Of a stretch of 64,000 bases of DNA, positions 1 through 64,000 are shown in pieces. The translations under genes and the position numbers were made by a program. Every line of letters begins with the position of its first letter. The first letter of the stretch is position 1. A model generated the notes under the pieces. The model did not search any database, was not told the DNA's origin, and saw nothing but the letters and a program-made list of their open reading frames with translations. The stretch is from Promethearchaeota archaeon (GTDB lineage: Archaea > Asgardarchaeota > Lokiarchaeia > Sigyniarchaeales > SOKP01), in NCBI GenBank assembly GCA_016839705.1, contig JAEOTR010000035.1, forward strand, positions 32,001 through 96,000. The letters run 5' to 3'.

Positions 1-372
1 GCGTGGATAATAGGAATCATAAGTGGAGTTATTAATCTTATATGGGGATTTGTTGGAATAATTCCACTTGCTGCAATACCTATTTTTGGAGCAGCATTAA
101 TGGGTCCATTTATTTGGCTAATAATAAGTGGAATAATAGCAATTCTGGTATCCTTTTTTATAATCTTACCTAAATTTTCACTAAAATGTTCTAAAAAAGA
201 TTGGGAATATCTACTTAATTGGAGAATGTCTCTGGGAACAACAAAATTCCCTTGGATGCTTTTTTGGGGAATAATTTTAGAAATATTTAGCTATGGTTGG
301 GGTGGCTTTGCAGTTTTTATTCCCGCATTAGTGTTAATATTTGCCGGTCCAAGAAAATATGAGTGGAAATAA
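1..372 (+). CDS. Multi-pass membrane protein, 5'-truncated by window edge
   Basis: Frame 1 is open from base 1 into the listed 100..372 ORF; hydrophobic segments. Confidence 0.7.
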   Translation, partial: AWIIGIISGVINLIWGFVGIIPLAAIPIFGAALMGPFIWLIISGIIAILVSFFIILPKFSLKCSKKDWEYLLNWRMSLGTTKFPWMLFWGIILEIFSYGWGGFAVFIPALVLIFAGPRKYEWK

Positions 373-502
373 AAAAAAATCTACTTTAACTTTTTTTTTT
401 CTATTTTTTTCTTCTTATTCAAAAAATTGTGAGCCCTTTATAGTATTTATATTATCTTGATTTTTTAACTCATATTATTTTACTAACTTCCTTATTATTG
501 AA

Positions 503-913
503 ATGGAGATGTACAATAAATATAAGGTCTATGGTAAGAAATTTTATACAGGCATGAGTGTAGGGGGTTCTCACCATTGGAATTATAATAACGGGAAGTG
601 GTTTGAAACAAAAGAAGCCCCGGATAAATGGAGCTTTACATTTGATAGTTTGAAAACACGAATAAATCCTGCCCCAAAAAATACAGGAGCGAGTAATAAA
701 ACAAAATTTCATTGGTATATAATAGCTAATCAAATAGCGACCAAGATTGATGAGAATTCTTACATGACTTCCATGAAGGGAGTTAAGTTTAAAATTGGCC
801 ATAAACGTCCACATTGGCGTACTTTCAGCTATAACTACTCTAATCAACTTACATATAAAGAACGAGTAATTCATGCTTTACAAGAAACACTTAAAGAACT
901 GAAGAAAAATTAG
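503..913 (+). CDS. Conserved hypothetical protein
   Basis: 136-aa ORF with natural-looking Trp/Gly motifs (YTGMSVGGSHHWNY, FHWYIIANQ); the antisense ORF looks like a shadow. Confidence 0.75.
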   Translation: MEMYNKYKVYGKKFYTGMSVGGSHHWNYNNGKWFETKEAPDKWSFTFDSLKTRINPAPKNTGASNKTKFHWYIIANQIATKIDENSYMTSMKGVKFKIGHKRPHWRTFSYNYSNQLTYKERVIHALQETLKELKKN

Positions 914-937
914 GTACCATTTAACATAAACAAAATA

Positions 938-1135
938 CTAATAATAAGAAAAATCATCGATATCGATGTTAGGTTGGTATTTAATTTTAAAGTTGTAACA
1001 ACGACAGCAAAAGAATTCAATGTATTCACTTTCCCAGAGATATGTTAGCTCTTCTTTTTCATCTGAACTAATATTTTTAATAAAACTTTCAAAGTCCAGT
1101 ATTTTCCCACATCTAAAACATTGTCGCTCTCTCAA
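938..1135 (-). CDS. Small Zn-finger microprotein
   Basis: CFRC...LWESEYIEFFCCRC; similar layout to 16527..16751. Confidence 0.7.
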   Translation of the reverse strand: MRERQCFRCGKILDFESFIKNISSDEKEELTYLWESEYIEFFCCRCYNFKIKYQPNIDIDDFSYY

Positions 1136-1176
1136 ATTTATTCTTCCTTAAAAATAAATAAAAGATAAGATATTTA

Positions 1177-1692
1177 TTAGAATTTCTCGTAATGAACTAT
1201 TTCTTCTAATGGTTTACGTTCTGTTATTTCACCTTTCGGTTTTACTGGGTAGCCTAATGGAGTTATTCCCATAACTTTATAATCTTCAGGAATACCTAAT
1301 ATTGATTTAATTTTACCTTCATTGAACCATCCAATCCAGCATGTAGCTAACCCTTCAGCTGTAGCCGCTAATAACAAATGTTCAAAACATATACCAAAAT
1401 CTACTCCGTAATATTTTTGACCATTTGAATTTGTTCCTGAAGCTTCCTCTGAAACAATCCCAACTATAAACATAGGAGCTTGAGCAAATTTTGGTGCCTG
1501 TCCTACAGCTTCCCAGACGGCCTTTACATTTTCTGGCTTTTTAACTACAATATACGAGCAAGGTTGCCCATTTGCCCAAGTTGGAGCGATTCTTGCAACA
1601 TTTAAAATCCGTTCAACTTTTTCTTCCTCCGGGACATCCTCTGTAAATACCCTATAACTTCTTCTAGTTTTAACTACTTCATAAAAATCCAT
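1177..1692 (-). CDS. Nitroreductase family protein
   Basis: RRSYRVF, APTWANGQP, GLATCWIG, LGYP motifs. Confidence 0.92.
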   Translation of the reverse strand: MDFYEVVKTRRSYRVFTEDVPEEEKVERILNVARIAPTWANGQPCSYIVVKKPENVKAVWEAVGQAPKFAQAPMFIVGIVSEEASGTNSNGQKYYGVDFGICFEHLLLAATAEGLATCWIGWFNEGKIKSILGIPEDYKVMGITPLGYPVKPKGEITERKPLEEIVHYEKF

Positions 1693-1775
1693 AATGTAAT
1701 CTCTCAGTTTTATTTTAAAATCTTGATAAGGTTAGGTAATACCAAAATTTTAACTTTGTTATTAGGTTCTATTAT

Positions 1776-2594
1776 TTAATCATCAATCATTCTTTTATGA
1801 CCCTTTGGGCATTCCCCATAAGTACAATCATAAAAACCATCATCATATTCTTCCCATGCATTGTAATGCTCCCAACAATAGATCTTATCACATTCAGGAC
1901 AGTAAGCATCTACACCTTCAGGTGAATGATATTTTTTCATAAAATTATGAGCACCTAAAAGGTCATCTTCCTCCAAAATCTTAAATAATATATTTACCAA
2001 TTCAATTCTTAAGGATGTTTCAAGAGTAATACCTCTGAAAACTAGAGATTCCTTTTCATCTAATCTTCCATATCCAATTTTAAATTTAACTGCAGTTTTA
2101 CTACACACAGAACACGGTAGATTATATTCTAAATCAGATATTTTGATAATTCTCTCAATAGGTTTCACAAATTCTTCTTTTGGTAATAAATCATTAAAAT
2201 TACTCCAAAAGGCATCCCAACATTCTTTGAAAGATACCCCAACTTTTTCAATAAGTAATGATGATTTGCGACTCTGGAAAATTTTAAGTTGACTTATTAT
2301 TTGAGATAAACGATTTCTTGCGGCATATAGGAAACTTTTTGAATCATCTATCTTTTTCAAATTAGGTTTTCCTTCTGTTATTGTTGTTAACACTTCCCAA
2401 GCAGAAACAGTACTATAAAAAAACTCCTTAACATTTGAAGTCCATATTTTTCTCGTCGAATCATCCAAATCCTTGAGGTTTTTGAAGTGATTTATTATCT
2501 CCTCTTTTATATCTTCAAGATTTTGAACATAATCACGAAGATTCAATATTTTTTCTAATATAATGTTATTTTCCCTATTCATAACTCTCCCCAA
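1776..2594 (-). CDS. Hypothetical protein, helical N-terminus and Cys/His Zn-binding C-terminus
   Basis: CSVC, CPECDKIYCWEH, CPKGH. Confidence 0.75.
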   Translation of the reverse strand: MGRVMNRENNIILEKILNLRDYVQNLEDIKEEIINHFKNLKDLDDSTRKIWTSNVKEFFYSTVSAWEVLTTITEGKPNLKKIDDSKSFLYAARNRLSQIISQLKIFQSRKSSLLIEKVGVSFKECWDAFWSNFNDLLPKEEFVKPIERIIKISDLEYNLPCSVCSKTAVKFKIGYGRLDEKESLVFRGITLETSLRIELVNILFKILEEDDLLGAHNFMKKYHSPEGVDAYCPECDKIYCWEHYNAWEEYDDGFYDCTYGECPKGHKRMIDD

Positions 2595-2794
2595 CTACAC
2601 AAGATAATTTGTATATTAATTTTTTGTCCTAATGTGGAAATTCTGTTTGGATGAGAAAAATTTATTTTCTTATCTCAATGATATATCATAATCATTGCTG
2701 CTAACATTATTTATAAACAAACAAAAGAGAATAGAATTGGAAATGTTACCTCCCTATTAAATATTAAAACTAAAGGAGTTTAGTAGGTGTAAAA

Positions 2795-3757
2795 ATGAGT
2801 AGTTTACATTTAGATGCAATAAAAGAAGCCTATCAAAAGATTAAAGGATTTGTTAGGAAGACACCTCTCATTCACTCAGCCTATTTTAGTGAATTATGCG
2901 GCAATAACGTTTATTTGAAATTGGAAAACCAACAACTCACAAATGCCTTTAAAATTCGTGGAGCCCTAAACCGAATGTTAAAATTGAGTTCAGATGAAAA
3001 AACTCGTGGAGTTATTACTGCCTCATCAGGAAATCATGCTCAAGCAATAGCTCTAGCAGCAAAACACTTAGGTATCTCTGCCAAAATCGTAGTTCCTAAG
3101 AATATTTCTGAAGCGAAATTAAAAAAAATAAAGCAATATGATGTAACCATTGTTCAAGAAGGAGATTTTGATGAAATTGAGACGAAAGCAAGAGATTTAT
3201 CTGCTCAAGAGAAAATAACATATATCAGTCCCTATAATGACATTGATATTATTATAGGCCAGGGAACTATTGCTCTTGAAATCTATAAGGATCTTGAACA
3301 TGTGGATGTGATTATTGTTCCCATTGGAGGGGGTGGTTTAATCTCAGGGATAGCATTCGCCTCTAAATTACTAAATCCAAAAGTTAAAATAATTGGTGTT
3401 CAAACTAAGGGCGCCTCTACTATGTTTGAATCTTGGAAAGCTGGTAAAATCATACAAGTCGAAGAATTTAATACCATAGCAGAGGGTTTATTAGGTGGAA
3501 TTGAATCTGATGCTATTACTTTTGAAATAATACAAAATTATGTTGATGAAATTGTGTTGGTAGACGAAGAGAGTGTTGAAAAAGCTATCAATCTCCTGTG
3601 GAATATAGAGGGTCAAATCGTTGAAGGAGCAGGAGCTACAGTTGTTGCTTTCTTAATTGAGAAAAAACAAAAATTCCTCAATAAAAATGTGGTAGCGGTA
3701 ATAAGCGGAGGAAATATCAATGAATCACTATTCAAAGAAATTTTGAGTAAACGCTAG
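2795..3757 (+). CDS. ilvA: Threonine/serine dehydratase (PLP, catabolic type, no ACT domain)
   Basis: KLENQQLTNAFKIRGA, ASSGNHAQ, PIGGGGLISG, ISGGN. Confidence 0.88.
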   Translation: MSSLHLDAIKEAYQKIKGFVRKTPLIHSAYFSELCGNNVYLKLENQQLTNAFKIRGALNRMLKLSSDEKTRGVITASSGNHAQAIALAAKHLGISAKIVVPKNISEAKLKKIKQYDVTIVQEGDFDEIETKARDLSAQEKITYISPYNDIDIIIGQGTIALEIYKDLEHVDVIIVPIGGGGLISGIAFASKLLNPKVKIIGVQTKGASTMFESWKAGKIIQVEEFNTIAEGLLGGIESDAITFEIIQNYVDEIVLVDEESVEKAINLLWNIEGQIVEGAGATVVAFLIEKKQKFLNKNVVAVISGGNINESLFKEILSKR

Positions 3758-3794
3758 CTTGTATGTTTTAAAAAAAAAAGATAGAATTTAGTAA

Positions 3795-4316
3795 CTATTC
3801 AATATATTTAACAATTTCATCTAATGATTTTCGAGGTCTTGGTTCAGGTATCTCTCCCTTTGGGTATCCTAATGGGAGAACTGTGAGTAAATGATCAGTT
3901 TCTTTTAGGTTTAGCAATTTCTTTACATTTTCTCTGTTTATTCTTCCAACCCAACAAGTTCCGATTCCTAATGACCATGCTGCTAATGCTAGCTGTAATG
4001 AAGCAAAACAAGTATCGTGAAGGTACCAGTTAGGTGATAATTCCATATCTCCAACGATCGCGACCAATACAGGGGCTCCAGCAGTGAAAGGACCTGTGGT
4101 ACATTCTTTCGCAATTTTTTTGATAAGCTCTTTATTTCTAATGACATAAAAAGTCCAGGGCTGTCTGTTTCTTGCACTCATACACCACCTAGTTGCCTCA
4201 AGGATTTGATTCAAAATTTCCGCTTCTATATCCCTTGAATCATAACTCCTAATACTTCTTCTTTCTTTTAATAATTTCAGTTGCTCAGATTCACTCATAT
4301 GAATATCACTTTTCAA
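3795..4316 (-). CDS. Nitroreductase family protein
   Basis: RRSIRSY, SARNRQPW, GIGTCWVG, LGYP. Confidence 0.92.
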   Translation of the reverse strand: MKSDIHMSESEQLKLLKERRSIRSYDSRDIEAEILNQILEATRWCMSARNRQPWTFYVIRNKELIKKIAKECTTGPFTAGAPVLVAIVGDMELSPNWYLHDTCFASLQLALAAWSLGIGTCWVGRINRENVKKLLNLKETDHLLTVLPLGYPKGEIPEPRPRKSLDEIVKYIE

Positions 4317-4570
4317 ATCTATATGTTATAACTAGAAAAAGAAAGAATTACTTAAATATTCAGTTTGATTAAATGTAGCTGTATCACTCTATTCTTCAGT
4401 AATAATTAATTCTTTTTCTTCGATTTCCTCTGCTTCATCCTCAATTGGGATTTTATGAAGATGACCGTGATATATAATAAATCTAAACTTTTGCACCTTA
4501 CTAACTGCCTCATGTGGCATGTGTTGTTTGATGATCCCAAATAATAAAAATAACGATACTCCACAAATTT

Positions 4571-5749
4571 TCAAAATAATTTCAGCTTAATGCGGTCTAT
4601 TGCATTCTTTAAGGTTTCTAGTTTTTGTGAAAATGAAAATCGGACGTACTTTGATCCTCGATTTTTATCAAGAGTTTTACCATTGAAAAAACTCGAACCT
4701 GGAACAACCGCAATACCACCGTCTTTTACTAGGAAGTTAGCAAACTCTATATCATTCATACCGAATTGGGAAATATCGGCAAAAATGTAATAAGCTCCTT
4801 GAGGCTTAAAAATGCGCATTCCTAACTTTGTCAATTGATTGTAGAGGAAATCTCTATTCGTTTGATACCGATTAATTAGATCCTTAAAATATGAAGGTCC
4901 TAAGTTAAATGATTTTAACGCAGCAAATTGTAATAAAGAAGGTGCTGCAACTGTTAAATAATCATGAACTTTCCGAATTCCATTCATTAATTCTGTGGTT
5001 GCTGAAACATAGCCAATTCTCCATCCTGTTATTGAAAAAGTTTTACTAAATCCACTGATTGTAATGGTTTTTTCACGCATTGAATCAAAACTTCCAATAC
5101 TTTGATGCTTTAGATCATCATAAATAATATATTCATAAATCTCATCAGTAATTACTATTATATCATTATCAATGCATAAGTCTGATATAGTTTTCAAATC
5201 TTTTGGAGAAAAAACCTTACCAGTAGGATTGTGGGGTGAATTAAGCATAATTGCTTTCGTTTTTGCATTAATATTGGATTTTAGCAGTTCTTCATCAATC
5301 TGATAGGTTTCTTCAGATAAGGATACAAAAACAGGAGTTGCTTGAGCGAGATATGTAATCGGGACATAATTCTCATACCAAGGCTCAAAAATTATAATTT
5401 GGTCACCTGGATTTGTTACCGCAAATAAACTTGCCGCTATCGCTTCACTCGCACCACAAGTTATTGTTAGTTCTTCATATGGATCGACGTCTATTTTATT
5501 ATACTTTTTCAATTTTTCTGCAATTTTTTCCCTTAAATCAGGCCGTCCATATGTTACAGTATATTGATGTACATCTTTATTAACTCCTTCCTTAATACCT
5601 GTAATTAGCTCATCGGGAGGAGAAAAATCAGGCATTCCCTGTGAAAGGTTAATAGCGTTATTTTCAATGGCCATCCGTGTCATTTCTCTTATTACTGATT
5701 CTTGAAAATAGTTTAAACTTTCAGCCAATTTTATCATTTTTTTTATCAC
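4571..5749 (-). CDS. Class I/II PLP-dependent aminotransferase
   Basis: INLSQGMPDF, NSPHNPTGKV, DEIY, SKTFSITGWRIG. Confidence 0.93.
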   Translation of the reverse strand: MIKKMIKLAESLNYFQESVIREMTRMAIENNAINLSQGMPDFSPPDELITGIKEGVNKDVHQYTVTYGRPDLREKIAEKLKKYNKIDVDPYEELTITCGASEAIAASLFAVTNPGDQIIIFEPWYENYVPITYLAQATPVFVSLSEETYQIDEELLKSNINAKTKAIMLNSPHNPTGKVFSPKDLKTISDLCIDNDIIVITDEIYEYIIYDDLKHQSIGSFDSMREKTITISGFSKTFSITGWRIGYVSATTELMNGIRKVHDYLTVAAPSLLQFAALKSFNLGPSYFKDLINRYQTNRDFLYNQLTKLGMRIFKPQGAYYIFADISQFGMNDIEFANFLVKDGGIAVVPGSSFFNGKTLDKNRGSKYVRFSFSQKLETLKNAIDRIKLKLF

Positions 5750-5975
5750 CCTACTTAATTCAAGTGTTAAACTTATTAAAGTTTTGAAATCAGCTTTAAT
5801 TCGCTTATTATTTCTTTTAGTTTAACATACTACTTATTTTAATTATGACCAACGTTAAAAATCTTAAGTTTACAAAGAGTTAAGAATAAACTTTTTTACT
5901 AAAGTGTGAGAAAATTCTCTCGGATAAGCAAAATAAAAAATTCTAAAATAAATCAAGGTTTCAAATAAATATAGC

Positions 5976-7253
5976 ATGAAAATACAGAATAAACTAATTA
6001 AATCCGAAAATCAGAACTTGCTAGTCAGTAAAATTTCTCTGATTATCGCTATATTTTTTGCGAGTATAGCAGGGTATGCGTATTTTGCTTTTATACCACG
6101 ATTTTTATACGAAAAAGGTTTCTCAGAAGGACAAGTAATTTTTACGATGACTTGGATGGGGATTGGCTTAGCTTTATTTTCCTGGCTTTTTGGAAAAATA
6201 AGCGATAAATCAGGACGAAGAAAATTATTTCTCATTTTAGCCCTTTTTTTACAACTTATCGTCCTTTCTTTATTAAATTTAAGTAACCACATTGTTTTTC
6301 ATTGTGTTTTAAACTTTTTCAGGGGAGTTATATTAGGGATGCGAATGCCAGCATCTGATGCTCTATTTGCAGATATTGTTGAGAATTCAAGTAAGAAGGT
6401 TAAAATGGTACCTAAATTAGAAACAACCGAGGTTAGTGGAACACAATTATCACTTAGTAGTGCCACTAAAAGCACAGGATGGGCCATTGGAGTCTTGCTG
6501 TCAAGCTCTTTAATTGGTATTTTTGGGGTGGATTCGTTAGTTCTCTTCTTAATAATCACAACTGCTATTTCCTTAATTTTCGCAATTCCAATACAAGATA
6601 TTAAGAAGAATAACTTAGTAGATCAAGGTGGTGGTATCGATATCACGGAAGAGAAGATCCAATCCCGCAATACATCATCCCGTAAAGGTTTAATCCCACG
6701 AAAAAAGATGAAAGTTAAACTCATTCTTTATATTAGCGTCTTTTTTCGTCAGTTTGGAGTAATACCATTTATTCAGATTATCAGTCTCTTGCTTTTTACC
6801 GCTGGAATCCCTGATGAGCTATCGGGAATAGTTATTGCTTTAAATCCAATATTGCAGGTGGTAGCAATGGTCATTTGTGGCAGAATTGTCGATAATCCGA
6901 AGATTTCAGAAAAATTGATGCTTGCCATCGGATTTGTATTATCTACTCTGGCATTAGGTTGTTATGGATTGGGAACATCGACGGGTTTAATAGCATATTT
7001 CATCCTTGGGCAAGTATCACTTGGTTTTTCATGGGGCTTTATTTCCACAGGTGCAGTAAAGTATATCGTAAACCATGCTCCAATGGATAGAGCATTTTAT
7101 ATGGGTATTTGGATGACTGATCTTCAGATAGCAAAAATCACCTCTTACCAAATTTTTACTTTTATTTGGATTAGTCTATTTACTCCTACAATGACTTTGC
7201 CATTTGTTGCTTTAATTCCTCTTATTGGATTAATATTTGTGTATTGGTTATAA
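5976..7253 (+). CDS. MFS transporter
   Basis: GKISDKSGRRK motif A; about 12 TM segments. Confidence 0.88.
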   Translation: MKIQNKLIKSENQNLLVSKISLIIAIFFASIAGYAYFAFIPRFLYEKGFSEGQVIFTMTWMGIGLALFSWLFGKISDKSGRRKLFLILALFLQLIVLSLLNLSNHIVFHCVLNFFRGVILGMRMPASDALFADIVENSSKKVKMVPKLETTEVSGTQLSLSSATKSTGWAIGVLLSSSLIGIFGVDSLVLFLIITTAISLIFAIPIQDIKKNNLVDQGGGIDITEEKIQSRNTSSRKGLIPRKKMKVKLILYISVFFRQFGVIPFIQIISLLLFTAGIPDELSGIVIALNPILQVVAMVICGRIVDNPKISEKLMLAIGFVLSTLALGCYGLGTSTGLIAYFILGQVSLGFSWGFISTGAVKYIVNHAPMDRAFYMGIWMTDLQIAKITSYQIFTFIWISLFTPTMTLPFVALIPLIGLIFVYWL

Positions 7254-7344
7254 AAATATAAATCTTCATATCAACTCATTTTAAGATTACATTAACGAAA
7301 AATCAAAGTATTAAGGAATAATATATTAATTTAGTAGAGAAACC

Positions 7345-8508
7345 ATGGATATTAGTGAACTTAAAAAAAATATTAAGCAACTTATATTCAATAAAGGAGC
7401 AAAATTAGTTGGTATTGGAAGCCGAGAACGACTTAAGGATGCCCCTGCTTCTGCGGATATGGAATATTGCTTGCCAGGAGCTCAAAGTTGTATTATATGG
7501 GCATACACAAACCCTATAGAAGCACTGGAGAATTATTTCTCTAAAAAAGAAAGGATGAGTATTAAGAAAGCTCAACAAATTGGATATGCGGGTTCATGGA
7601 GAACCGCACTAATTCTTGCAGAGTTCAACAAAAAAAACACAAATTATCAAGCATTTCCGGTTATACCAAATGCAAAGTACAGACCTCGAAAAGATTTACC
7701 CAATGATATTGGAGGAGATATACGTTACCCTGACTTTTCATTAAGATATGGGGCAGTAGCAGCTGGTTTGGGACACCTTGGATGGTCAGGTAACTTGGTG
7801 ACTAAAGAATATGGTGGTTCATTATATTTAGGAGGTGTGTTGACCACAGCACCTCTTGTACCTGATCCTATGGCTGAAGAAAATAATTGTAACAAATGTA
7901 AACTTTGTACAAAGGTATGCACTACTGGTTATTTTTCTGAAAATGAAGAAGAAGATATGCAACCAGTTATTATTGGTGGACAAACAGAGACATATGCCAA
8001 GAGGGGAACATTTTCACAATGCGGGATTGGATGTGCCGGGTGGTATGGGTTATCAGAAGATGGCACTTGGAGTACGTGGACACCAGGTCATGTGTGTTTG
8101 AAAGAAATACCCGAAGAAAGATGGCAAGATAGCGACTTTCGAAGAGATTTATATAGCAAAATCCTTATTAATAAAACTCTCCCCGAAAATATGAGGAAAT
8201 TTAATCAATCCATAGCTAGATCCTTTGGCAACGCAGCAAGACTTGAAAATGTAGGACTCCGCCAATTTGTAGATACAAATCCTCGATGTGGCAACTGCAA
8301 TTTTATATGCGTTGCTGAACCAAAGAAGAGAAAAGAACTCTATTCAATGCTTATTAATTCGGGAAAAGTCTATATTGATGATAATGGATTAGAGTATGTC
8401 AAAAAGTGTGATGAAAATGGAAAAGAAATTATCTATTATCCCCCAACCCAAGAGGAATTTTTCACAAAAGAGGAATTAACTGAATTAGATAATATTAGAA
8501 ATGTCTAA
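7345..8508 (+). CDS. Epoxyqueuosine reductase / reductive dehalogenase-like Fe-S protein
   Basis: GAKLVGIG, FSLRYGAVAAGLGHLGWSG, CNKCKLCTKVC and CGNCNFIC. Confidence 0.78.
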   Translation: MDISELKKNIKQLIFNKGAKLVGIGSRERLKDAPASADMEYCLPGAQSCIIWAYTNPIEALENYFSKKERMSIKKAQQIGYAGSWRTALILAEFNKKNTNYQAFPVIPNAKYRPRKDLPNDIGGDIRYPDFSLRYGAVAAGLGHLGWSGNLVTKEYGGSLYLGGVLTTAPLVPDPMAEENNCNKCKLCTKVCTTGYFSENEEEDMQPVIIGGQTETYAKRGTFSQCGIGCAGWYGLSEDGTWSTWTPGHVCLKEIPEERWQDSDFRRDLYSKILINKTLPENMRKFNQSIARSFGNAARLENVGLRQFVDTNPRCGNCNFICVAEPKKRKELYSMLINSGKVYIDDNGLEYVKKCDENGKEIIYYPPTQEEFFTKEELTELDNIRNV

Positions 8509-8544
8509 AATAAGAAAAAAACGAAGAGAAAGATTTCCGGCTTT

Positions 8545-9831
8545 TTACTTATTCCTTGGTGGTTTAATGAGATACGCCAATGCAGCTGATCCTAATGACA
8601 TAATCCCCATTACTATAAAAAGTACTAAATAGCTACCAAAAATCGTGACAAGCAAATTCACTCCAACCGCACCAATAAAACCGGCGATCCCATAAGCAGT
8701 AAACACGATCCCGTAGTTAGGACCTAAATTTTTAGAACCGAATAAATCAGAAGTAGCTGTAGGAAATAGACTAAAATTGCCTCCAAAGCAGAAAAATATC
8801 GCACAAGTAATGATTAAGAAATATATCTCATTAAAATTCGTTGTAAAATAAATGAATAACAAAACAGCTTGAGTTAGAAACATTAGTAACATTGCTTTTT
8901 TATAAGTTATTATATCTGCCATCTTTCCCCATACAATTCTTCCTAATCCGTTAAATAATGCTGCCAAACTTCCAATTAATACAAAGTCACTTGTGCCAAT
9001 CACATATGAAAACACACTAGGTGCAACTTCAGTTTTGGCAAACGCGGAGTAGGACCCGATCACCATGAGACCGGATATCGCACTTAACGCGAAAGCTGCC
9101 CAGAACATCCAAAATTGGGGTAGTTTGACAGTTTGACTTCGCTCGAATTCCAAACCTGAGATTCCACTCTCTTCAGAGGGTACGGGAGACTCCCAACCAG
9201 CAGGTGTCCAACCAGTAGGAGGGTTACTTAGCGCCATTGCTCCACCAATAACAAGAATAATATAAATTATTCCTAAAACAATAAACATTATAGGAATATT
9301 CGGAGAAATTACATTAACAAAATTTGGAGCTTTATCAGATAGACCAGTAGGATTAGCAAGTGCTTTAATTACAAAGTTAAAAATGAACGCTCCGGCACCA
9401 AATCCTGCCACAGCAATTCCATTGATAAACCCCTTTTTATCTGGAAACCATTTCCCCGCAGCTGCAATTGGACATACATACCCAAAACCAATTCCTACTC
9501 CAAATATAATACCATATGTTATTAATAATCCAATAAAGGTTGTCATAAATGCTGAGGATATTAACCCAATACCAATTAGAATTCCTCCAAGTATGGCAAC
9601 ATTTCTTGGCCCGTATTTTTGTTGCAATGATCCAGCAAAGATCATTGTCACAGCAAAAGAAAGCAAGCCCACACCAAACACGTATACGGTTAATTCCTTA
9701 GCTGCATTCAAATAGGGACTTACGAACACTGTAACTGTTCCCCAAGAATAGATCGTACCTAAAGCTAACTGAATCATAATAGCCCCAATTACCACAATCC
9801 AGCGATTTCGAATTTTTTGATCTTCAGACAT
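8545..9831 (-). CDS. OFA (oxalate:formate antiporter-like) MFS transporter
   Basis: LGTIYSW, KWFPDKKG, FNGLGRIVWG, GPNYGIVFTAYG. Confidence 0.9.
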   Translation of the reverse strand: MSEDQKIRNRWIVVIGAIMIQLALGTIYSWGTVTVFVSPYLNAAKELTVYVFGVGLLSFAVTMIFAGSLQQKYGPRNVAILGGILIGIGLISSAFMTTFIGLLITYGIIFGVGIGFGYVCPIAAAGKWFPDKKGFINGIAVAGFGAGAFIFNFVIKALANPTGLSDKAPNFVNVISPNIPIMFIVLGIIYIILVIGGAMALSNPPTGWTPAGWESPVPSEESGISGLEFERSQTVKLPQFWMFWAAFALSAISGLMVIGSYSAFAKTEVAPSVFSYVIGTSDFVLIGSLAALFNGLGRIVWGKMADIITYKKAMLLMFLTQAVLLFIYFTTNFNEIYFLIITCAIFFCFGGNFSLFPTATSDLFGSKNLGPNYGIVFTAYGIAGFIGAVGVNLLVTIFGSYLVLFIVMGIMSLGSAALAYLIKPPRNK

Positions 9832-9987
9832 ATTAACTTCACTTAATAAATTCTTCTATTTTCTAAGAATTGCTTGAAAGATAAATATTTTGTATTAATA
9901 TTTTAAAAAGATTCGAGGAGTTTTAATTGAATAACAGAGCTTAAAAAAATTAATCGTATATGAATTATAAAGATTTAAAGGTTAGAT

Positions 9988-10983
9988 TTATTTATTTCCT
10001 TTCAAAATTTCTTGTCTTTTTTCAGCCATTCTTTGCATTCTTTTCATAATTCGTTCTCGTATTTCTGGCTTGATATCTTTTAGTTGTTCCATTGATTTTT
10101 GAGCACCTTCTTGGATTTGTTTAATCATCATTTTTTGGTCTTCTGGATCTAATTTTTGGAGTGCTTTATAAAATTGTTCTTGCCCTTCCTGTGGATCATG
10201 GGGTATTCTTCCGGATAACAGCCCACCATCTACTAAAAGCGTCTCACCTGTTATAAAACTACTAGAATCACTTGCTAGAAATAAGGCAGCATTAGCGATA
10301 TCTTCTGGTATTCCTGCACGCCTTATTGCTTGACCATCCCTCATAAATTCCTTTCTTAAATCCCCCCATTTTTCAGCAGTTTCACGTGAAAATCCAATAC
10401 CCTGACCAAATATTCCTGTGGCTATACCGCCAGGTGCTATTGTATTTGCTCTAATCCCAAATATTCCTAATTCAACTGCTGCAATTCGAGCTAGGTGAAT
10501 TAATGCTGCTTTAGAGAGAGAATATGCTAAACCGCCCATCCCTTGCTGAAATCCTGCCACAGAACCTGTAAATATAAAACATCCGGATCCTTGCTTCTTC
10601 ATTAAGGGTATCGAATGCTTCATGCACAGGACTGCTCCTCGAAGGTGAATCGCCATAGTATGGTCGAAATCTTCGGTTTCGGTATTTTCAATTCCCCCTC
10701 CAGAACCAGGATTCCCCGCGTTTGAAAACACAATATCGAGTTGACCAAATTTCTCTATTGCGAGATCAATGGCTCTTTTTATATCAGATTCTTGAGATAC
10801 ATCAGTGTGAATATACATTGCGTTTTTTCCAAGCTCTTCAGCAAATTTTTCTCCCATCTCATCCCAAATATCTGCTAAAATAACCCCTTTAGCCCCTTCT
10901 TCTATGAAAAGCTTTGATGTTGCTCTTCCTATCCCACCAGCAGCTCCTGTAATAAGAGCTACTTTTCCATCTAACTGTTTCAT
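9988..10983 (-). CDS. Short-chain dehydrogenase/reductase with C-terminal helical extension
   Basis: TGAAGGIG, NAG, YSLSK, ITGETLLVDGG. Confidence 0.92.
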   Translation of the reverse strand: MKQLDGKVALITGAAGGIGRATSKLFIEEGAKGVILADIWDEMGEKFAEELGKNAMYIHTDVSQESDIKRAIDLAIEKFGQLDIVFSNAGNPGSGGGIENTETEDFDHTMAIHLRGAVLCMKHSIPLMKKQGSGCFIFTGSVAGFQQGMGGLAYSLSKAALIHLARIAAVELGIFGIRANTIAPGGIATGIFGQGIGFSRETAEKWGDLRKEFMRDGQAIRRAGIPEDIANAALFLASDSSSFITGETLLVDGGLLSGRIPHDPQEGQEQFYKALQKLDPEDQKMMIKQIQEGAQKSMEQLKDIKPEIRERIMKRMQRMAEKRQEILKGNK

Positions 10984-11185
10984 AATTATTTATTAAATAT
11001 TATATTTTTTAATACTTTAACGATCAAGGGTTTAAAAATAAAGCTTCTTACTGTTATTGTCACTAAAAAATTCTTTCCTAAATATAGAAAGTTAAAAAAT
11101 GCAGAAAATTAGATATGAAATCATTATTTATAACTTCAAATAAGGTATACAAATTGTATTTAAAAATAAGAGATAAAAAAATTAA

Positions 11186-11407
11186 TTAAAAACCATAGGT
11201 ATTGAAGCTCGTATTAGAATAAGCTTTCGCTGAATGAATTCGATCGTGAGCTTCACTCATAGAAATTACTTCTTCAAAATATCGTGGATTTAAATCTCCA
11301 AGGAGTTCATCAACTTCACTTTCTTTTGTTTCTTGAACTTTAGGATATTCAACCTCTTCAATTTCAACACTTATCATTTCCATTACTTTTTCATAAGCTT
11401 GGGTCAT
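11186..11407 (-). CDS. Small acidic protein, tandem copy 1
   Basis: 73 aa; C-terminal 38 aa are paralogous to 11668..11847; GTGA SD-like motif and TATA-like box upstream. Confidence 0.8.
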   Translation of the reverse strand: MTQAYEKVMEMISVEIEEVEYPKVQETKESEVDELLGDLNPRYFEEVISMSEAHDRIHSAKAYSNTSFNTYGF

Positions 11408-11667
11408 TTTTTTTTCACGTTTTTTGTTTTTTCTTATAATTATTATATTGACAGGAGTTAATATATAGTTTAATAATAGGAACTCTTGATGGACTCTTAG
11501 ACTGTTTTTAGATTCTCACTTAAAAACCGTTCAAAAATTACCTCAATATCCATACTATTAGAAGATTTAATTTTAGTTTCTTTTGAAGAACTATAATTTG
11601 ATCTTGAATCATATAACATAAAATCAGGAGGAATTAAAACAATTAAAAATAGGAAAAATAATATTAA

Positions 11668-11847
11668 TTAAAATCCATAAGGATTGATGATATTATCTGA
11701 ATAAGCTTTCCTTGAATAAATTCGATTGTGGGCTTCATTCATAGAAATACCTTCTTCAAAATATCTTGGATTTAAATCTCCAAGAGATTCAGCTTCATCA
11801 ATCTTTTCAACTTTTTCAACCAATACTTCTTCATATATTTGGACCAT
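11668..11847 (-). CDS. Small acidic protein, tandem copy 2
   Basis: ATG at 11847 is positionally homologous to the copy 1 start; shares LGDLNPRYFEE...NxYGF. Confidence 0.8.
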   Translation of the reverse strand: MVQIYEEVLVEKVEKIDEAESLGDLNPRYFEEGISMNEAHNRIYSRKAYSDNIINPYGF

Positions 11848-12171
11848 TTTTTTTATCACTTTTTTTTGTTTTTTTTATAATTATCGTATTGATAGGGTTA
11901 TATTTAAAGTTTAGGACCAGAAACTCTTTATGGACTCTTAGACTTTTGTTTAGATTCCAACCCTAATACCATTTAAAAGTAACTTCAATACCCTTACTAT
12001 TACAAGATTTAATACTAGTTCAAACTGAAGAACTATAAAGGGATTTTGAATTTTAAATTTTACTGCTAAAAATGATGATGTGAAATGATGGTATATCACA
12101 GAGTCTAATTTTTATGGAGATAGTAAAAAACTTTTAACTATGAAAAGGTTATTTATTCAAAGGTTTTAATT

Positions 12172-13341
12172 ATGTATGATGTAGTAATCTCTGGTGCTGG
12201 ACCTTCAGGCTCTCAATGTGCTGAAAAATTGGCTAAATCAGGATATAATGTTGCATTAATAGAAAAAGATACAAATTGGCGTAAACCTTGTGGAGGGGGT
12301 GTTCATTCTAGCGTGATAAATTTATATCCACAGTTAAAAAACTTAAAGAAGCCAAAGATTAAAGATATAGTAATGCATTCTGCCGATTTTCATAAATTAG
12401 AATTTAAAGGAGCAGGTAAGGAATATTTAATTATTGTGGATCGCCTAGAGCTCGATAACTTAATGAGAAAGGCAGCTATTGATGCAGGAGCACATTTATT
12501 TGATAAAAACTTGTCATATGATTTTATCATACAAGAGCAACAAAAACAGGGGATAATAACAAAATCTCCAACGGGGATTAAAGAGTATCAGGGTAAGATA
12601 GTTATAATTGCTGATGGTATGGGTTCTAAATTAGCTCTGAAATCAGGAATGCGATCGAAATGGAAAATTAATGAATTAGCAATAGGTAAATGCTCAATAT
12701 TAGAAGGGAATACTCGCTTAGATAAAGAATCTGTATATATATTCTTTCAACCATTTAAAGGATATGGATGGATTTTTCCTTTAAGTAATGAAAGATTTAA
12801 TGTGGGTATTTTTACATTTGGTGAGGATAATCTTAAGTTTAACATACATAAAATTTATCAAAATTTTCTTGATAATCCAAATATTAAGAACTATATCCCT
12901 GACTCTAATTACAAAACGATCTGGTCTAGTTCATATTTGTTTCCGGCGGAAGGTGTATTGGAGAAAAGCTTATATGATGATAACTTAATGCTTATCGGTG
13001 ATGTGGGTGGTTTTGTTTCACCTATTAGTGGTGAAGGAATCCAAACAGCAGTAACTTCTGGTAAAGTTGCAGCTGAAACAGCTATAGAAGCTTTAGAAAA
13101 AGAAGATTATTCTAAAAGAACATTAAAAAAATACAAAACAGATAAAGAAATCAAGAAGATCATTCGGAATTTCAAATTAAAACGATCGATGATTGAATTC
13201 TTTTATGAGAATGAAGGTAAAAATCTCAATAAAATGCTAATCCTTTCTGAAGAAGATGCCGAGGTCAAAAAACAAGTTATTAACATGTTTGCGTTTGGTG
13301 ATATTCCCTCAAAGGATTTAGTATCTAGAATTATCAACTAA
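12172..13341 (+). CDS. Geranylgeranyl reductase family FAD oxidoreductase
   Basis: GAGPSGS, KPCGGG, GYGWIFP, GDVGGFVSPISGEGI. Confidence 0.9.
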   Translation: MYDVVISGAGPSGSQCAEKLAKSGYNVALIEKDTNWRKPCGGGVHSSVINLYPQLKNLKKPKIKDIVMHSADFHKLEFKGAGKEYLIIVDRLELDNLMRKAAIDAGAHLFDKNLSYDFIIQEQQKQGIITKSPTGIKEYQGKIVIIADGMGSKLALKSGMRSKWKINELAIGKCSILEGNTRLDKESVYIFFQPFKGYGWIFPLSNERFNVGIFTFGEDNLKFNIHKIYQNFLDNPNIKNYIPDSNYKTIWSSSYLFPAEGVLEKSLYDDNLMLIGDVGGFVSPISGEGIQTAVTSGKVAAETAIEALEKEDYSKRTLKKYKTDKEIKKIIRNFKLKRSMIEFFYENEGKNLNKMLILSEEDAEVKKQVINMFAFGDIPSKDLVSRIIN

Positions 13342-13350
13342 ATTGTTAAT

Positions 13351-13926
13351 TTAGTCTATAATTTTCGTAAGATCCTTGATTAAATCTTCAATTTCTTTTT
13401 GTTCTAACTTTATTGTAACCTTTCCTCCACCGGGATGTGCAAAAGTAAGAAGATATTTCTCACCGCTTTTATTGACAAACCATTTTTCACCTTTGGGCAT
13501 CCCCCATGAAGGATCAAGCCAATCTTTTGCCTTGAATTCTGCTATCTGGAGTAAAACTCCAAATGCGTCTTTTGGATGGATAAACAGTTCTTTCCACTTA
13601 TCACCATAATCATTGTAACCAAAATAGGGAATATTATTGTTTTCAAGAATATCCTTCGCCTTTTTGATATCAGGAGTCTGCAAAACAAGATGGTGTATTC
13701 CATTACCCCTCCGTTTAAAAAAGTTTTCCAAAAAACTCCCCCTTCCTGTAGATTTTATTATCTCAAATCTTGAAAGATCTCCTAATGCAAACGTCTCCCA
13801 GTAATACTTTAAATCATAATCTGTGCCATTGTATTGAGATATCGCACCGAGGATTTTTGTATAGAATTCGACAGCTCCCTCATAATCTTTTACTGCTAAT
13901 GACACGTGATCAATGCGAGTTATCAT
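13351..13926 (-). CDS. VOC family protein (methylmalonyl-CoA epimerase-like)
   Basis: IDHVSLAV, GIHHL, FIHPKDAFGVLLQIAE. Confidence 0.85.
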   Translation of the reverse strand: MITRIDHVSLAVKDYEGAVEFYTKILGAISQYNGTDYDLKYYWETFALGDLSRFEIIKSTGRGSFLENFFKRRGNGIHHLVLQTPDIKKAKDILENNNIPYFGYNDYGDKWKELFIHPKDAFGVLLQIAEFKAKDWLDPSWGMPKGEKWFVNKSGEKYLLTFAHPGGGKVTIKLEQKEIEDLIKDLTKIID

Positions 13927-14069
13927 AAATGATTCATTATTGAAAATGTTTTAATTTTTACTATTTGTCTTTTGATTGAAAATTTATATATCATCTTATC
14001 TAATATTATTTCACTCAGGTAATTATTGACATCTTACAATAATAAATAAAAAAGGGAACGTTTCTACTA

Positions 14070-15848
14070 GTGGAAATACCATCAGAAGTTCAATTAACCT
14101 CTAAGGAAGCAGATTATTATGCTCGCCTTAATAAGGTAATTGAAGAAAGAACAGAAAATCCGAATTTAAGCTTCGGAATCATCATTGAACAACATGCTGA
14201 AAAAAATCCAAACGAATTCTCTCTGCTTTTTAAAGATATTTCATGGACTTGGCAGATTTTAAACCAAGAGAGTAATAAAATAGCTAATTATTTTCTCAGA
14301 ATAGGATATAAATCCGGAGATACCATAGCAGTTATGATGGAAAACTCTCCTGAATTCATTTCAATTATAACTGGTATTAATAAAATACAGGGTATTAGTT
14401 CATTAATTAATGTAAATCAAAGAAAGCAAGCACTTATCCATTCCTTTAAAATTAGTGAACCGTTCTGGATAATAGTTGACGGTGATAGCTTAGCTGCTTT
14501 TACTGAAGTTTTTTCGGATCTTAATTTTGATAAGAATAAAGTGTTTGTTATAAATAATCATATGAAATACCACCATGATTTTATTGATTTTCATACAGAA
14601 TTAAAGAGCGTTTCAATCGACAATCCCGCAACGACCTTTAGATCATATTTGACTGATATGTCCGTGTATATTTTCACTTCTGGCACCACAGGACTCCCTA
14701 AAGCAGCTTTACAAGATAATACACGAATACTGAATCCATTTGGATGGTTGGCATTCGAGTCAACCCATAATGATGTTGTGTATAGCCCATTACCGTTATA
14801 TCACTCTCTTGCGCTGGTGGTAGGATGGGCTGGTGCTATACAAGTAGGTGCTGCTTATGCATTTAGAAAACGGTTTTCCGCGTCAGAATTCTGGAAAGAT
14901 ATCAAAAAATTTGGGGCAACCTGTTTTATGTATATTGGAGAGTTACCAAGATACCTTATAAATCGACCTGAATCGGAGTATGTAGAAAACACGACGCTAA
15001 AGAAAATGCTGGGAGTGGGTTTTCGTAAGGACATATGGGAAGAATTTAAATCTCGGTTTCATATTGAACATATTCTTGAGTTTTATGGGGCTACAGAAGG
15101 TGCAGCGGGTCTCTTTAATATTGAAGAAGTACCTGGTATGATTGGTAGAAGGACCATACCTGGATTGATTATTGCTGTGAAAGTTAATGAGGAAACTGGA
15201 GAATTTTACAAGGATGAAAACGGTTTTCTAATTGAATGTACTTCAGGGGAAACAGGGATGATGTTGGCACAAATTCTAGAAACATCAGCATTTTTGGGCT
15301 ATAAGGATAAAAATAAAACGAACCAAAGAGTTTTAAGAAATGTACTTAAAGAGAATGATGCCTATTTTAATACTGGTGACCTTGTACATCTTCACGATGA
15401 TAACTGGGTCTCTTTTGCTGATCGATATGGAGATACTTTCCGGTGGAAAGGAGAAAATGTATCCACAATGGAAGTTGAGTCCATTTTAAATACATTTGGT
15501 GGCTTTGAAATGTGTAACGTATATGGTGTGGAAGTTCCAAATTCAGATGGAAAGGCGGGGATGATTTGTATTAAAATAGATGATACAAAATCTTTTAAAC
15601 CCGAATTATTCTCTCAGTTTGTATCAAAAAACCTCCCAAAATACGCAATTCCGCTCTTTATTCGTATTAAAGATGAACTTGAATTTACAGGAACACATAA
15701 ATTAAGAAAAGTGAATCTCAGAACACAAGGGTATGATATTAATGCAATAAAAGATCAACTCTACTTTTGGGAATCTATGTCTAATAGATACAAAATTTTT
15801 GAGAGAGAACATTATCAAAATGTAATAAACGGAAAATTAAAATTTTGA
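14070..15848 (+). CDS. Long-chain acyl-CoA synthetase, FATP/SLC27-like
   Basis: YIFTSGTTGLPKA, EFYGATEG, DRYGDTFRWKGENVST. Confidence 0.92.
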   Translation: MEIPSEVQLTSKEADYYARLNKVIEERTENPNLSFGIIIEQHAEKNPNEFSLLFKDISWTWQILNQESNKIANYFLRIGYKSGDTIAVMMENSPEFISIITGINKIQGISSLINVNQRKQALIHSFKISEPFWIIVDGDSLAAFTEVFSDLNFDKNKVFVINNHMKYHHDFIDFHTELKSVSIDNPATTFRSYLTDMSVYIFTSGTTGLPKAALQDNTRILNPFGWLAFESTHNDVVYSPLPLYHSLALVVGWAGAIQVGAAYAFRKRFSASEFWKDIKKFGATCFMYIGELPRYLINRPESEYVENTTLKKMLGVGFRKDIWEEFKSRFHIEHILEFYGATEGAAGLFNIEEVPGMIGRRTIPGLIIAVKVNEETGEFYKDENGFLIECTSGETGMMLAQILETSAFLGYKDKNKTNQRVLRNVLKENDAYFNTGDLVHLHDDNWVSFADRYGDTFRWKGENVSTMEVESILNTFGGFEMCNVYGVEVPNSDGKAGMICIKIDDTKSFKPELFSQFVSKNLPKYAIPLFIRIKDELEFTGTHKLRKVNLRTQGYDINAIKDQLYFWESMSNRYKIFEREHYQNVINGKLKF

Positions 15849-15879
15849 AATATTTCATAAATAAAACATAAAAATAGAT

Positions 15880-16506
15880 GTGATTAATATGAACATTTCT
15901 AATGATATCGCAATTGAGAATTTGAAAAAAGAGGATTTAAAAGAACTTGGGTATAATAAGCTCATGGAATTATATAAGTCCTTACCATCTGCCGATTTTG
16001 AAGAAATGGATGGGGATTATGATAGTTGTATGGTGGGATTCATTTCAGAAATAAAGGAAAAGGGAAGTATATGGTGGCTCCATAAAACTGAGAAAGGTGA
16101 TTGGTTAGGAAAATCTTTTACACCGAAATCTAAGTCAGAACGCCGAGGAGAGGGATATAATCGATGGAAGATTGAAGGTAAAGAAGTTCACCATATGCGT
16201 TTCCTTACAGATATGGTTGAATCTCTTATCGATGGGAAAATCACATTTCGATTGAAGTATGCATCCTTCAAAAATGATGGTGGAATAGTAGATATGACTG
16301 ATGAAGTAAGAAGGATTAGAAAGGGACTCTATCTCTGTTTAGGAATGGCTGGTCCTGAAAAACTTCCGCCCGACTTTTTCTACTTAACAGGCCCCGTACA
16401 TGACTATGATCATAGTTCAGAATGGATATATGGCGATGAGGTTGAGAAACACACTAATATAACAGTTACATATAAGAACTTTCCCTTTCCAGATGAAATT
16501 AAATAA
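15880..16506 (+). CDS. Hypothetical protein (possible lipid-related beta-barrel)
   Basis: 208-aa ORF 31 nt after the acyl-CoA synthetase; WLGKSF...GYN, MTDEVRRI..GLYLCLG. Confidence 0.7.
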   Translation: MINMNISNDIAIENLKKEDLKELGYNKLMELYKSLPSADFEEMDGDYDSCMVGFISEIKEKGSIWWLHKTEKGDWLGKSFTPKSKSERRGEGYNRWKIEGKEVHHMRFLTDMVESLIDGKITFRLKYASFKNDGGIVDMTDEVRRIRKGLYLCLGMAGPEKLPPDFFYLTGPVHDYDHSSEWIYGDEVEKHTNITVTYKNFPFPDEIK

Positions 16507-16526
16507 TATTTAAAATATCTGAAATT

Positions 16527-16751
16527 TTATTTTCTTATTTTTAGACGATCATTGTAGTAATATCTTCTACGACGTCTATATGGTCTTTCTGGTCGGTTTA
16601 AAAAACATTCGGGACAATAAGTGATAATTAATGGATCTTCCCATAGATCCTGTGCTCGTTCAGCTGTAATCGTAGGATTATCTCTTAAAAATATTTGAAA
16701 CGGGATTATTCGACCACAATCTCCACACTCTTTAGGTTGTAATTGCTGCAT
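16527..16751 (-). CDS. Small Zn-finger microprotein with Arg-rich tail
   Basis: CGDC...LWEDP...YCPEC; RPYRRRRRYYY. Confidence 0.75.
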   Translation of the reverse strand: MQQLQPKECGDCGRIIPFQIFLRDNPTITAERAQDLWEDPLIITYCPECFLNRPERPYRRRRRYYYNDRLKIRK

Positions 16752-17096
16752 TGATAAAAACCTATTTTAATTATAACATATCTCTTAGGAAATGAGATAA
16801 TTAAAAGGCAAGAGAGTCACCAATTACTATAAATGATACCAATAATTATAACGATTTTTATTAAATTGCCCACTTTTGTCAAGTAATTATCCTTATTTTC
16901 GGTAATTTCATTTATCTCCATAACTTTAGGCATTTAGATAAATATTTATAAAAGTAGATTGATGAAATATGTTTTTTCAAAGTTTACTCCTTCCTTTTAA
17001 TTAAAACAATGCAGTACCAAAGTTTTTCTATTGGATGTTAAATCAGTGATTAATAAAGCAATTACAAATTATAAAAAAAATAAAGAATTTTTTTAA

Positions 17097-17651
17097 TTAT
17101 TGAGTAGTCACATCTTTCGCTTTTGCTTCTGCTTTTGCTGCCTTTTTTTGCTTCTTTGCTAATTTTGGATCTCCAAAAGAAGGGTTGATTTTTGAACCTT
17201 TTACCGGGAGGATGCATGTAGCATCTTTTTTTTCCGAACCTCTAGAAGCAACCATGCCTGTTTTTTGATTGAAGTGTAGCTCCAATCGCCATTGATTAAA
17301 TTTATCATCTTCCTTCCCTTTTCCCTTTTTTTTTTGCCAGTTAGGTAATTTGATTGAAAAGGGAAATTCTTTCTTTTCTCCTGACTTTAACTTATCATCC
17401 GATGCAATATCCCATTGTTTTAATTCCTTTTTTTGTGGCACCCAAGATTCAGTTTCCTCACCAGATTCGGGGTCTCTTCGGGTTATAAATGCTTGATACA
17501 TATCATACAGTTCAATAAACAGTTTTTTTAATTTTTTATCCTTCTTTTCTCCGTTTGTTACTATAATTTTCCCTTCAATTTCGTCATCAGGTTTGACAAT
17601 TAACGGAGGATTCTTAATCTCATATGCCACATGAACTTTTGTTCCGACCAT
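17097..17651 (-). CDS. Arrestin-N/SpoOM-like beta-sandwich protein
   Basis: PDDEIEGKIIV...LFIEL...GEKKEFPFSIKLP pattern. Confidence 0.6.
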   Translation of the reverse strand: MVGTKVHVAYEIKNPPLIVKPDDEIEGKIIVTNGEKKDKKLKKLFIELYDMYQAFITRRDPESGEETESWVPQKKELKQWDIASDDKLKSGEKKEFPFSIKLPNWQKKKGKGKEDDKFNQWRLELHFNQKTGMVASRGSEKKDATCILPVKGSKINPSFGDPKLAKKQKKAAKAEAKAKDVTTQ

Positions 17652-17779
17652 AATTTTTACACCTAGAAAAATAATAAATTTAGTATATTTAAAATAGGTG
17701 TATTCAGTGATGATATATCAATTTTGATTCCCTTCTCTCACTATCAAAAAAGTGAAAAAGAAAAAAGAAAAAGATGAAT

Positions 17780-18283
17780 TTATAATTTTGAACCGCAATA
17801 TGAGCAAAATACAGCAGATTCTTTAGCTTTTGCTGTTCCACAATTAGGACAATAGCTTACCTTTCCCGCTGGAGTAGCTGTTTGAGTTGTTGTGCTGACT
17901 TCAACATGAGTCATCTGACCCGTAGAAGAAGAAAACTTACCACGTAATGATCCATTTGCTTTTAAATCTAAAATAATTGCTCGTACGTCTCTTATAGTGA
18001 TGCTCGTATTTTTACTAATCTCTTCAATTGTAGCTTCAGGATGCTCTTCATACTCATATAATACAGCATTCCTTAGTTTACTTTTATTAGCCCAAGCTGC
18101 AATTTGACGCGCTATAATTGCCACCCCGAGAACAAGCCACGCAATTCCCCACCAACTAATCACCCAATTATACAAGATCGGTCGTATGAATAGATCATTT
18201 AATCCCCAGTAAATCAGTACACCAGCTATAATAAGAGAACAAACACTTAATCCTTCAGAATATTGGTTTCGTTTATATTTCAT
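17780..18283 (-). CDS. Membrane protein with winged-helix (PCI-like) domain and C-terminal zinc ribbon
   Basis: 2 TM; TIEEISKNT...LDLKANGSLRGKF; YCPNCG...FCSYCGSKL. Confidence 0.75.
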   Translation of the reverse strand: MKYKRNQYSEGLSVCSLIIAGVLIYWGLNDLFIRPILYNWVISWWGIAWLVLGVAIIARQIAAWANKSKLRNAVLYEYEEHPEATIEEISKNTSITIRDVRAIILDLKANGSLRGKFSSSTGQMTHVEVSTTTQTATPAGKVSYCPNCGTAKAKESAVFCSYCGSKL

Positions 18284-18389
18284 TTTTTATCACTTTATTG
18301 ACTTATATTAAAGCAGATATTGGATTACAATTGTTGATTGAAATATAAAGTTTTATTCTATAATGAAAAAGAGAAATTCGAAAATTCTC

Positions 18390-18878
18390 TTAATATATTT
18401 CATCTACATAAGATCTTAACATATTTATATCATCGAAGTAAAACAAGCTTTCTCCTTCTCTAAAAAAAGGGGTTAACAAACCTCCTCTTTTTAATACCGC
18501 TGTGATATCAACATCTTTTAAAACAAAGACTCTAGTCTTTTCTGAAAATTCTTTGAATGAGAGGATAATTCCCATTTCAATCATATGGCCTCCTTTATCA
18601 TGTTCAATAACCATAATGATTTCATCTGAAAATTTTGCAATAAGATCAAATTTTAAAATTAAGTTTTCAAGGTGAGTACGTCTAAATTCCTTCTCAAAAA
18701 ATCCAAGATTATTTTCAATCCTATTTACGATTTTTTGTACTTCCTGAAGGTTCTTAAAAGTATCTTCGTCGTATGAACCACAAATAAAAATTTTCTTTTT
18801 GGTTAAATCATAAACCGAAAATATGTTGATAAATTCATCTAAAAATTCATCCCAGGCACTATCATGTGAAACTAGCAT
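18390..18878 (-). CDS. Hypothetical protein, possible nucleoside deoxyribosyltransferase-like fold
   Basis: IFICGSY; SDEIIMVIEHDKGGHMIEMG resembles the NDT Gx(2-3)ExG motif. Confidence 0.55.
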   Translation of the reverse strand: MLVSHDSAWDEFLDEFINIFSVYDLTKKKIFICGSYDEDTFKNLQEVQKIVNRIENNLGFFEKEFRRTHLENLILKFDLIAKFSDEIIMVIEHDKGGHMIEMGIILSFKEFSEKTRVFVLKDVDITAVLKRGGLLTPFFREGESLFYFDDINMLRSYVDEIY

Positions 18879-19050
18879 TATTTTCCCCTAATCTATGTAA
18901 AATAAGTTAAAAATTCATATATACTATAAAATATTATATATCAATGATAATTGACTCAATTGATTTTGAGTTAAATTTATATATGTGATTATGCTTATCT
19001 AGCTTAGAACTAGATGAAAAAACAAATATAAATATGAGGAGGTTGTCAAT

Positions 19051-19392
19051 TTGGAGACTCCTAAAAAATTAGAAAATAAGAGGAAAGAACTGGAAATTAT
19101 CTCTGAGAAAACACGTTACAAAATATTACTTACTTTATTGGCAAGTGAAACTTCATTGTCTTTCAGTCGGTTAAAAGAATTATTACCATCCATCCCTGAG
19201 AATAATTTGAATTATCACCTAAAGATTCTGAAAGACAACGATTTTATCAAGAATGAGAAAAGAATGGAATATAAACGATCTGAACCTCGTTCTTTTTATT
19301 CTCTCAGTAAAAAATCAGTAGGTCTGCTTGGAAGTTTAGGATTGACATCAGTTAAAGAAGAATTTCAAGCACTATTCAAACAAATGACCTAA
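19051..19392 (+). CDS. ArsR-family winged-helix regulator
   Basis: TRYKILLTL...LSFSRLK...LNYHLKILKD...YSLS; GAGGAGG SD upstream. Confidence 0.85.
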   Translation: METPKKLENKRKELEIISEKTRYKILLTLLASETSLSFSRLKELLPSIPENNLNYHLKILKDNDFIKNEKRMEYKRSEPRSFYSLSKKSVGLLGSLGLTSVKEEFQALFKQMT

Positions 19393-19642
19393 TTTAATGT
19401 TTTTTAATTTTAATGAATATTCAAAAAGCTAAAAATAGTGTGAAGTATGAATCCAAACTATGCCAGAAAGTTTATGGCCACTCAGATTAAAAATGCTGTA
19501 GGAGCAACCATTAAGGAATTCCTTGATGATTTAAAAAGTGGAATGATAATTTCCAAGATCCAACATAAATGGGAAAAAAAGTGAATAAGGGCTAAAAAAA
19601 AACTTCCCTTTTTACACATTTTAGCATTTAAAGCAAAGAAAC

Positions 19643-20056
19643 ATGACTTTTTCAGTGTCAGTAAAAAATGACATTTATTCTCCAACCATTACTATTTATA
19701 CCCCTGAGATTGGTGATATATTCATTGATTTTCCCCCAATTTATAGCATAGCTGTTGAAGAACCGAATTTAAATATAATGTGGTTTACACTAGATAACGG
19801 TACTACTAAGGTTACAATTGCAGATTTGACAGGAGTAATTGATCAATCCGCTTGGGATGTTATCCCTGATGGGCATTTGACGCTTACCATTTATGCAATG
19901 GATAAACCGGGTAATATAGGTCAGAATTCAGTAATAATAACAAAAAGATCAACTCCCGAGCAAATCCCTCCTGCTATTCCCGGATACGATATAATCGCAC
20001 TTCTCGGAGTATTTTGCATTGTAACTATAATTATACTGAAAAAAAGAACTAACTAA
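19643..20056 (+). pseudogene. 5'-truncated surface protein: Ig-like repeat plus Loki-CTERM-like anchor
   Basis: Begins mid-domain with no signal peptide; ends PPAIPGY-TM-KKRTN. Confidence 0.65.
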
Positions 20057-20109
20057 CCTTTTTATTTTCCTTTAATATAACGTCATTGCTTGTTATTAAT
20101 CAAAATATA

Positions 20110-20433
20110 TTATTTTAATTTTTCTTCTAACGCTTCTTCTCCAACAAGAACCGCAGCAATAAAACAAAAACACGAAAATAGAATTAAAAATACAGAACTT
20201 AACTGATAACATTCGAGATTATTACTACTGAAACAAATACGACTAATCGTCATATATGATATTAAGAAAACAATAAATAAGATATAAGAGATGACCATTA
20301 GATATATCTTTACTAGCTTTATCTTTCCTTTCTTTGGCTTTGATTTCTTATCAGGATGTAAGCGTAGTTCACACCTTGGACATAAAACACCACTCCCTTC
20401 TATTTCTGAACCACACATCTCACAATGCAACAT
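20110..20433 (-). CDS. Zinc-ribbon membrane protein
   Basis: CEMCG...CPRC followed by 2 TM. Confidence 0.7.
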   Translation of the reverse strand: MLHCEMCGSEIEGSGVLCPRCELRLHPDKKSKPKKGKIKLVKIYLMVISYILFIVFLISYMTISRICFSSNNLECYQLSSVFLILFSCFCFIAAVLVGEEALEEKLK

Positions 20434-20517
20434 AATTCTAGAAAAGGTAAATACTAAGTTTTGTAATTATTTATTAAAGAATAGGATTTGTATCTCCCAC
20501 ACTAGTAGAATATCATA

Positions 20518-20919
20518 ATGAATAAACAGAATATTGTTTCAAGTATAGCTTATTGTGGATTAATCTGTAAATTATGTCATCTTTCGGATGAGTGTGATGG
20601 GTGTAAATCAAAAAATAATAGATGTAGTAAATATCTGAGTTCGACCGGATGCTACCAATTCAAATGTTGCGTTGAAAAGACAATTAATGGATGTTGGGAA
20701 TGTGCTGAATTTCCTTGTAATAAAGATATGTATAGTGACACTTATAGCCCTAAAATTAGAGCCTTTGCTAGATGTATTCGAGAAGATGGAATAGAAAAAT
20801 TTGCCAGTTATATTCTTGATGCTATAAAAAGAGGATTAGATATTAGGAAGGAAGGTGATTTGGATCTAAAAATAGAACGAGAAGTTTTAGATATTTTAAG
20901 AAAAGATCTCCACCACTAG
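20518..20919 (+). CDS. DUF3795-like Cys-rich protein
   Basis: IAYCGLICKLC, CDGC, CCVEKTINGCWECAEFPC. Confidence 0.8.
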   Translation: MNKQNIVSSIAYCGLICKLCHLSDECDGCKSKNNRCSKYLSSTGCYQFKCCVEKTINGCWECAEFPCNKDMYSDTYSPKIRAFARCIREDGIEKFASYILDAIKRGLDIRKEGDLDLKIEREVLDILRKDLHH

Positions 20920-20957
20920 CATTTAAAATTACCAACCTTGCCTTAAGATTGAAAATT

Positions 20958-21356
20958 TTAGTCTACAAGGTTCTCAAGAAGTTCTGTCGCTTCTTCCATG
21001 ATTTTCTCGTTAGGCATGGATGTAAAAATAAATCCTCCTGAAAACCCTGAATAATATCCGTCATAACCTTCAACGAATTCTTTTAATTCAGAAAATTCAT
21101 CTTTCTCCAGCCAAATCTTACGTTTCAGCTTTAATACCCATATATCCACCTTGTCTTTAGTATGAAAATCTTTCACTATTACAAAAAACTGATTTTCGTA
21201 TAGATTCTCCTTAGATCCTCTTCTCTTGATCGGTTTTTTTTCAGGGCGGACTGGTTTCGTTTTCTTATTGTAATAGCTATTAACAATGTCTATTATAATA
21301 GAAATATGTTCTTCAAGATTCTTACTTGATAAATATTTCGTTAACTCCTCTTTCAT
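20958..21356 (-). CDS. Hypothetical protein
   Basis: 132-aa ORF; GYDGYYSGFSGGFIF. Confidence 0.6.
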   Translation of the reverse strand: MKEELTKYLSSKNLEEHISIIIDIVNSYYNKKTKPVRPEKKPIKRRGSKENLYENQFFVIVKDFHTKDKVDIWVLKLKRKIWLEKDEFSELKEFVEGYDGYYSGFSGGFIFTSMPNEKIMEEATELLENLVD

Positions 21357-21658
21357 CTCTTGGAATACTGTTATATTATATCACACCTATTCATGTGTTC
21401 AATTTTAAAATAATTTTATTATGATATTGTGAGAATCATTCTAATAAATCTATGGGTGGAGCCATGATTTATTGATTTAGGAATACTTACCCGGAAGTAA
21501 TCTAATTCTGTATTAAAAATCTTTTGAAAAAGTCAAAACCTATTTACTTAGACACATTAAATAGCTATAAACCAATACCAAGAAAAGATTGATCACAGTC
21601 TTAAGGATATGCTTTAATGAACTAGAAAAAATTTATTTACCATTTTACACCATTTTGC

Positions 21659-22441
21659 TTAACAGAATTCAGTCTCTAATCTCTCAATAAAAATTCTATG
21701 TCTTTCGGCTGCGGTTCGAAAATCATCTTCAATCTCATTAAATCTTGAATAGAGTCTCCCCACTTGTTGCGTTGTTAAATTACGATCCATCCATGGGAAT
21801 AAGATCTCATCTTCCTTTTTGATATGTTCAGGCAAGATCTCAGCATATGCTGTTAAATTCGCAGCAAGAGCATCTTTATCTTTATTTTCAATAGCCTCAA
21901 GCATTGCTTTCACATGAGCCCGAACTCTTACATGATCCTTTCGAATAACCTGAATCATAGCTAAATTCTCATCAAAATATTTGAAAGCCTCGTCCTCCTC
22001 TTTAGCATGATGGAATTTGTCAGCATAATTACGAATGAAATCAATACCTTGATCAATGAGTTGTAAACCCTCCTCTGTTTCTAGGTCTAAATTTTCAATT
22101 ACTTTCGGAATAAGTGCTACCCATCTCTTTATCAAAACATGCTCACTCACCATTTTTTTCATAGGGGGTGAATACTTAAATAGCTTTTTCTCTTGATTCT
22201 CTCTTCTCCTTTTTGGAATCACAACACTCTTATCAGGATAGATAACCTTTGAAATTCTGAGCATTAATTCTGCTTCTAAATCCTCATCTACATCATGAAT
22301 CTCCACAATATCCTTCAATAGACATAATCCTTCACCGCAAGTACCACACCCAATCTCATACTCATCTAAAATCTGCTCAATTTCAGGAAATTCCGTTATA
22401 ATTTCTTTAACGCCTTTATTAAGATATTCTTCTATACTCAC
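21659..22441 (-). CDS. Hemerythrin (HHE) domain protein with N-terminal Cys-containing domain
   Basis: EHVLI, HHAKEE, DH, HIKKEDEILFP; GCGTCGEGLC. Confidence 0.85.
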   Translation of the reverse strand: MSIEEYLNKGVKEIITEFPEIEQILDEYEIGCGTCGEGLCLLKDIVEIHDVDEDLEAELMLRISKVIYPDKSVVIPKRRRENQEKKLFKYSPPMKKMVSEHVLIKRWVALIPKVIENLDLETEEGLQLIDQGIDFIRNYADKFHHAKEEDEAFKYFDENLAMIQVIRKDHVRVRAHVKAMLEAIENKDKDALAANLTAYAEILPEHIKKEDEILFPWMDRNLTTQQVGRLYSRFNEIEDDFRTAAERHRIFIERLETEFC

Positions 22442-23110
22442 TCAATTTTCACCTTAATTTATTAATTCAAATCATAATCTAATCAAAGCCTACAATCATT
22501 TAATCTTAGCTGCGAACATGTTCCAGAAGCCTTATGCTGAAATTAGTATTATAATATAATCACCACATTTCGAGGATAATTCATTTTTGTAGAATATGTG
22601 ATAATTTGAATTAAAAAAAAAAAGATAGTTTTATTAATAAATGGGGATATACGGCTTGTTTTTAATAATTATTAATTCTAGCCAATCCAATTGTTTTGTT
22701 TTCATTTTTTTAAACCACTTATTTTGTTTTTTTTGTTTAGTGTTAAGATTAATAGAGATTGAGACTCTAATAAGAGCATGTTCGTCAATATAGAAAAAAA
22801 TCAATAATGGGGATTTATAACCATTAAATAGAAAGAATGGTAATTTATCATCGAAATTATACAACCTAAAAATTAAGAAATGTCGATGAAATTCACTTTT
22901 GTATCCTGATATGAAAACAAATTGATAGAAAAAATACCAAAATTTATTCAAGTAAGTTGAAGTTTGGGAAGTAAATTTAAATTATTAGCTCATTGAATTC
23001 TTAATCTAAATCTTTAATTATTTATTAATAATAGTTTTAAATAAAAAGTAAATTAAATAATAATATACACTTTTAAGGTGTAAGTTAACAATTATAAGAT
23101 ATAAAAAAAG

Positions 23111-23353
23111 GTGATAAATGTGGGAAGATCAAATGGGGTCATTTCTCTACTAACGGGAATAATAGCAATCGTATTGGCACTAATATTAAATTTTATGTTC
23201 TCCTTTATGTATGGAGATATTATCTTTTACGTACTTGTCGCCCTTGCGATACTTTTCGGCATACTTGGAATCGCATATGATGATTCAAAAAGCTATGGTT
23301 TGGGGGGTTTGATTCTGGGAATTGTTGCATTAGTTATATGGTTCGTGATATAA
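23111..23353 (+). CDS. Small 3-TM membrane protein
   Basis: Hydrophobic ORF; AGGTGA before the internal GTG; T-rich downstream. Confidence 0.65.
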   Translation: MINVGRSNGVISLLTGIIAIVLALILNFMFSFMYGDIIFYVLVALAILFGILGIAYDDSKSYGLGGLILGIVALVIWFVI

Positions 23354-23491
23354 TAATCACAATATAAAAATTTAATTCATATTTTTTTATTATTTTTTTA
23401 TTTTTGAACTACTGAGAATTAAAATTAAATATCACCTTATCTAAGAGACCTTGAGTATCGTGGAGATTTTACTTAATGGGCTTAATTTTTT

Positions 23492-23620
23492 TATTATAGT
23501 ACAATAATCATCGCAACAATAAATACAACAAGACAGCAAATAACCCAAGCATATCTCGTATTTGATGTTAACCTTATGCACATTTGGGACAAATTTTTTT
23601 GATGAATAAAGTTGAAAAAG
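23492..23620. repeat. Degenerate copy of 24736-24846 joined to a copy of 25212-25232
   Basis: About 105 bp near-identical match with a 1-nt deletion, followed by TGATGAATAAAGTTGAAAAAG, which recurs at 25212. Confidence 0.9.
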
Positions 23621-23795
23621 TTGAAAAAGTGTCACGGGAAAAAAAAAGGGTTGCTGAATCCTTCGAACATAATTTCAAAATTTTTTAAGTTTTTTGCTTA
23701 TTAAGATTACTATGAGAGATAATGAAAGATTTTAAGGGTTACTGAACTTCATTAAAAAAAAAAGATTTGGGGTAGATATAATATCTAAAAATAAT

Positions 23796-24140
23796 TTAAG
23801 TAGGGGGACTCATTCCTATTATAGGAAGCGCTTCCATAACTGAAAGGTAGGTTCGAATCGTAAATGTTGATCCTTTTATGTTTTCTGATACCGCAAGATA
23901 AAGTTTAGTTACTTCTTGTGAAGCCTCAAGATAATCACCCGTAACCTTCCACACAGAAATAATTTCAAATCCCTCTTCGGCGCTGACTAAGCCAAGAACC
24001 TGCTTAGCTGGCTTCCCTTCTTGATATAAGTTGTCAAACTCTTTGCCAACTGCTGCGTCTGCTAAACTCGGGGGGTATTTCAATATTCCTGCTTCTGCTG
24101 AACTCGGGGGGTATTTCAATATTCCAATCATATAAACCAT
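23796..24140 (-). CDS. Hypothetical protein with in-frame 12-aa tandem duplication
   Basis: GILKYPPSSAEA-GILKYPPSLADA; AAGGTGAG SD upstream. Confidence 0.75.
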   Translation of the reverse strand: MVYMIGILKYPPSSAEAGILKYPPSLADAAVGKEFDNLYQEGKPAKQVLGLVSAEEGFEIISVWKVTGDYLEASQEVTKLYLAVSENIKGSTFTIRTYLSVMEALPIIGMSPPT

Positions 24141-24529
24141 ATGTTCTCACCTTATTCATACTATATAAAATACACATTGAATTAATTCTAACAATGTGAA
24201 ATAATTCTATACGAATTAATATTTAAGCTTTGACACTTGTGTAGAAAAGACTCATAGTTTTATTATTTTCTCTCATCAAATCTTAGATAGGCTTTTTAAA
24301 GTATTATTAAAAGTTCATTTTTATTTCGAATGCAAAAAATTATCAAAAAGCTTTAATAAATTCTTTTTCAGTAGGCAATTAATTCAATCAAGGAAATGAC
24401 TGCTTTTTTCTTTAAAAGAATTGAGCCATTCAACGAAATCAAGCTTACTCAATCTATTAGAAATTCCTAAAAGATTTGAAGTGCCATCAGCGATGGAAGT
24501 CATTCTTTCGAGTTCGATTGTATATTGAG

Positions 24530-24735
24530 GATTGGTTTTATTATAAGTCTCTAAATGCTATGTTGCTTTTTCCTGATCGCCTGCTAGCTCGGAAATCTGC
24601 CCCAGAAACTCATGCATCTGTGCATCATCATTAAGATCCAAGAATTTTTCTAAGCATTGAATCCCTTCTTTTAGTTCTCCAAGGATGATATGATATCCTC
24701 CTAGTCGTTCCCATGACTCAAAAATCTTAAATCGA
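24530..24735 (-). pseudogene. TPR protein remnant
   Basis: WERLGGYHIILGELKEGIQCLEKFLDL, then after a frameshift LGQISELAGDQEKAT*HLE. Confidence 0.6.
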
Positions 24736-24737
24736 TA

Positions 24738-24950
24738 TTATAGTACAACAATCATCGCAACAATAAATACAACAAGACAGCAAATAACCCAAGCATATCT
24801 CGTATTTGATGTTAACCTTATACCACATTTGGGACAAAATTTTTTTTTAATACTAAATCCACGCAACAGCCCCCATATATATTCCTTTCTGCTTTCTGGA
24901 ATCACATCTTTCTTACAAGAAACACAGTATTTTGTTTTTTCTTCACTCAA
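24738..24950 (-). CDS. Small zinc-ribbon protein with C-terminal TM
   Basis: YCVSC...FCPKCG followed by a hydrophobic tail. Confidence 0.7.
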   Translation of the reverse strand: MSEEKTKYCVSCKKDVIPESRKEYIWGLLRGFSIKKKFCPKCGIRLTSNTRYAWVICCLVVFIVAMIVVL

Positions 24951-25532
24951 TCTTACATCACTAACGATATTTATGGATATATGTTCTCAAACCTTATTTC
25001 AGTTTAATATTAATTTAAAAGTTATCTCTTTCTCTATTCCATCCAGAAACCTTCTTCTCTTTTTTTGCTTTTTCTTAGGAATTCATTTTCACCATATAAT
25101 TGAATTTCATCAATGCTAATAATAACCAAAAATCGTATAAAAATATATTAGTTCCTGAGCTCTCAAACACTCATCCATTTTATAAAGAGATTATCAGAAT
25201 CTATATTGTTATGATGAATAAAGTTGAAAAAGCAAGAAAATCCCTTATTGAACATGCGTTAAATGAAATTCGCAACATCCCGAGTTATAGTAATTATTAT
25301 ATTCATATATATTCCGTCATCGTTAAATTGGGACTACAAAGGAAAACCTACATAACCAATAAATAACTAGATGTATTCATAGTATCAAACTGAAAATCCA
25401 CCACCCACTCGCCTACCAGATTATGCCCCATTTCACCCCATTTTTTGCCTTTAATCCAAAATAAAAAGTACACTTTTCCTTACTCTACATAACACTCTCC
25501 CCCCCACCTCTTTATTTCCAAAAATCGTAATA

Positions 25533-25587
25533 TTTAAATAGGCAAATTCATACTTGTATATTAAAGTATGTCAATTAATCATTGACA
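25533..25587 (+). promoter_or_regulatory. TATA box plus two overlapping inverted repeats upstream of grpE
   Basis: TTTAAATA 25533-40; CATACTT-N8-AAGTATG 25549-70; TGTCAAT-N5-ATTGACA 25569-87. Confidence 0.55.
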
Positions 25588-25631
25588 ATAAAAACTTTTA
25601 TGATACAAAACACACAAAAAAACCCAAAAAA

Positions 25632-26405
25632 ATGGTATTTATGCCAAGAAAAGAGAAAGGAGATATGAGATCTATGGTATTCGAGGATTTTTTTGACCAA
25701 CTATCAGGCGAGCGCGGGTATAATAGAGGACGCCGGTCCCCTGAAGCTGTTACGATTTCGAAGAATGAATTTCAGACTCTGAAGGCAAAGGCAGAGCAGT
25801 ATGAGGCCTTGGTTGAGGAGCATAAGCGGGTAAAAACGTGGAACGATCAATTATTAAAGGAGATGGATGATTTGAAAGAAGATGCCCGCGGTTTTAAGGA
25901 ACTTCAAGAGGAGAAGGAGAAGTTCTTGCGACAATTATTACAAGTTCGAGCAGATTTCGAGAATCACAAGAAGCGAGAGGCTCGAGAAGGAGCGCGATAT
26001 CGACAGTACGTTTTGGAAGGTTTGCTATTAAAGCTTCTTAATCATTACGATGATTTGGAGCGTGCGTTAAATTTGATGAAGATGCTTGAGGGGATGGAGG
26101 GTACATGGAAGGGATTCGAGATAATAGTGCGCAATTTTGAGAAGGTAATGGAAGCGGAGGGTATTAAGCCGATGGATTCAGAGGGCGAGAAATTCGATCC
26201 CTATAAGCACGAGGCGATGATGGTTGAAGAGGGTCGTGATGACATCCCTGAGAATACCATTGTTGAGGTTTTAGATAAAGGTTATTATTTACGAGATAAG
26301 GTTTTACGACCAGCGAAGGTGAAGATTTCGAAGCCTTCCAGCAAGTCAAACCAATCATCTCAATCAGGATTAAACAACTTTACAAAAAAAATAGAGGTTA
26401 ATTAG
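25632..26405 (+). CDS. grpE: Nucleotide exchange factor GrpE (start uncertain: 25632/25641)
   Basis: RADFENHKKR, DDLERAL, GEKFDPYKHEAM, KGYYLRDKVLRPAKVKI. Confidence 0.95.
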   Translation: MVFMPRKEKGDMRSMVFEDFFDQLSGERGYNRGRRSPEAVTISKNEFQTLKAKAEQYEALVEEHKRVKTWNDQLLKEMDDLKEDARGFKELQEEKEKFLRQLLQVRADFENHKKREAREGARYRQYVLEGLLLKLLNHYDDLERALNLMKMLEGMEGTWKGFEIIVRNFEKVMEAEGIKPMDSEGEKFDPYKHEAMMVEEGRDDIPENTIVEVLDKGYYLRDKVLRPAKVKISKPSSKSNQSSQSGLNNFTKKIEVN

Positions 26406-26414
26406 TAATAATTA

Positions 26415-26530
26415 AGATTAAACTCAAAATGAGCAATCAAAAAATAAAAATCAAAATAAAAAATCAAAATAAAAATCAAAACAAAAAATCAAAAAAAACA
26501 TAAAATTAATCAAAATTAAAAAAAAAAAGA
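26415..26530 (+). repeat. Phased A-tract / TCAAAA(A)TAAAAA low-complexity repeat
   Basis: TCAAAA recurs at about 12-13 bp spacing between grpE and dnaK. Confidence 0.7.
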
Positions 26531-26540
26531 GGGAAAAAAT

Positions 26541-28448
26541 ATGGCAAAAATTATAGGAATAGACTTAGGGACTTCAAATTCAGCGGCAGCGGTATTAGTT
26601 GGTGGTAAGCCGACGATAATTCCGAGTGCTGAGGGATTAACGTTAGGAGGCAAGGCATTTCCATCGGTAGTGGCATTTACGAAGGATGGTCAGCGGTTAG
26701 TTGGCGAGCCAGCGCGAAGGCAGGCGATTTCAAATCCAGATCGAACGATCACAGCGATTAAGCGTAAGATGGGGACGTCTTATAAGGTGACGATTGACGG
26801 GAAGGATTATTCACCGCAGGAGATTTCGGCTATGATTTTGAGGAAAATCAAGGAAGACGCGAGTGCGTATTTAGGCGAAGAGGTTACAGATGTAATTATT
26901 ACAGTTCCAGCATACTTTAATGATAATCAGAGGCAAGCTACTAAGGATGCGGGTAAGATCGCGGGGTTAAATGTGAAGCGTTTAATTAACGAGCCGACGG
27001 CTGCAGCGGTGGCATATGGATTGGACAAGAAGAACGTAACTTTAAAAATTGCGGTGTTAGATCTTGGTGGTGGAACGTTCGACGTGACAATTATGGAACT
27101 TGATAATCAGGTATTTGAGGTAATCTCAACGGCGGGGGATACGCAATTAGGTGGTACAGATATGGATAAGTTATTGGTGGATTATATAGTATCGGAGTTT
27201 CAGAAGGATCAGGGAGTAAATTTACGTGGTGATTCAATGGCATTAGAACGAGTACGAGAAGCTGCGGAGAAGGCAAAAATCGAGTTATCAACATCAGTTA
27301 CGACAGATATTAACCTACCTTACGTAACAGCGACGAATGAAGGGCCAAAGCATCTTAACATGACACTTACAAGGGCAAAGCTGGAGCAAATAATTGATCC
27401 GGTTACGAAAAAATTAGATACATCAATTCTAAAGGCCTTAAGAGACGCGGGTATTGCGAGAGGAGACGTTGACAAAATTATCTTAGTAGGTGGTCCGACG
27501 AGGATGCCAGTGATTCAGAAGAAATTCGAGGATCTTTTAGGTCAGACTCCAGAGCGTAGTATCGATCCGATGGAGTGTGTTGCGATGGGTGCTTCAATAC
27601 AAGGAGGCGTGTTAACCGGCGAAGTTGAAGATTTACTATTACTTGATGTAACTCCATTATCCTTAGGAGTTGAGACATTAGGCGGGGTTTTCACTAAGCT
27701 AATTGAAAGGAATACGACAATACCAACACATAAGACCCAGATTTTCTCGACAGCAGCTGATAATCAACCTGCAGTAGAGATTCATGTATTACAAGGAGAG
27801 CGACCAAGGTCGGCAGATAACATTACTTTAGGCAAGTTTCATTTAACTGGTATTCCACCAGCGCCTAGAGGGGTACCACAGATAGAAGTGACATATGATA
27901 TCGATCAAAATGGTATTTTAAATGTTTCAGCGAAGGACATGGGTACTGGTAAGAGTCAGTCAATAACAATTACGGCATCAACAAAGATGGATGACAATGA
28001 GATCGAGCAGAAGATTCGTGAAGCTGAGAGGAATGCTGAGGAAGATAAGAAATTCAAAGATCTTACTGAAGCAAAAAATCATGGTGAGTCATTAATCTAT
28101 CAAACCGAGAAATTGTTAAATGAAAATGAAGCGGTAATTGGTGATTTAAAATCAAATATCCTTGATAAGATATCTGATTTGAGAAGCGCAATGGAATCTG
28201 ATGACGTACCAAGAATCAAGAGTGCGATGGAGACATTACAGAAATCTTTACATGAAGTTTCATCTCGAATGTATGGGCAGCAACAAGGGGCACAGCAAGG
28301 ATATCAAGGAGCTCCACCAGGAGGTATGGGAGATATGCCACCGGGTGGTAATTATGGACACGACGGCAGAACCAAAGATGAAGTTGAGCAAGATCAGTTC
28401 CGAAAGGCAACAGGCCAAGATGATGTAGTAGATGCTGAGTATGAGTAA
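26541..28448 (+). CDS. dnaK: Hsp70 chaperone DnaK
   Basis: [34 protein letters not shown]; ends DDVVDAEYE. Confidence 0.99.
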
Positions 28449-28517
28449 TTCAGTTTTTTTTATTTTTTTTTATAATATTTTTTTTAAAAATTACGATAAT
28501 AGTGTTAAGTAAGGGGT

Positions 28518-29552
28518 ATGATCATGGCAAAGGATTATTATAAATTATTAGGAATCTCAAAGGGTGCATCAAAGGAAGAAATTAAACGAGCCTTCCGTAA
28601 GATGGCGCGAAAATATCATCCAGATGTCAATCCAGACGAGCCTAAATCGGGGGAAAAGTTTAAAGAAATTAATGAAGCGTATAGTATTTTAAATGATGAT
28701 AAAAAAAGGGAGATGTATGATAAGTTTGGAGTTGTAGAAGGAGATCCATCAACCTATCAACGGCATGGTGGTTCACCTGGAGATTTTGGACGTTCTAGAG
28801 GAGGAAGAGGTTACACAAGTCCGGATGGTACAACGTATTATTATTCTACATCTGGTTCACCGGGTGGATTTGACTTTAATGAGATATTTGGTAATAACAG
28901 AAGTTCAAGATCTAATTCTGGGGGATCTGACTTTTTTAATGATTTAGGAGACATATTTGATGTATTCAATAGGAGAGGAGGAGGCAGTTCAAGGGCTAGA
29001 TCACCCTATTCTCAAGATTTTCCAAGAGAGGGAGAAGATTTACGTTATGATATGGAAATTGATTTTATGGATGCCTTTATGGGAGGAAAGAAAAAAGTTC
29101 AGTATAAAGATCCCGCGACGGGACAAGTAAATAATATTAGTGTAAATATTCCAAGAGGAATAAAAGAAGACCAGAAATTGCGTTTGAAAGGGAAAGGGAT
29201 GCCCGGAGAGAATGGAGGGGGCCCTGGTGATTTATATATCGCAATCCATATTAAAAGACATCCAAAATTTGAAAGAAGGGATGATGATATTTACATTGAA
29301 TTAGACGTTCCCTTTACAACAGCAGCACTTGGCGGAAAAGTTCAAGTAGAAGGAATTGAAAAAACTTTAAATGTATCAATTCCGGCAGGAACAAATGATT
29401 CATCTCTATTAAGGTTAAAAAATCAAGGATTTTATAAGATTAATTCAGAACAGAGAGGTAATCTGTTAGTTAAAATAAAAATTAGTGTTCCTAAAAAATT
29501 GAATAAGGACCAAAAAGTATTGTTAGAAAAATTAAAAGCAGTAGGTGTGTAA
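28518..29552 (+). CDS. dnaJ: Class B J-domain protein (DnaJ without Zn finger)
   Basis: HPD motif, G/F-rich linker, C-terminal domain; no CxxCxGxG. Confidence 0.92.
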
Positions 29553-29585
29553 AAAGGATGATAATTAAGGAGGTAAGAATATAGA

Positions 29586-30467
29586 ATGATGAAATCAAAA
29601 GGTAAAATATCAAATCTATGCCCCGAATGTGGGGGTTCAATTATGTTACTAGCAGAAAAAGGGGAGGACGTCTGCAGTCAATGTGGATTAATTATAAATG
29701 AACGACAAGTAGATTATTCACATAGTGGGAAAAGAGCTTATACTAACCAAGAACGGAATAATCGTGAGCAAACAGGTGCTCCAATTTCAATTTTACTACC
29801 CGATATGGGTTTAAGTACGGTAATTGATAAACAAAAAATAAATAATCCCGATTTAAAAAGAGCAGCAAAGTGGAATACTCGAATTACATGGCAAAAGCGA
29901 AACCTATTAATTGCTACTACGGAACTAAAAAGGATAGGAAGTAATTTAAACTTACCAAATCATGTTAAGGAAGAAGCTATGCGTCTTTATAAAGAGGCAT
30001 TTAAGAGAAAATTACTTCGAGGTAGATCTATTAATGCCATGGTGACAGCCAGTTTATACTTAGCCTGTAGAAAAAAGGGTATACCTAGAACACTTCAAGA
30101 GATTTTAGAAGAAGCATCAGTTTCACCAAAAGACGTAAGAAGAAGTGTAAGTATTTTAATGAAAGAATTTCAAATTAAAACTCAAACTACCGATCCTGTG
30201 GCACTTGTTCCAAGATACGTTACTGATTTGGGATTAGATTCAGAAATAATAACACTAACTAGCAAAATTTTATCAACTTATGTTTCTAATTTTCCTGTTA
30301 GCGGAATAGACCCAAAGGGATTATGTGCTGGGGCAATTTATATAGCCTGTAAACTTAGAAATATAGAGCTTACTCAATTACAAATTGCGAATTCAGTTGG
30401 AATTACTGAGGTTACACTTCGCTCGAGGTATAAAGAACTAAAGAAGAAACTAAAAATATCAATATAA
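29586..30467 (+). CDS. tfb: Transcription initiation factor IIB (TFB paralog)
   Basis: CPECGG...CSQCG Zn ribbon; LRGRS, PRTLQEI, GITEVTLRSRYKEL. Confidence 0.95.
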   Translation: MMKSKGKISNLCPECGGSIMLLAEKGEDVCSQCGLIINERQVDYSHSGKRAYTNQERNNREQTGAPISILLPDMGLSTVIDKQKINNPDLKRAAKWNTRITWQKRNLLIATTELKRIGSNLNLPNHVKEEAMRLYKEAFKRKLLRGRSINAMVTASLYLACRKKGIPRTLQEILEEASVSPKDVRRSVSILMKEFQIKTQTTDPVALVPRYVTDLGLDSEIITLTSKILSTYVSNFPVSGIDPKGLCAGAIYIACKLRNIELTQLQIANSVGITEVTLRSRYKELKKKLKISI

Positions 30468-30525
30468 TTTTTTTTTTGATCTTATCTTAAAAAATACAGA
30501 AATAAAAGAAAACAGAGGTAATTGA

Positions 30526-31278
30526 TTATCTATTACCGTATTTTTTATAGAGGAAAATACCGACAGCCACAATTACTATACTTATTATTATAATTAACAA
30601 TAAATCTAATAAAATATTAGAGCTCAAAATGGATGCGCCATTGAAAATTGATGTTAATGCATCTGTGACATAATAACTGGGTAAAAAGTAGGCAATCACT
30701 CGGGTAGTTGGAGTAATTGGAACAAAAGTTCCAAAGAACATTTGCGGTAGAATGAAGATAAATGATATCCCCGTTGCTGCTCCTGAGCTTTTAGCTATTG
30801 TGGCGGTAATTAATCCAAGTCCTACTGAACATATCGAGAGGAAGATGATGAAAACAAAAGCAAATATGAGCCCAAGAACAGTACCTTCTGGTGTGAAACC
30901 TAATAATACCGAACATATTACTACGATTATTACTTGGATGAGACCGATAATCGTGTTTGATATAAGATGGCTTCCTATAAATTCACTTGAGGATGTCGGG
31001 GTTGTATTTATTCTCTCTAGTAGTCCTTGTTCCCTGTCATCACTGAAAGATTGGGCTACAACCATGATAATGAATATACAAGCGTAAGCATATAAGCCAG
31101 GTGCCATGACTTCAAATTGACTCACTCCAGGTATACCACTTTCTATCTCTGCAAAAGCTAGTCCGAATACTAGTGTAAGTACAGCGGGGAATAATAACAT
31201 CAGAAATAGATAAGCAGGTTCCCGAATCACCTTTTTTAAATTAGTTTTAACTAACGCAAGAATCCTTTGTAAATTCAT
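30526..31278 (-). CDS. ABC-2 type exporter permease
   Basis: 6 TM; DREQGLLERINTTP. Confidence 0.9.
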   Translation of the reverse strand: MNLQRILALVKTNLKKVIREPAYLFLMLLFPAVLTLVFGLAFAEIESGIPGVSQFEVMAPGLYAYACIFIIMVVAQSFSDDREQGLLERINTTPTSSSEFIGSHLISNTIIGLIQVIIVVICSVLLGFTPEGTVLGLIFAFVFIIFLSICSVGLGLITATIAKSSGAATGISFIFILPQMFFGTFVPITPTTRVIAYFLPSYYVTDALTSIFNGASILSSNILLDLLLIIIISIVIVAVGIFLYKKYGNR

Positions 31279-32067
31279 TTATATCCCCTCCAAAATTCTT
31301 CTACCAGTAATTTTCATAAACACTTCCTCCAAATTTTTGGAATCATGCTTTTCCATCAACTCTTGAGGAGATCCTAAAGCTATTAACTCTCCATAATCAA
31401 TGATTGCGACGTTATCACTGAGGGCTTCTGCTTCCTCGATGTAATGGGTGGTGAGAATAACAGTCTTACCTTCTTCTTTCAGGGAACCGATGAAACTCCA
31501 GGTTGCTCTGCGTGCTCGAGGATCCATGCCCACGGTAGGTTCATCTAAGAATGCTATTTTTGGATTATTGATTATTGCGATTAACAGATTAATTTGACGA
31601 AGCATGCCACCACTATATCCTTTTGCCTTTCTTTTACTGGCTTCTGTAAAATTTACAGCTTCTAAAAGACTTTCAGTACGCTCTTTTAATTCCTTTTTAT
31701 TCATAGTATGAAGATTTCCGAATAATTCTATATTCTCTCGACCAGTAAGAAACTTAAATATCGCAGCTTGTTGAGGACACACACCGATTAGTTCTTTTAT
31801 TTTTCTAAGATTCTTTTTTACATCATAACCTCCAACAGTAGCAGTTCCACTAGTTGGATTTAATAATCCACTTAAGATTTTTATAGTCGTTGTTTTTCCT
31901 GCTCCATTTGGTCCCAAAAGACCAAAAATCTCTCCCTTCTTTACTTCAAAACTTAGGTCGTTAACAGCGGTAATATCATCAAACTTTTTTACGAGATTTT
32001 TAACGATAATAGCATTTCCATCATCTGGATCCAAAATATCTTCTGAATTTCTTACATTTGTTACCAT
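31279..32067 (-). CDS. ABC exporter ATP-binding protein
   Basis: GPNGAGKTT, YSGGM, FLDEPT, TTHY. Confidence 0.95.
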   Translation of the reverse strand: MVTNVRNSEDILDPDDGNAIIVKNLVKKFDDITAVNDLSFEVKKGEIFGLLGPNGAGKTTTIKILSGLLNPTSGTATVGGYDVKKNLRKIKELIGVCPQQAAIFKFLTGRENIELFGNLHTMNKKELKERTESLLEAVNFTEASKRKAKGYSGGMLRQINLLIAIINNPKIAFLDEPTVGMDPRARRATWSFIGSLKEEGKTVILTTHYIEEAEALSDNVAIIDYGELIALGSPQELMEKHDSKNLEEVFMKITGRRILEGI

Positions 32068-32172
32068 TTCTTTATCAATGTTTTTATTTTTTTAATTATT
32101 GAGAATTATCTCAGTATAAATTGGGTAAATTTTTTAACATCATTAAATTTTTCCAGTAAAATAGATCAATAA

Positions 32173-32970
32173 CTAAGTTTCGATTATAGCTACCGGTCTT
32201 ACCCAAGCTGCGCTGGCTTTTAAGATTTTAATAGGAAAGCAACTCACCTTAAATCCATGAGAGGGAAGTTTATCTAAGTTTGTTAATTTTTCCATCTGAT
32301 AATATTCTCTTTCAATCCCGGCATAATGTCCTTCCCAGATCAAATTTCTATTTCCCGTTTCGCGAAATTCTTTAGCTTGAAAGTGAAACGGTCGATCCCA
32401 GCCCGCCGCATCCGTTCCTACAACTTTTATGGCTTGATCCACCAACCAAATCGTTCCTTCTCTTCCGACACCGGTATAGTCTGTCCAGTATTTCATTGTA
32501 TCCCAAAATTTATCCGCATCTGTCCTGATCAAGACTATATCTAAGGGTTTTAGCGTATAATTGATTTTTTGAAGAGCATTTTGAATATCTTCTACACTGA
32601 TTAAATCTCCCACTTCCTTGTGAGTCATATCCAAAACAACTCCATCACTAAAACAATATTCGATAGGGATTTCATCAATTGTTTTTGATTTTTTTCCTTC
32701 ACTGGTTGGATGATAGTGCCATGGAGCATCCATATGGGTACCCATATGCACACCTAATGATAAAAAATCATCAGCCCATGCTAGACCCTCTGGAAGATCT
32801 TCAGCTGTAATACCTGGAAATGAACTAAGCATTACGGGTATACTCTCTTTATGATCTGCATGTTTAACTTTAGCAGATAAGCCTTTTTCAAGATATTTAA
32901 ATTCTGAGGGTATATTTCCCAAACCTTCCTTTATTTCCAAACTCAAATCGATAAATTTAGTAGTTTTCAT
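32173..32970 (-). CDS. Cyclase family (kynurenine formamidase-like) metal hydrolase
   Basis: HMGTHMDAPWH, VGTD, QMEKLTNL. Confidence 0.9.
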   Translation of the reverse strand: MKTTKFIDLSLEIKEGLGNIPSEFKYLEKGLSAKVKHADHKESIPVMLSSFPGITAEDLPEGLAWADDFLSLGVHMGTHMDAPWHYHPTSEGKKSKTIDEIPIEYCFSDGVVLDMTHKEVGDLISVEDIQNALQKINYTLKPLDIVLIRTDADKFWDTMKYWTDYTGVGREGTIWLVDQAIKVVGTDAAGWDRPFHFQAKEFRETGNRNLIWEGHYAGIEREYYQMEKLTNLDKLPSHGFKVSCFPIKILKASAAWVRPVAIIET

Positions 32971-33058
32971 AATTTCTTTTTCTCTAATTAAATAAAACAG
33001 ATACTTTCAAACTAATTATGATAAAGTCAAAAAATCATAAATATCTTGTTTTTATACT

Positions 33059-33517
33059 TTATTTAACTATTAAAACATCACAAGGGGCATTTTTCGAAAC
33101 TTTAGAAGAAACTGTTCCTAATAGGACATTTTTTACCTTAGAGTGTTGTCCTCTACTTCCTAAAATGACAAGATCGAAATTTTCCCTTTCCACCACTCGT
33201 CTAATATAATCTCCAGGTGGTTCATTTTCAATTAAGCGAGTCTCAACTGAGGATTTATTTTCCCCAAACATTTTTTTTGTTTTATTCAGTAATCTTTCTC
33301 CCGCTTCTCGATATACTTCTTCAATGCTGCTATATTTTGAATAAAGGGTTTCTATATTAGGATAAAGTTCTGAGGGAACCCTATTATCTTTAATTGAGTG
33401 AATTATCACAACTTCACTATCCCATATTTTTTGAAATTCTACGGCTTTTTCAGCAGCATTATGTGCATGATCAGAGCCATCTGTTGCGAGCAAAATTTTT
33501 TTATACAATTTTATCAC
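33059..33517 (-). CDS. Universal stress protein
   Basis: KKILLATDGS, DLVILGSRG, LLGTVSSKV, PCDVLIVK. Confidence 0.93.
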   Translation of the reverse strand: MIKLYKKILLATDGSDHAHNAAEKAVEFQKIWDSEVVIIHSIKDNRVPSELYPNIETLYSKYSSIEEVYREAGERLLNKTKKMFGENKSSVETRLIENEPPGDYIRRVVERENFDLVILGSRGQHSKVKNVLLGTVSSKVSKNAPCDVLIVK

Positions 33518-33955
33518 CTTAATTATTTTAAGATAACCTTGATTTTTATTTTTAATTTTCCTAGTGAAAATATCTTATTTAATGGAAAAACCCATATAAT
33601 TAACACTAGTTTTCACGTATTTTCATTTTCATAAATGTTAAATATTGATTCTTTTATTATACAAGAGTCTTAAGATTATAATATTAATCAAAAAAGTTGT
33701 GTAAATATGGAACGTATTGTTTTTCTCATTACTTGCAATCAAAAGCAATAAAGGATGTGCTTGGTAAAATCGCAGTTACAATAAAAGGAAACAAAGAGTT
33801 GAATATAAAAGAATTTTGGGAACAACTTTTAGAAATTGAATAAATTTTTTATACAGATTAAATAAACTTTTTCTAAGCCAAGTTATTTTTATAGTTGAAA
33901 TAGTAGATTAATAAAATTTTATGAAAACAATATTTATTATATTTCATTTAAAGAT

Positions 33956-34372
33956 ATGGCAGAAATGAATGAAGAAAAGGAAAAATTAAGAGGTTTTCCC
34001 GTTTTAATTAACAGTGTCCTTAGCCCTCTAAATGAAAATTTCAAATTTCAAGAAAAATTCAAAAATATTAAAACTAAGATTCTCTTGAATGCATCCAATT
34101 TAAAGTATGCTGCGTTGATTTTAATTGATCACGGATCTCTGAACATAAAAAGCATTCCTAATAAACCAAAAGCAAATCTAAAGAAGAAAAAGGTTGGATG
34201 GAATGCTTTTTTAGAGATGGAAACCCAAACTTTCCTCACTCTTGCCATAAATCGAACATCTATAATTAGAGTTGCAAAGATGTGGGTTACTCGGAAAATA
34301 AAGATACGAGGTATTAGAACCTTACTCCTTCTGCTAAAAATGTTTAGAATTTTAACAGATCACGGTGAATGA
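33956..34372 (+). CDS. Hypothetical protein, SCP2 sterol-carrier-like
   Basis: C-terminal KMWVTRKIKIRG resembles the SCP2 motif. Confidence 0.55.
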   Translation: MAEMNEEKEKLRGFPVLINSVLSPLNENFKFQEKFKNIKTKILLNASNLKYAALILIDHGSLNIKSIPNKPKANLKKKKVGWNAFLEMETQTFLTLAINRTSIIRVAKMWVTRKIKIRGIRTLLLLLKMFRILTDHGE

Positions 34373-34435
34373 GACTCATTTTTATCAATAAAAAATAATA
34401 AATAAATTGAAATTCAATCTTAAAATAGAAATTTT

Positions 34436-35419
34436 ATGGGAAAGAGAAGTAAACCGAACACCTTTCAAGGAAATTTAAAAAAAAAATTCTATTTCGAAGG
34501 GTGGTATAATAAAATCGTGGATAAGACAGCAGATCATATATATGCGATTATACCAACCATAGCATTGAATAGAAAGGAACTTACCTCACATTGTGCTATT
34601 CAATTTTTTGATGCGGTTAATGCAACATCGGAATATTTTAAATTTCCAATAAGTGAGTTTAAAAATTTGTCAAACAAAAAATATGAGATTTCTATTGGTA
34701 AAAATTATTTCTCACTAGAACGAATTCATCTTGATATTGATATGCAAGGATATAAAATTACAGGAGATCTCATATATATAGATCCCTTTCTTTGGCCCAA
34801 AAAATTTTTACAACCAGGAGCGATGGGATGGCTTTCATATATACCATTTTTAGAGACATATCATGCTGTTGTGAGTATGAATCATATGATACGAGGTAAA
34901 ATTTCGATTAATGGAGAAAATGTGAATTTCGAAAATGGAAAAGGATATATCGAAAAAGACTGGGGTAAATCTTTTCCTGGAGCGTGGATTTGGGCACAAT
35001 CAAATCATTTTTCAAATCAAAATCTTTCATTTATGTTTTCAATTGCTAAAGTGCCTTTCCTAGGCATGAAATTCAATGGTTTTTTAAGCGCTATATGGTA
35101 TGAAGGTAGATTCATTAAATTTGCTACCTATACAGGCGCGAAGGTAAAATCTTTAGAGATCAATCCAGGTAATATTCAAATTGTAGTAGAAGATAAGAGA
35201 TATCAGCTATATTTTGAACTTGCTAAAGGAAGAATTAAATCTACTTCTCTACTTGCCCCACAAGAAGGTATAATGTCTGGACGTATAGCTGAAAGCATTA
35301 CTTCGAAAATTAGATTGAAACTCTTTGATAAGAAGAAGAATGACATCATTATTGATGATTTAGGCGTAAATGCAGGATTTGAAGCTAAAGATCCTGCGGT
35401 TCTCAAGCCCAAAAAGTAA
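34436..35419 (+). CDS. Tocopherol cyclase family protein
   Basis: YFEGWY, GAMG, GKGYIEKDWGKSFPGAWIWAQSN. Confidence 0.88.
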   Translation: MGKRSKPNTFQGNLKKKFYFEGWYNKIVDKTADHIYAIIPTIALNRKELTSHCAIQFFDAVNATSEYFKFPISEFKNLSNKKYEISIGKNYFSLERIHLDIDMQGYKITGDLIYIDPFLWPKKFLQPGAMGWLSYIPFLETYHAVVSMNHMIRGKISINGENVNFENGKGYIEKDWGKSFPGAWIWAQSNHFSNQNLSFMFSIAKVPFLGMKFNGFLSAIWYEGRFIKFATYTGAKVKSLEINPGNIQIVVEDKRYQLYFELAKGRIKSTSLLAPQEGIMSGRIAESITSKIRLKLFDKKKNDIIIDDLGVNAGFEAKDPAVLKPKK

Positions 35420-35575
35420 TAGAAAATTAATTACTTCTTTTCTTCTAATAGCTTTTTTAGAAGCAATCTCTTTTTTTTAATTTTGAAATTTTTCTTAAGC
35501 TTTTTTTAGAAATAATCGTTCTTTTAGATTAGCGACTCTTGCATCTATAAAACAAACATAAAGAGTAAAGGAATC

Positions 35576-36343
35576 TTGAAAGACTATTTCTCTTCAGAAG
35601 GTATACAAATCTATTATGAAACATTTGGTATAGGGAAACCCATTATTCTGATACACGGTTGGGGTTCTGATTTGAAACAGAGTTGGGTAGAATCAGGCTG
35701 GGTGAAGATTATTCAGTCGATAAGAATGGTGATAGCCATGGATTGTCGAGGTCATGGCCAAAGTGAAAAACCACATGATCAAAAGGTTTATAGCTATAGT
35801 AGTATGTCTCAGGATGTGCTAAATCTGCTGGATCATCTCAACCTAGCAAAAGCGGATATTTTTGGCTATTCCATGGGAGCCTTTATGGCGGTTTATCTGC
35901 TTGGTCATCATAGAGAGAGATTCACTTCAATGATTTTAGGTGGCATAGGTGATGAAACTGAAGAAAGTAAGGATGCTCGCTTTATCGCTGATGCATTAAG
36001 GGCAAAAGAAAACTCGCAAATCACTAACCTTATAGGTCGAGCTTATCGGGAATATGTCGATTCAAATTCAAATAACGACCGTGAGGCTCTTGCTTTATCA
36101 GCCCTACAAATGTGGCCAGAAGGATATCCTGTTCAACTTGGAGGTGTTGACTTAGCTAATGTCGACATCCCGGTCATTATAATAAATGGTGAATATGATT
36201 ATCCTTATGTAAAAAGTGATAAAAAACTTAAAGATGCAATAGCAGGTTCTCAATTGGTTAGAATAGCTAATAAAAATCACCTGAATGTCGTTGTAGATCA
36301 ACTATTTAAAGAGGAGGTTTTAGAATTCCTCAAACGACAATAA
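35576..36343 (+). CDS. Alpha/beta hydrolase
   Basis: LIHGWG, DCRGHGQS, GYSMG. Confidence 0.9.
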   Translation: MKDYFSSEGIQIYYETFGIGKPIILIHGWGSDLKQSWVESGWVKIIQSIRMVIAMDCRGHGQSEKPHDQKVYSYSSMSQDVLNLLDHLNLAKADIFGYSMGAFMAVYLLGHHRERFTSMILGGIGDETEESKDARFIADALRAKENSQITNLIGRAYREYVDSNSNNDREALALSALQMWPEGYPVQLGGVDLANVDIPVIIINGEYDYPYVKSDKKLKDAIAGSQLVRIANKNHLNVVVDQLFKEEVLEFLKRQ

Positions 36344-36394
36344 AAAAGTAAATTTTTGAACAGTTTCAAATATATATATATAATATTTAACTAT

Positions 36395-37075
36395 CTATTT
36401 TTTCGCCATTGCTTCTTTTGAATATAACCTTTGTTTCAAAGTGACTGTTCCCGTATCAATGTTATGCTCTACTAAGTCCACATTTGCTAATTCTTGTACT
36501 GCCCTTAAAATAAAAGCGCCTCCAATTCCTGTAGTATTTTTCAATTCCTCTCGGGTCATAACCTTCCTTTCACCGTGGAGTACTTTCAAAACCTGGTAAT
36601 GGGGTTGACCCTGCCAAATTTTTTCTACAAGAACTCTAAAAATAGATAATAGTGCTGTTATCCTTTCGAAATTTAATTCTTGCGATTCTGCTTCCTCGGC
36701 TAATTTTGCGAATTTTGCTAATTCTACTTTTACTTTCTGATACTCATCTAATAATTTCATCTGTTCTTCAGTTAAGGAACCGATTTTTTGATCTCTTTCT
36801 TGCTTTTCTAATTCAAGTTTTTTTGTTGCATCCTCTAAGTTTTTCTTATCGATTTCTAGTTGCTTTGTCTCTCCTTCTAATTTATTCTTATCTTGTTCTA
36901 ATTGAATCTTCTCTTTTTCAAGTATCTCTTTCTCTTTACTCAACTCTAATTTATCACTTTCTAAGTTTAATAATGCTGTTCTTGAAGTCTCTAATACCTC
37001 AATAAATTCCTTAAAACTGGATTCTGCAGCTTGAATCGTCTCATCTATCACATTTAGGGTTTTATCTTCATCCGT
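36395..37075 (-). CDS. Coiled-coil protein with C-terminal winged helix
   Basis: LExxKxx heptads; MTREELKNTTGIGGAFILRAVQELANVDLV. Confidence 0.75.
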   Translation of the reverse strand, partial: TDEDKTLNVIDETIQAAESSFKEFIEVLETSRTALLNLESDKLELSKEKEILEKEKIQLEQDKNKLEGETKQLEIDKKNLEDATKKLELEKQERDQKIGSLTEEQMKLLDEYQKVKVELAKFAKLAEEAESQELNFERITALLSIFRVLVEKIWQGQPHYQVLKVLHGERKVMTREELKNTTGIGGAFILRAVQELANVDLVEHNIDTGTVTLKQRLYSKEAMAKK

Positions 37076-37146
37076 CATTTGAATCACAATTTATTTTATT
37101 CAATTAATTTTATTATATTTATTCTATTAAAAAAATTACTTAAATC

Positions 37147-38388
37147 ATGAGTGAACAAAATAAGTCCCATCTCAAAACAAAGCTTATTTTAGGAGTATCA
37201 ATCCCGGTCTTTATTATGGGTCTTGTATCCTTTTTTACTGATGTCTCTAGCGAGATGATCCAGAGTATCCTACCTTTGTTTATTATAGACTTAGTAGAAG
37301 AGAATCCCACTCTTGTTTTAGGTTTAATCGCAGGAATAACAACTGCACTTGCAAACGTCTTAAAAGGCGTTTCGGGATGGGCAAGTGATAAGATAAATAA
37401 AAGAAAACCGTTTGTGGTTGCTGGATATACAATCTCAAATCTTTCAAAACCATTCATAGCTTTTAGTCCCTCTTGGGAGGTTGTTTTAGGTTTAAAGGCC
37501 GTGGATCGGTTTGGCAAGGGGCTTAGGACATCTTCTCGAGATACTCTAATTTCTTATTATGCTGTTGAAAAAGGAAAAGCTTTTGGTATGCATCGTGCCA
37601 TGGATACGTTAGGTGCAGTTGTGGGGGCATTATTAGCATTTCTCTTTTTATTTTGGGCATGGAGTTATTCTCAAATTATATTTTTCTCTGTATTCCCGGG
37701 AATTTGCGCAGTAATTTTGATTTTTACTATCAAAGATGTTGATCCCGCGAAATTAGACGATTCGAAACTAAAATATTACGGAGAACCTAAAGTAGATAAA
37801 ATAAGTAAAAACTTTATTAAACTCATTATAATTCTCGGTGTAATTGAATTTGCCAGCTTAAATATTGCCTTCCTTCAAGCTAGGTCATTAGATTTTATTT
37901 CTCCTGGCTTGATTTTTCTCATACCAATTTTTTACTTACTCACTAATATAGTATATATGTTTCTTTCACCTTTTTTAGGTTCCTTGTCTGATAGATTCGG
38001 ACGTAAACCAATAATTATTAGTGGATTATCAATACTATTAATTTCTTGCATAATTTTGGCATTTCCAGTTGTCCCTTCATCTTTTTCACTTATAATTATT
38101 ATATTCATATATTTACTATATGGGTTTTATTTAGCTTCTGTAGATCCTATTTCTAGGGCTTATATAGCAGATTTAGCTGGTAAAAATAAGAGAGGTAGAG
38201 CATATGGATATTATTACCTTTCTGTTGGACTAATATCGTTGGGAGAATCTTTACTGTTTGGCTTTATCTATGATGCTTTGTCATTCACATGGGCATTTTT
38301 ATATACTGCCACTCTCTTGTTCATATTCATTATTGTGTTTGCGAAAACAGATTTTGCTAAAATTATTAAAAAAGAAGATAATGATTAG
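37147..38388 (+). CDS. MFS transporter
   Basis: FTDVSSEMI, DRFGKGLR, GMHRAMDTLGA, LSDRFGRK. Confidence 0.92.
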   Translation: MSEQNKSHLKTKLILGVSIPVFIMGLVSFFTDVSSEMIQSILPLFIIDLVEENPTLVLGLIAGITTALANVLKGVSGWASDKINKRKPFVVAGYTISNLSKPFIAFSPSWEVVLGLKAVDRFGKGLRTSSRDTLISYYAVEKGKAFGMHRAMDTLGAVVGALLAFLFLFWAWSYSQIIFFSVFPGICAVILIFTIKDVDPAKLDDSKLKYYGEPKVDKISKNFIKLIIILGVIEFASLNIAFLQARSLDFISPGLIFLIPIFYLLTNIVYMFLSPFLGSLSDRFGRKPIIISGLSILLISCIILAFPVVPSSFSLIIIIFIYLLYGFYLASVDPISRAYIADLAGKNKRGRAYGYYYLSVGLISLGESLLFGFIYDALSFTWAFLYTATLLFIFIIVFAKTDFAKIIKKEDND

Positions 38389-38394
38389 AGAATG

Positions 38395-39666
38395 TTACTT
38401 TTCTTTAGTCCAAAGTTCTGCTAAATATATTAAAACTTCTGCTGCTTTTTGTAAGGCTAGTGTTGGAATGTGTTCCTTTCTTGAATGGAATAATAAACCC
38501 CCAGAAAACAGATTTGGAGTAAGGATCCCTTTTGCACTTAATCGAGCTCCATCAGTACCCCCTCTAATAGGATGTATTTTAGGTTCTAAATCCGCATTTT
38601 CTATCGCTTTTTTCGCCAAATCAATAATTATCGGTTTTTTCTTAATGAATTTAAGCATATTTTGATATTGATGAGTGAACTTAATATCAATTATTAATCC
38701 AGGATAGCGAATCTCATAAGTATTTTTTAAATGTTTTATATAGTCTATCCGTCTTTGGTTTTTTTCTGGATCAAAATCCCTAATTAGCATTCTTGCTGTA
38801 GTTTCCTCAGCTTTTCCCTTCATTTTAGTTAAGTGGAAAAAACCCTCCCTTTGTTGTGTGTGTTCTGGAGACTCAGATTCAGGAAAGTCGCTAAAAAACA
38901 TGCTAGCTATTTTTATTGAATTTATCATTTTATTTTTAGCATATCCAGAATGTACATTTAAACCATGAAAAATAAATTCAGCTCGCCATGCGTCAAAACA
39001 TTCATACTCCAATTCACCAATTTCACCACCATCTACCGTGTAACATATCTCCGGTAACTTTTTTATCTCAACTTTATCGATACCTAAGCCAGTTTCTTCA
39101 TCTGGAGTAAAACAGATAACTATTGGGCCATGTTTTAATTCTGGAAATTTAGTCCATGCAACGCAAGCAGACATAATTTCAGCAATACCTGCTTTATCAT
39201 CCGCTCCTAATAGAGTATCTCCTTCAGATGTGATAATGTCAAGACCTATATATTCTTTTAAGTGAGGAGAGTCATCAAAATTTAAGATTAAATCCTTGTC
39301 TTGAATAAATTTTATCTCTTTTCCATCATAGTTCTTATGGATAACAGGTTTTACATCTTTACCGGTCACAGCAGGAGAAGTATCCACATGAGCTAATAAA
39401 CCTATAGATGGTACTTGTTCAAAACCTTTACTGGGTGGGAGAAAGGCATACACAAAGCCAAGCTCATCGTGAGCAATATCTTCAAGATCTAATTCTTTTA
39501 ATTCCTCGGTCAACAATTTTCCTAAATCTAGTTGGTTCTTTGTAGATGGGACGGATTCCTTTGTTTCATCAGAAGTAGTCCAAATTTTTACATACCGTAA
39601 AAAACGCTCTAATGCATTATTATGAAGAAATTCTTGTATTTCTTTAGTAAGTTCCATATCAATCAA
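38395..39666 (-). CDS. pepT: Peptidase T (M20B tripeptidase)
   Basis: AHVDTS, LLGADDKAG, FTPDEE, PIRGGTDGARLS. Confidence 0.93.
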   Translation of the reverse strand: MIDMELTKEIQEFLHNNALERFLRYVKIWTTSDETKESVPSTKNQLDLGKLLTEELKELDLEDIAHDELGFVYAFLPPSKGFEQVPSIGLLAHVDTSPAVTGKDVKPVIHKNYDGKEIKFIQDKDLILNFDDSPHLKEYIGLDIITSEGDTLLGADDKAGIAEIMSACVAWTKFPELKHGPIVICFTPDEETGLGIDKVEIKKLPEICYTVDGGEIGELEYECFDAWRAEFIFHGLNVHSGYAKNKMINSIKIASMFFSDFPESESPEHTQQREGFFHLTKMKGKAEETTARMLIRDFDPEKNQRRIDYIKHLKNTYEIRYPGLIIDIKFTHQYQNMLKFIKKKPIIIDLAKKAIENADLEPKIHPIRGGTDGARLSAKGILTPNLFSGGLLFHSRKEHIPTLALQKAAEVLIYLAELWTKEK

Positions 39667-39702
39667 AATACACCTTAAATTTTAAATTTGAACATATAAA
39701 AC

Positions 39703-40506
39703 TTATTTCCCTTTAAACTGTGGTTTTCGTTTCTGAATAAATGATCTACTACCTTCTCTGGAATCATATGTCTTCATATTTTCACTAAACAAATTGAATT
39801 CATTTTGTAAAGAAGTGGGAAGATCATTAATTAACGAATAATTAAACATAGTTTTATTGTACCCAAGACATTTGGTGGGCATTTCAGCAATTTTTTGTAT
39901 AAATTCTTTAGATAGTTCCTTGAACTGTTTAGCCGGATAGACTTTATTTACCAAACCTATACCTAATGCTTCTTCAGCATTTAGATGTTTTCCAGTTAGA
40001 ACAATTTCTGTTGCTTTCGCAAAACCTATCAATCTAGGAAGAAACCAACTTGCTCCATGCAACATACAAATCGCTCTTGTTGTTCGATGGTCTCCTATTT
40101 CAAGATTGTCTGCTGCTAATCGGAAATCACAAGCAAGTGCTAGCTCATATCCTGCTCCTAAGCAATATCCATGTAACAGGGCGATGACGGGTATTTGAAT
40201 CTCTCTTATTAGATATATAAGCTTATGGTGTGGTAGTTTAAATTGAGGATCGAGCGAAGAATATTCATTATCCAAAGGTCCCATACTTTCTAAATCATCA
40301 CCAGAACAAAAACTTTTTCCAGCTCCATTGAAAACAATAACCCTTAAAGACTCTTCTTTTATTATAAATTTAAAAACATCTAGAATCTCCATAATAGTAG
40401 GAAATTGTAGTGCATTTAACTTATTTGGCCGATTGAGAGTTATTGTACACACTCCTAACTCCATTCTAACAATAATATCTTCATATTCTTTTTCTGAAAT
40501 CATCAA
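39703..40506 (-). CDS. Enoyl-CoA hydratase/isomerase family
   Basis: LNRPNKLNAL, FCSGDDL, GAGYELALACDFR. Confidence 0.92.
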   Translation of the reverse strand: MMISEKEYEDIIVRMELGVCTITLNRPNKLNALQFPTIMEILDVFKFIIKEESLRVIVFNGAGKSFCSGDDLESMGPLDNEYSSLDPQFKLPHHKLIYLIREIQIPVIALLHGYCLGAGYELALACDFRLAADNLEIGDHRTTRAICMLHGASWFLPRLIGFAKATEIVLTGKHLNAEEALGIGLVNKVYPAKQFKELSKEFIQKIAEMPTKCLGYNKTMFNYSLINDLPTSLQNEFNLFSENMKTYDSREGSRSFIQKRKPQFKGK

Positions 40507-40632
40507 TCTTTCCTTATTATTTAGAATTAAAATTACTGTAAAGTATGAAACTTAAGTTAATAATTATGTGAAAAGATATTTAAAGAAAATTAATCAAATA
40601 TTATTGAATAAATCATTTAAGCTATTTTAGTT

Positions 40633-41790
40633 ATGACTGAAGAGACTTATTCCACACCAAAATATGAACGACGTTACGATATCGATTGGTTAAGAATAAT
40701 TGCCGTATTTTTAGTTTTTATATTTCATAATGCACGATTTTTTGATTTCGGAGATTGGCATGTGAAAAATAATGAGTTAGATTTAGGGATGACTATTTTT
40801 GTTAACTTCTTAGGCGGAGTTGGAATGCCTCTTTTCTTTATAATTTCAGGTATGGCAACTTTCTTTTTTTTAGGTTTTGCTAAACCAGGCCTATATATTA
40901 AAGCCAGATTTGTACGCTTAATGATCCCATTTCTAATCGCCTTGTTTCTCCATATCCCTATACAGGTTTATCTTGATCGTGTAAGCCATGGTCTCTTCAC
41001 GGGTTCTTTCTTTGAGTTCTATCCTCAATATTTTAATGGATTTTATGGATATGGTGGGAATTTTCCATGGTCAGGTTTTCACTTATGGTTTCTGATTTTA
41101 CTATTTGTTTTCTCACTCATTACAGTAATACCTTTTGCGCATCTGAGAAAAGAGCAGAACCTTCAAAAAATTTCGAAAATTGCTAATTTTTTTACGAAAT
41201 CGGGAAGTCTATATTTATTAATTATACCTATTTTAATCATAGAGATTTTAGGTCCTCTTTCGATCCTTGGGCAATTTGGAGGATATAATCTTTTTTCGCA
41301 ATTGGTATTTTACATTATTGGTTTCTTCTTAGCTTCTAATAGTAAGTTTAAAGAATCTATTGAAAAACATTACCGTCTTGCATTAATTATAGGGATTACT
41401 ACAACAGTGTTACTTCTGATTGAGAGATTATTCCTCTTAATTGACCTCCTTTTTTGGGTTCTTGGGTTGGTGTATGTGTGGAGTTGGTTAATCGTAATAC
41501 TAGGTCTAGGGAGTAAACATCTCAATTTTAACCATAAATCGAGAAAATTTTTAAACGATATAGTTATACCTTTTTATATCCTTCACCAAACAATCATCGT
41601 GATTATTGGATTCTTTATTGTCCAATTAGGTTTAATCATTTTCATAAAATACCTTATTATTAGTTCTCTATCGTTTGTAATAATCGTTGGCTTAGTTTTA
41701 ATTATAAGAAAAGCGAATTTTTTGCGATTCATGTTTGGTATGAGTTTAAAAAAGAAAAAAGAGTTACAAGAGAAACCCATTGAACAATAA
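40633..41790 (+). CDS. Acyltransferase-3 (OpgC-like) membrane protein
   Basis: RRYDIDWLR, MPLFFIISG, HLWFL, PFYILHQ. Confidence 0.9.
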   Translation: MTEETYSTPKYERRYDIDWLRIIAVFLVFIFHNARFFDFGDWHVKNNELDLGMTIFVNFLGGVGMPLFFIISGMATFFFLGFAKPGLYIKARFVRLMIPFLIALFLHIPIQVYLDRVSHGLFTGSFFEFYPQYFNGFYGYGGNFPWSGFHLWFLILLFVFSLITVIPFAHLRKEQNLQKISKIANFFTKSGSLYLLIIPILIIEILGPLSILGQFGGYNLFSQLVFYIIGFFLASNSKFKESIEKHYRLALIIGITTTVLLLIERLFLLIDLLFWVLGLVYVWSWLIVILGLGSKHLNFNHKSRKFLNDIVIPFYILHQTIIVIIGFFIVQLGLIIFIKYLIISSLSFVIIVGLVLIIRKANFLRFMFGMSLKKKKELQEKPIEQ

Positions 41791-41855
41791 ACAAATTAAT
41801 ATATACACTCCTTTTTCTCTGTAGTATAATATAAAAAGAAAAAAAATTGTATTAA

Positions 41856-42518
41856 TTACCAAATTTCGAATTTTTCATCAAGTTTAGTAGTAAAAACAAG
41901 CAAGTATGGAATCAGAAGATCTAATGCACTTTGCCAGGCATTGATTAAAGGTGCCCCTATCAGGATTGCTGTCATGCCTGTTATTTGAGGTAACCCTAGA
42001 AATTCTAAAGTTATTATATTAGCATATATTGCGAAAACTGTCAAATAGACAATAATATTGAAGAGTTCCATTACGACAATACGCAGAGCAGTACCTCCTA
42101 CACCATAGATAACATAATTTTTTGGCTCTTTCAATTTTTGACTGTTTATTATTCCTGGTTTTCTTTTATACAATTTTAAAAATATAATGGGCACTATAAT
42201 TAGAGAAATCGTAGCAGCTAGTTTCATTGAAGGACCAATCCATCCTGTAAAATCAAACGGCATTAGTCCAACTGCACCGATAACACTACACAAGATGCCT
42301 GCTCTCACACCAAATATTAATAAACACGCAATCCATATGATTGAAATAGGATCTATAATTGCGATAAACCAACCCGCAATTCTTGGTATATTAGGAGCAA
42401 GGATCGCCCCCGCAACTATAGATAAAGCTCCAAAAATAGCTGCTCCAGCTATTTCTATTATTAATTGTGATGAAATACTCCTAATTACTTCTTTTTCTCC
42501 AGGTTTTATTTCAGACAT
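41856..42518 (-). CDS. ECF transporter S-component-like membrane protein
   Basis: About 6 TM; IDPISI...FGVRAG pattern. Confidence 0.6.
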   Translation of the reverse strand: MSEIKPGEKEVIRSISSQLIIEIAGAAIFGALSIVAGAILAPNIPRIAGWFIAIIDPISIIWIACLLIFGVRAGILCSVIGAVGLMPFDFTGWIGPSMKLAATISLIIVPIIFLKLYKRKPGIINSQKLKEPKNYVIYGVGGTALRIVVMELFNIIVYLTVFAIYANIITLEFLGLPQITGMTAILIGAPLINAWQSALDLLIPYLLVFTTKLDEKFEIW

Positions 42519-42763
42519 TTTTTATCTTAACCTAATCAATTTTTTATTTGTAAAAGTCGGGAGTTTATATTTAAATTTATGGGTAAGAGTAAGTCTAATT
42601 ATTTTGAACGTATTTTAATTTCGTGATAGTAAACATAAATTATTTAGATAAATCTCTTATTTAATTGGATATTTCCTTTCTAGAATAGGTCAATTTCAAA
42701 TGATTTTGCGATACTCTTACATTTTTAAATTTTTAATCTACTCATTTTTGGAGAATTAAAATA

Positions 42764-44116
42764 CTATTTTAACAACTTTTTTTCTTTTGCATCTAAATCT
42801 AGCCAATCAGCAATATTTTTGAGTTGTTTTCGTGATGATCCGCATAAAATTTTTAAAAAAGGGAGTAAAGATTGAATGAAATCAATCTGGGAAATCTCAT
42901 ATTTTTTGTTTAGTTTATTTACTAATTCTTTCTGAGCACTAGTCAAAGAGTAGAATCCTCCAGAAGAGTATCTTGGAAAAACTACTCTTCGAAAACCTTT
43001 TGCTTCAGGAGTCTCGTTTCTAGACAAAGCAACCCCGCCTGCAAAGAGGTCAAAGAAATAAGGTAATAAACCCCAGTATTGATTTATACGGATTCTCCCA
43101 AAGATTTCGTCAGCTAATGAAAGATTTTCATAAGCATCAACAAGCTCTCTGTTAGTTTTTATGAAAGTAGGAAGGTTTTCATTGACCCATTTATATAAGA
43201 AATTATAATCAACGTCAGATTTATCAGTTAAGTTTCGAGCCTCTCTTAAGGAAGATACACGAAATAAATCTCGTATTAAAGAAAAGATTTCTTCTAGCGA
43301 ATCCCGACGTAGGCTAAGGATTAATTCCTTGACATTACCTTCTATCTTACCTTGACTAATACCCTGAATATCATTGATAACACCTCTTAGATCACCATTA
43401 TTCTTCTCAATTATTAATTCTAAATCCTCTTCTTTAAGTTGGGTTATATTTTCTTTTTTGAGGATACTGCGAATTATTCTTAAGACTTCTTCTTTAGATA
43501 AGCGATTTACCTCAAATCTAGGTATCTTATTATAGAGTGGCTGAAGATTGGTCTTATACTCGTTTGAACACATTATAATAGGAAATTGTGTGTTCTCGAT
43601 TAAATCAAGAATAGTTGGAACGGCACCACGATCTTGGACTCCATATATACCGTCTATCTCATCAATCAGGATAAGTTTCTCCTTAGATTGAGTTATGAAG
43701 TCCATTATCCCTCGAGATTTCGTAGTTTCTTTCAATTTTTTTTCTAATGTTGCTCTTGTTCGTGTATCAGAAGCATTGGTTTCTACTACTTCCATATTAA
43801 GATCGTTAGCAAGCGCATATACAATTGAAGTCTTCCCAATACCTGGTGGTCCTTCTAGTAAGATTGCTGCTTTATCAAATTTAATTTTTAACTTTTCCTT
43901 TTGCTCCTTTTCTATAACAGTTCTATTAAATGCCTTAATCCTATTATTTTCCTGATTTATTCTTTTCCGTTCATTGAAGAAATTTCTTACAAATTTGGTT
44001 AATTCTTCAGGAAGTTTAACTCTTTGATTCCCCACCCTTGCTGTAGGTAATGCCATATCTTTAAGACTTTTTGGTCTATATTTTTCAACCCATGGCATCT
44101 CTATCGTATTAGACAT
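42764..44116 (-). CDS. rfcL: Replication factor C large subunit
   Basis: PWVEKYRP, GPPGIGKTS, NASDTR, LIDEIDG, GDLRGVIND. Confidence 0.92.
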   Translation of the reverse strand: MSNTIEMPWVEKYRPKSLKDMALPTARVGNQRVKLPEELTKFVRNFFNERKRINQENNRIKAFNRTVIEKEQKEKLKIKFDKAAILLEGPPGIGKTSIVYALANDLNMEVVETNASDTRTRATLEKKLKETTKSRGIMDFITQSKEKLILIDEIDGIYGVQDRGAVPTILDLIENTQFPIIMCSNEYKTNLQPLYNKIPRFEVNRLSKEEVLRIIRSILKKENITQLKEEDLELIIEKNNGDLRGVINDIQGISQGKIEGNVKELILSLRRDSLEEIFSLIRDLFRVSSLREARNLTDKSDVDYNFLYKWVNENLPTFIKTNRELVDAYENLSLADEIFGRIRINQYWGLLPYFFDLFAGGVALSRNETPEAKGFRRVVFPRYSSGGFYSLTSAQKELVNKLNKKYEISQIDFIQSLLPFLKILCGSSRKQLKNIADWLDLDAKEKKLLK

Positions 44117-44125
44117 TATATTCAC

Positions 44126-45172
44126 CTACAGATTCTCACTAAATAAACATAATTTTGATAATAAAGCAGAAATTTGGATATCATCATCTCTACCATCAAG
44201 CGCTCTAAAATCTGCTTCAGCTATTAAATCGATTATATTACATCTCACATATTTACTTAAAGGCAACTTATTCATTTCTATAAGTAAATTATTAAAAACT
44301 TCATGAGCGTTATACTTATAGCTAGAAACTATTTTACGAGCTAACTCCCTTGATTTTGGAAAATCACCTTTTAAGGCTAATAATAGCAGATTTTTTATCT
44401 GGTCGTTTTTAAATTTTTGAGCATTTTCAAATACAATATTTTTATCGATTTCATTTCCTCTTACACTACATAGTTGTAGGATATCTATAGCTTGAGAAAT
44501 CTTACCTTTGGAGATTTTATACAAAATTTCAATGACTTCTTCTGTAATTTGTAATACTTCTTTATCGGCAATTTCTGATATCAAATTTTTAAAGTTCTCA
44601 AATTTAACTCGAGATATTAGAAAAATCTGGCATCTACTTATAATGGGATCAATAATACTTGAAATTTTGGTTGTAATTAATATCATCCTACAATTTGAAC
44701 CATAGATTTCCATTAACCTTCTGAAACCCTGTTGATTAGATCCCAACGCTTCAAAATTCTTTACAACTAAAATTTTAAAAGGAACATCCCCTAAAGCTTT
44801 CAGTTGCACAAACGGTTTAACTTTAACCTGTATAAAAGCAGGTGTTGTGATTCTTCTTCCCGCCATACTCCCGATTTTACTTGTTGAGACATATGCTTCT
44901 GATCTTGCCTGCGTTCTCTCATCTTCGCTTAGGGGAATATTTGCATATACTAGTTTAAAATTAGCATCAAAATTTTTACCAAGAAATTCTTTAGAGAATA
45001 AGGAAGCGAAAGTAGCCTTTCCTATCCCTTCAGAGCCGATAAATAGCATATGAGGAAAATTCCTCTGTGTAATTATGTTTTTTAACGCTTCTTTTATTTC
45101 TAATCTACCACAAACTTGTTCAAGGCTTTGTGGATAGTACTTTATTCTCCAAATCGGGATTTCTTCAGTCAA
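44126..45172 (-). CDS. Replication factor C small subunit 2, degenerate ATPase
   Basis: WRIKYYP, GSEGIGKAT, Walker B replaced by VVKNFEAL, IISRC retained; RFC collar domain. Confidence 0.85.
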   Translation of the reverse strand: MTEEIPIWRIKYYPQSLEQVCGRLEIKEALKNIITQRNFPHMLFIGSEGIGKATFASLFSKEFLGKNFDANFKLVYANIPLSEDERTQARSEAYVSTSKIGSMAGRRITTPAFIQVKVKPFVQLKALGDVPFKILVVKNFEALGSNQQGFRRLMEIYGSNCRMILITTKISSIIDPIISRCQIFLISRVKFENFKNLISEIADKEVLQITEEVIEILYKISKGKISQAIDILQLCSVRGNEIDKNIVFENAQKFKNDQIKNLLLLALKGDFPKSRELARKIVSSYKYNAHEVFNNLLIEMNKLPLSKYVRCNIIDLIAEADFRALDGRDDDIQISALLSKLCLFSENL

Positions 45173-45212
45173 ATTTCTATAATCTTTATTATAATTTTAT
45201 CTAAATACAATC

Positions 45213-46184
45213 TTAAATTCCCATCTTTTCAATAATTTTAGCTAAAAGTGCTGAAACCTGGATTTTTTCACTTGCTCCTTGGCTTATCCGATAATCAATT
45301 TCTCCGATATAAGCCCTTAAGGTAGGAATCTTATTTGGCTCGACATTAACTCGCGGTAATGCCTCTGTTAATTGTCTTATAAAGTTTCTACTATCAAGAG
45401 TTTCCATTGAATCAATTATTTCTCGCGATTTCCCAAAGTCTTTATTCTTTAGTGCCATAGTTAGATCTTCCAATGTTTTTTCATCCATAAATCCTGAAAT
45501 TCTTAAAATTTCGTTTAATTCTAAATTCTCTAGTAGTTCTAGTGATACTGACATCTGAAGTGTATTAATTGCTTTTCGTAAATCTCCTCCTGAAATGAAA
45601 AATAATAATTCAAAAAATTTCTCAGCTTTATCTGCGGGAATCTTCAATTTTTCATTTTTGGTAATATGCTTTAATCTTTCAATAATTTTTTCTTTGGGAA
45701 GGCCTACAAATCTGAATACTGCACATCGAGAGATAATTGGATCTATAATGCGGTTTATATAATTACATAATAAAATGAACTTAATATTCAACGATGCTTT
45801 TTCAATTATTCTTCTAAGTGCTTGTTGAACTTGACCAGGAATGTTATCCGCTTCATCTAAAATAACGAATTTTAAGGAATTCTCTTTGATGAGGTTTTGA
45901 TTAACGAAGTTCTTTAAAACATTTCTTACAAAATCTATTCTTACCGTATCAGAAGCGTTCACTTCTAATAAGTTCACGCTTAGATCTTCGTTATTAAGGA
46001 AATTTTCAGCAATGATTAAAGCAGTACTCGTTTTTCCAGTCCCCGCAGGACCTGTAAAAATCATATGGGGCATATTTGGATTCTTGATGAACTCTTTTAA
46101 ACTATTAATTGCAACGTTTTGACTTACAATATCTTCGAAAGAGTGCGGCCTGTATTTTTCAGTCCAGGGAATTTCTAAACTCAT
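45213..46184 (-). CDS. rfcS: Replication factor C small subunit 1
   Basis: PWTEKYRP, GPAGTGKT, NASD, ILDEAD, IISRC, GDLRKAIN. Confidence 0.95.
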   Translation of the reverse strand: MSLEIPWTEKYRPHSFEDIVSQNVAINSLKEFIKNPNMPHMIFTGPAGTGKTSTALIIAENFLNNEDLSVNLLEVNASDTVRIDFVRNVLKNFVNQNLIKENSLKFVILDEADNIPGQVQQALRRIIEKASLNIKFILLCNYINRIIDPIISRCAVFRFVGLPKEKIIERLKHITKNEKLKIPADKAEKFFELLFFISGGDLRKAINTLQMSVSLELLENLELNEILRISGFMDEKTLEDLTMALKNKDFGKSREIIDSMETLDSRNFIRQLTEALPRVNVEPNKIPTLRAYIGEIDYRISQGASEKIQVSALLAKIIEKMGI

Positions 46185-46208
46185 ATTTTTTAAGTATTCT
46201 GACTAGCT

Positions 46209-46673
46209 TCAATCATTATGTGTGAGGTCTAATTCTAAAACCTCATATACCTTTTTAAATTTCATTTTTTCATACAGGTTTGCCGCTTCTAAGGCTTGTT
46301 CTTTAATGTTTACTTTGACCTTTTCAACCTTAATTCTTTTAAGATGCTCCATTGCTTTCTCTAATAATTGGTGCCCTGTACCTTTACTTCTATATTCCTT
46401 TTTTAAAAAGAATTGCTTAATGTATCCTTCAGATGATCCAAACGGATCAATTCGTAATTCCGCAACAATCATACCAACTACTTCATTAGTATCTTCATCA
46501 AATGCGATGAGAATACCATGTCTTTGAAGTGGATCAAATATTCGACGACGAATTCCCCAATCAAAACGTTTTGGATCAAATTCTTGATTTAAGCCCTCAA
46601 CTAGTAGTTTCGTTAAATCTTTTAATTCCTCAATTTGCTCTGGGATAGCTATATCTACTCTTATGTTTGTCAT
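46209..46673 (-). CDS. GNAT acetyltransferase
   Basis: YRSKGTGHQLL, ANLYEKMKF. Confidence 0.88.
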   Translation of the reverse strand: MTNIRVDIAIPEQIEELKDLTKLLVEGLNQEFDPKRFDWGIRRRIFDPLQRHGILIAFDEDTNEVVGMIVAELRIDPFGSSEGYIKQFFLKKEYRSKGTGHQLLEKAMEHLKRIKVEKVKVNIKEQALEAANLYEKMKFKKVYEVLELDLTHND

Positions 46674-46928
46674 AAAAAAAAATCAACTCTAAAATTCAAG
46701 TAATAAAGTAATTATTGATACATTAAGATTTAAAATTTTCTTGACTTACACATAATAAAAAATCCTATAGTATGTTAATTTTTTTATCGAGGGTTAATTT
46801 TTTATTTTGCACTCTCGTATGACTATTTGATTTTTTAAAAAACTTTTAATATAGATTCTACAAAAGTAATGAATATCAAGGATTTACTAATTGTCAGATT
46901 GAATAAAAAATAGAGCATCAATCAAAAG

Positions 46929-47213
46929 TTAAAAATGCCTTGAGGACGTTCCATCCCAAGCTTTCACGGCGGGATCTTCAGCCCCACACGCAGGACATTT
47001 CTGATTGACTTCCCAACTCTCTAAAGCAGGATGCACTCGAGTAAATAATCCCCCACATGATTTGCAAACTAAGTATTTCGCTCCACATCCCGCACACATC
47101 TTGAGTTGGCCTTTTTCCACGAAAGGAAAAGCTCTCCTCATCCACTCATCATGTGCAAGAGAAAACTGATCTTTTCCGCAAACAGCACAGTGTTTACCAT
47201 CTTCTTGAGCCAT
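46929..47213 (-). CDS. Small protein with four CxxC pairs
   Basis: CAVC, CAGC, CKSC, CPAC. Confidence 0.8.
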   Translation of the reverse strand: MAQEDGKHCAVCGKDQFSLAHDEWMRRAFPFVEKGQLKMCAGCGAKYLVCKSCGGLFTRVHPALESWEVNQKCPACGAEDPAVKAWDGTSSRHF

Positions 47214-47429
47214 ATTTTTAACACTATTTTTTTACATTTTCTATATTATAATAATAAATAAAATACTTAATTAAAAATTAAACGATTTCGAAAAACAGAC
47301 ACAATTTAAGGTCAAATTCTTGGTTATTTTGACAGACACTTATGTGTAAAAATGGGAAAAATGTGGGAATATTGTGAAATGTCATTTTTTTCATCAAGAA
47401 GATTTATATTGATCCCAATGGTGTTATTA

Positions 47430-47701
47430 CTAGAACATTAAATAATTGCCAACCAGATTCGTTCAAATCATTTAGATCTGGAATCTCGATATTACTAAAG
47501 AAGGGAGTGTTAAATATTAGATACCCTAAGAAGGTATCTTTGTAGAAATCCTTGGAGATTAGATATGCATTAATAATTACTGGTTAATCTAAGGATCTTT
47601 CACACTTAACATTTTATCAACTCAATCAGATCTTTTCCATTTCCATATTAAGCAAAACAGAAATATCTCCTAGAAGAAAACATCTAGGAGATTTCTTTTT
47701 T
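47430..47701 (+). ncRNA. Candidate structured non-coding RNA (unknown class)
   Basis: TATA-like TTTATA at 47403; nested helices forming a three-way junction; terminal hairpin and T tract; no ORF. Confidence 0.5.
47660..47701 (+). terminator. Stem-loop followed by T tract
   Basis: ATCTCCTAGA-N7-TCTAGGAGAT followed by TTCTTTTTT. Confidence 0.6.
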
Positions 47702-47724
47702 CATTCCCATAAGATTAATATTTT

Positions 47725-48669
47725 CTACTGATTTGATGTGGTATACTCTACAACTAAACGCACAATATCTGCCTTTCGATAAGACGATAGGACTTTAATA
47801 TTTTTTTCACTACAAAATTGCTTTAATTGTTTTACTGTCCATTTTTCAAATTCGATATTCATCATATTTTCTATTGGATTTTCTGAGGATTGGGTGTTTT
47901 CTAATACTTCTATTGCTTCAATTTCTCCTAATTCTTTGTTAACATGAATTCGGAGTTTAGCGCCCTTAATTTCAAAGATTTCTTTTGGAAAACTTGTAAT
48001 TGCTTCCCACTCTTTTTCTTCTGATTGGTTGCTAAATATTTCTGTTTTTTTTATAGTTTCACCATATAGGATGTTGTTTCCAACAAGTATGTTTTTAGGT
48101 CTGAAGCTACCAAGGGTATTAGTTTTTAATATATTTTCTAAAATCTCTTGTGTTCTTCGATTCTTTTTTAAATTCTCATATGAAGGAGTTTTCTTAGCGT
48201 TGGTAGAAAAATATTTATTTAAATTATGTTTAACTAAAAATTTCTCACTCTGATTGCTCCTATTAAAGGATATACTTTCATGATTTATTATTTTTGGAGT
48301 TATGGGTGTATCGTTATCAATAATAATAGCTCTCTTTTGGAAACCAAATGTATTAAGAAATTCACTTGGTTCATCACCTTGATCAATCGAGACAATTTTA
48401 CATCGATGAAAGGATGAGGAATTCATTAGTTCTTTCTGAATTTCTGAAGCAACTCGTGAAGCTATGAATTTCTTTCTAACTGATGATGAAATTCCTTTGC
48501 ATATATAAATTCTACGAATCTCTTCCTTAACAATTATAGCAACTTGCGAAGAAAATAATATCCCTTCTCCATTATTCTGATGAAAGATTTCTTCTGTTAT
48601 ACGTAATCTACGACGCTCTCCATTATCCTCAACTTCAAAGATCATAAAATCAGTATACGTTTCTAACAT
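47725..48669 (-). CDS. Gelsolin-domain protein with C-terminal SAP/HeH-like motif (start uncertain)
   Basis: VAIIV..EIRRIYICKG..SSVRKKFIA...SIDQGDEPSEFLNTF; WTVKQLKQFC..KNI....RKADIVRLV. Confidence 0.72.
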   Translation of the reverse strand: MLETYTDFMIFEVEDNGERRRLRITEEIFHQNNGEGILFSSQVAIIVKEEIRRIYICKGISSSVRKKFIASRVASEIQKELMNSSSFHRCKIVSIDQGDEPSEFLNTFGFQKRAIIIDNDTPITPKIINHESISFNRSNQSEKFLVKHNLNKYFSTNAKKTPSYENLKKNRRTQEILENILKTNTLGSFRPKNILVGNNILYGETIKKTEIFSNQSEEKEWEAITSFPKEIFEIKGAKLRIHVNKELGEIEAIEVLENTQSSENPIENMMNIEFEKWTVKQLKQFCSEKNIKVLSSYRKADIVRLVVEYTTSNQ

Positions 48670-48816
48670 GATATTCCAATGAATTTGTACTCTTTTTATA
48701 ACTATAATCTGAGAGAGAGGGGATAATTTGTGATCTGCATTCAATAATACTTAAGACAAATGAAAAGTAGGTTAAATAAAAATAAATAATATTTAAAATT
48801 GAAAAATAAGAATGAA

Positions 48817-49140
48817 TTACATTTCTAATTTTTTTGTTTTCCCATTTCCAGACCCTTTTGGGTTGATTTTTTCTAATTCACCAATCAGCTGAAATGTCTT
48901 ATCGTCGTTTAAAGCTTCACTAAATTTAATTAGCATTTCTTTACTACCAACAAATAATCCCTTTCTCTTTAGAGGCTTTCCATCTTCCTTCAAAGGGTTA
49001 ATTTCTAAAAATAAGAGTGCCGGTCTTGTCTTTGTTGCGGGAACTTTAACAACGTTAACACCCTCTATCGGGGTTTCCATTTTTTCCCAATCTGCTCCAC
49101 TTTTTAAATGTGCTTTCAGTTGAGTTTCAATATCTGCCAT
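48817..49140 (-). CDS. Conserved archaeal hypothetical protein
   Basis: 107-aa ORF, LEINPLKEDGKPLKRKGLF; GTGA SD-like motif. Confidence 0.8.
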   Translation of the reverse strand: MADIETQLKAHLKSGADWEKMETPIEGVNVVKVPATKTRPALLFLEINPLKEDGKPLKRKGLFVGSKEMLIKFSEALNDDKTFQLIGELEKINPKGSGNGKTKKLEM

Positions 49141-49204
49141 GAATTATCACTTTCCATTTATTTTATTCAAGATTAGAATTTTTTTTTGTTAATATTTTTG
49201 TGCG

Positions 49205-49218
49205 TGTTACATGTAACA
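49205..49218. promoter_or_regulatory. Perfect 14-bp palindrome, putative operator
   Basis: TGTTACATGTAACA just downstream (minus strand) of a TATA-like box at about 49228-36. Confidence 0.55.
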
Positions 49219-49444
49219 TATAAGACTTATATAAAAATTTTTCTAAAGATAAAAAATTAAAACATAGAATTAAAGTTTCGAAATATAACCCATTTTTAAA
49301 TATAGTGAATTTTAGAGTTAAAATGTATTAAGATTAACTTTTAGGGTATTACGTCGGATTTCTTGGGGTCATTTTCCACTAAACCTTTAAATATATCACT
49401 CTCGTATATATATTTATTCAATAAAACAAATAAAACTTAGGTGA

Positions 49445-49672
49445 ATGGTTATAAAATTAATCTCAGTAAATCTACCTGAATCCTATCTAAAGGTTCTCGA
49501 GATATTAGTATCTGAAAGCAAATTTCCTAATCGTTCAGAAGCTATACGCGTTGCTATTCGCGATCTAATAAAAACAGAATATTTAATCGAAGAATCTATA
49601 GAAAGGAATATAAGTCCAAGCGTAATAGAACCAGAAATAGAAAACGAGATTCAAGAAAAATTATTTGCTTAA
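49445..49672 (+). CDS. Ribbon-helix-helix (CopG/CdrS-like) regulator
   Basis: LISVNLPESYL..LEILV....FPNRSEAIRVAIRDLI. Confidence 0.9.
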   Translation: MVIKLISVNLPESYLKVLEILVSESKFPNRSEAIRVAIRDLIKTEYLIEESIERNISPSVIEPEIENEIQEKLFA

Positions 49673-49810
49673 TCCTTATTTTTTTCTTATTTAACAAGTG
49701 TTAAATCCTTATCAAATCATACTTTGATAATAAATCACTTACTTAATTTAATAACCAGATAAATTTTAATTTAATAAAGTCACTTTACTATCCAATATAA
49801 GGTGTATAAT

Positions 49811-50689
49811 ATGACTAAAATAGCCGTTGTTTCAACAAAGCATCGAATTTATGGAGTAAATAAAACCTTAGAATTATTAGGGATTAACCCCGTTAATAAT
49901 AAAAATGTGATTTTCAAACCAAACTTTAATACAGCAGATCCTCCTCCTGCTTCAAGCTCTATGGAAACAGTCAAACAGCTTCTCATTAAAATAAAGGAAA
50001 TGGGTGCGAAATCCATCACAGTGGCAGAACGTAGTGGTCCAGCTAAAACTTCTGAAACATTTAAAAAAAAAGGATTATACAAACTAGCTGAAGAATTAGA
50101 TTTTAAGATAGTGGATCTCACAGCTGTACCAGAAGAGGAGTATGTTCTTAAAAAACCTCGAAGTTGTCATTGGAAGGATGGATTTCTTTTTGCTAAAATA
50201 TATGACGAAGCCGAATGTGTTGTGGAAACGTGTTGTTTAAAAACTCATATGTATGGTGGTCATTTTACTATGTCACTAAAAAACGCAGTTGGGTTAGTAA
50301 ATCAAAAATATATGAGTGAATTACACTCCTCAAAAGACCAACGTAAGATGATTGCGGAAATTAATAGTGTATACAAACCAGAGTTAATCATAATGGATGG
50401 AATTACTTGTTTTGTAGATCAGGGGCCAATGATAGGTACTTGCAAAGAATTAAATGTTTTTGTTGGTGGTACTGATAAGGTGGCTATTGATGTAGTTGGA
50501 GTTGCACTATTGAGAATACTTGGAACAACCCCAGAGGTGACTAACGGCTCGATTTTTGAGCAAGACCAAATTAAAAGAGCCGTGGAACTAGGAATAGGTA
50601 TAAATTCACCAGATGATATTGAGTTCATAACAGAATCAGAAGAATCTAAAAATTTGGTTGCCCAAATCAAAAATAAGTTGGCAGAATAA
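49811..50689 (+). CDS. DUF362 family protein
   Basis: VIFKPNFN, LKTHMYGGHFTMSLKN, IMDG, DKVAID. Confidence 0.85.
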   Translation: MTKIAVVSTKHRIYGVNKTLELLGINPVNNKNVIFKPNFNTADPPPASSSMETVKQLLIKIKEMGAKSITVAERSGPAKTSETFKKKGLYKLAEELDFKIVDLTAVPEEEYVLKKPRSCHWKDGFLFAKIYDEAECVVETCCLKTHMYGGHFTMSLKNAVGLVNQKYMSELHSSKDQRKMIAEINSVYKPELIIMDGITCFVDQGPMIGTCKELNVFVGGTDKVAIDVVGVALLRILGTTPEVTNGSIFEQDQIKRAVELGIGINSPDDIEFITESEESKNLVAQIKNKLAE

Positions 50690-50695
50690 AGAATT

Positions 50696-53600
50696 TTATT
50701 CTTTTTTTAATAGATTTAATACTTTTTTCCTTCTTTCTTCTCTTCGTGCAGCGATTCGCGTCTTTAACATATCCATCTCAGTTTCATATGTTTTCTCTTT
50801 CGCTTTTAAATCGTCTTTACCAGATTTTCTCCCCAGTTTTTCCTGTAATTCTTCGATTTTTATATCAATTACATCAACATATTTCTTCCCAATTTTTAGA
50901 CTTTTAAGGTTAAACTTAGCCTCGTTTAATTCGGAAATAGATTTCATAACTCGATCATTTATTATTGAAATTTGCGCTTTATCTAATGCTTTATATACGG
51001 CTTCGAATTTATCAAGACTTTCAATCTCACTTAGAGGTTCTAGGGTAACCAATGGGATTTCCGCTTTATCTTTTATATCATTAATTACTTCTTCGATTCT
51101 CTTAATTTCTTCGTCTTTTGCTGATGTTTGTAACTTCTTTTCTTCCCTCTTTAACAAGAGTATTCCTTCATTATAATGTAAGTCATCGATAAAATTTTGA
51201 GCTCTCTCTAATTCTTTAAATATTTTTTTATCAAACTCTTCTTTAGCAAGCTTGCGTTTATCTTCTTTTTTCTGTTTTTTAAGTTCCTTTCGTTCTTTTT
51301 CAGTGTCTCTCCTAAATTTTTCCATCTGTTTTTCTTCTTCAGCTTTTTTCTTCTTAATAGCTTCAAGAGCCTCATATTGTTGTCTTTCTCGTTTAAGTTT
51401 AAAGAGAAGCTCATTATTTATTCGAGATACTTCCCGCTTCCAAGAAATTTTATTAAATAGTTTACGTGCTTCAATATACTTTTCATAAGCTTCTGGAAAC
51501 TTCTTTCGGTCCAGTAAAGAGGTTCCTTGTTCTAGAAGCCTAAAAGCTTCCTCTGAAGTTTCCTGTTCCCACTGCTTCTCACTCTGTATTCTTAAAAATT
51601 CCTTTCTCTTTTCTTCTTGTTGCAACTTCCTTAGTTCTTCAGCTTTCGCAAACGTCTCTTCTAATTTTTCCTCGATTTTCAGTTTTTCGATTCTTTCTTT
51701 CTCATTAATCGCTTGTTCAAGTTCAAAAGATTGTTGTCTTCTCTTAATCATAGCAATGGAATCTTTAACCATATGAATTCCTTCTTGCCAGCTTATTTCG
51801 GTAAATATTTCTTCACTTTCCTTATAATAATCAATAGACTTTTCAAAATTATTTAAGGCTAACTCATTTTTTGCTCTATCCATTAATGAAAATGCTTTAT
51901 CTTTTGCGGTTTCAAATTGAATTACTTTCTCTTCTTTTAAAAGCAGTGATTCTTTTCTTTGCTTAATTAACCTTTCTTCTTCTTCCTTTGCTTGTTTTAA
52001 CATCCGTTGTTGTCGTAATAATTCTTCATCTCGTTTTTCCACTTTTGCAATTTCTAACGCACGTAATCTGTTATCTTTTTCTTGTTTTTCCTTGTAAAAT
52101 TTTATTGTATTAATTAATTTCATAGATTCTTCTATCCAACCTATCTCTTCGAATCCTTTTCTAGCCTCGCGATAAATTTTAAAGATTTCCTCATATGGGG
52201 GTTCCTGATCAAAGATACCATCCTTAATCTTTAATTCATAGTCCTTTGCTAATCTCTCAGCTTTATGAATATCATTAAAAATAACTTCTGCTGCTTTATC
52301 TTTGTCTCTTTTAAATTTCTCAATTTCTAAAATCTTTTTCTCACGAGCAAGCAAATCTTTTTCAGTGCCATCCTTAGCATATTCTAATTCCATTACCGGT
52401 TTTTCTAATTTCTTTTTCTCTATTTGCCGTAATTTTTCATCCTTTTCCTTCTTTTCTTTATAAAATTTAATAGTATTTATTAATCGACTAGCCTCATCAT
52501 TCCATCCAATTTTCTGAAATGTTTTTTTGGCTTCTTGGTAATTTGAAATAGCTTTATCATAGGGACTGTTATATAATAGCACATCTGATTTGATACTTAA
52601 CTCATAATTCTTAACTAATTTTTCTGCTTCATCTATTAAATTCATAGCAGTATCCAATAAAATATCCTCTTCTTTAACCCCTTTTTCTAGTTCTCTTATT
52701 TTATCTGGTTTAACAGGTTTAAAATCTTCTTTAATTTTGTGCATATCCTCAATTTCTTTCTGTCGTTCTGCTTTTTTAGCCTCAATTTCCAGTAATTTTT
52801 CATATTTATCTAATTTTTCTTGGTAGATTTTAATCTGATTTGCATATACTTCAGCTTGTTCCTTCCAACCCCTTGCATAAACTTTTTCACGGATATCTTT
52901 ATAAATATCAATCACTTCAGAATAAGGAGTATCTTCCAAAATTTCACCTTTTCTCATCGCTTTTCTCATTGCGGTTTCATAGTCGTGAACTAATCCTTCA
53001 GCTCTATTGATATTTTCGGTTATATATTGTTCGAATTCCTCTTCTTCACCCTTTTTTCGTTCTAAAGATCTTAATTTTTCTTCCTCTCTCATAGATTCTT
53101 TTCCAACTTTATGCATTTCCTCGATTTCCTTTTGTCTATCTGCTTTTTTAAACTCGATCTCGAGTAATTTTACATGGTTCTCTAATTTTTCTTGATAAAT
53201 CTTAATTTGATTCGCATACATTTCAGCTTGTTCCTTCCAACCCCTTGCATAGACTTTTTCACGGATATCTTTATAAATATCAATCACTTCAGAATAAGGT
53301 GTATCTTCCAAAATTTCACCTTTTCTCATCGCTTTTCTCATAGCGGTTTCATGGTCGCGAACTAATTTTTCTGCCTTATTTACTGCATCTGATATAATAT
53401 TCTCAAATTCTTTTTCTTCTCTTTTTTGATCAATAGCTTTGAATTTTTCCTCGTCTACTTTAACTCTTTTTTCTATTTTATGCATTTCTTTGATTTCCAT
53501 TTGTCTTTGGATTTTTTGAGCTTCAATTTCACGTAATTTTTTATCCTTTTCCCATTTTTGAGAATAAAAATTTATCTGATTATTATAAGAAGCAACCTCA

Positions 53601-55630
53601 GTATGATTTTCTTTACTAAGTGACATTTGTTTTGCTCTTTCATAAATCCTAATAATTTCAGCAAATGGAGGATTATCAACTAATTTTCCTTTTCTTACTG
53701 CTTTTTTCATGGCTAAGTCATATTCACGTGCCATTGACTCAGCTTTGTTGACCATATCATTTATCAATTGTTCAAAATCTTCTTCTGTCTCTTCTTCACT
53801 AGATCTTACTTCAGATTTAATTAGTTTAGCTTCTTTTAATCCGCTTATTCCCTCTTCCTTTTGTATTTTTAACATATCATCCATTTCTTTTTGCTTCTGA
53901 GCTTTTTCAGCTTCAATCTCTCGTAATTTGTTATCTTTTTCCAGTTTTTCTTTGAATAATTGAATTTGGCTCAAAAAAATCGCAACATCAGTCTCCCAAC
54001 CTCTTTCCTGAGCCTTCTGCATTGCTGTTCTGAAATCATTTATAATTTCAGGATAGGGACATTTTATTTCAAACTTCCCCTTTCTTAATGCTACTTCGTA
54101 TTCTCTTGCCTCCTTTTCTGCTCTATTTGTTATTTCATCAATTTCAGATCTAAGTTGTTGTATTTCAATTTCTCTTCTACGTTGTTCTTCTGATGCTTTC
54201 AACTGAGGCTCAGTTTGAATAGGGATCTTTACATCTTTTTTAACCTTTAGATATTCTTCAACTTCCTTCTGTTTTTTTACTTTTTCAGCTTCAATTTGTC
54301 TAATTTTATTATCTTGCTCAAGTTTTTGATAGTATACTCCGATAGTATCATCATAAATGGCAGATTCACTTCCCCACCCCTTATCAATTAATAACTCTTT
54401 AATTTTTTCATAAATGTCAATCACTTTAGGGTAAATACATTCCTCAACTATTTCTCCTTTTTTGATTGCTTTCTGCATAGCCAATTCATATTCTCGAGCC
54501 ATACGTGAGGCCTCTGTGACCAGATTATCAATTTGAGCTTTGAAAAATTCATTCTCCATCCGTTGAATTTCTATTCCTTTTAGTCTCTTTAATTTTTCTA
54601 GGTTTTCTTGCTCTTCTCGGTCAATCGCTTCCTGTTCTATTAAATCTATAGATTCAATTTGAGTCTGAGGCTTTTCTTCCTTCCCCAATTTCTGTTCTTC
54701 CAATCGCTTTAAAAATGTTTGTTTTTCATTTTCTAATTGGTTTATTGTGTCTTGAACCTTCTTTACTTCATAGGTCCAGTGTAAATCTTCAAATAACTTA
54801 GCTCCTTCTTTATATAATTGTAAAGATTCATCGTACCGTTTGGTTCTAGCTAATTCCGATGCTTGTCCTAATATATCATAAGCTTTAGACGAAATTTCTT
54901 CTTCTTTTTTCTTAGAAATGAGGTACTGCTTCAATTTTTCTTCTTTTGGTTCTTCTTCAAGGGATTCTTTAATTTCTGATTCTTTTTCGACTTCTATTGA
55001 ACTCGATACTTTCTTTACACTCTGTAAAAATTCTGCTTTTTTATTATAACATTCCTCAATCAATTGAAATACCCGTTCAACACCCTCTGTATTATTGACT
55101 TCTTCAAATAGTTCAACAGTTTTATCATATTTATCAAGAGCTTCTTCGAACTGATTCGCTTCTACAAGATCGTTTCCATCCTTTATAAGTTGTTCAGCCG
55201 TTAGAAATACATCTACTTCAATTTCTTCTTGAATTGGCTCTGGTTCAACAATAGCATCTTTTACACCCTCAGAAATCTCTATCTTTTCTAATTCCACTGC
55301 ACCCTTTTCAGTTTCGATTTCACTTTCTCTAAAAACTTGTTCTTTGAGTAAATAAACTTCAGAAATCTTTTCGTTTATAGCCTTAATCTCGTCTCTTCTG
55401 TTAATTTGAGAATATAATCCAATAGCTTGACGTAAAACTTCAATACCATCATCAAAATATTTCGTTTCGATTAAATTGATTGCATGTTCAACTAACTCAT
55501 AAGCTTCAGTAGCAACTTCTTCTTCCATCTCTATTAAATCTGAAAAAAATGCTTCTTTTGTTGGATCAAATCCATTCTCGTCAAATTCTTGCTCAATATC
55601 CTCTTCCTTTCTCTCATCCATAAACTTCAT
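50696..55630 (-). CDS. Giant E/K-rich helical repeat protein (about 14 MIT/TPR-like modules)
   Basis: 1644 aa; recurring three-helix module with GW motif separated by charged linkers. Confidence 0.85.
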   Translation of the reverse strand: MKFMDERKEEDIEQEFDENGFDPTKEAFFSDLIEMEEEVATEAYELVEHAINLIETKYFDDGIEVLRQAIGLYSQINRRDEIKAINEKISEVYLLKEQVFRESEIETEKGAVELEKIEISEGVKDAIVEPEPIQEEIEVDVFLTAEQLIKDGNDLVEANQFEEALDKYDKTVELFEEVNNTEGVERVFQLIEECYNKKAEFLQSVKKVSSSIEVEKESEIKESLEEEPKEEKLKQYLISKKKEEEISSKAYDILGQASELARTKRYDESLQLYKEGAKLFEDLHWTYEVKKVQDTINQLENEKQTFLKRLEEQKLGKEEKPQTQIESIDLIEQEAIDREEQENLEKLKRLKGIEIQRMENEFFKAQIDNLVTEASRMAREYELAMQKAIKKGEIVEECIYPKVIDIYEKIKELLIDKGWGSESAIYDDTIGVYYQKLEQDNKIRQIEAEKVKKQKEVEEYLKVKKDVKIPIQTEPQLKASEEQRRREIEIQQLRSEIDEITNRAEKEAREYEVALRKGKFEIKCPYPEIINDFRTAMQKAQERGWETDVAIFLSQIQLFKEKLEKDNKLREIEAEKAQKQKEMDDMLKIQKEEGISGLKEAKLIKSEVRSSEEETEEDFEQLINDMVNKAESMAREYDLAMKKAVRKGKLVDNPPFAEIIRIYERAKQMSLSKENHTEVASYNNQINFYSQKWEKDKKLREIEAQKIQRQMEIKEMHKIEKRVKVDEEKFKAIDQKREEKEFENIISDAVNKAEKLVRDHETAMRKAMRKGEILEDTPYSEVIDIYKDIREKVYARGWKEQAEMYANQIKIYQEKLENHVKLLEIEFKKADRQKEIEEMHKVGKESMREEEKLRSLERKKGEEEEFEQYITENINRAEGLVHDYETAMRKAMRKGEILEDTPYSEVIDIYKDIREKVYARGWKEQAEVYANQIKIYQEKLDKYEKLLEIEAKKAERQKEIEDMHKIKEDFKPVKPDKIRELEKGVKEEDILLDTAMNLIDEAEKLVKNYELSIKSDVLLYNSPYDKAISNYQEAKKTFQKIGWNDEASRLINTIKFYKEKKEKDEKLRQIEKKKLEKPVMELEYAKDGTEKDLLAREKKILEIEKFKRDKDKAAEVIFNDIHKAERLAKDYELKIKDGIFDQEPPYEEIFKIYREARKGFEEIGWIEESMKLINTIKFYKEKQEKDNRLRALEIAKVEKRDEELLRQQRMLKQAKEEEERLIKQRKESLLLKEEKVIQFETAKDKAFSLMDRAKNELALNNFEKSIDYYKESEEIFTEISWQEGIHMVKDSIAMIKRRQQSFELEQAINEKERIEKLKIEEKLEETFAKAEELRKLQQEEKRKEFLRIQSEKQWEQETSEEAFRLLEQGTSLLDRKKFPEAYEKYIEARKLFNKISWKREVSRINNELLFKLKRERQQYEALEAIKKKKAEEEKQMEKFRRDTEKERKELKKQKKEDKRKLAKEEFDKKIFKELERAQNFIDDLHYNEGILLLKREEKKLQTSAKDEEIKRIEEVINDIKDKAEIPLVTLEPLSEIESLDKFEAVYKALDKAQISIINDRVMKSISELNEAKFNLKSLKIGKKYVDVIDIKIEELQEKLGRKSGKDDLKAKEKTYETEMDMLKTRIAARREERRKKVLNLLKKE
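52810..53357. repeat. Near-identical intragenic direct repeat, 372-nt (124-aa) period
   Basis: About 52810-52985 matches about 53182-53357 (ETAMRKAMRKGEILEDTPYSEVIDIYKDIREKVYARGWKEQAE twice). Confidence 0.92.
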
Positions 55631-55743
55631 CTTCTTTTTAAGGAAAATTAAGAATAAAATAACCTAAAAATTGATATTGTCTAAAATAAATGTAATGTCT
55701 ATTAATACTAGAAGTCATTAATCGAGAATAAAAATTTAAGTAA

Positions 55744-56136
55744 TCACTGTTCAAACTTTCCTAAATTCTTATTAAGAAAATCATCGCAAATTTTTCCGCC
55801 CTCTCTCGTCAAATTCCAACCATTAGCTTCTCTTTTCACTAGATTTAGATTCTCAATACTAGTCAATATTTGATGAACTTCCCCCTCATCTTTACGAATA
55901 TTAAAATCTACTCTAAGACTAAAAACTATTTCATCGATTGGGACTGCACCTCCAAGTTCGTCTTCCATAACACCTAAAGCAACAAGAACTTGATTTTGCT
56001 TAGTCATATCTGCGTCCATAGAAGTTTTCATCTCATCACGTAGCCATGGATTACTTTTAAGCATTTTCTTAATTGCTCGTTCATCACCATTTTGATAAAC
56101 AGCATCGAATTGCTCTCTAATCTTCTTCTTTGCCAT
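55744..56136 (-). CDS. Winged-helix hypothetical protein
   Basis: VPIDEIVFSL...VHQILTSIENLNLVKREANGWNLTREG. Confidence 0.75.
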   Translation of the reverse strand: MAKKKIREQFDAVYQNGDERAIKKMLKSNPWLRDEMKTSMDADMTKQNQVLVALGVMEDELGGAVPIDEIVFSLRVDFNIRKDEGEVHQILTSIENLNLVKREANGWNLTREGGKICDDFLNKNLGKFEQ

Positions 56137-56251
56137 AATTGAAGCACAATAAAATAAAGTGAGTGAAAAATTTGTATTAATTTATAACTAACTATAATAT
56201 AAATTTAGAAAATAAAACCTTTTATGATTAAGGGAAAAAAAGAAAATTATC

Positions 56252-56965
56252 CTAAATTTGCAAAAAACCTTCTACTTCTTCTTTAGAAGCCATATGAAAT
56301 TTTTTAGTATCACCCTTAATGTAGGCTATTCGTATATTTTCTTTAGTTGCTTCCTCATCAATAGCCTCTTTAAGTGCGGAGAGTGCCATACTAACAACTT
56401 CATCAAAAGGCATTTCTGCTTTATAATGTTCAACAAGGTACTCCCTTGCGGTTGCTTCACCATTCCCAAGTGCATAAGCTTTAAATGGTCTGTAAATACC
56501 ACTTGGTGAGGTTGTAAAAATATGCGTTCCCGAAGCGTCGATTCCAATGAGGAAGAATGCACAACCCCATGGACGCACACCCCCAAACTGTGTATATTGC
56601 TGTTTCAAGTCTGCGATAGTTTTTGCTAACATATTTAGTCGAACAGGTTCATCATATGTCAATCTAAATGATTGAGCTTGAACTCGCGCGTAGTTAATGA
56701 GTGCTCGTGAATCTGCATGCAAGCCTGATATAGCAACACCAATGTGTTCGTCAATTTGAAAAATTTTATCAATTGAATCAGCATCCATTAACTTTGATGC
56801 AACTTTAATCTGAGCCACCAAACACACATCATCCTTAGATTTTACAGCTACCGCTAGAGTTCCACGCCTTACTGCTTCTAAAGCATATTCTACTTGAAAT
56901 AAGCGTCCCTCAGGAGAAAATACTGTCAAAGCTCTGTCATACATTCGACCTTGTCCACCAAACAT
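56252..56965 (-). CDS. psmA: 20S proteasome alpha subunit
   Basis: YDRALTVFSPEGRLFQVEYA, GLHADSR, YTQFGGVRPWG. Confidence 0.97.
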   Translation of the reverse strand: MFGGQGRMYDRALTVFSPEGRLFQVEYALEAVRRGTLAVAVKSKDDVCLVAQIKVASKLMDADSIDKIFQIDEHIGVAISGLHADSRALINYARVQAQSFRLTYDEPVRLNMLAKTIADLKQQYTQFGGVRPWGCAFFLIGIDASGTHIFTTSPSGIYRPFKAYALGNGEATAREYLVEHYKAEMPFDEVVSMALSALKEAIDEEATKENIRIAYIKGDTKKFHMASKEEVEGFLQI

Positions 56966-57066
56966 TTTAATTCTAACCTTCTTTGTTTTTAAGATAATTA
57001 TAGATTGAACTTAGTTTTTTAAATGTATTAAAGAATTTTAATTTAATGTTTATACTAAATAAAATT

Positions 57067-57624
57067 TTAAATCTTTTGGGTACCCTTTAATATTGCTAAG
57101 GTTATTTCTTTAAATACAGGGCTAACATCAACATCTTCTTTGGCACTTGTTTCAAAATAAGCAAGAGCATTTATTTCATCCTTTAATGCCTCTCCTTCCT
57201 TTTCTCCGACTTCTCTACGGTCTATTAAATCAATTTTATTTCCTACTAACATACTTGGTTTGCCATCACCGATTACTTTCTCAACTTCACTCTTCCAAGC
57301 TAAAATGTTTTGAAAAGAGCTTCTCCTTGAAAGATCGAAAACGAACACAATGGCTGTTGCCCCTCTATAAAATGGGGGGCGTACAAAGCTGAAATGTTTC
57401 TGTCCTGCTAGATCCCAGATTTGGAGCTTAACAAGATAATTTGGGTATTCTTCTAATTCAACCTGCTTCGTGGAAAAATTTGATCCAATTGTCATAATAT
57501 AATTTTCTTTAAAAGTGTCCTCACAATAGCGTAAGACCATTGATGTTTTTCCTACTCCTCCATCCCCTACCACAACCACCTTGTATATAAATGACCTGAT
57601 AGATTTCTCAATAATTTTACCCAT
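57067..57624 (-). CDS. Rab-like small GTPase
   Basis: GDGGVGKT, TIG, WDLAGQ, NKID, ETSAK; KLQIW and FYRGA RabF-like motifs. Confidence 0.93.
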   Translation of the reverse strand: MGKIIEKSIRSFIYKVVVVGDGGVGKTSMVLRYCEDTFKENYIMTIGSNFSTKQVELEEYPNYLVKLQIWDLAGQKHFSFVRPPFYRGATAIVFVFDLSRRSSFQNILAWKSEVEKVIGDGKPSMLVGNKIDLIDRREVGEKEGEALKDEINALAYFETSAKEDVDVSPVFKEITLAILKGTQKI

Positions 57625-57887
57625 TCACCATTTTAGTTAATTTAATCAACCCATAACATGAATCTGTTCAAGTTTTTGGATTTAGCAAGTTTATTTTTGA
57701 AATAGTGAAATTTCCATGTTTGAGTAATTAATATTAATATAATAATTCTTACATAAAACTTCTTATATTAAATCTTTATTTTTTGAATCGGTTATTTATA
57801 AGACATTAATTAAATTACTTATGATAGAATTTTGATTTAATTTTAATTGCTTCAATGGTAAATTTATCTGAACAGTTTACTTCTTTT

Positions 57888-58754
57888 TTACCTATTAGCT
57901 TTTCCAGTTTGTTTTACAGTTTCAAGAAAATCAAGGACTTCATTTAAAAATCCCTCAGTATTTTCTATATTGGTCATGTGACCAAGACCAGTCATAATTA
58001 CATGCCGATTATCAGGGATCTCTTTTGCCATAATCTCGCTTCCATTTAGGAACACGATGTCAAATTCACCAATCAAGATTAGTGTAGGACACTTAATTTG
58101 TCTGAGTCCCTCAACCCTGGGATCTGGATCAGTGTAAAAAACACTACGGAACTGCATTATTGTTTGAGGATCCTGAACTCGTTGGACTTCTTTCCAGATG
58201 TCCCACATTTTTTCGCTATCAGGATGTTCCGCCATTTTAAACAAGTATTCTCCAGGATTTTGACGAGAAGCTTGTATTTTTTCATCAACAGTGGCGTTGA
58301 GAGCCCAATTTCTTAAAGCTTCTATTTTTTCCTCTGTGGGTGTTGGAGGAGGGTTCTTTATATAGTAGTCTGGTATTGTAGCTGACCCCGTATCAATAAG
58401 CATTAAGCTGATTAAACGTTCAGATCTAGTCATAGCATAGCGTACTCCAACCATTCCGCCAGTAGCATGAGTTAGGATGTGAAATTTATCAATCCCCAGA
58501 TGATCAGCAAGAGCGTCAAAATCACTTGCCATAGTGTCAGCATCATAACCATAAGGCTCGCCCTCTACAACTGTGCGACCGTGTCCTCTCATATCCATGG
58601 AAATCATACGATATTTTTCAGCTAATTTCGCGGTGACACCAGACTCGCTCCAATATATTGTATTTTCAGCTAATCCATGATTTGCGATTATAGCTTCCCC
58701 TTTTCCAACATCTTCATAATATAATTTTAAGTTTTCCTTTTCAAAAAAGGGCAT
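57888..58754 (-). CDS. Alpha/beta hydrolase fold protein with atypical nucleophile elbow
   Basis: NHG, DMRGHGRT, THATGG in place of GxSxG, GHMTNIE. Confidence 0.85.
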   Translation of the reverse strand: MPFFEKENLKLYYEDVGKGEAIIANHGLAENTIYWSESGVTAKLAEKYRMISMDMRGHGRTVVEGEPYGYDADTMASDFDALADHLGIDKFHILTHATGGMVGVRYAMTRSERLISLMLIDTGSATIPDYYIKNPPPTPTEEKIEALRNWALNATVDEKIQASRQNPGEYLFKMAEHPDSEKMWDIWKEVQRVQDPQTIMQFRSVFYTDPDPRVEGLRQIKCPTLILIGEFDIVFLNGSEIMAKEIPDNRHVIMTGLGHMTNIENTEGFLNEVLDFLETVKQTGKANR

Positions 58755-58974
58755 GATTATTCCTCTTTTTTACTAATTTCTTATTATTAGGTATTAAATT
58801 TTTTCTATTATTTATTATTTTTCAAGTTTGGATGAATTTCCGAGAGTCTATATAAATTTCTCCTTTAAAATTTCTTTATTTCACTAGACAACTATAACTA
58901 TAAACATACTCGATTTTTATTTATCTATTTACTAAGATTTAAAAATTTGAACTAGATTATCCATATGAAAGATA

Positions 58975-59603
58975 GTGATCGACTCCGAGGAAACAGCATT
59001 AGTAAATATGATTTGTCCTTACTGTAAAGAGAGTTTCAGAAAGCAAGTTGACTATCAAAAAAAGACTGGATTATTTATAATCTTAATAAAAAACCACCCT
59101 AATGGCGATGAATGTCCTCCATTTATTGCTTTTATTGATAATAATGGAAGACATCGAGGATCTCAAAAAATTGATAATGTAGATGAAGAAGAGACTATGA
59201 ACGGACAATTTCTAGAAAACGCTCGAAGTACTATAAATGAGCTAGAAGATACATTACGATTTTATCATTTAAAAGTACCTAGACGAGGGGAAGAGGATTT
59301 GATCACAAGGTGGCAAGTGTGAAAGATCGAACATTTATGAGTTCCAAATTCTATAAAAGATTAATTGATTTTTTAAGTGAGAATGAGAATGAAAACTCCT
59401 TCGGAATGATTACTTATGAAGGGGATAAAGAAATAGAAAGCGGTCTTCTTATATACGGGAAATATCTAGGGATGATATTTACAATGTTTTCGAAAGACCA
59501 AAAAGCAGTTTAGAATAAAACCTTAGATGAAGTAAAGGGATACTCTAATCTTACAGTTGAAAAGTTGTTAGATTTATATGATCTAATGGACTTCTTTTTT
59601 TAA
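58975..59603 (+). pseudogene. Split gene: Zn-binding N-terminal domain protein with a frameshift and an in-frame TAG
   Basis: One extra G in the G4 run at 59287-90 would join the two listed ORFs; after TAG 59511-13 the frame continues NKTLDEVKGYSNLTVEKLLDLYDLMDFFF to TAA 59603. Confidence 0.75.
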
Positions 59604-59798
59604 TGTTTGAAGTATATGACTTAATGGAATTTCCAGGATATAAGCTATGTATCATTGTTCTTTCAAATTTATGAATGATTAAAATGATACACTCTTAATT
59701 CTAAAAATATATGAATTTTACAAATAATATAAAAACTTTGTGCAATCCCTATATTTTTAATACATTTCTGTGATTATTTTATCAAATTTTATAAAAAT

Positions 59799-60197
59799 TT
59801 GGTGAAAAAAAGAATGGAAAGGGGAAATCAATATTATAGTGTAGAAGCAGATAAAGAGAAAAACAGAGTTAAATTTAGTATGACAGGAGACATTCCCGAT
59901 GTAGCCTCAATAAGTAACTTTGAATCAGATTGGAAAACCACGGTTGGTGAACTTAACTCTGGTTTCACAATTATTGGAGATTTAAGCGAGTGTGGACCAC
60001 TTCCACCTGATGTAGAAGCACTCAATCAAAAAACACAAGGCTGGATTATGCAACAAGGGTGTTCAAAAGTCGCACAGCTTGTTGGAGATCTAAATGTAAT
60101 GAGTCAAGTTAATGCATTTGCTGAAAAATCTGGAATGAGAGATATTCTACGAGCTTTTAATTTACGCAAGACCACTATAATGTGGCTAGATATGTAA
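59799..60197 (+). CDS. SpoIIAA/STAS-like hypothetical protein
   Basis: FTIIGDLS...GCSKVAQLV...RAF.....IMWLD pattern; start probably ATG 59814. Confidence 0.6.
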   Translation: MVKKRMERGNQYYSVEADKEKNRVKFSMTGDIPDVASISNFESDWKTTVGELNSGFTIIGDLSECGPLPPDVEALNQKTQGWIMQQGCSKVAQLVGDLNVMSQVNAFAEKSGMRDILRAFNLRKTTIMWLDM

Positions 60198-60288
60198 AAT
60201 AAGCTATATTAAAAAAATAAAAAAAAAAATTTTATTTATTATTATTTTTTTATTTTGTATTTAATTATTAATCAAGACATTTTCTATT

Positions 60289-60687
60289 CTATTGTACTTC
60301 AATATCATTCAAATCAATATATACAATTTTTCTGTTATCATCATCTCCTACTTCAACTTTTATGATTCTTTCATCAATTGATGGAGTACTAAATGGGAAA
60401 TCTTCTAATAATTTGTGATCTTGTTCCCCAATTTCAGTCTTTACTGGGGGGATATTGTCTTTAATCATCCCATTAATTATCTCTATAAAATCACTCTCAG
60501 TAATAGATGCAAATTTTAACCAATCATACGATCTTTTCATTTTTTCTGCTTCAATACGGTGATACATTCTATAATAAGCCCCTGGTTGAAAAGCACCGTA
60601 GAAATCATGAGGTGGAGCAGAAAAAGTATAGTTTTGGGACACATTTTTCATCCAGTTTCGTTCATGTTTTTTTACATTTTTGGGCAT
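60289..60687 (-). CDS. Hypothetical protein
   Basis: 132-aa ORF with GTGA SD-like motif. Confidence 0.6.
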   Translation of the reverse strand: MPKNVKKHERNWMKNVSQNYTFSAPPHDFYGAFQPGAYYRMYHRIEAEKMKRSYDWLKFASITESDFIEIINGMIKDNIPPVKTEIGEQDHKLLEDFPFSTPSIDERIIKVEVGDDDNRKIVYIDLNDIEVQ

Positions 60688-61251
60688 AATTATTCACATC
60701 ATTTTTCTTTTTTATGAAAACCAATCCAAGATCCAGTCTAAATTCACCATATTTCATACAATCACAAAATAACCCACAAATTTCGGATTGTTAATTTAAA
60801 TTATTAATTGGATCGGTAAATAAAATCAAGCAAATTCAAGTATTTAAATATTACCTTTTCACACGCTGTTCTTTTCAGAATATTTCGACAGTGGGTTTCA
60901 AAAAAGCAAAACTTTATAAATTATGCCTTCTTTACCACAATTAAGGTTAAAATCTTTTAATTTTCACCCATCCAATACATATTATTCTTTCATATTTAAA
61001 GATTGTTACATTCAACTCAACTTCTTACTATATACTATTTTTAACTAAACTAGAGTCAAATCATAGTTTGTTTACTCTTTTAATTTTATTTTTATTCACC
61101 TCCCTCGGTCCCTGTAGAATAACATTTCCTTTAAAAGAACAAACCTTTTTGAAAAAAGTAATGATCTTACTAAATTATTGAAGAATTGCATGTATTTCAG
61201 AAAATTGTCGGTGTATCTTTGCTTTATTGTAAAGAATCGTTACTTCATACA

Positions 61252-61998
61252 ATGACGTTTGATTCCGGATTTAAGGTACATGAACGAAACAATCATTCTC
61301 ACCTCATTTCAAGTGGAGATAAGACTCTCGATGAGTTGCTTTCTGGGGGATTTCACCAAGATTTAGTGTATTTACTCTATGGAGATAAGAAGCTAACAAC
61401 CAACATCTTGCTAACAACTTCCGTTATTGTTCAAAAAGCGTTTGACAATGGAGGGCTTGGAGAAGGTATTAGAGTTGCCTTCATCGATGGAAACAATCGT
61501 TTTAATCCTTACAACGTAAGCAAATTTGCAGTTACTAAAAACTTGTCCCCCAAAACGGTGTTAGAAAACATCCTTATTTCACGAGCGTTTACTTTTGACC
61601 AAATAATTGAGATTCTGGAAAATAAACTTTCCATGCTTGAAGATGTGAAGGTTGTACTTATCTCTGGGATTACAACAATGCTCGAGAGCTATGAAAAGCA
61701 AACTTTCGAAGAATTACTACGGGCGATAGACGGAATTAAACAGATGCTCTGGAAAACAAAACCACTCATTATAATAACGGCGCCGATACATGAACATTCT
61801 CTTTTTAGACCAAAAGGGGGAAAAATTCTTTCTCATTTTGGGAGTGTACTGGTGATGATAAAAGATGATGAGCGGTATGTGGAATACACCCTCATTCAAC
61901 ACCCCTACTTACCTGAAAGTCGGTTGCTGAAATGGAAGCCCCGTACATCTAAGAAAAAGGTTCCTTTAAAAAATGCTACACTAGATTGCTGGTTTTAG
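61252..61998 (+). CDS. Inactive RecA/RadA-family paralog with C-terminal PIP-like motif
   Basis: ISSGDKTLDELLSGGF, FIDGNNRFNP, LENILISRAFT; Walker A degenerate (YGDKKLTT); ends NATLDCWF. Confidence 0.8.
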   Translation: MTFDSGFKVHERNNHSHLISSGDKTLDELLSGGFHQDLVYLLYGDKKLTTNILLTTSVIVQKAFDNGGLGEGIRVAFIDGNNRFNPYNVSKFAVTKNLSPKTVLENILISRAFTFDQIIEILENKLSMLEDVKVVLISGITTMLESYEKQTFEELLRAIDGIKQMLWKTKPLIIITAPIHEHSLFRPKGGKILSHFGSVLVMIKDDERYVEYTLIQHPYLPESRLLKWKPRTSKKKVPLKNATLDCWF

Positions 61999-62117
61999 AT
62001 TGATTACCAAAAGGCTTTTTCAAATTTATTTATAGTATCCTGCAAGTCATATTTATGCAATTTTACGTTTAAAAAACAATTGGTTTTAAAAAAATAGATG
62101 TTCAATTCTTAATAATT

Positions 62118-63998
62118 TCACTCTAGAATATCAAATTTGTAAAATAAATAATAAACAAATTTATAAATTCGAAAAAGTTTCTTAGATAACTTACTCACAA
62201 TTGTATTAAAAGACGCAATTGAATCGGTTTCTTTTGAGTGTAAAGAATTTTCAAAATCTGGATAAGGTAAATTTCCCGTCATTTTAGGAGGACGACCGAG
62301 ACTTTTCACCTTGTTCCAATTGCTATTTAGCTCTCTTGTCGCCAACCATGTTCTATCGGTAGTAATATTAAGTGCTTCTTTTGAAGATAATTCGATTTCA
62401 CCATAAATATTGATAGGTCCAATGCCACCTATGAAATCAACATTCTCAATAGTAATAGTATTTTCTCCTTGGTGAAGATATTCAGCTATATCGAAAATTT
62501 GAATGTTATTTTCTAATATATTAAAGTTAAGTGATTGTCGAGTTATCAAATGCCCTACGTAATTGCTATTAATGTTTAGTTTAGTGAAAGTACCACCTAA
62601 GATTTGTAAAGATGCTTTATCTATTTTGTCCTCAATTCGCATGACTTTTCTATAAAATGTAGTATGAACTTGATGGAGTTTTTTAGAGTTTAAATATATC
62701 AGTTCACTAGGAATGTTAGGGTCTTTCCATTTAAGATTGCTATTTATTGCTTTAATTCTTTCATCATAAAATTTGAGTAACCATAAATATTTTTCTTTGA
62801 TAGAGTTGAAACCTTCCACTTTTGCACAGCTTGACCATAAAAATTCATAATCATCGATTAGGGCACTTAACTCACTTTTTAAATCATTTATTTCTCTTAT
62901 TTTCATGTTCTTTAGCATTTCGTTTTTTGGAGAGAATTTAACTAGAAACTTGGAATTTCTTCTTTTTTTGCAATAGAATTTAATATGATTTGCTACAAAA
63001 GCAAGATTTCTTATGTTAATTTTATTTTTAGAGACAGCTTTTTCCAACTTTTCACAATTGCTTATGATTGCATCCATCTCAGCAATAATTTTCTCATATC
63101 CCTTTACTTTTAAGTTTTTACGATACCTTTTCGTATTTTTGGCATAAGGATGAGAAAAGAAATGATTATAATATGATCTAGGCCGAGTATGTAAAAGATT
63201 TTTCTCTTGAATTCTACGAAAATTGCTAAATATGTGTAATAATGTGGGATTTTGGATACCAAAGAAATGAAGACACAAACCTTTCCAGAAAGATAATAAA
63301 TTAAGATCTTTTAATGGGTCCCATCCAACATAAGCAGAAAAAATGAACCCATAAAATCGATTCTCTCGAATTTCTTTATTCCTATAGTCACCCCAACTTG
63401 AAGTAATTTCACCTAAAGCTCCCTTTTCATAACCGAGTTTTACTAAATTTGTGATATTTTTTTCATATCTACTAATAGTAGGAAAAATGCGATTATAATC
63501 TATTATAGAAGGGCTGACGATAACAGGTAAACCTTTTTCTCTTAATTTTAATAAAATTGGATGATCTTTCTGAATAGTATAGTTCCAGTACATTATTATA
63601 ATGTCTTTCGGTAAGTTCTCAATGATATCGTCATATTTGGAGAGGATGTCATGATAAATAATTATCTTTTTGTAACCATATTTTTTAGCAATATCGTAAA
63701 TTTTCTTATAATGGTTGAGATACGCCTTATTTATACTGATAGTATCAACGTATTCTTTTGAAGCAACCTTTCCTACATCCCAACTTTCATCTGCCCCTAT
63801 ATGAAAATATTCTGAATGGAAAACTTCACTTAATTCACTAATCATTTCATCTAATAATTCATATACGTCTTCATTTGCAATATTTAGGCTATTAGAACCC
63901 GGAAATTCTCCATATTCCCAATATTTTGGATTAGATAAAATATTTTCCCAATGTCCAATTGTTTGGAAAATGGGAATCAGTTCTACAAAATGTTTCCT
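62118..63998 (-). CDS. GH20-family beta-N-acetylhexosaminidase-like protein, 5'-truncated by window edge
   Basis: FHIGADE motif; frame open to the window end ([14 protein letters not shown]). Confidence 0.85.
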
Positions 63999-64000
63999 CG

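Follow-up and report, generated by a model that had tools for sequence, protein, structure and literature searches.

The enterobacterial small RNA GcvB is a trans-acting repressor of mRNAs for peptide and amino-acid ABC transporters, including oppA and dppA (PMC9988348). It depends on Hfq and acts on more than 30 targets, with which its pairing is imperfect and located in part at CA-rich enhancers. The gene for another small RNA, micF, sits next to ompC, which encodes a paralogous porin, and the two are induced together. MicF represses ompF (PMC9988348). Among archaea, a single-stranded linker of Methanosarcina mazei sRNA162 masks a ribosome-binding site in trans (PMC3510493), and s479 of Haloferax volcanii binds the RNA of znuC1, which belongs to a zinc transporter (PMC8155600). 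In alphaproteobacteria, AbcR1 is a small RNA reported to regulate ABC transporter expression via the translation initiation region (PMC4152367).

The window analyzed here is a stretch of 64,000 nucleotides from a Promethearchaeota archaeon. It contains a putative small RNA that resembles GcvB in having a peptide ABC transporter as its predicted target, but shows no sequence match to GcvB in Rfam. In contrast to GcvB, it has one dominant target and a near-perfect predicted duplex of 20-26 nt over the AUG. The swap logic proposed for the window RNA is the same as that of MicF. However, micF is divergent from ompC, whereas the Asgard RNA lies in tandem with and upstream of its neighbor, under a duplicated paralog promoter, and the neighboring paralog differs at silent and leader positions. 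Masking of an initiation site by a single-stranded segment, as proposed for the window RNA, recalls sRNA162. sRNA162, M. mazei sRNA41, and s479 come from another phylum, differ in sequence, and were found by experiment in cultured strains; unlike the Asgard RNA, they are not known to be linked to a duplicated paralog promoter or to several RNAs with one seed. AbcR1 is bacterial and has multiple targets and two modules; no Rfam match connects it with the window RNA. The window RNA is outside the GcvB, MicF, and sRNA162 families.

Locus and predicted transcription unit

The putative RNA of about 270 nt spans 47432-47702 on the + strand and contains no ORF; its start is placed from the TATA spacing and its end from the U tract. 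It is flanked by a divergent double zinc-ribbon gene (46929-47213, minus strand), which marks the syntenic locus in eight genomes, and by a convergent gene (47725-48744, minus strand) with a C-terminal Rho-N/HeH-like motif (weak Pfam matches, below cut-off). The convergent gene, presumably gelsolin-like according to an earlier note made from the sequence alone, lies outside the system. Its convergence with the RNA, which that note made part of its reading, is incidental, as in most homologs the downstream gene is oppA-like. At 42764-46184, the window carries three clamp-loader (RFC-like) genes in tandem.

No ORF of at least 50 aa was found between the two flanking genes. In a search for hidden coding on both strands, stops were found in the registers inspected by eye and no conserved start was seen. 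An open frame of 75-83 codons runs through the conserved seed-plus-hairpin module (see below) in two relatives and is absent from the others. An Rfam search had been proposed as a check; comparison with Rfam 15 (SRP, RNase P, tRNA, 5S, riboswitches, GcvB, and MicF) gave no match in the window at the gathering threshold, the best hit scoring 24 bits where 59 were required (E 0.96), which is at chance level. ARAGORN predicted no tRNA at the locus. It called a tRNA-Sec at G000:C18:39386-39471, where G000 is this genome. BLAST and nhmmer searches of the same genome found a single full-length copy of the element and no further one. A MITE or repeat with terminal inverted repeats was considered and rejected on this ground; the other carriers share only the seed and, in some, the hairpin.

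A purine-rich BRE-like stretch and a TATA box (47403-47410) are located at 47395-47410 on the + strand. In 17 members, a homologous TTTAWAT precedes the module, and the TATA box is also kept in G027, the closest relative. Further upstream, degenerate operator-like boxes (47354-47382, + strand) were recognized by promoter-to-promoter similarity within loci. In relatives, the full boxes recur ahead of the RNA as well as ahead of the neighboring oppA paralog. The copy in the window has a low box-profile score, and only half a box is left. In this genome, the profile revealed no clear regulon and no strong box at either promoter.

Judged from its sequence, the element is an independent intergenic unit with a promoter, a 3' end signal, and no conserved ORF, as is characteristic of a trans-encoded small RNA. 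The earlier proposal of a free-standing, ORF-free Asgard RNA of about 270 nt on the + strand that has a TATA box of its own and ends in a hairpin is thus borne out as a prediction.

Folding and conservation

The motifs quoted in the earlier note (TTTATA, helices, and hairpins) were all found where it had placed them, and RNAfold reproduces the three-way junction that it described. The junction makes up a variable 5' domain (47505-47614, + strand) composed of helix P1 (47505-47513/47606-47614), hairpin P2 (47519-47539), and helix P3 (47541-47562/47584-47604). Pair probabilities are 0.5-0.67 for P1, 0.86-1.0 for P2, and about 1.0 for the terminal hairpin. Compared with shuffled sequences, the whole RNA displays a modest folding signal (z -1.6 to -2.05). 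The junction alone scores -2.2 and the terminal hairpin alone -3.9. The signal stems mostly from the hairpin, since z drops to -0.14 without it. Folding of the minus strand is equally strong or stronger (z -2.6 to -2.9), so the strand, previously argued from G-U pairs, is not fixed by folding. It is fixed by the substitutions in relatives, which also point to the + strand.

G027 is 74% identical and ungapped across the RNA region. It keeps 7/7 pairs of P2, 7/9 of P1, and 16/23 of P3. P2 is kept in G027, G004, and G025 with a changed loop or stem and is the sole 5'-domain helix kept among the long forms. The 5' domain ranges from about 0 to 300 nt among homologs and is deleted in the syntenic copy of G066. 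The predicted RNA length ranges from about 75-80 nt in G066, where the TATA box is followed by the seed and then the hairpin, up to 390 nt. These comparisons indicate that the 5' domain is dispensable and accessory to RNA function, and the junction is not a conserved functional core. Alignments and folds define a conserved linker, TTTTATCAACTC (47612-47623, + strand), which in several relatives pairs with an upstream GAGTT segment and closes the 5' domain. The conserved core of the RNA, 47612-47651, had been overlooked.

The first interpretation of the locus was a structured RNA or switch acting via the junction and two mutually exclusive pairings of 47474-47481, with 47453-47458 (pairing A) or with 47627-47633 (pairing B). 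The junction does fold, both pairings are present in the ensemble (about 0.67 for A and 0.2 for B), P2 is kept in four genomes, and pairing B touches the first three seed bases. However, G027 keeps only 4/7 of pairing A and 2/7 of pairing B, so the switch is not conserved and is peculiar to this single sequence. The 5' domain is deleted or replaced in most homologs, and no + strand gene lies downstream here to be controlled by a riboswitch or another cis-acting switch. Where an oppA paralog is present downstream of the RNA, it has its own promoter. A switch of this kind is highly improbable.

The 3' end consists of a sequence-conserved terminal hairpin and a U tract (47660-47701, + strand; core 47665-47692), a candidate terminator or 3'-end protector. 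Across members, 87.5% of the hairpin cells are paired and six pairs show two-sided changes. The covariation score of the hairpin was reached by 0 of 500 shuffles, and single-side changes in its core stem are G-U on the + strand. These features indicate that the terminal hairpin is an RNA helix. Comparison with relatives, suggested earlier as a check on the fold, therefore upholds the hairpin but not the switch pairings. Single-sequence folds of about ten members also contain an extended basal stem formed by the 3' end of the seed and the tail, with a register that shifts between clades. RNAalifold did not recover this stem, and it is not counted as evidence.

Antisense seed and its predicted target

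The antisense seed (47631-47651, + strand) is the exact complement of positions -5 to +16 of a gene on contig C49 (G000:C49:141469-141489, ATG at 141474). A BLAST search of the genome returned this one 21-nt exact match (opposite strand; E about 0.002-0.003). Outside the locus, the 3.36-Mb genome contains no other exact complement of at least 16 nt. The C49 start ranks first among 5010 start windows, with a pairing energy of -28.8 kcal/mol (mean -11.2, sd 3.9). The net binding of the full RNA to C49 is -23.9 kcal/mol, compared with -8.9 +/- 3.4 for random starts. The mean unpaired probability of the seed is 0.68 in the window RNA and 0.17-0.83 across 17 members, and net binding is still favorable. 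In G027, the seed has decayed and pairs at -18.4.

The target gene begins with MEMEKK and is oppA/dppA-like. The contig ends 61 codons into the gene, and this assignment is made by N-terminal identity (61%) and UbiA synteny, not by a Pfam match of its own. Its orthologs belong to the family-5 solute-binding proteins (PF00496) and are likewise located downstream of a UbiA gene. In G006 and G027, the target family heads an oppA-X-oppBCDF (opp/dpp) operon. As with GcvB, the target is thus the mRNA of a peptide ABC solute-binding protein. The target sequence is equally conserved in genomes with no detectable module and in a sister genus, and hence there is no sign that the window RNA constrains its target.

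The pairing bears on two other readings of the element. One takes it as nothing more than a terminator region belonging to the convergent gelsolin-like gene, with a U-rich seed that matches the A-rich oppA start by composition. Against this, most homologs lack the convergent gene, and among 2821 ordinary 3' end windows in this genome, none pairs with the target better than -24.8. This reading is extremely improbable, even though archaeal terminators are U-rich and the hairpin, which lies 33 nt from the stop of the convergent gene, carries a U tract on either strand. In the other reading, a mini-ORF on the minus strand (MEMEKI) imitates the start of oppA and uses the AGGAG of the hairpin as its ribosome-binding site. 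The reverse complement does read ATG GAA ATG here, about 20 nt after AGGAG. The first ATG is lost in most members and the second in G075 and G027, the stops occur at differing places, and the ATG losses are changes that keep G-U pairs on the + strand. Such a mini-ORF is barely credible.

Seed variation and target preference

At positions +1 to +11 of 23 seed-target pairs, 215 cells are Watson-Crick, 29 are G-U, and nine are mismatches; as the genomes are related, these cell counts, along with the 13 of 13 comparison and the permutation given below, overstate independence. All six seed columns able to wobble, those opposite G or U, do so, and the three U's opposite +5 to +7 are invariant. Seed changes are mostly compatible with G-U, which favors RNA-RNA pairing from the + strand. 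A-to-G changes opposite U occur in 10/46 cells, whereas the strand mirror, T-to-C opposite A, occurs in 1/115. The A-to-G changes are spread over several lineages and run against the AT bias. At positions -8 to -1, own targets pair better than shuffled ones (5.64 vs 5.19).

The asymmetry between A-to-G and T-to-C argues against a function at the DNA level, such as a protein-binding site common to the oppA start or a decaying remnant left by an inverted duplication, the hairpin then being a palindromic site or simply a terminator. C-to-T changes would be expected from the AT bias too, the hairpin stem is nearly invariant in sequence, and an inverted duplication would yield perfect complementarity at birth. 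The strand-asymmetric pattern opposes that bias, however, and the hairpin has a variable loop, G-U pairs, and two-sided changes. Moreover, seed and hairpin travel jointly between unrelated loci, and the element is single-copy here, unlike a MITE. A DNA function is very unlikely.

In all 13 testable genomes, the distant core oppA pairs better with the seed than the neighboring gene does, with a mean difference of -11.9 kcal/mol. Full-length binding agrees on the preference for the distant copy in the 10 genomes for which both were computed. The neighboring paralog differs at -2, -4, and -6 and at the silent positions +12 and +15 in 10-11 of 13 genomes. These escape changes may represent one ancestral event. 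In G004 and G025, the neighbor starts with MELE and the seed still matches MEME.

RNA family and promoter duplication

A covariance model built on the seed-plus-hairpin module detected it in 26 of 54 genomes of the source genus, whose members are deposited mostly as Promethearchaeota. Covariance models found 0 modules in about 98 genomes of other genera of the order and none in five genomes of family f2. Eight metagenome contigs match a pattern of the module. The module type of the window is carried by 21 genomes. In 17 genomes, an oppA-like gene in the same orientation, a second oppA paralog, is located about 270-305 nt downstream of the module. In four genomes (this genome, G027, G066, and G002), the module lies at the zinc-ribbon locus with no adjacent oppA. 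Seed and hairpin move together between unrelated loci. The UbiA tree is too weakly resolved to order gains and losses of the oppA neighbor at the window locus.

Similarity between the sequence that precedes the RNA and the neighboring oppA promoter was seen at 13 of these 17 loci. In the best case, the RNA promoter and the paralog promoter agree at 76% over 176 nt, TATA box included. The TTTATA of the window is homologous to this TATA box.

Two loci deviate from these arrangements. At L129 (G035:C66), the RNA lies between UbiA and oppA itself, and its pairing to that oppA is the weakest of the set. At L139 (G002:C14), a syntenic copy, the module is joined directly to an operator-like box and the TATA box is seemingly deleted.

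A literature search, in which few subscription papers were covered, found no earlier description of this RNA family and no trans-acting small RNA with a defined mRNA target in Asgard archaea. The comparative data argue that this is a real RNA family, one with no earlier record.

Other carriers of the antisense sequence

Antisense copies of the oppA start are also present in other transcripts. In 26 of 30 loci of one tfb gene (L195-L224, from 30 genomes of the genus), the 3' UTR starts with an antisense copy of oppA codons 2-9. Pairing energies are -24 to -40 kcal/mol for most of these copies, and a change compatible with G-U pairing is frequent. The copy is lost in this genome (C25). The tfb gene is convergent with rpl2 in the loci inspected.

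In this genome, seed-bearing 3' modules are found at G000:C30:23706-23795, C37:7111-7199, and C65:6050-6130, after small ORFs near large regulator-like genes. In addition, a hairpin with an antisense loop (G000:C73:43460-43530; L248:2050-2150; z -3.1) lies about 100 nt downstream of a tRNA-Gly. The loop covers, in antisense, the Shine-Dalgarno-like site of oppA and its first codons, and the hairpin is kept in at least six other genomes (G004, G064, G065, G066, G068, and G069). It is possibly an RNA derived from a tRNA trailer. The C65 and C73 carriers rank the same oppA first among 5010 starts, while C30 ranks it seventh and C37 ninety-third.

The C30 carrier follows a 25-aa basic ORF with an AGYNPV-like motif in common with G077 and G069. 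The promoter upstream of the C30 member (L146, L137) resembles that of the downstream Rab-like GTPase gene, which would make it a second case of tandem promoter duplication. Another seed-plus-hairpin element was seen after a gene of about 93 aa in L231, L236, and L237 (G036, G070, and G061), where the covariance model is negative.

These carriers allow a tentative picture of the core oppA mRNA as the hub of an RNA network, in which unrelated transcripts (the small RNA, the tfb 3' UTR, the 3' ends of micro-protein arrays, and the tRNA-Gly hairpin) carry long, near-perfect antisense copies of its start. Peptide uptake might thereby be tied at the post-transcriptional level to several regulons, or one RNA might guide many 3' UTRs in a microRNA-like manner. 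They also bear on the direction of regulation. If it were reversed, the oppA 5' region, or a fragment of it, would act as a regulator or sponge of many 3' UTRs, with the window RNA as a decoy or partner. Many complementary sites do lie close to 3' ends, namely in tfb 3' UTRs, in micro-protein cassettes, and in the hairpin after tRNA-Gly. Conservation of the target extends beyond that of the module, and a precedent is OppX, reported in Salmonella as a sponge of MicF derived from the opp 5' UTR (PMC9988348). A reversed direction is nonetheless unlikely: the pairing covers the AUG and so must be in competition with translation of oppA, the window RNA offers no ORF for regulation, and a promoter in common with the escaping paralog fits repression of the core copy.

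Discussion

The window RNA is probably a trans-acting antisense small RNA that represses translation of the first gene of the opp operon in the manner of GcvB and MicF. The proposal draws on complementarity, conservation, wobble-biased variation, target preference, promoter duplication, and a dispensable 5' domain, all of them read from genome sequences. In the model, the TATA promoter would drive transcription from about 47432 to 47702, and the 3' hairpin and U tract would end the transcript. The pyrimidine-rich seed, probably largely unpaired, would nucleate pairing, giving a duplex of about 20-26 nt with the leader and the first five to six codons of the mRNA for the family-5 solute-binding protein that is core to the whole genus. 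The duplex would lie over the AUG, just 3' of an AGUGA Shine-Dalgarno-like site, and would block 30S loading. It may also promote mRNA decay. Three LSM-domain matches were found in this genome, and an Sm-like protein may take part. Alternatively, the pairing could activate or stabilize the mRNA.

In most relatives, the RNA is located upstream of the paralog, often under a duplicated promoter, and the paralog pairs poorly with the seed. This arrangement suggests that one signal would raise the paralog and lower the core oppA. The signal that induces the alternative binding protein would then reduce the core one, in a MicF-like swap. In this genome, the seed is perfect although no oppA paralog adjoins the RNA.

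Among prokaryotes, Asgard archaea are the nearest relatives of eukaryotes. One Asgard strain in culture, MK-D1, reportedly grows on amino acids and peptides, which makes a peptide importer a relevant target. The RNA, its target, the predicted duplex, and natural variants that serve as controls make post-transcriptional control in Asgard archaea testable both in vitro and in a model archaeon. If the proposal is true, the RNA would be a convergent counterpart of bacterial control by GcvB and MicF, and such a regulator may have originated by promoter duplication beside a paralog whose start region pairs poorly.
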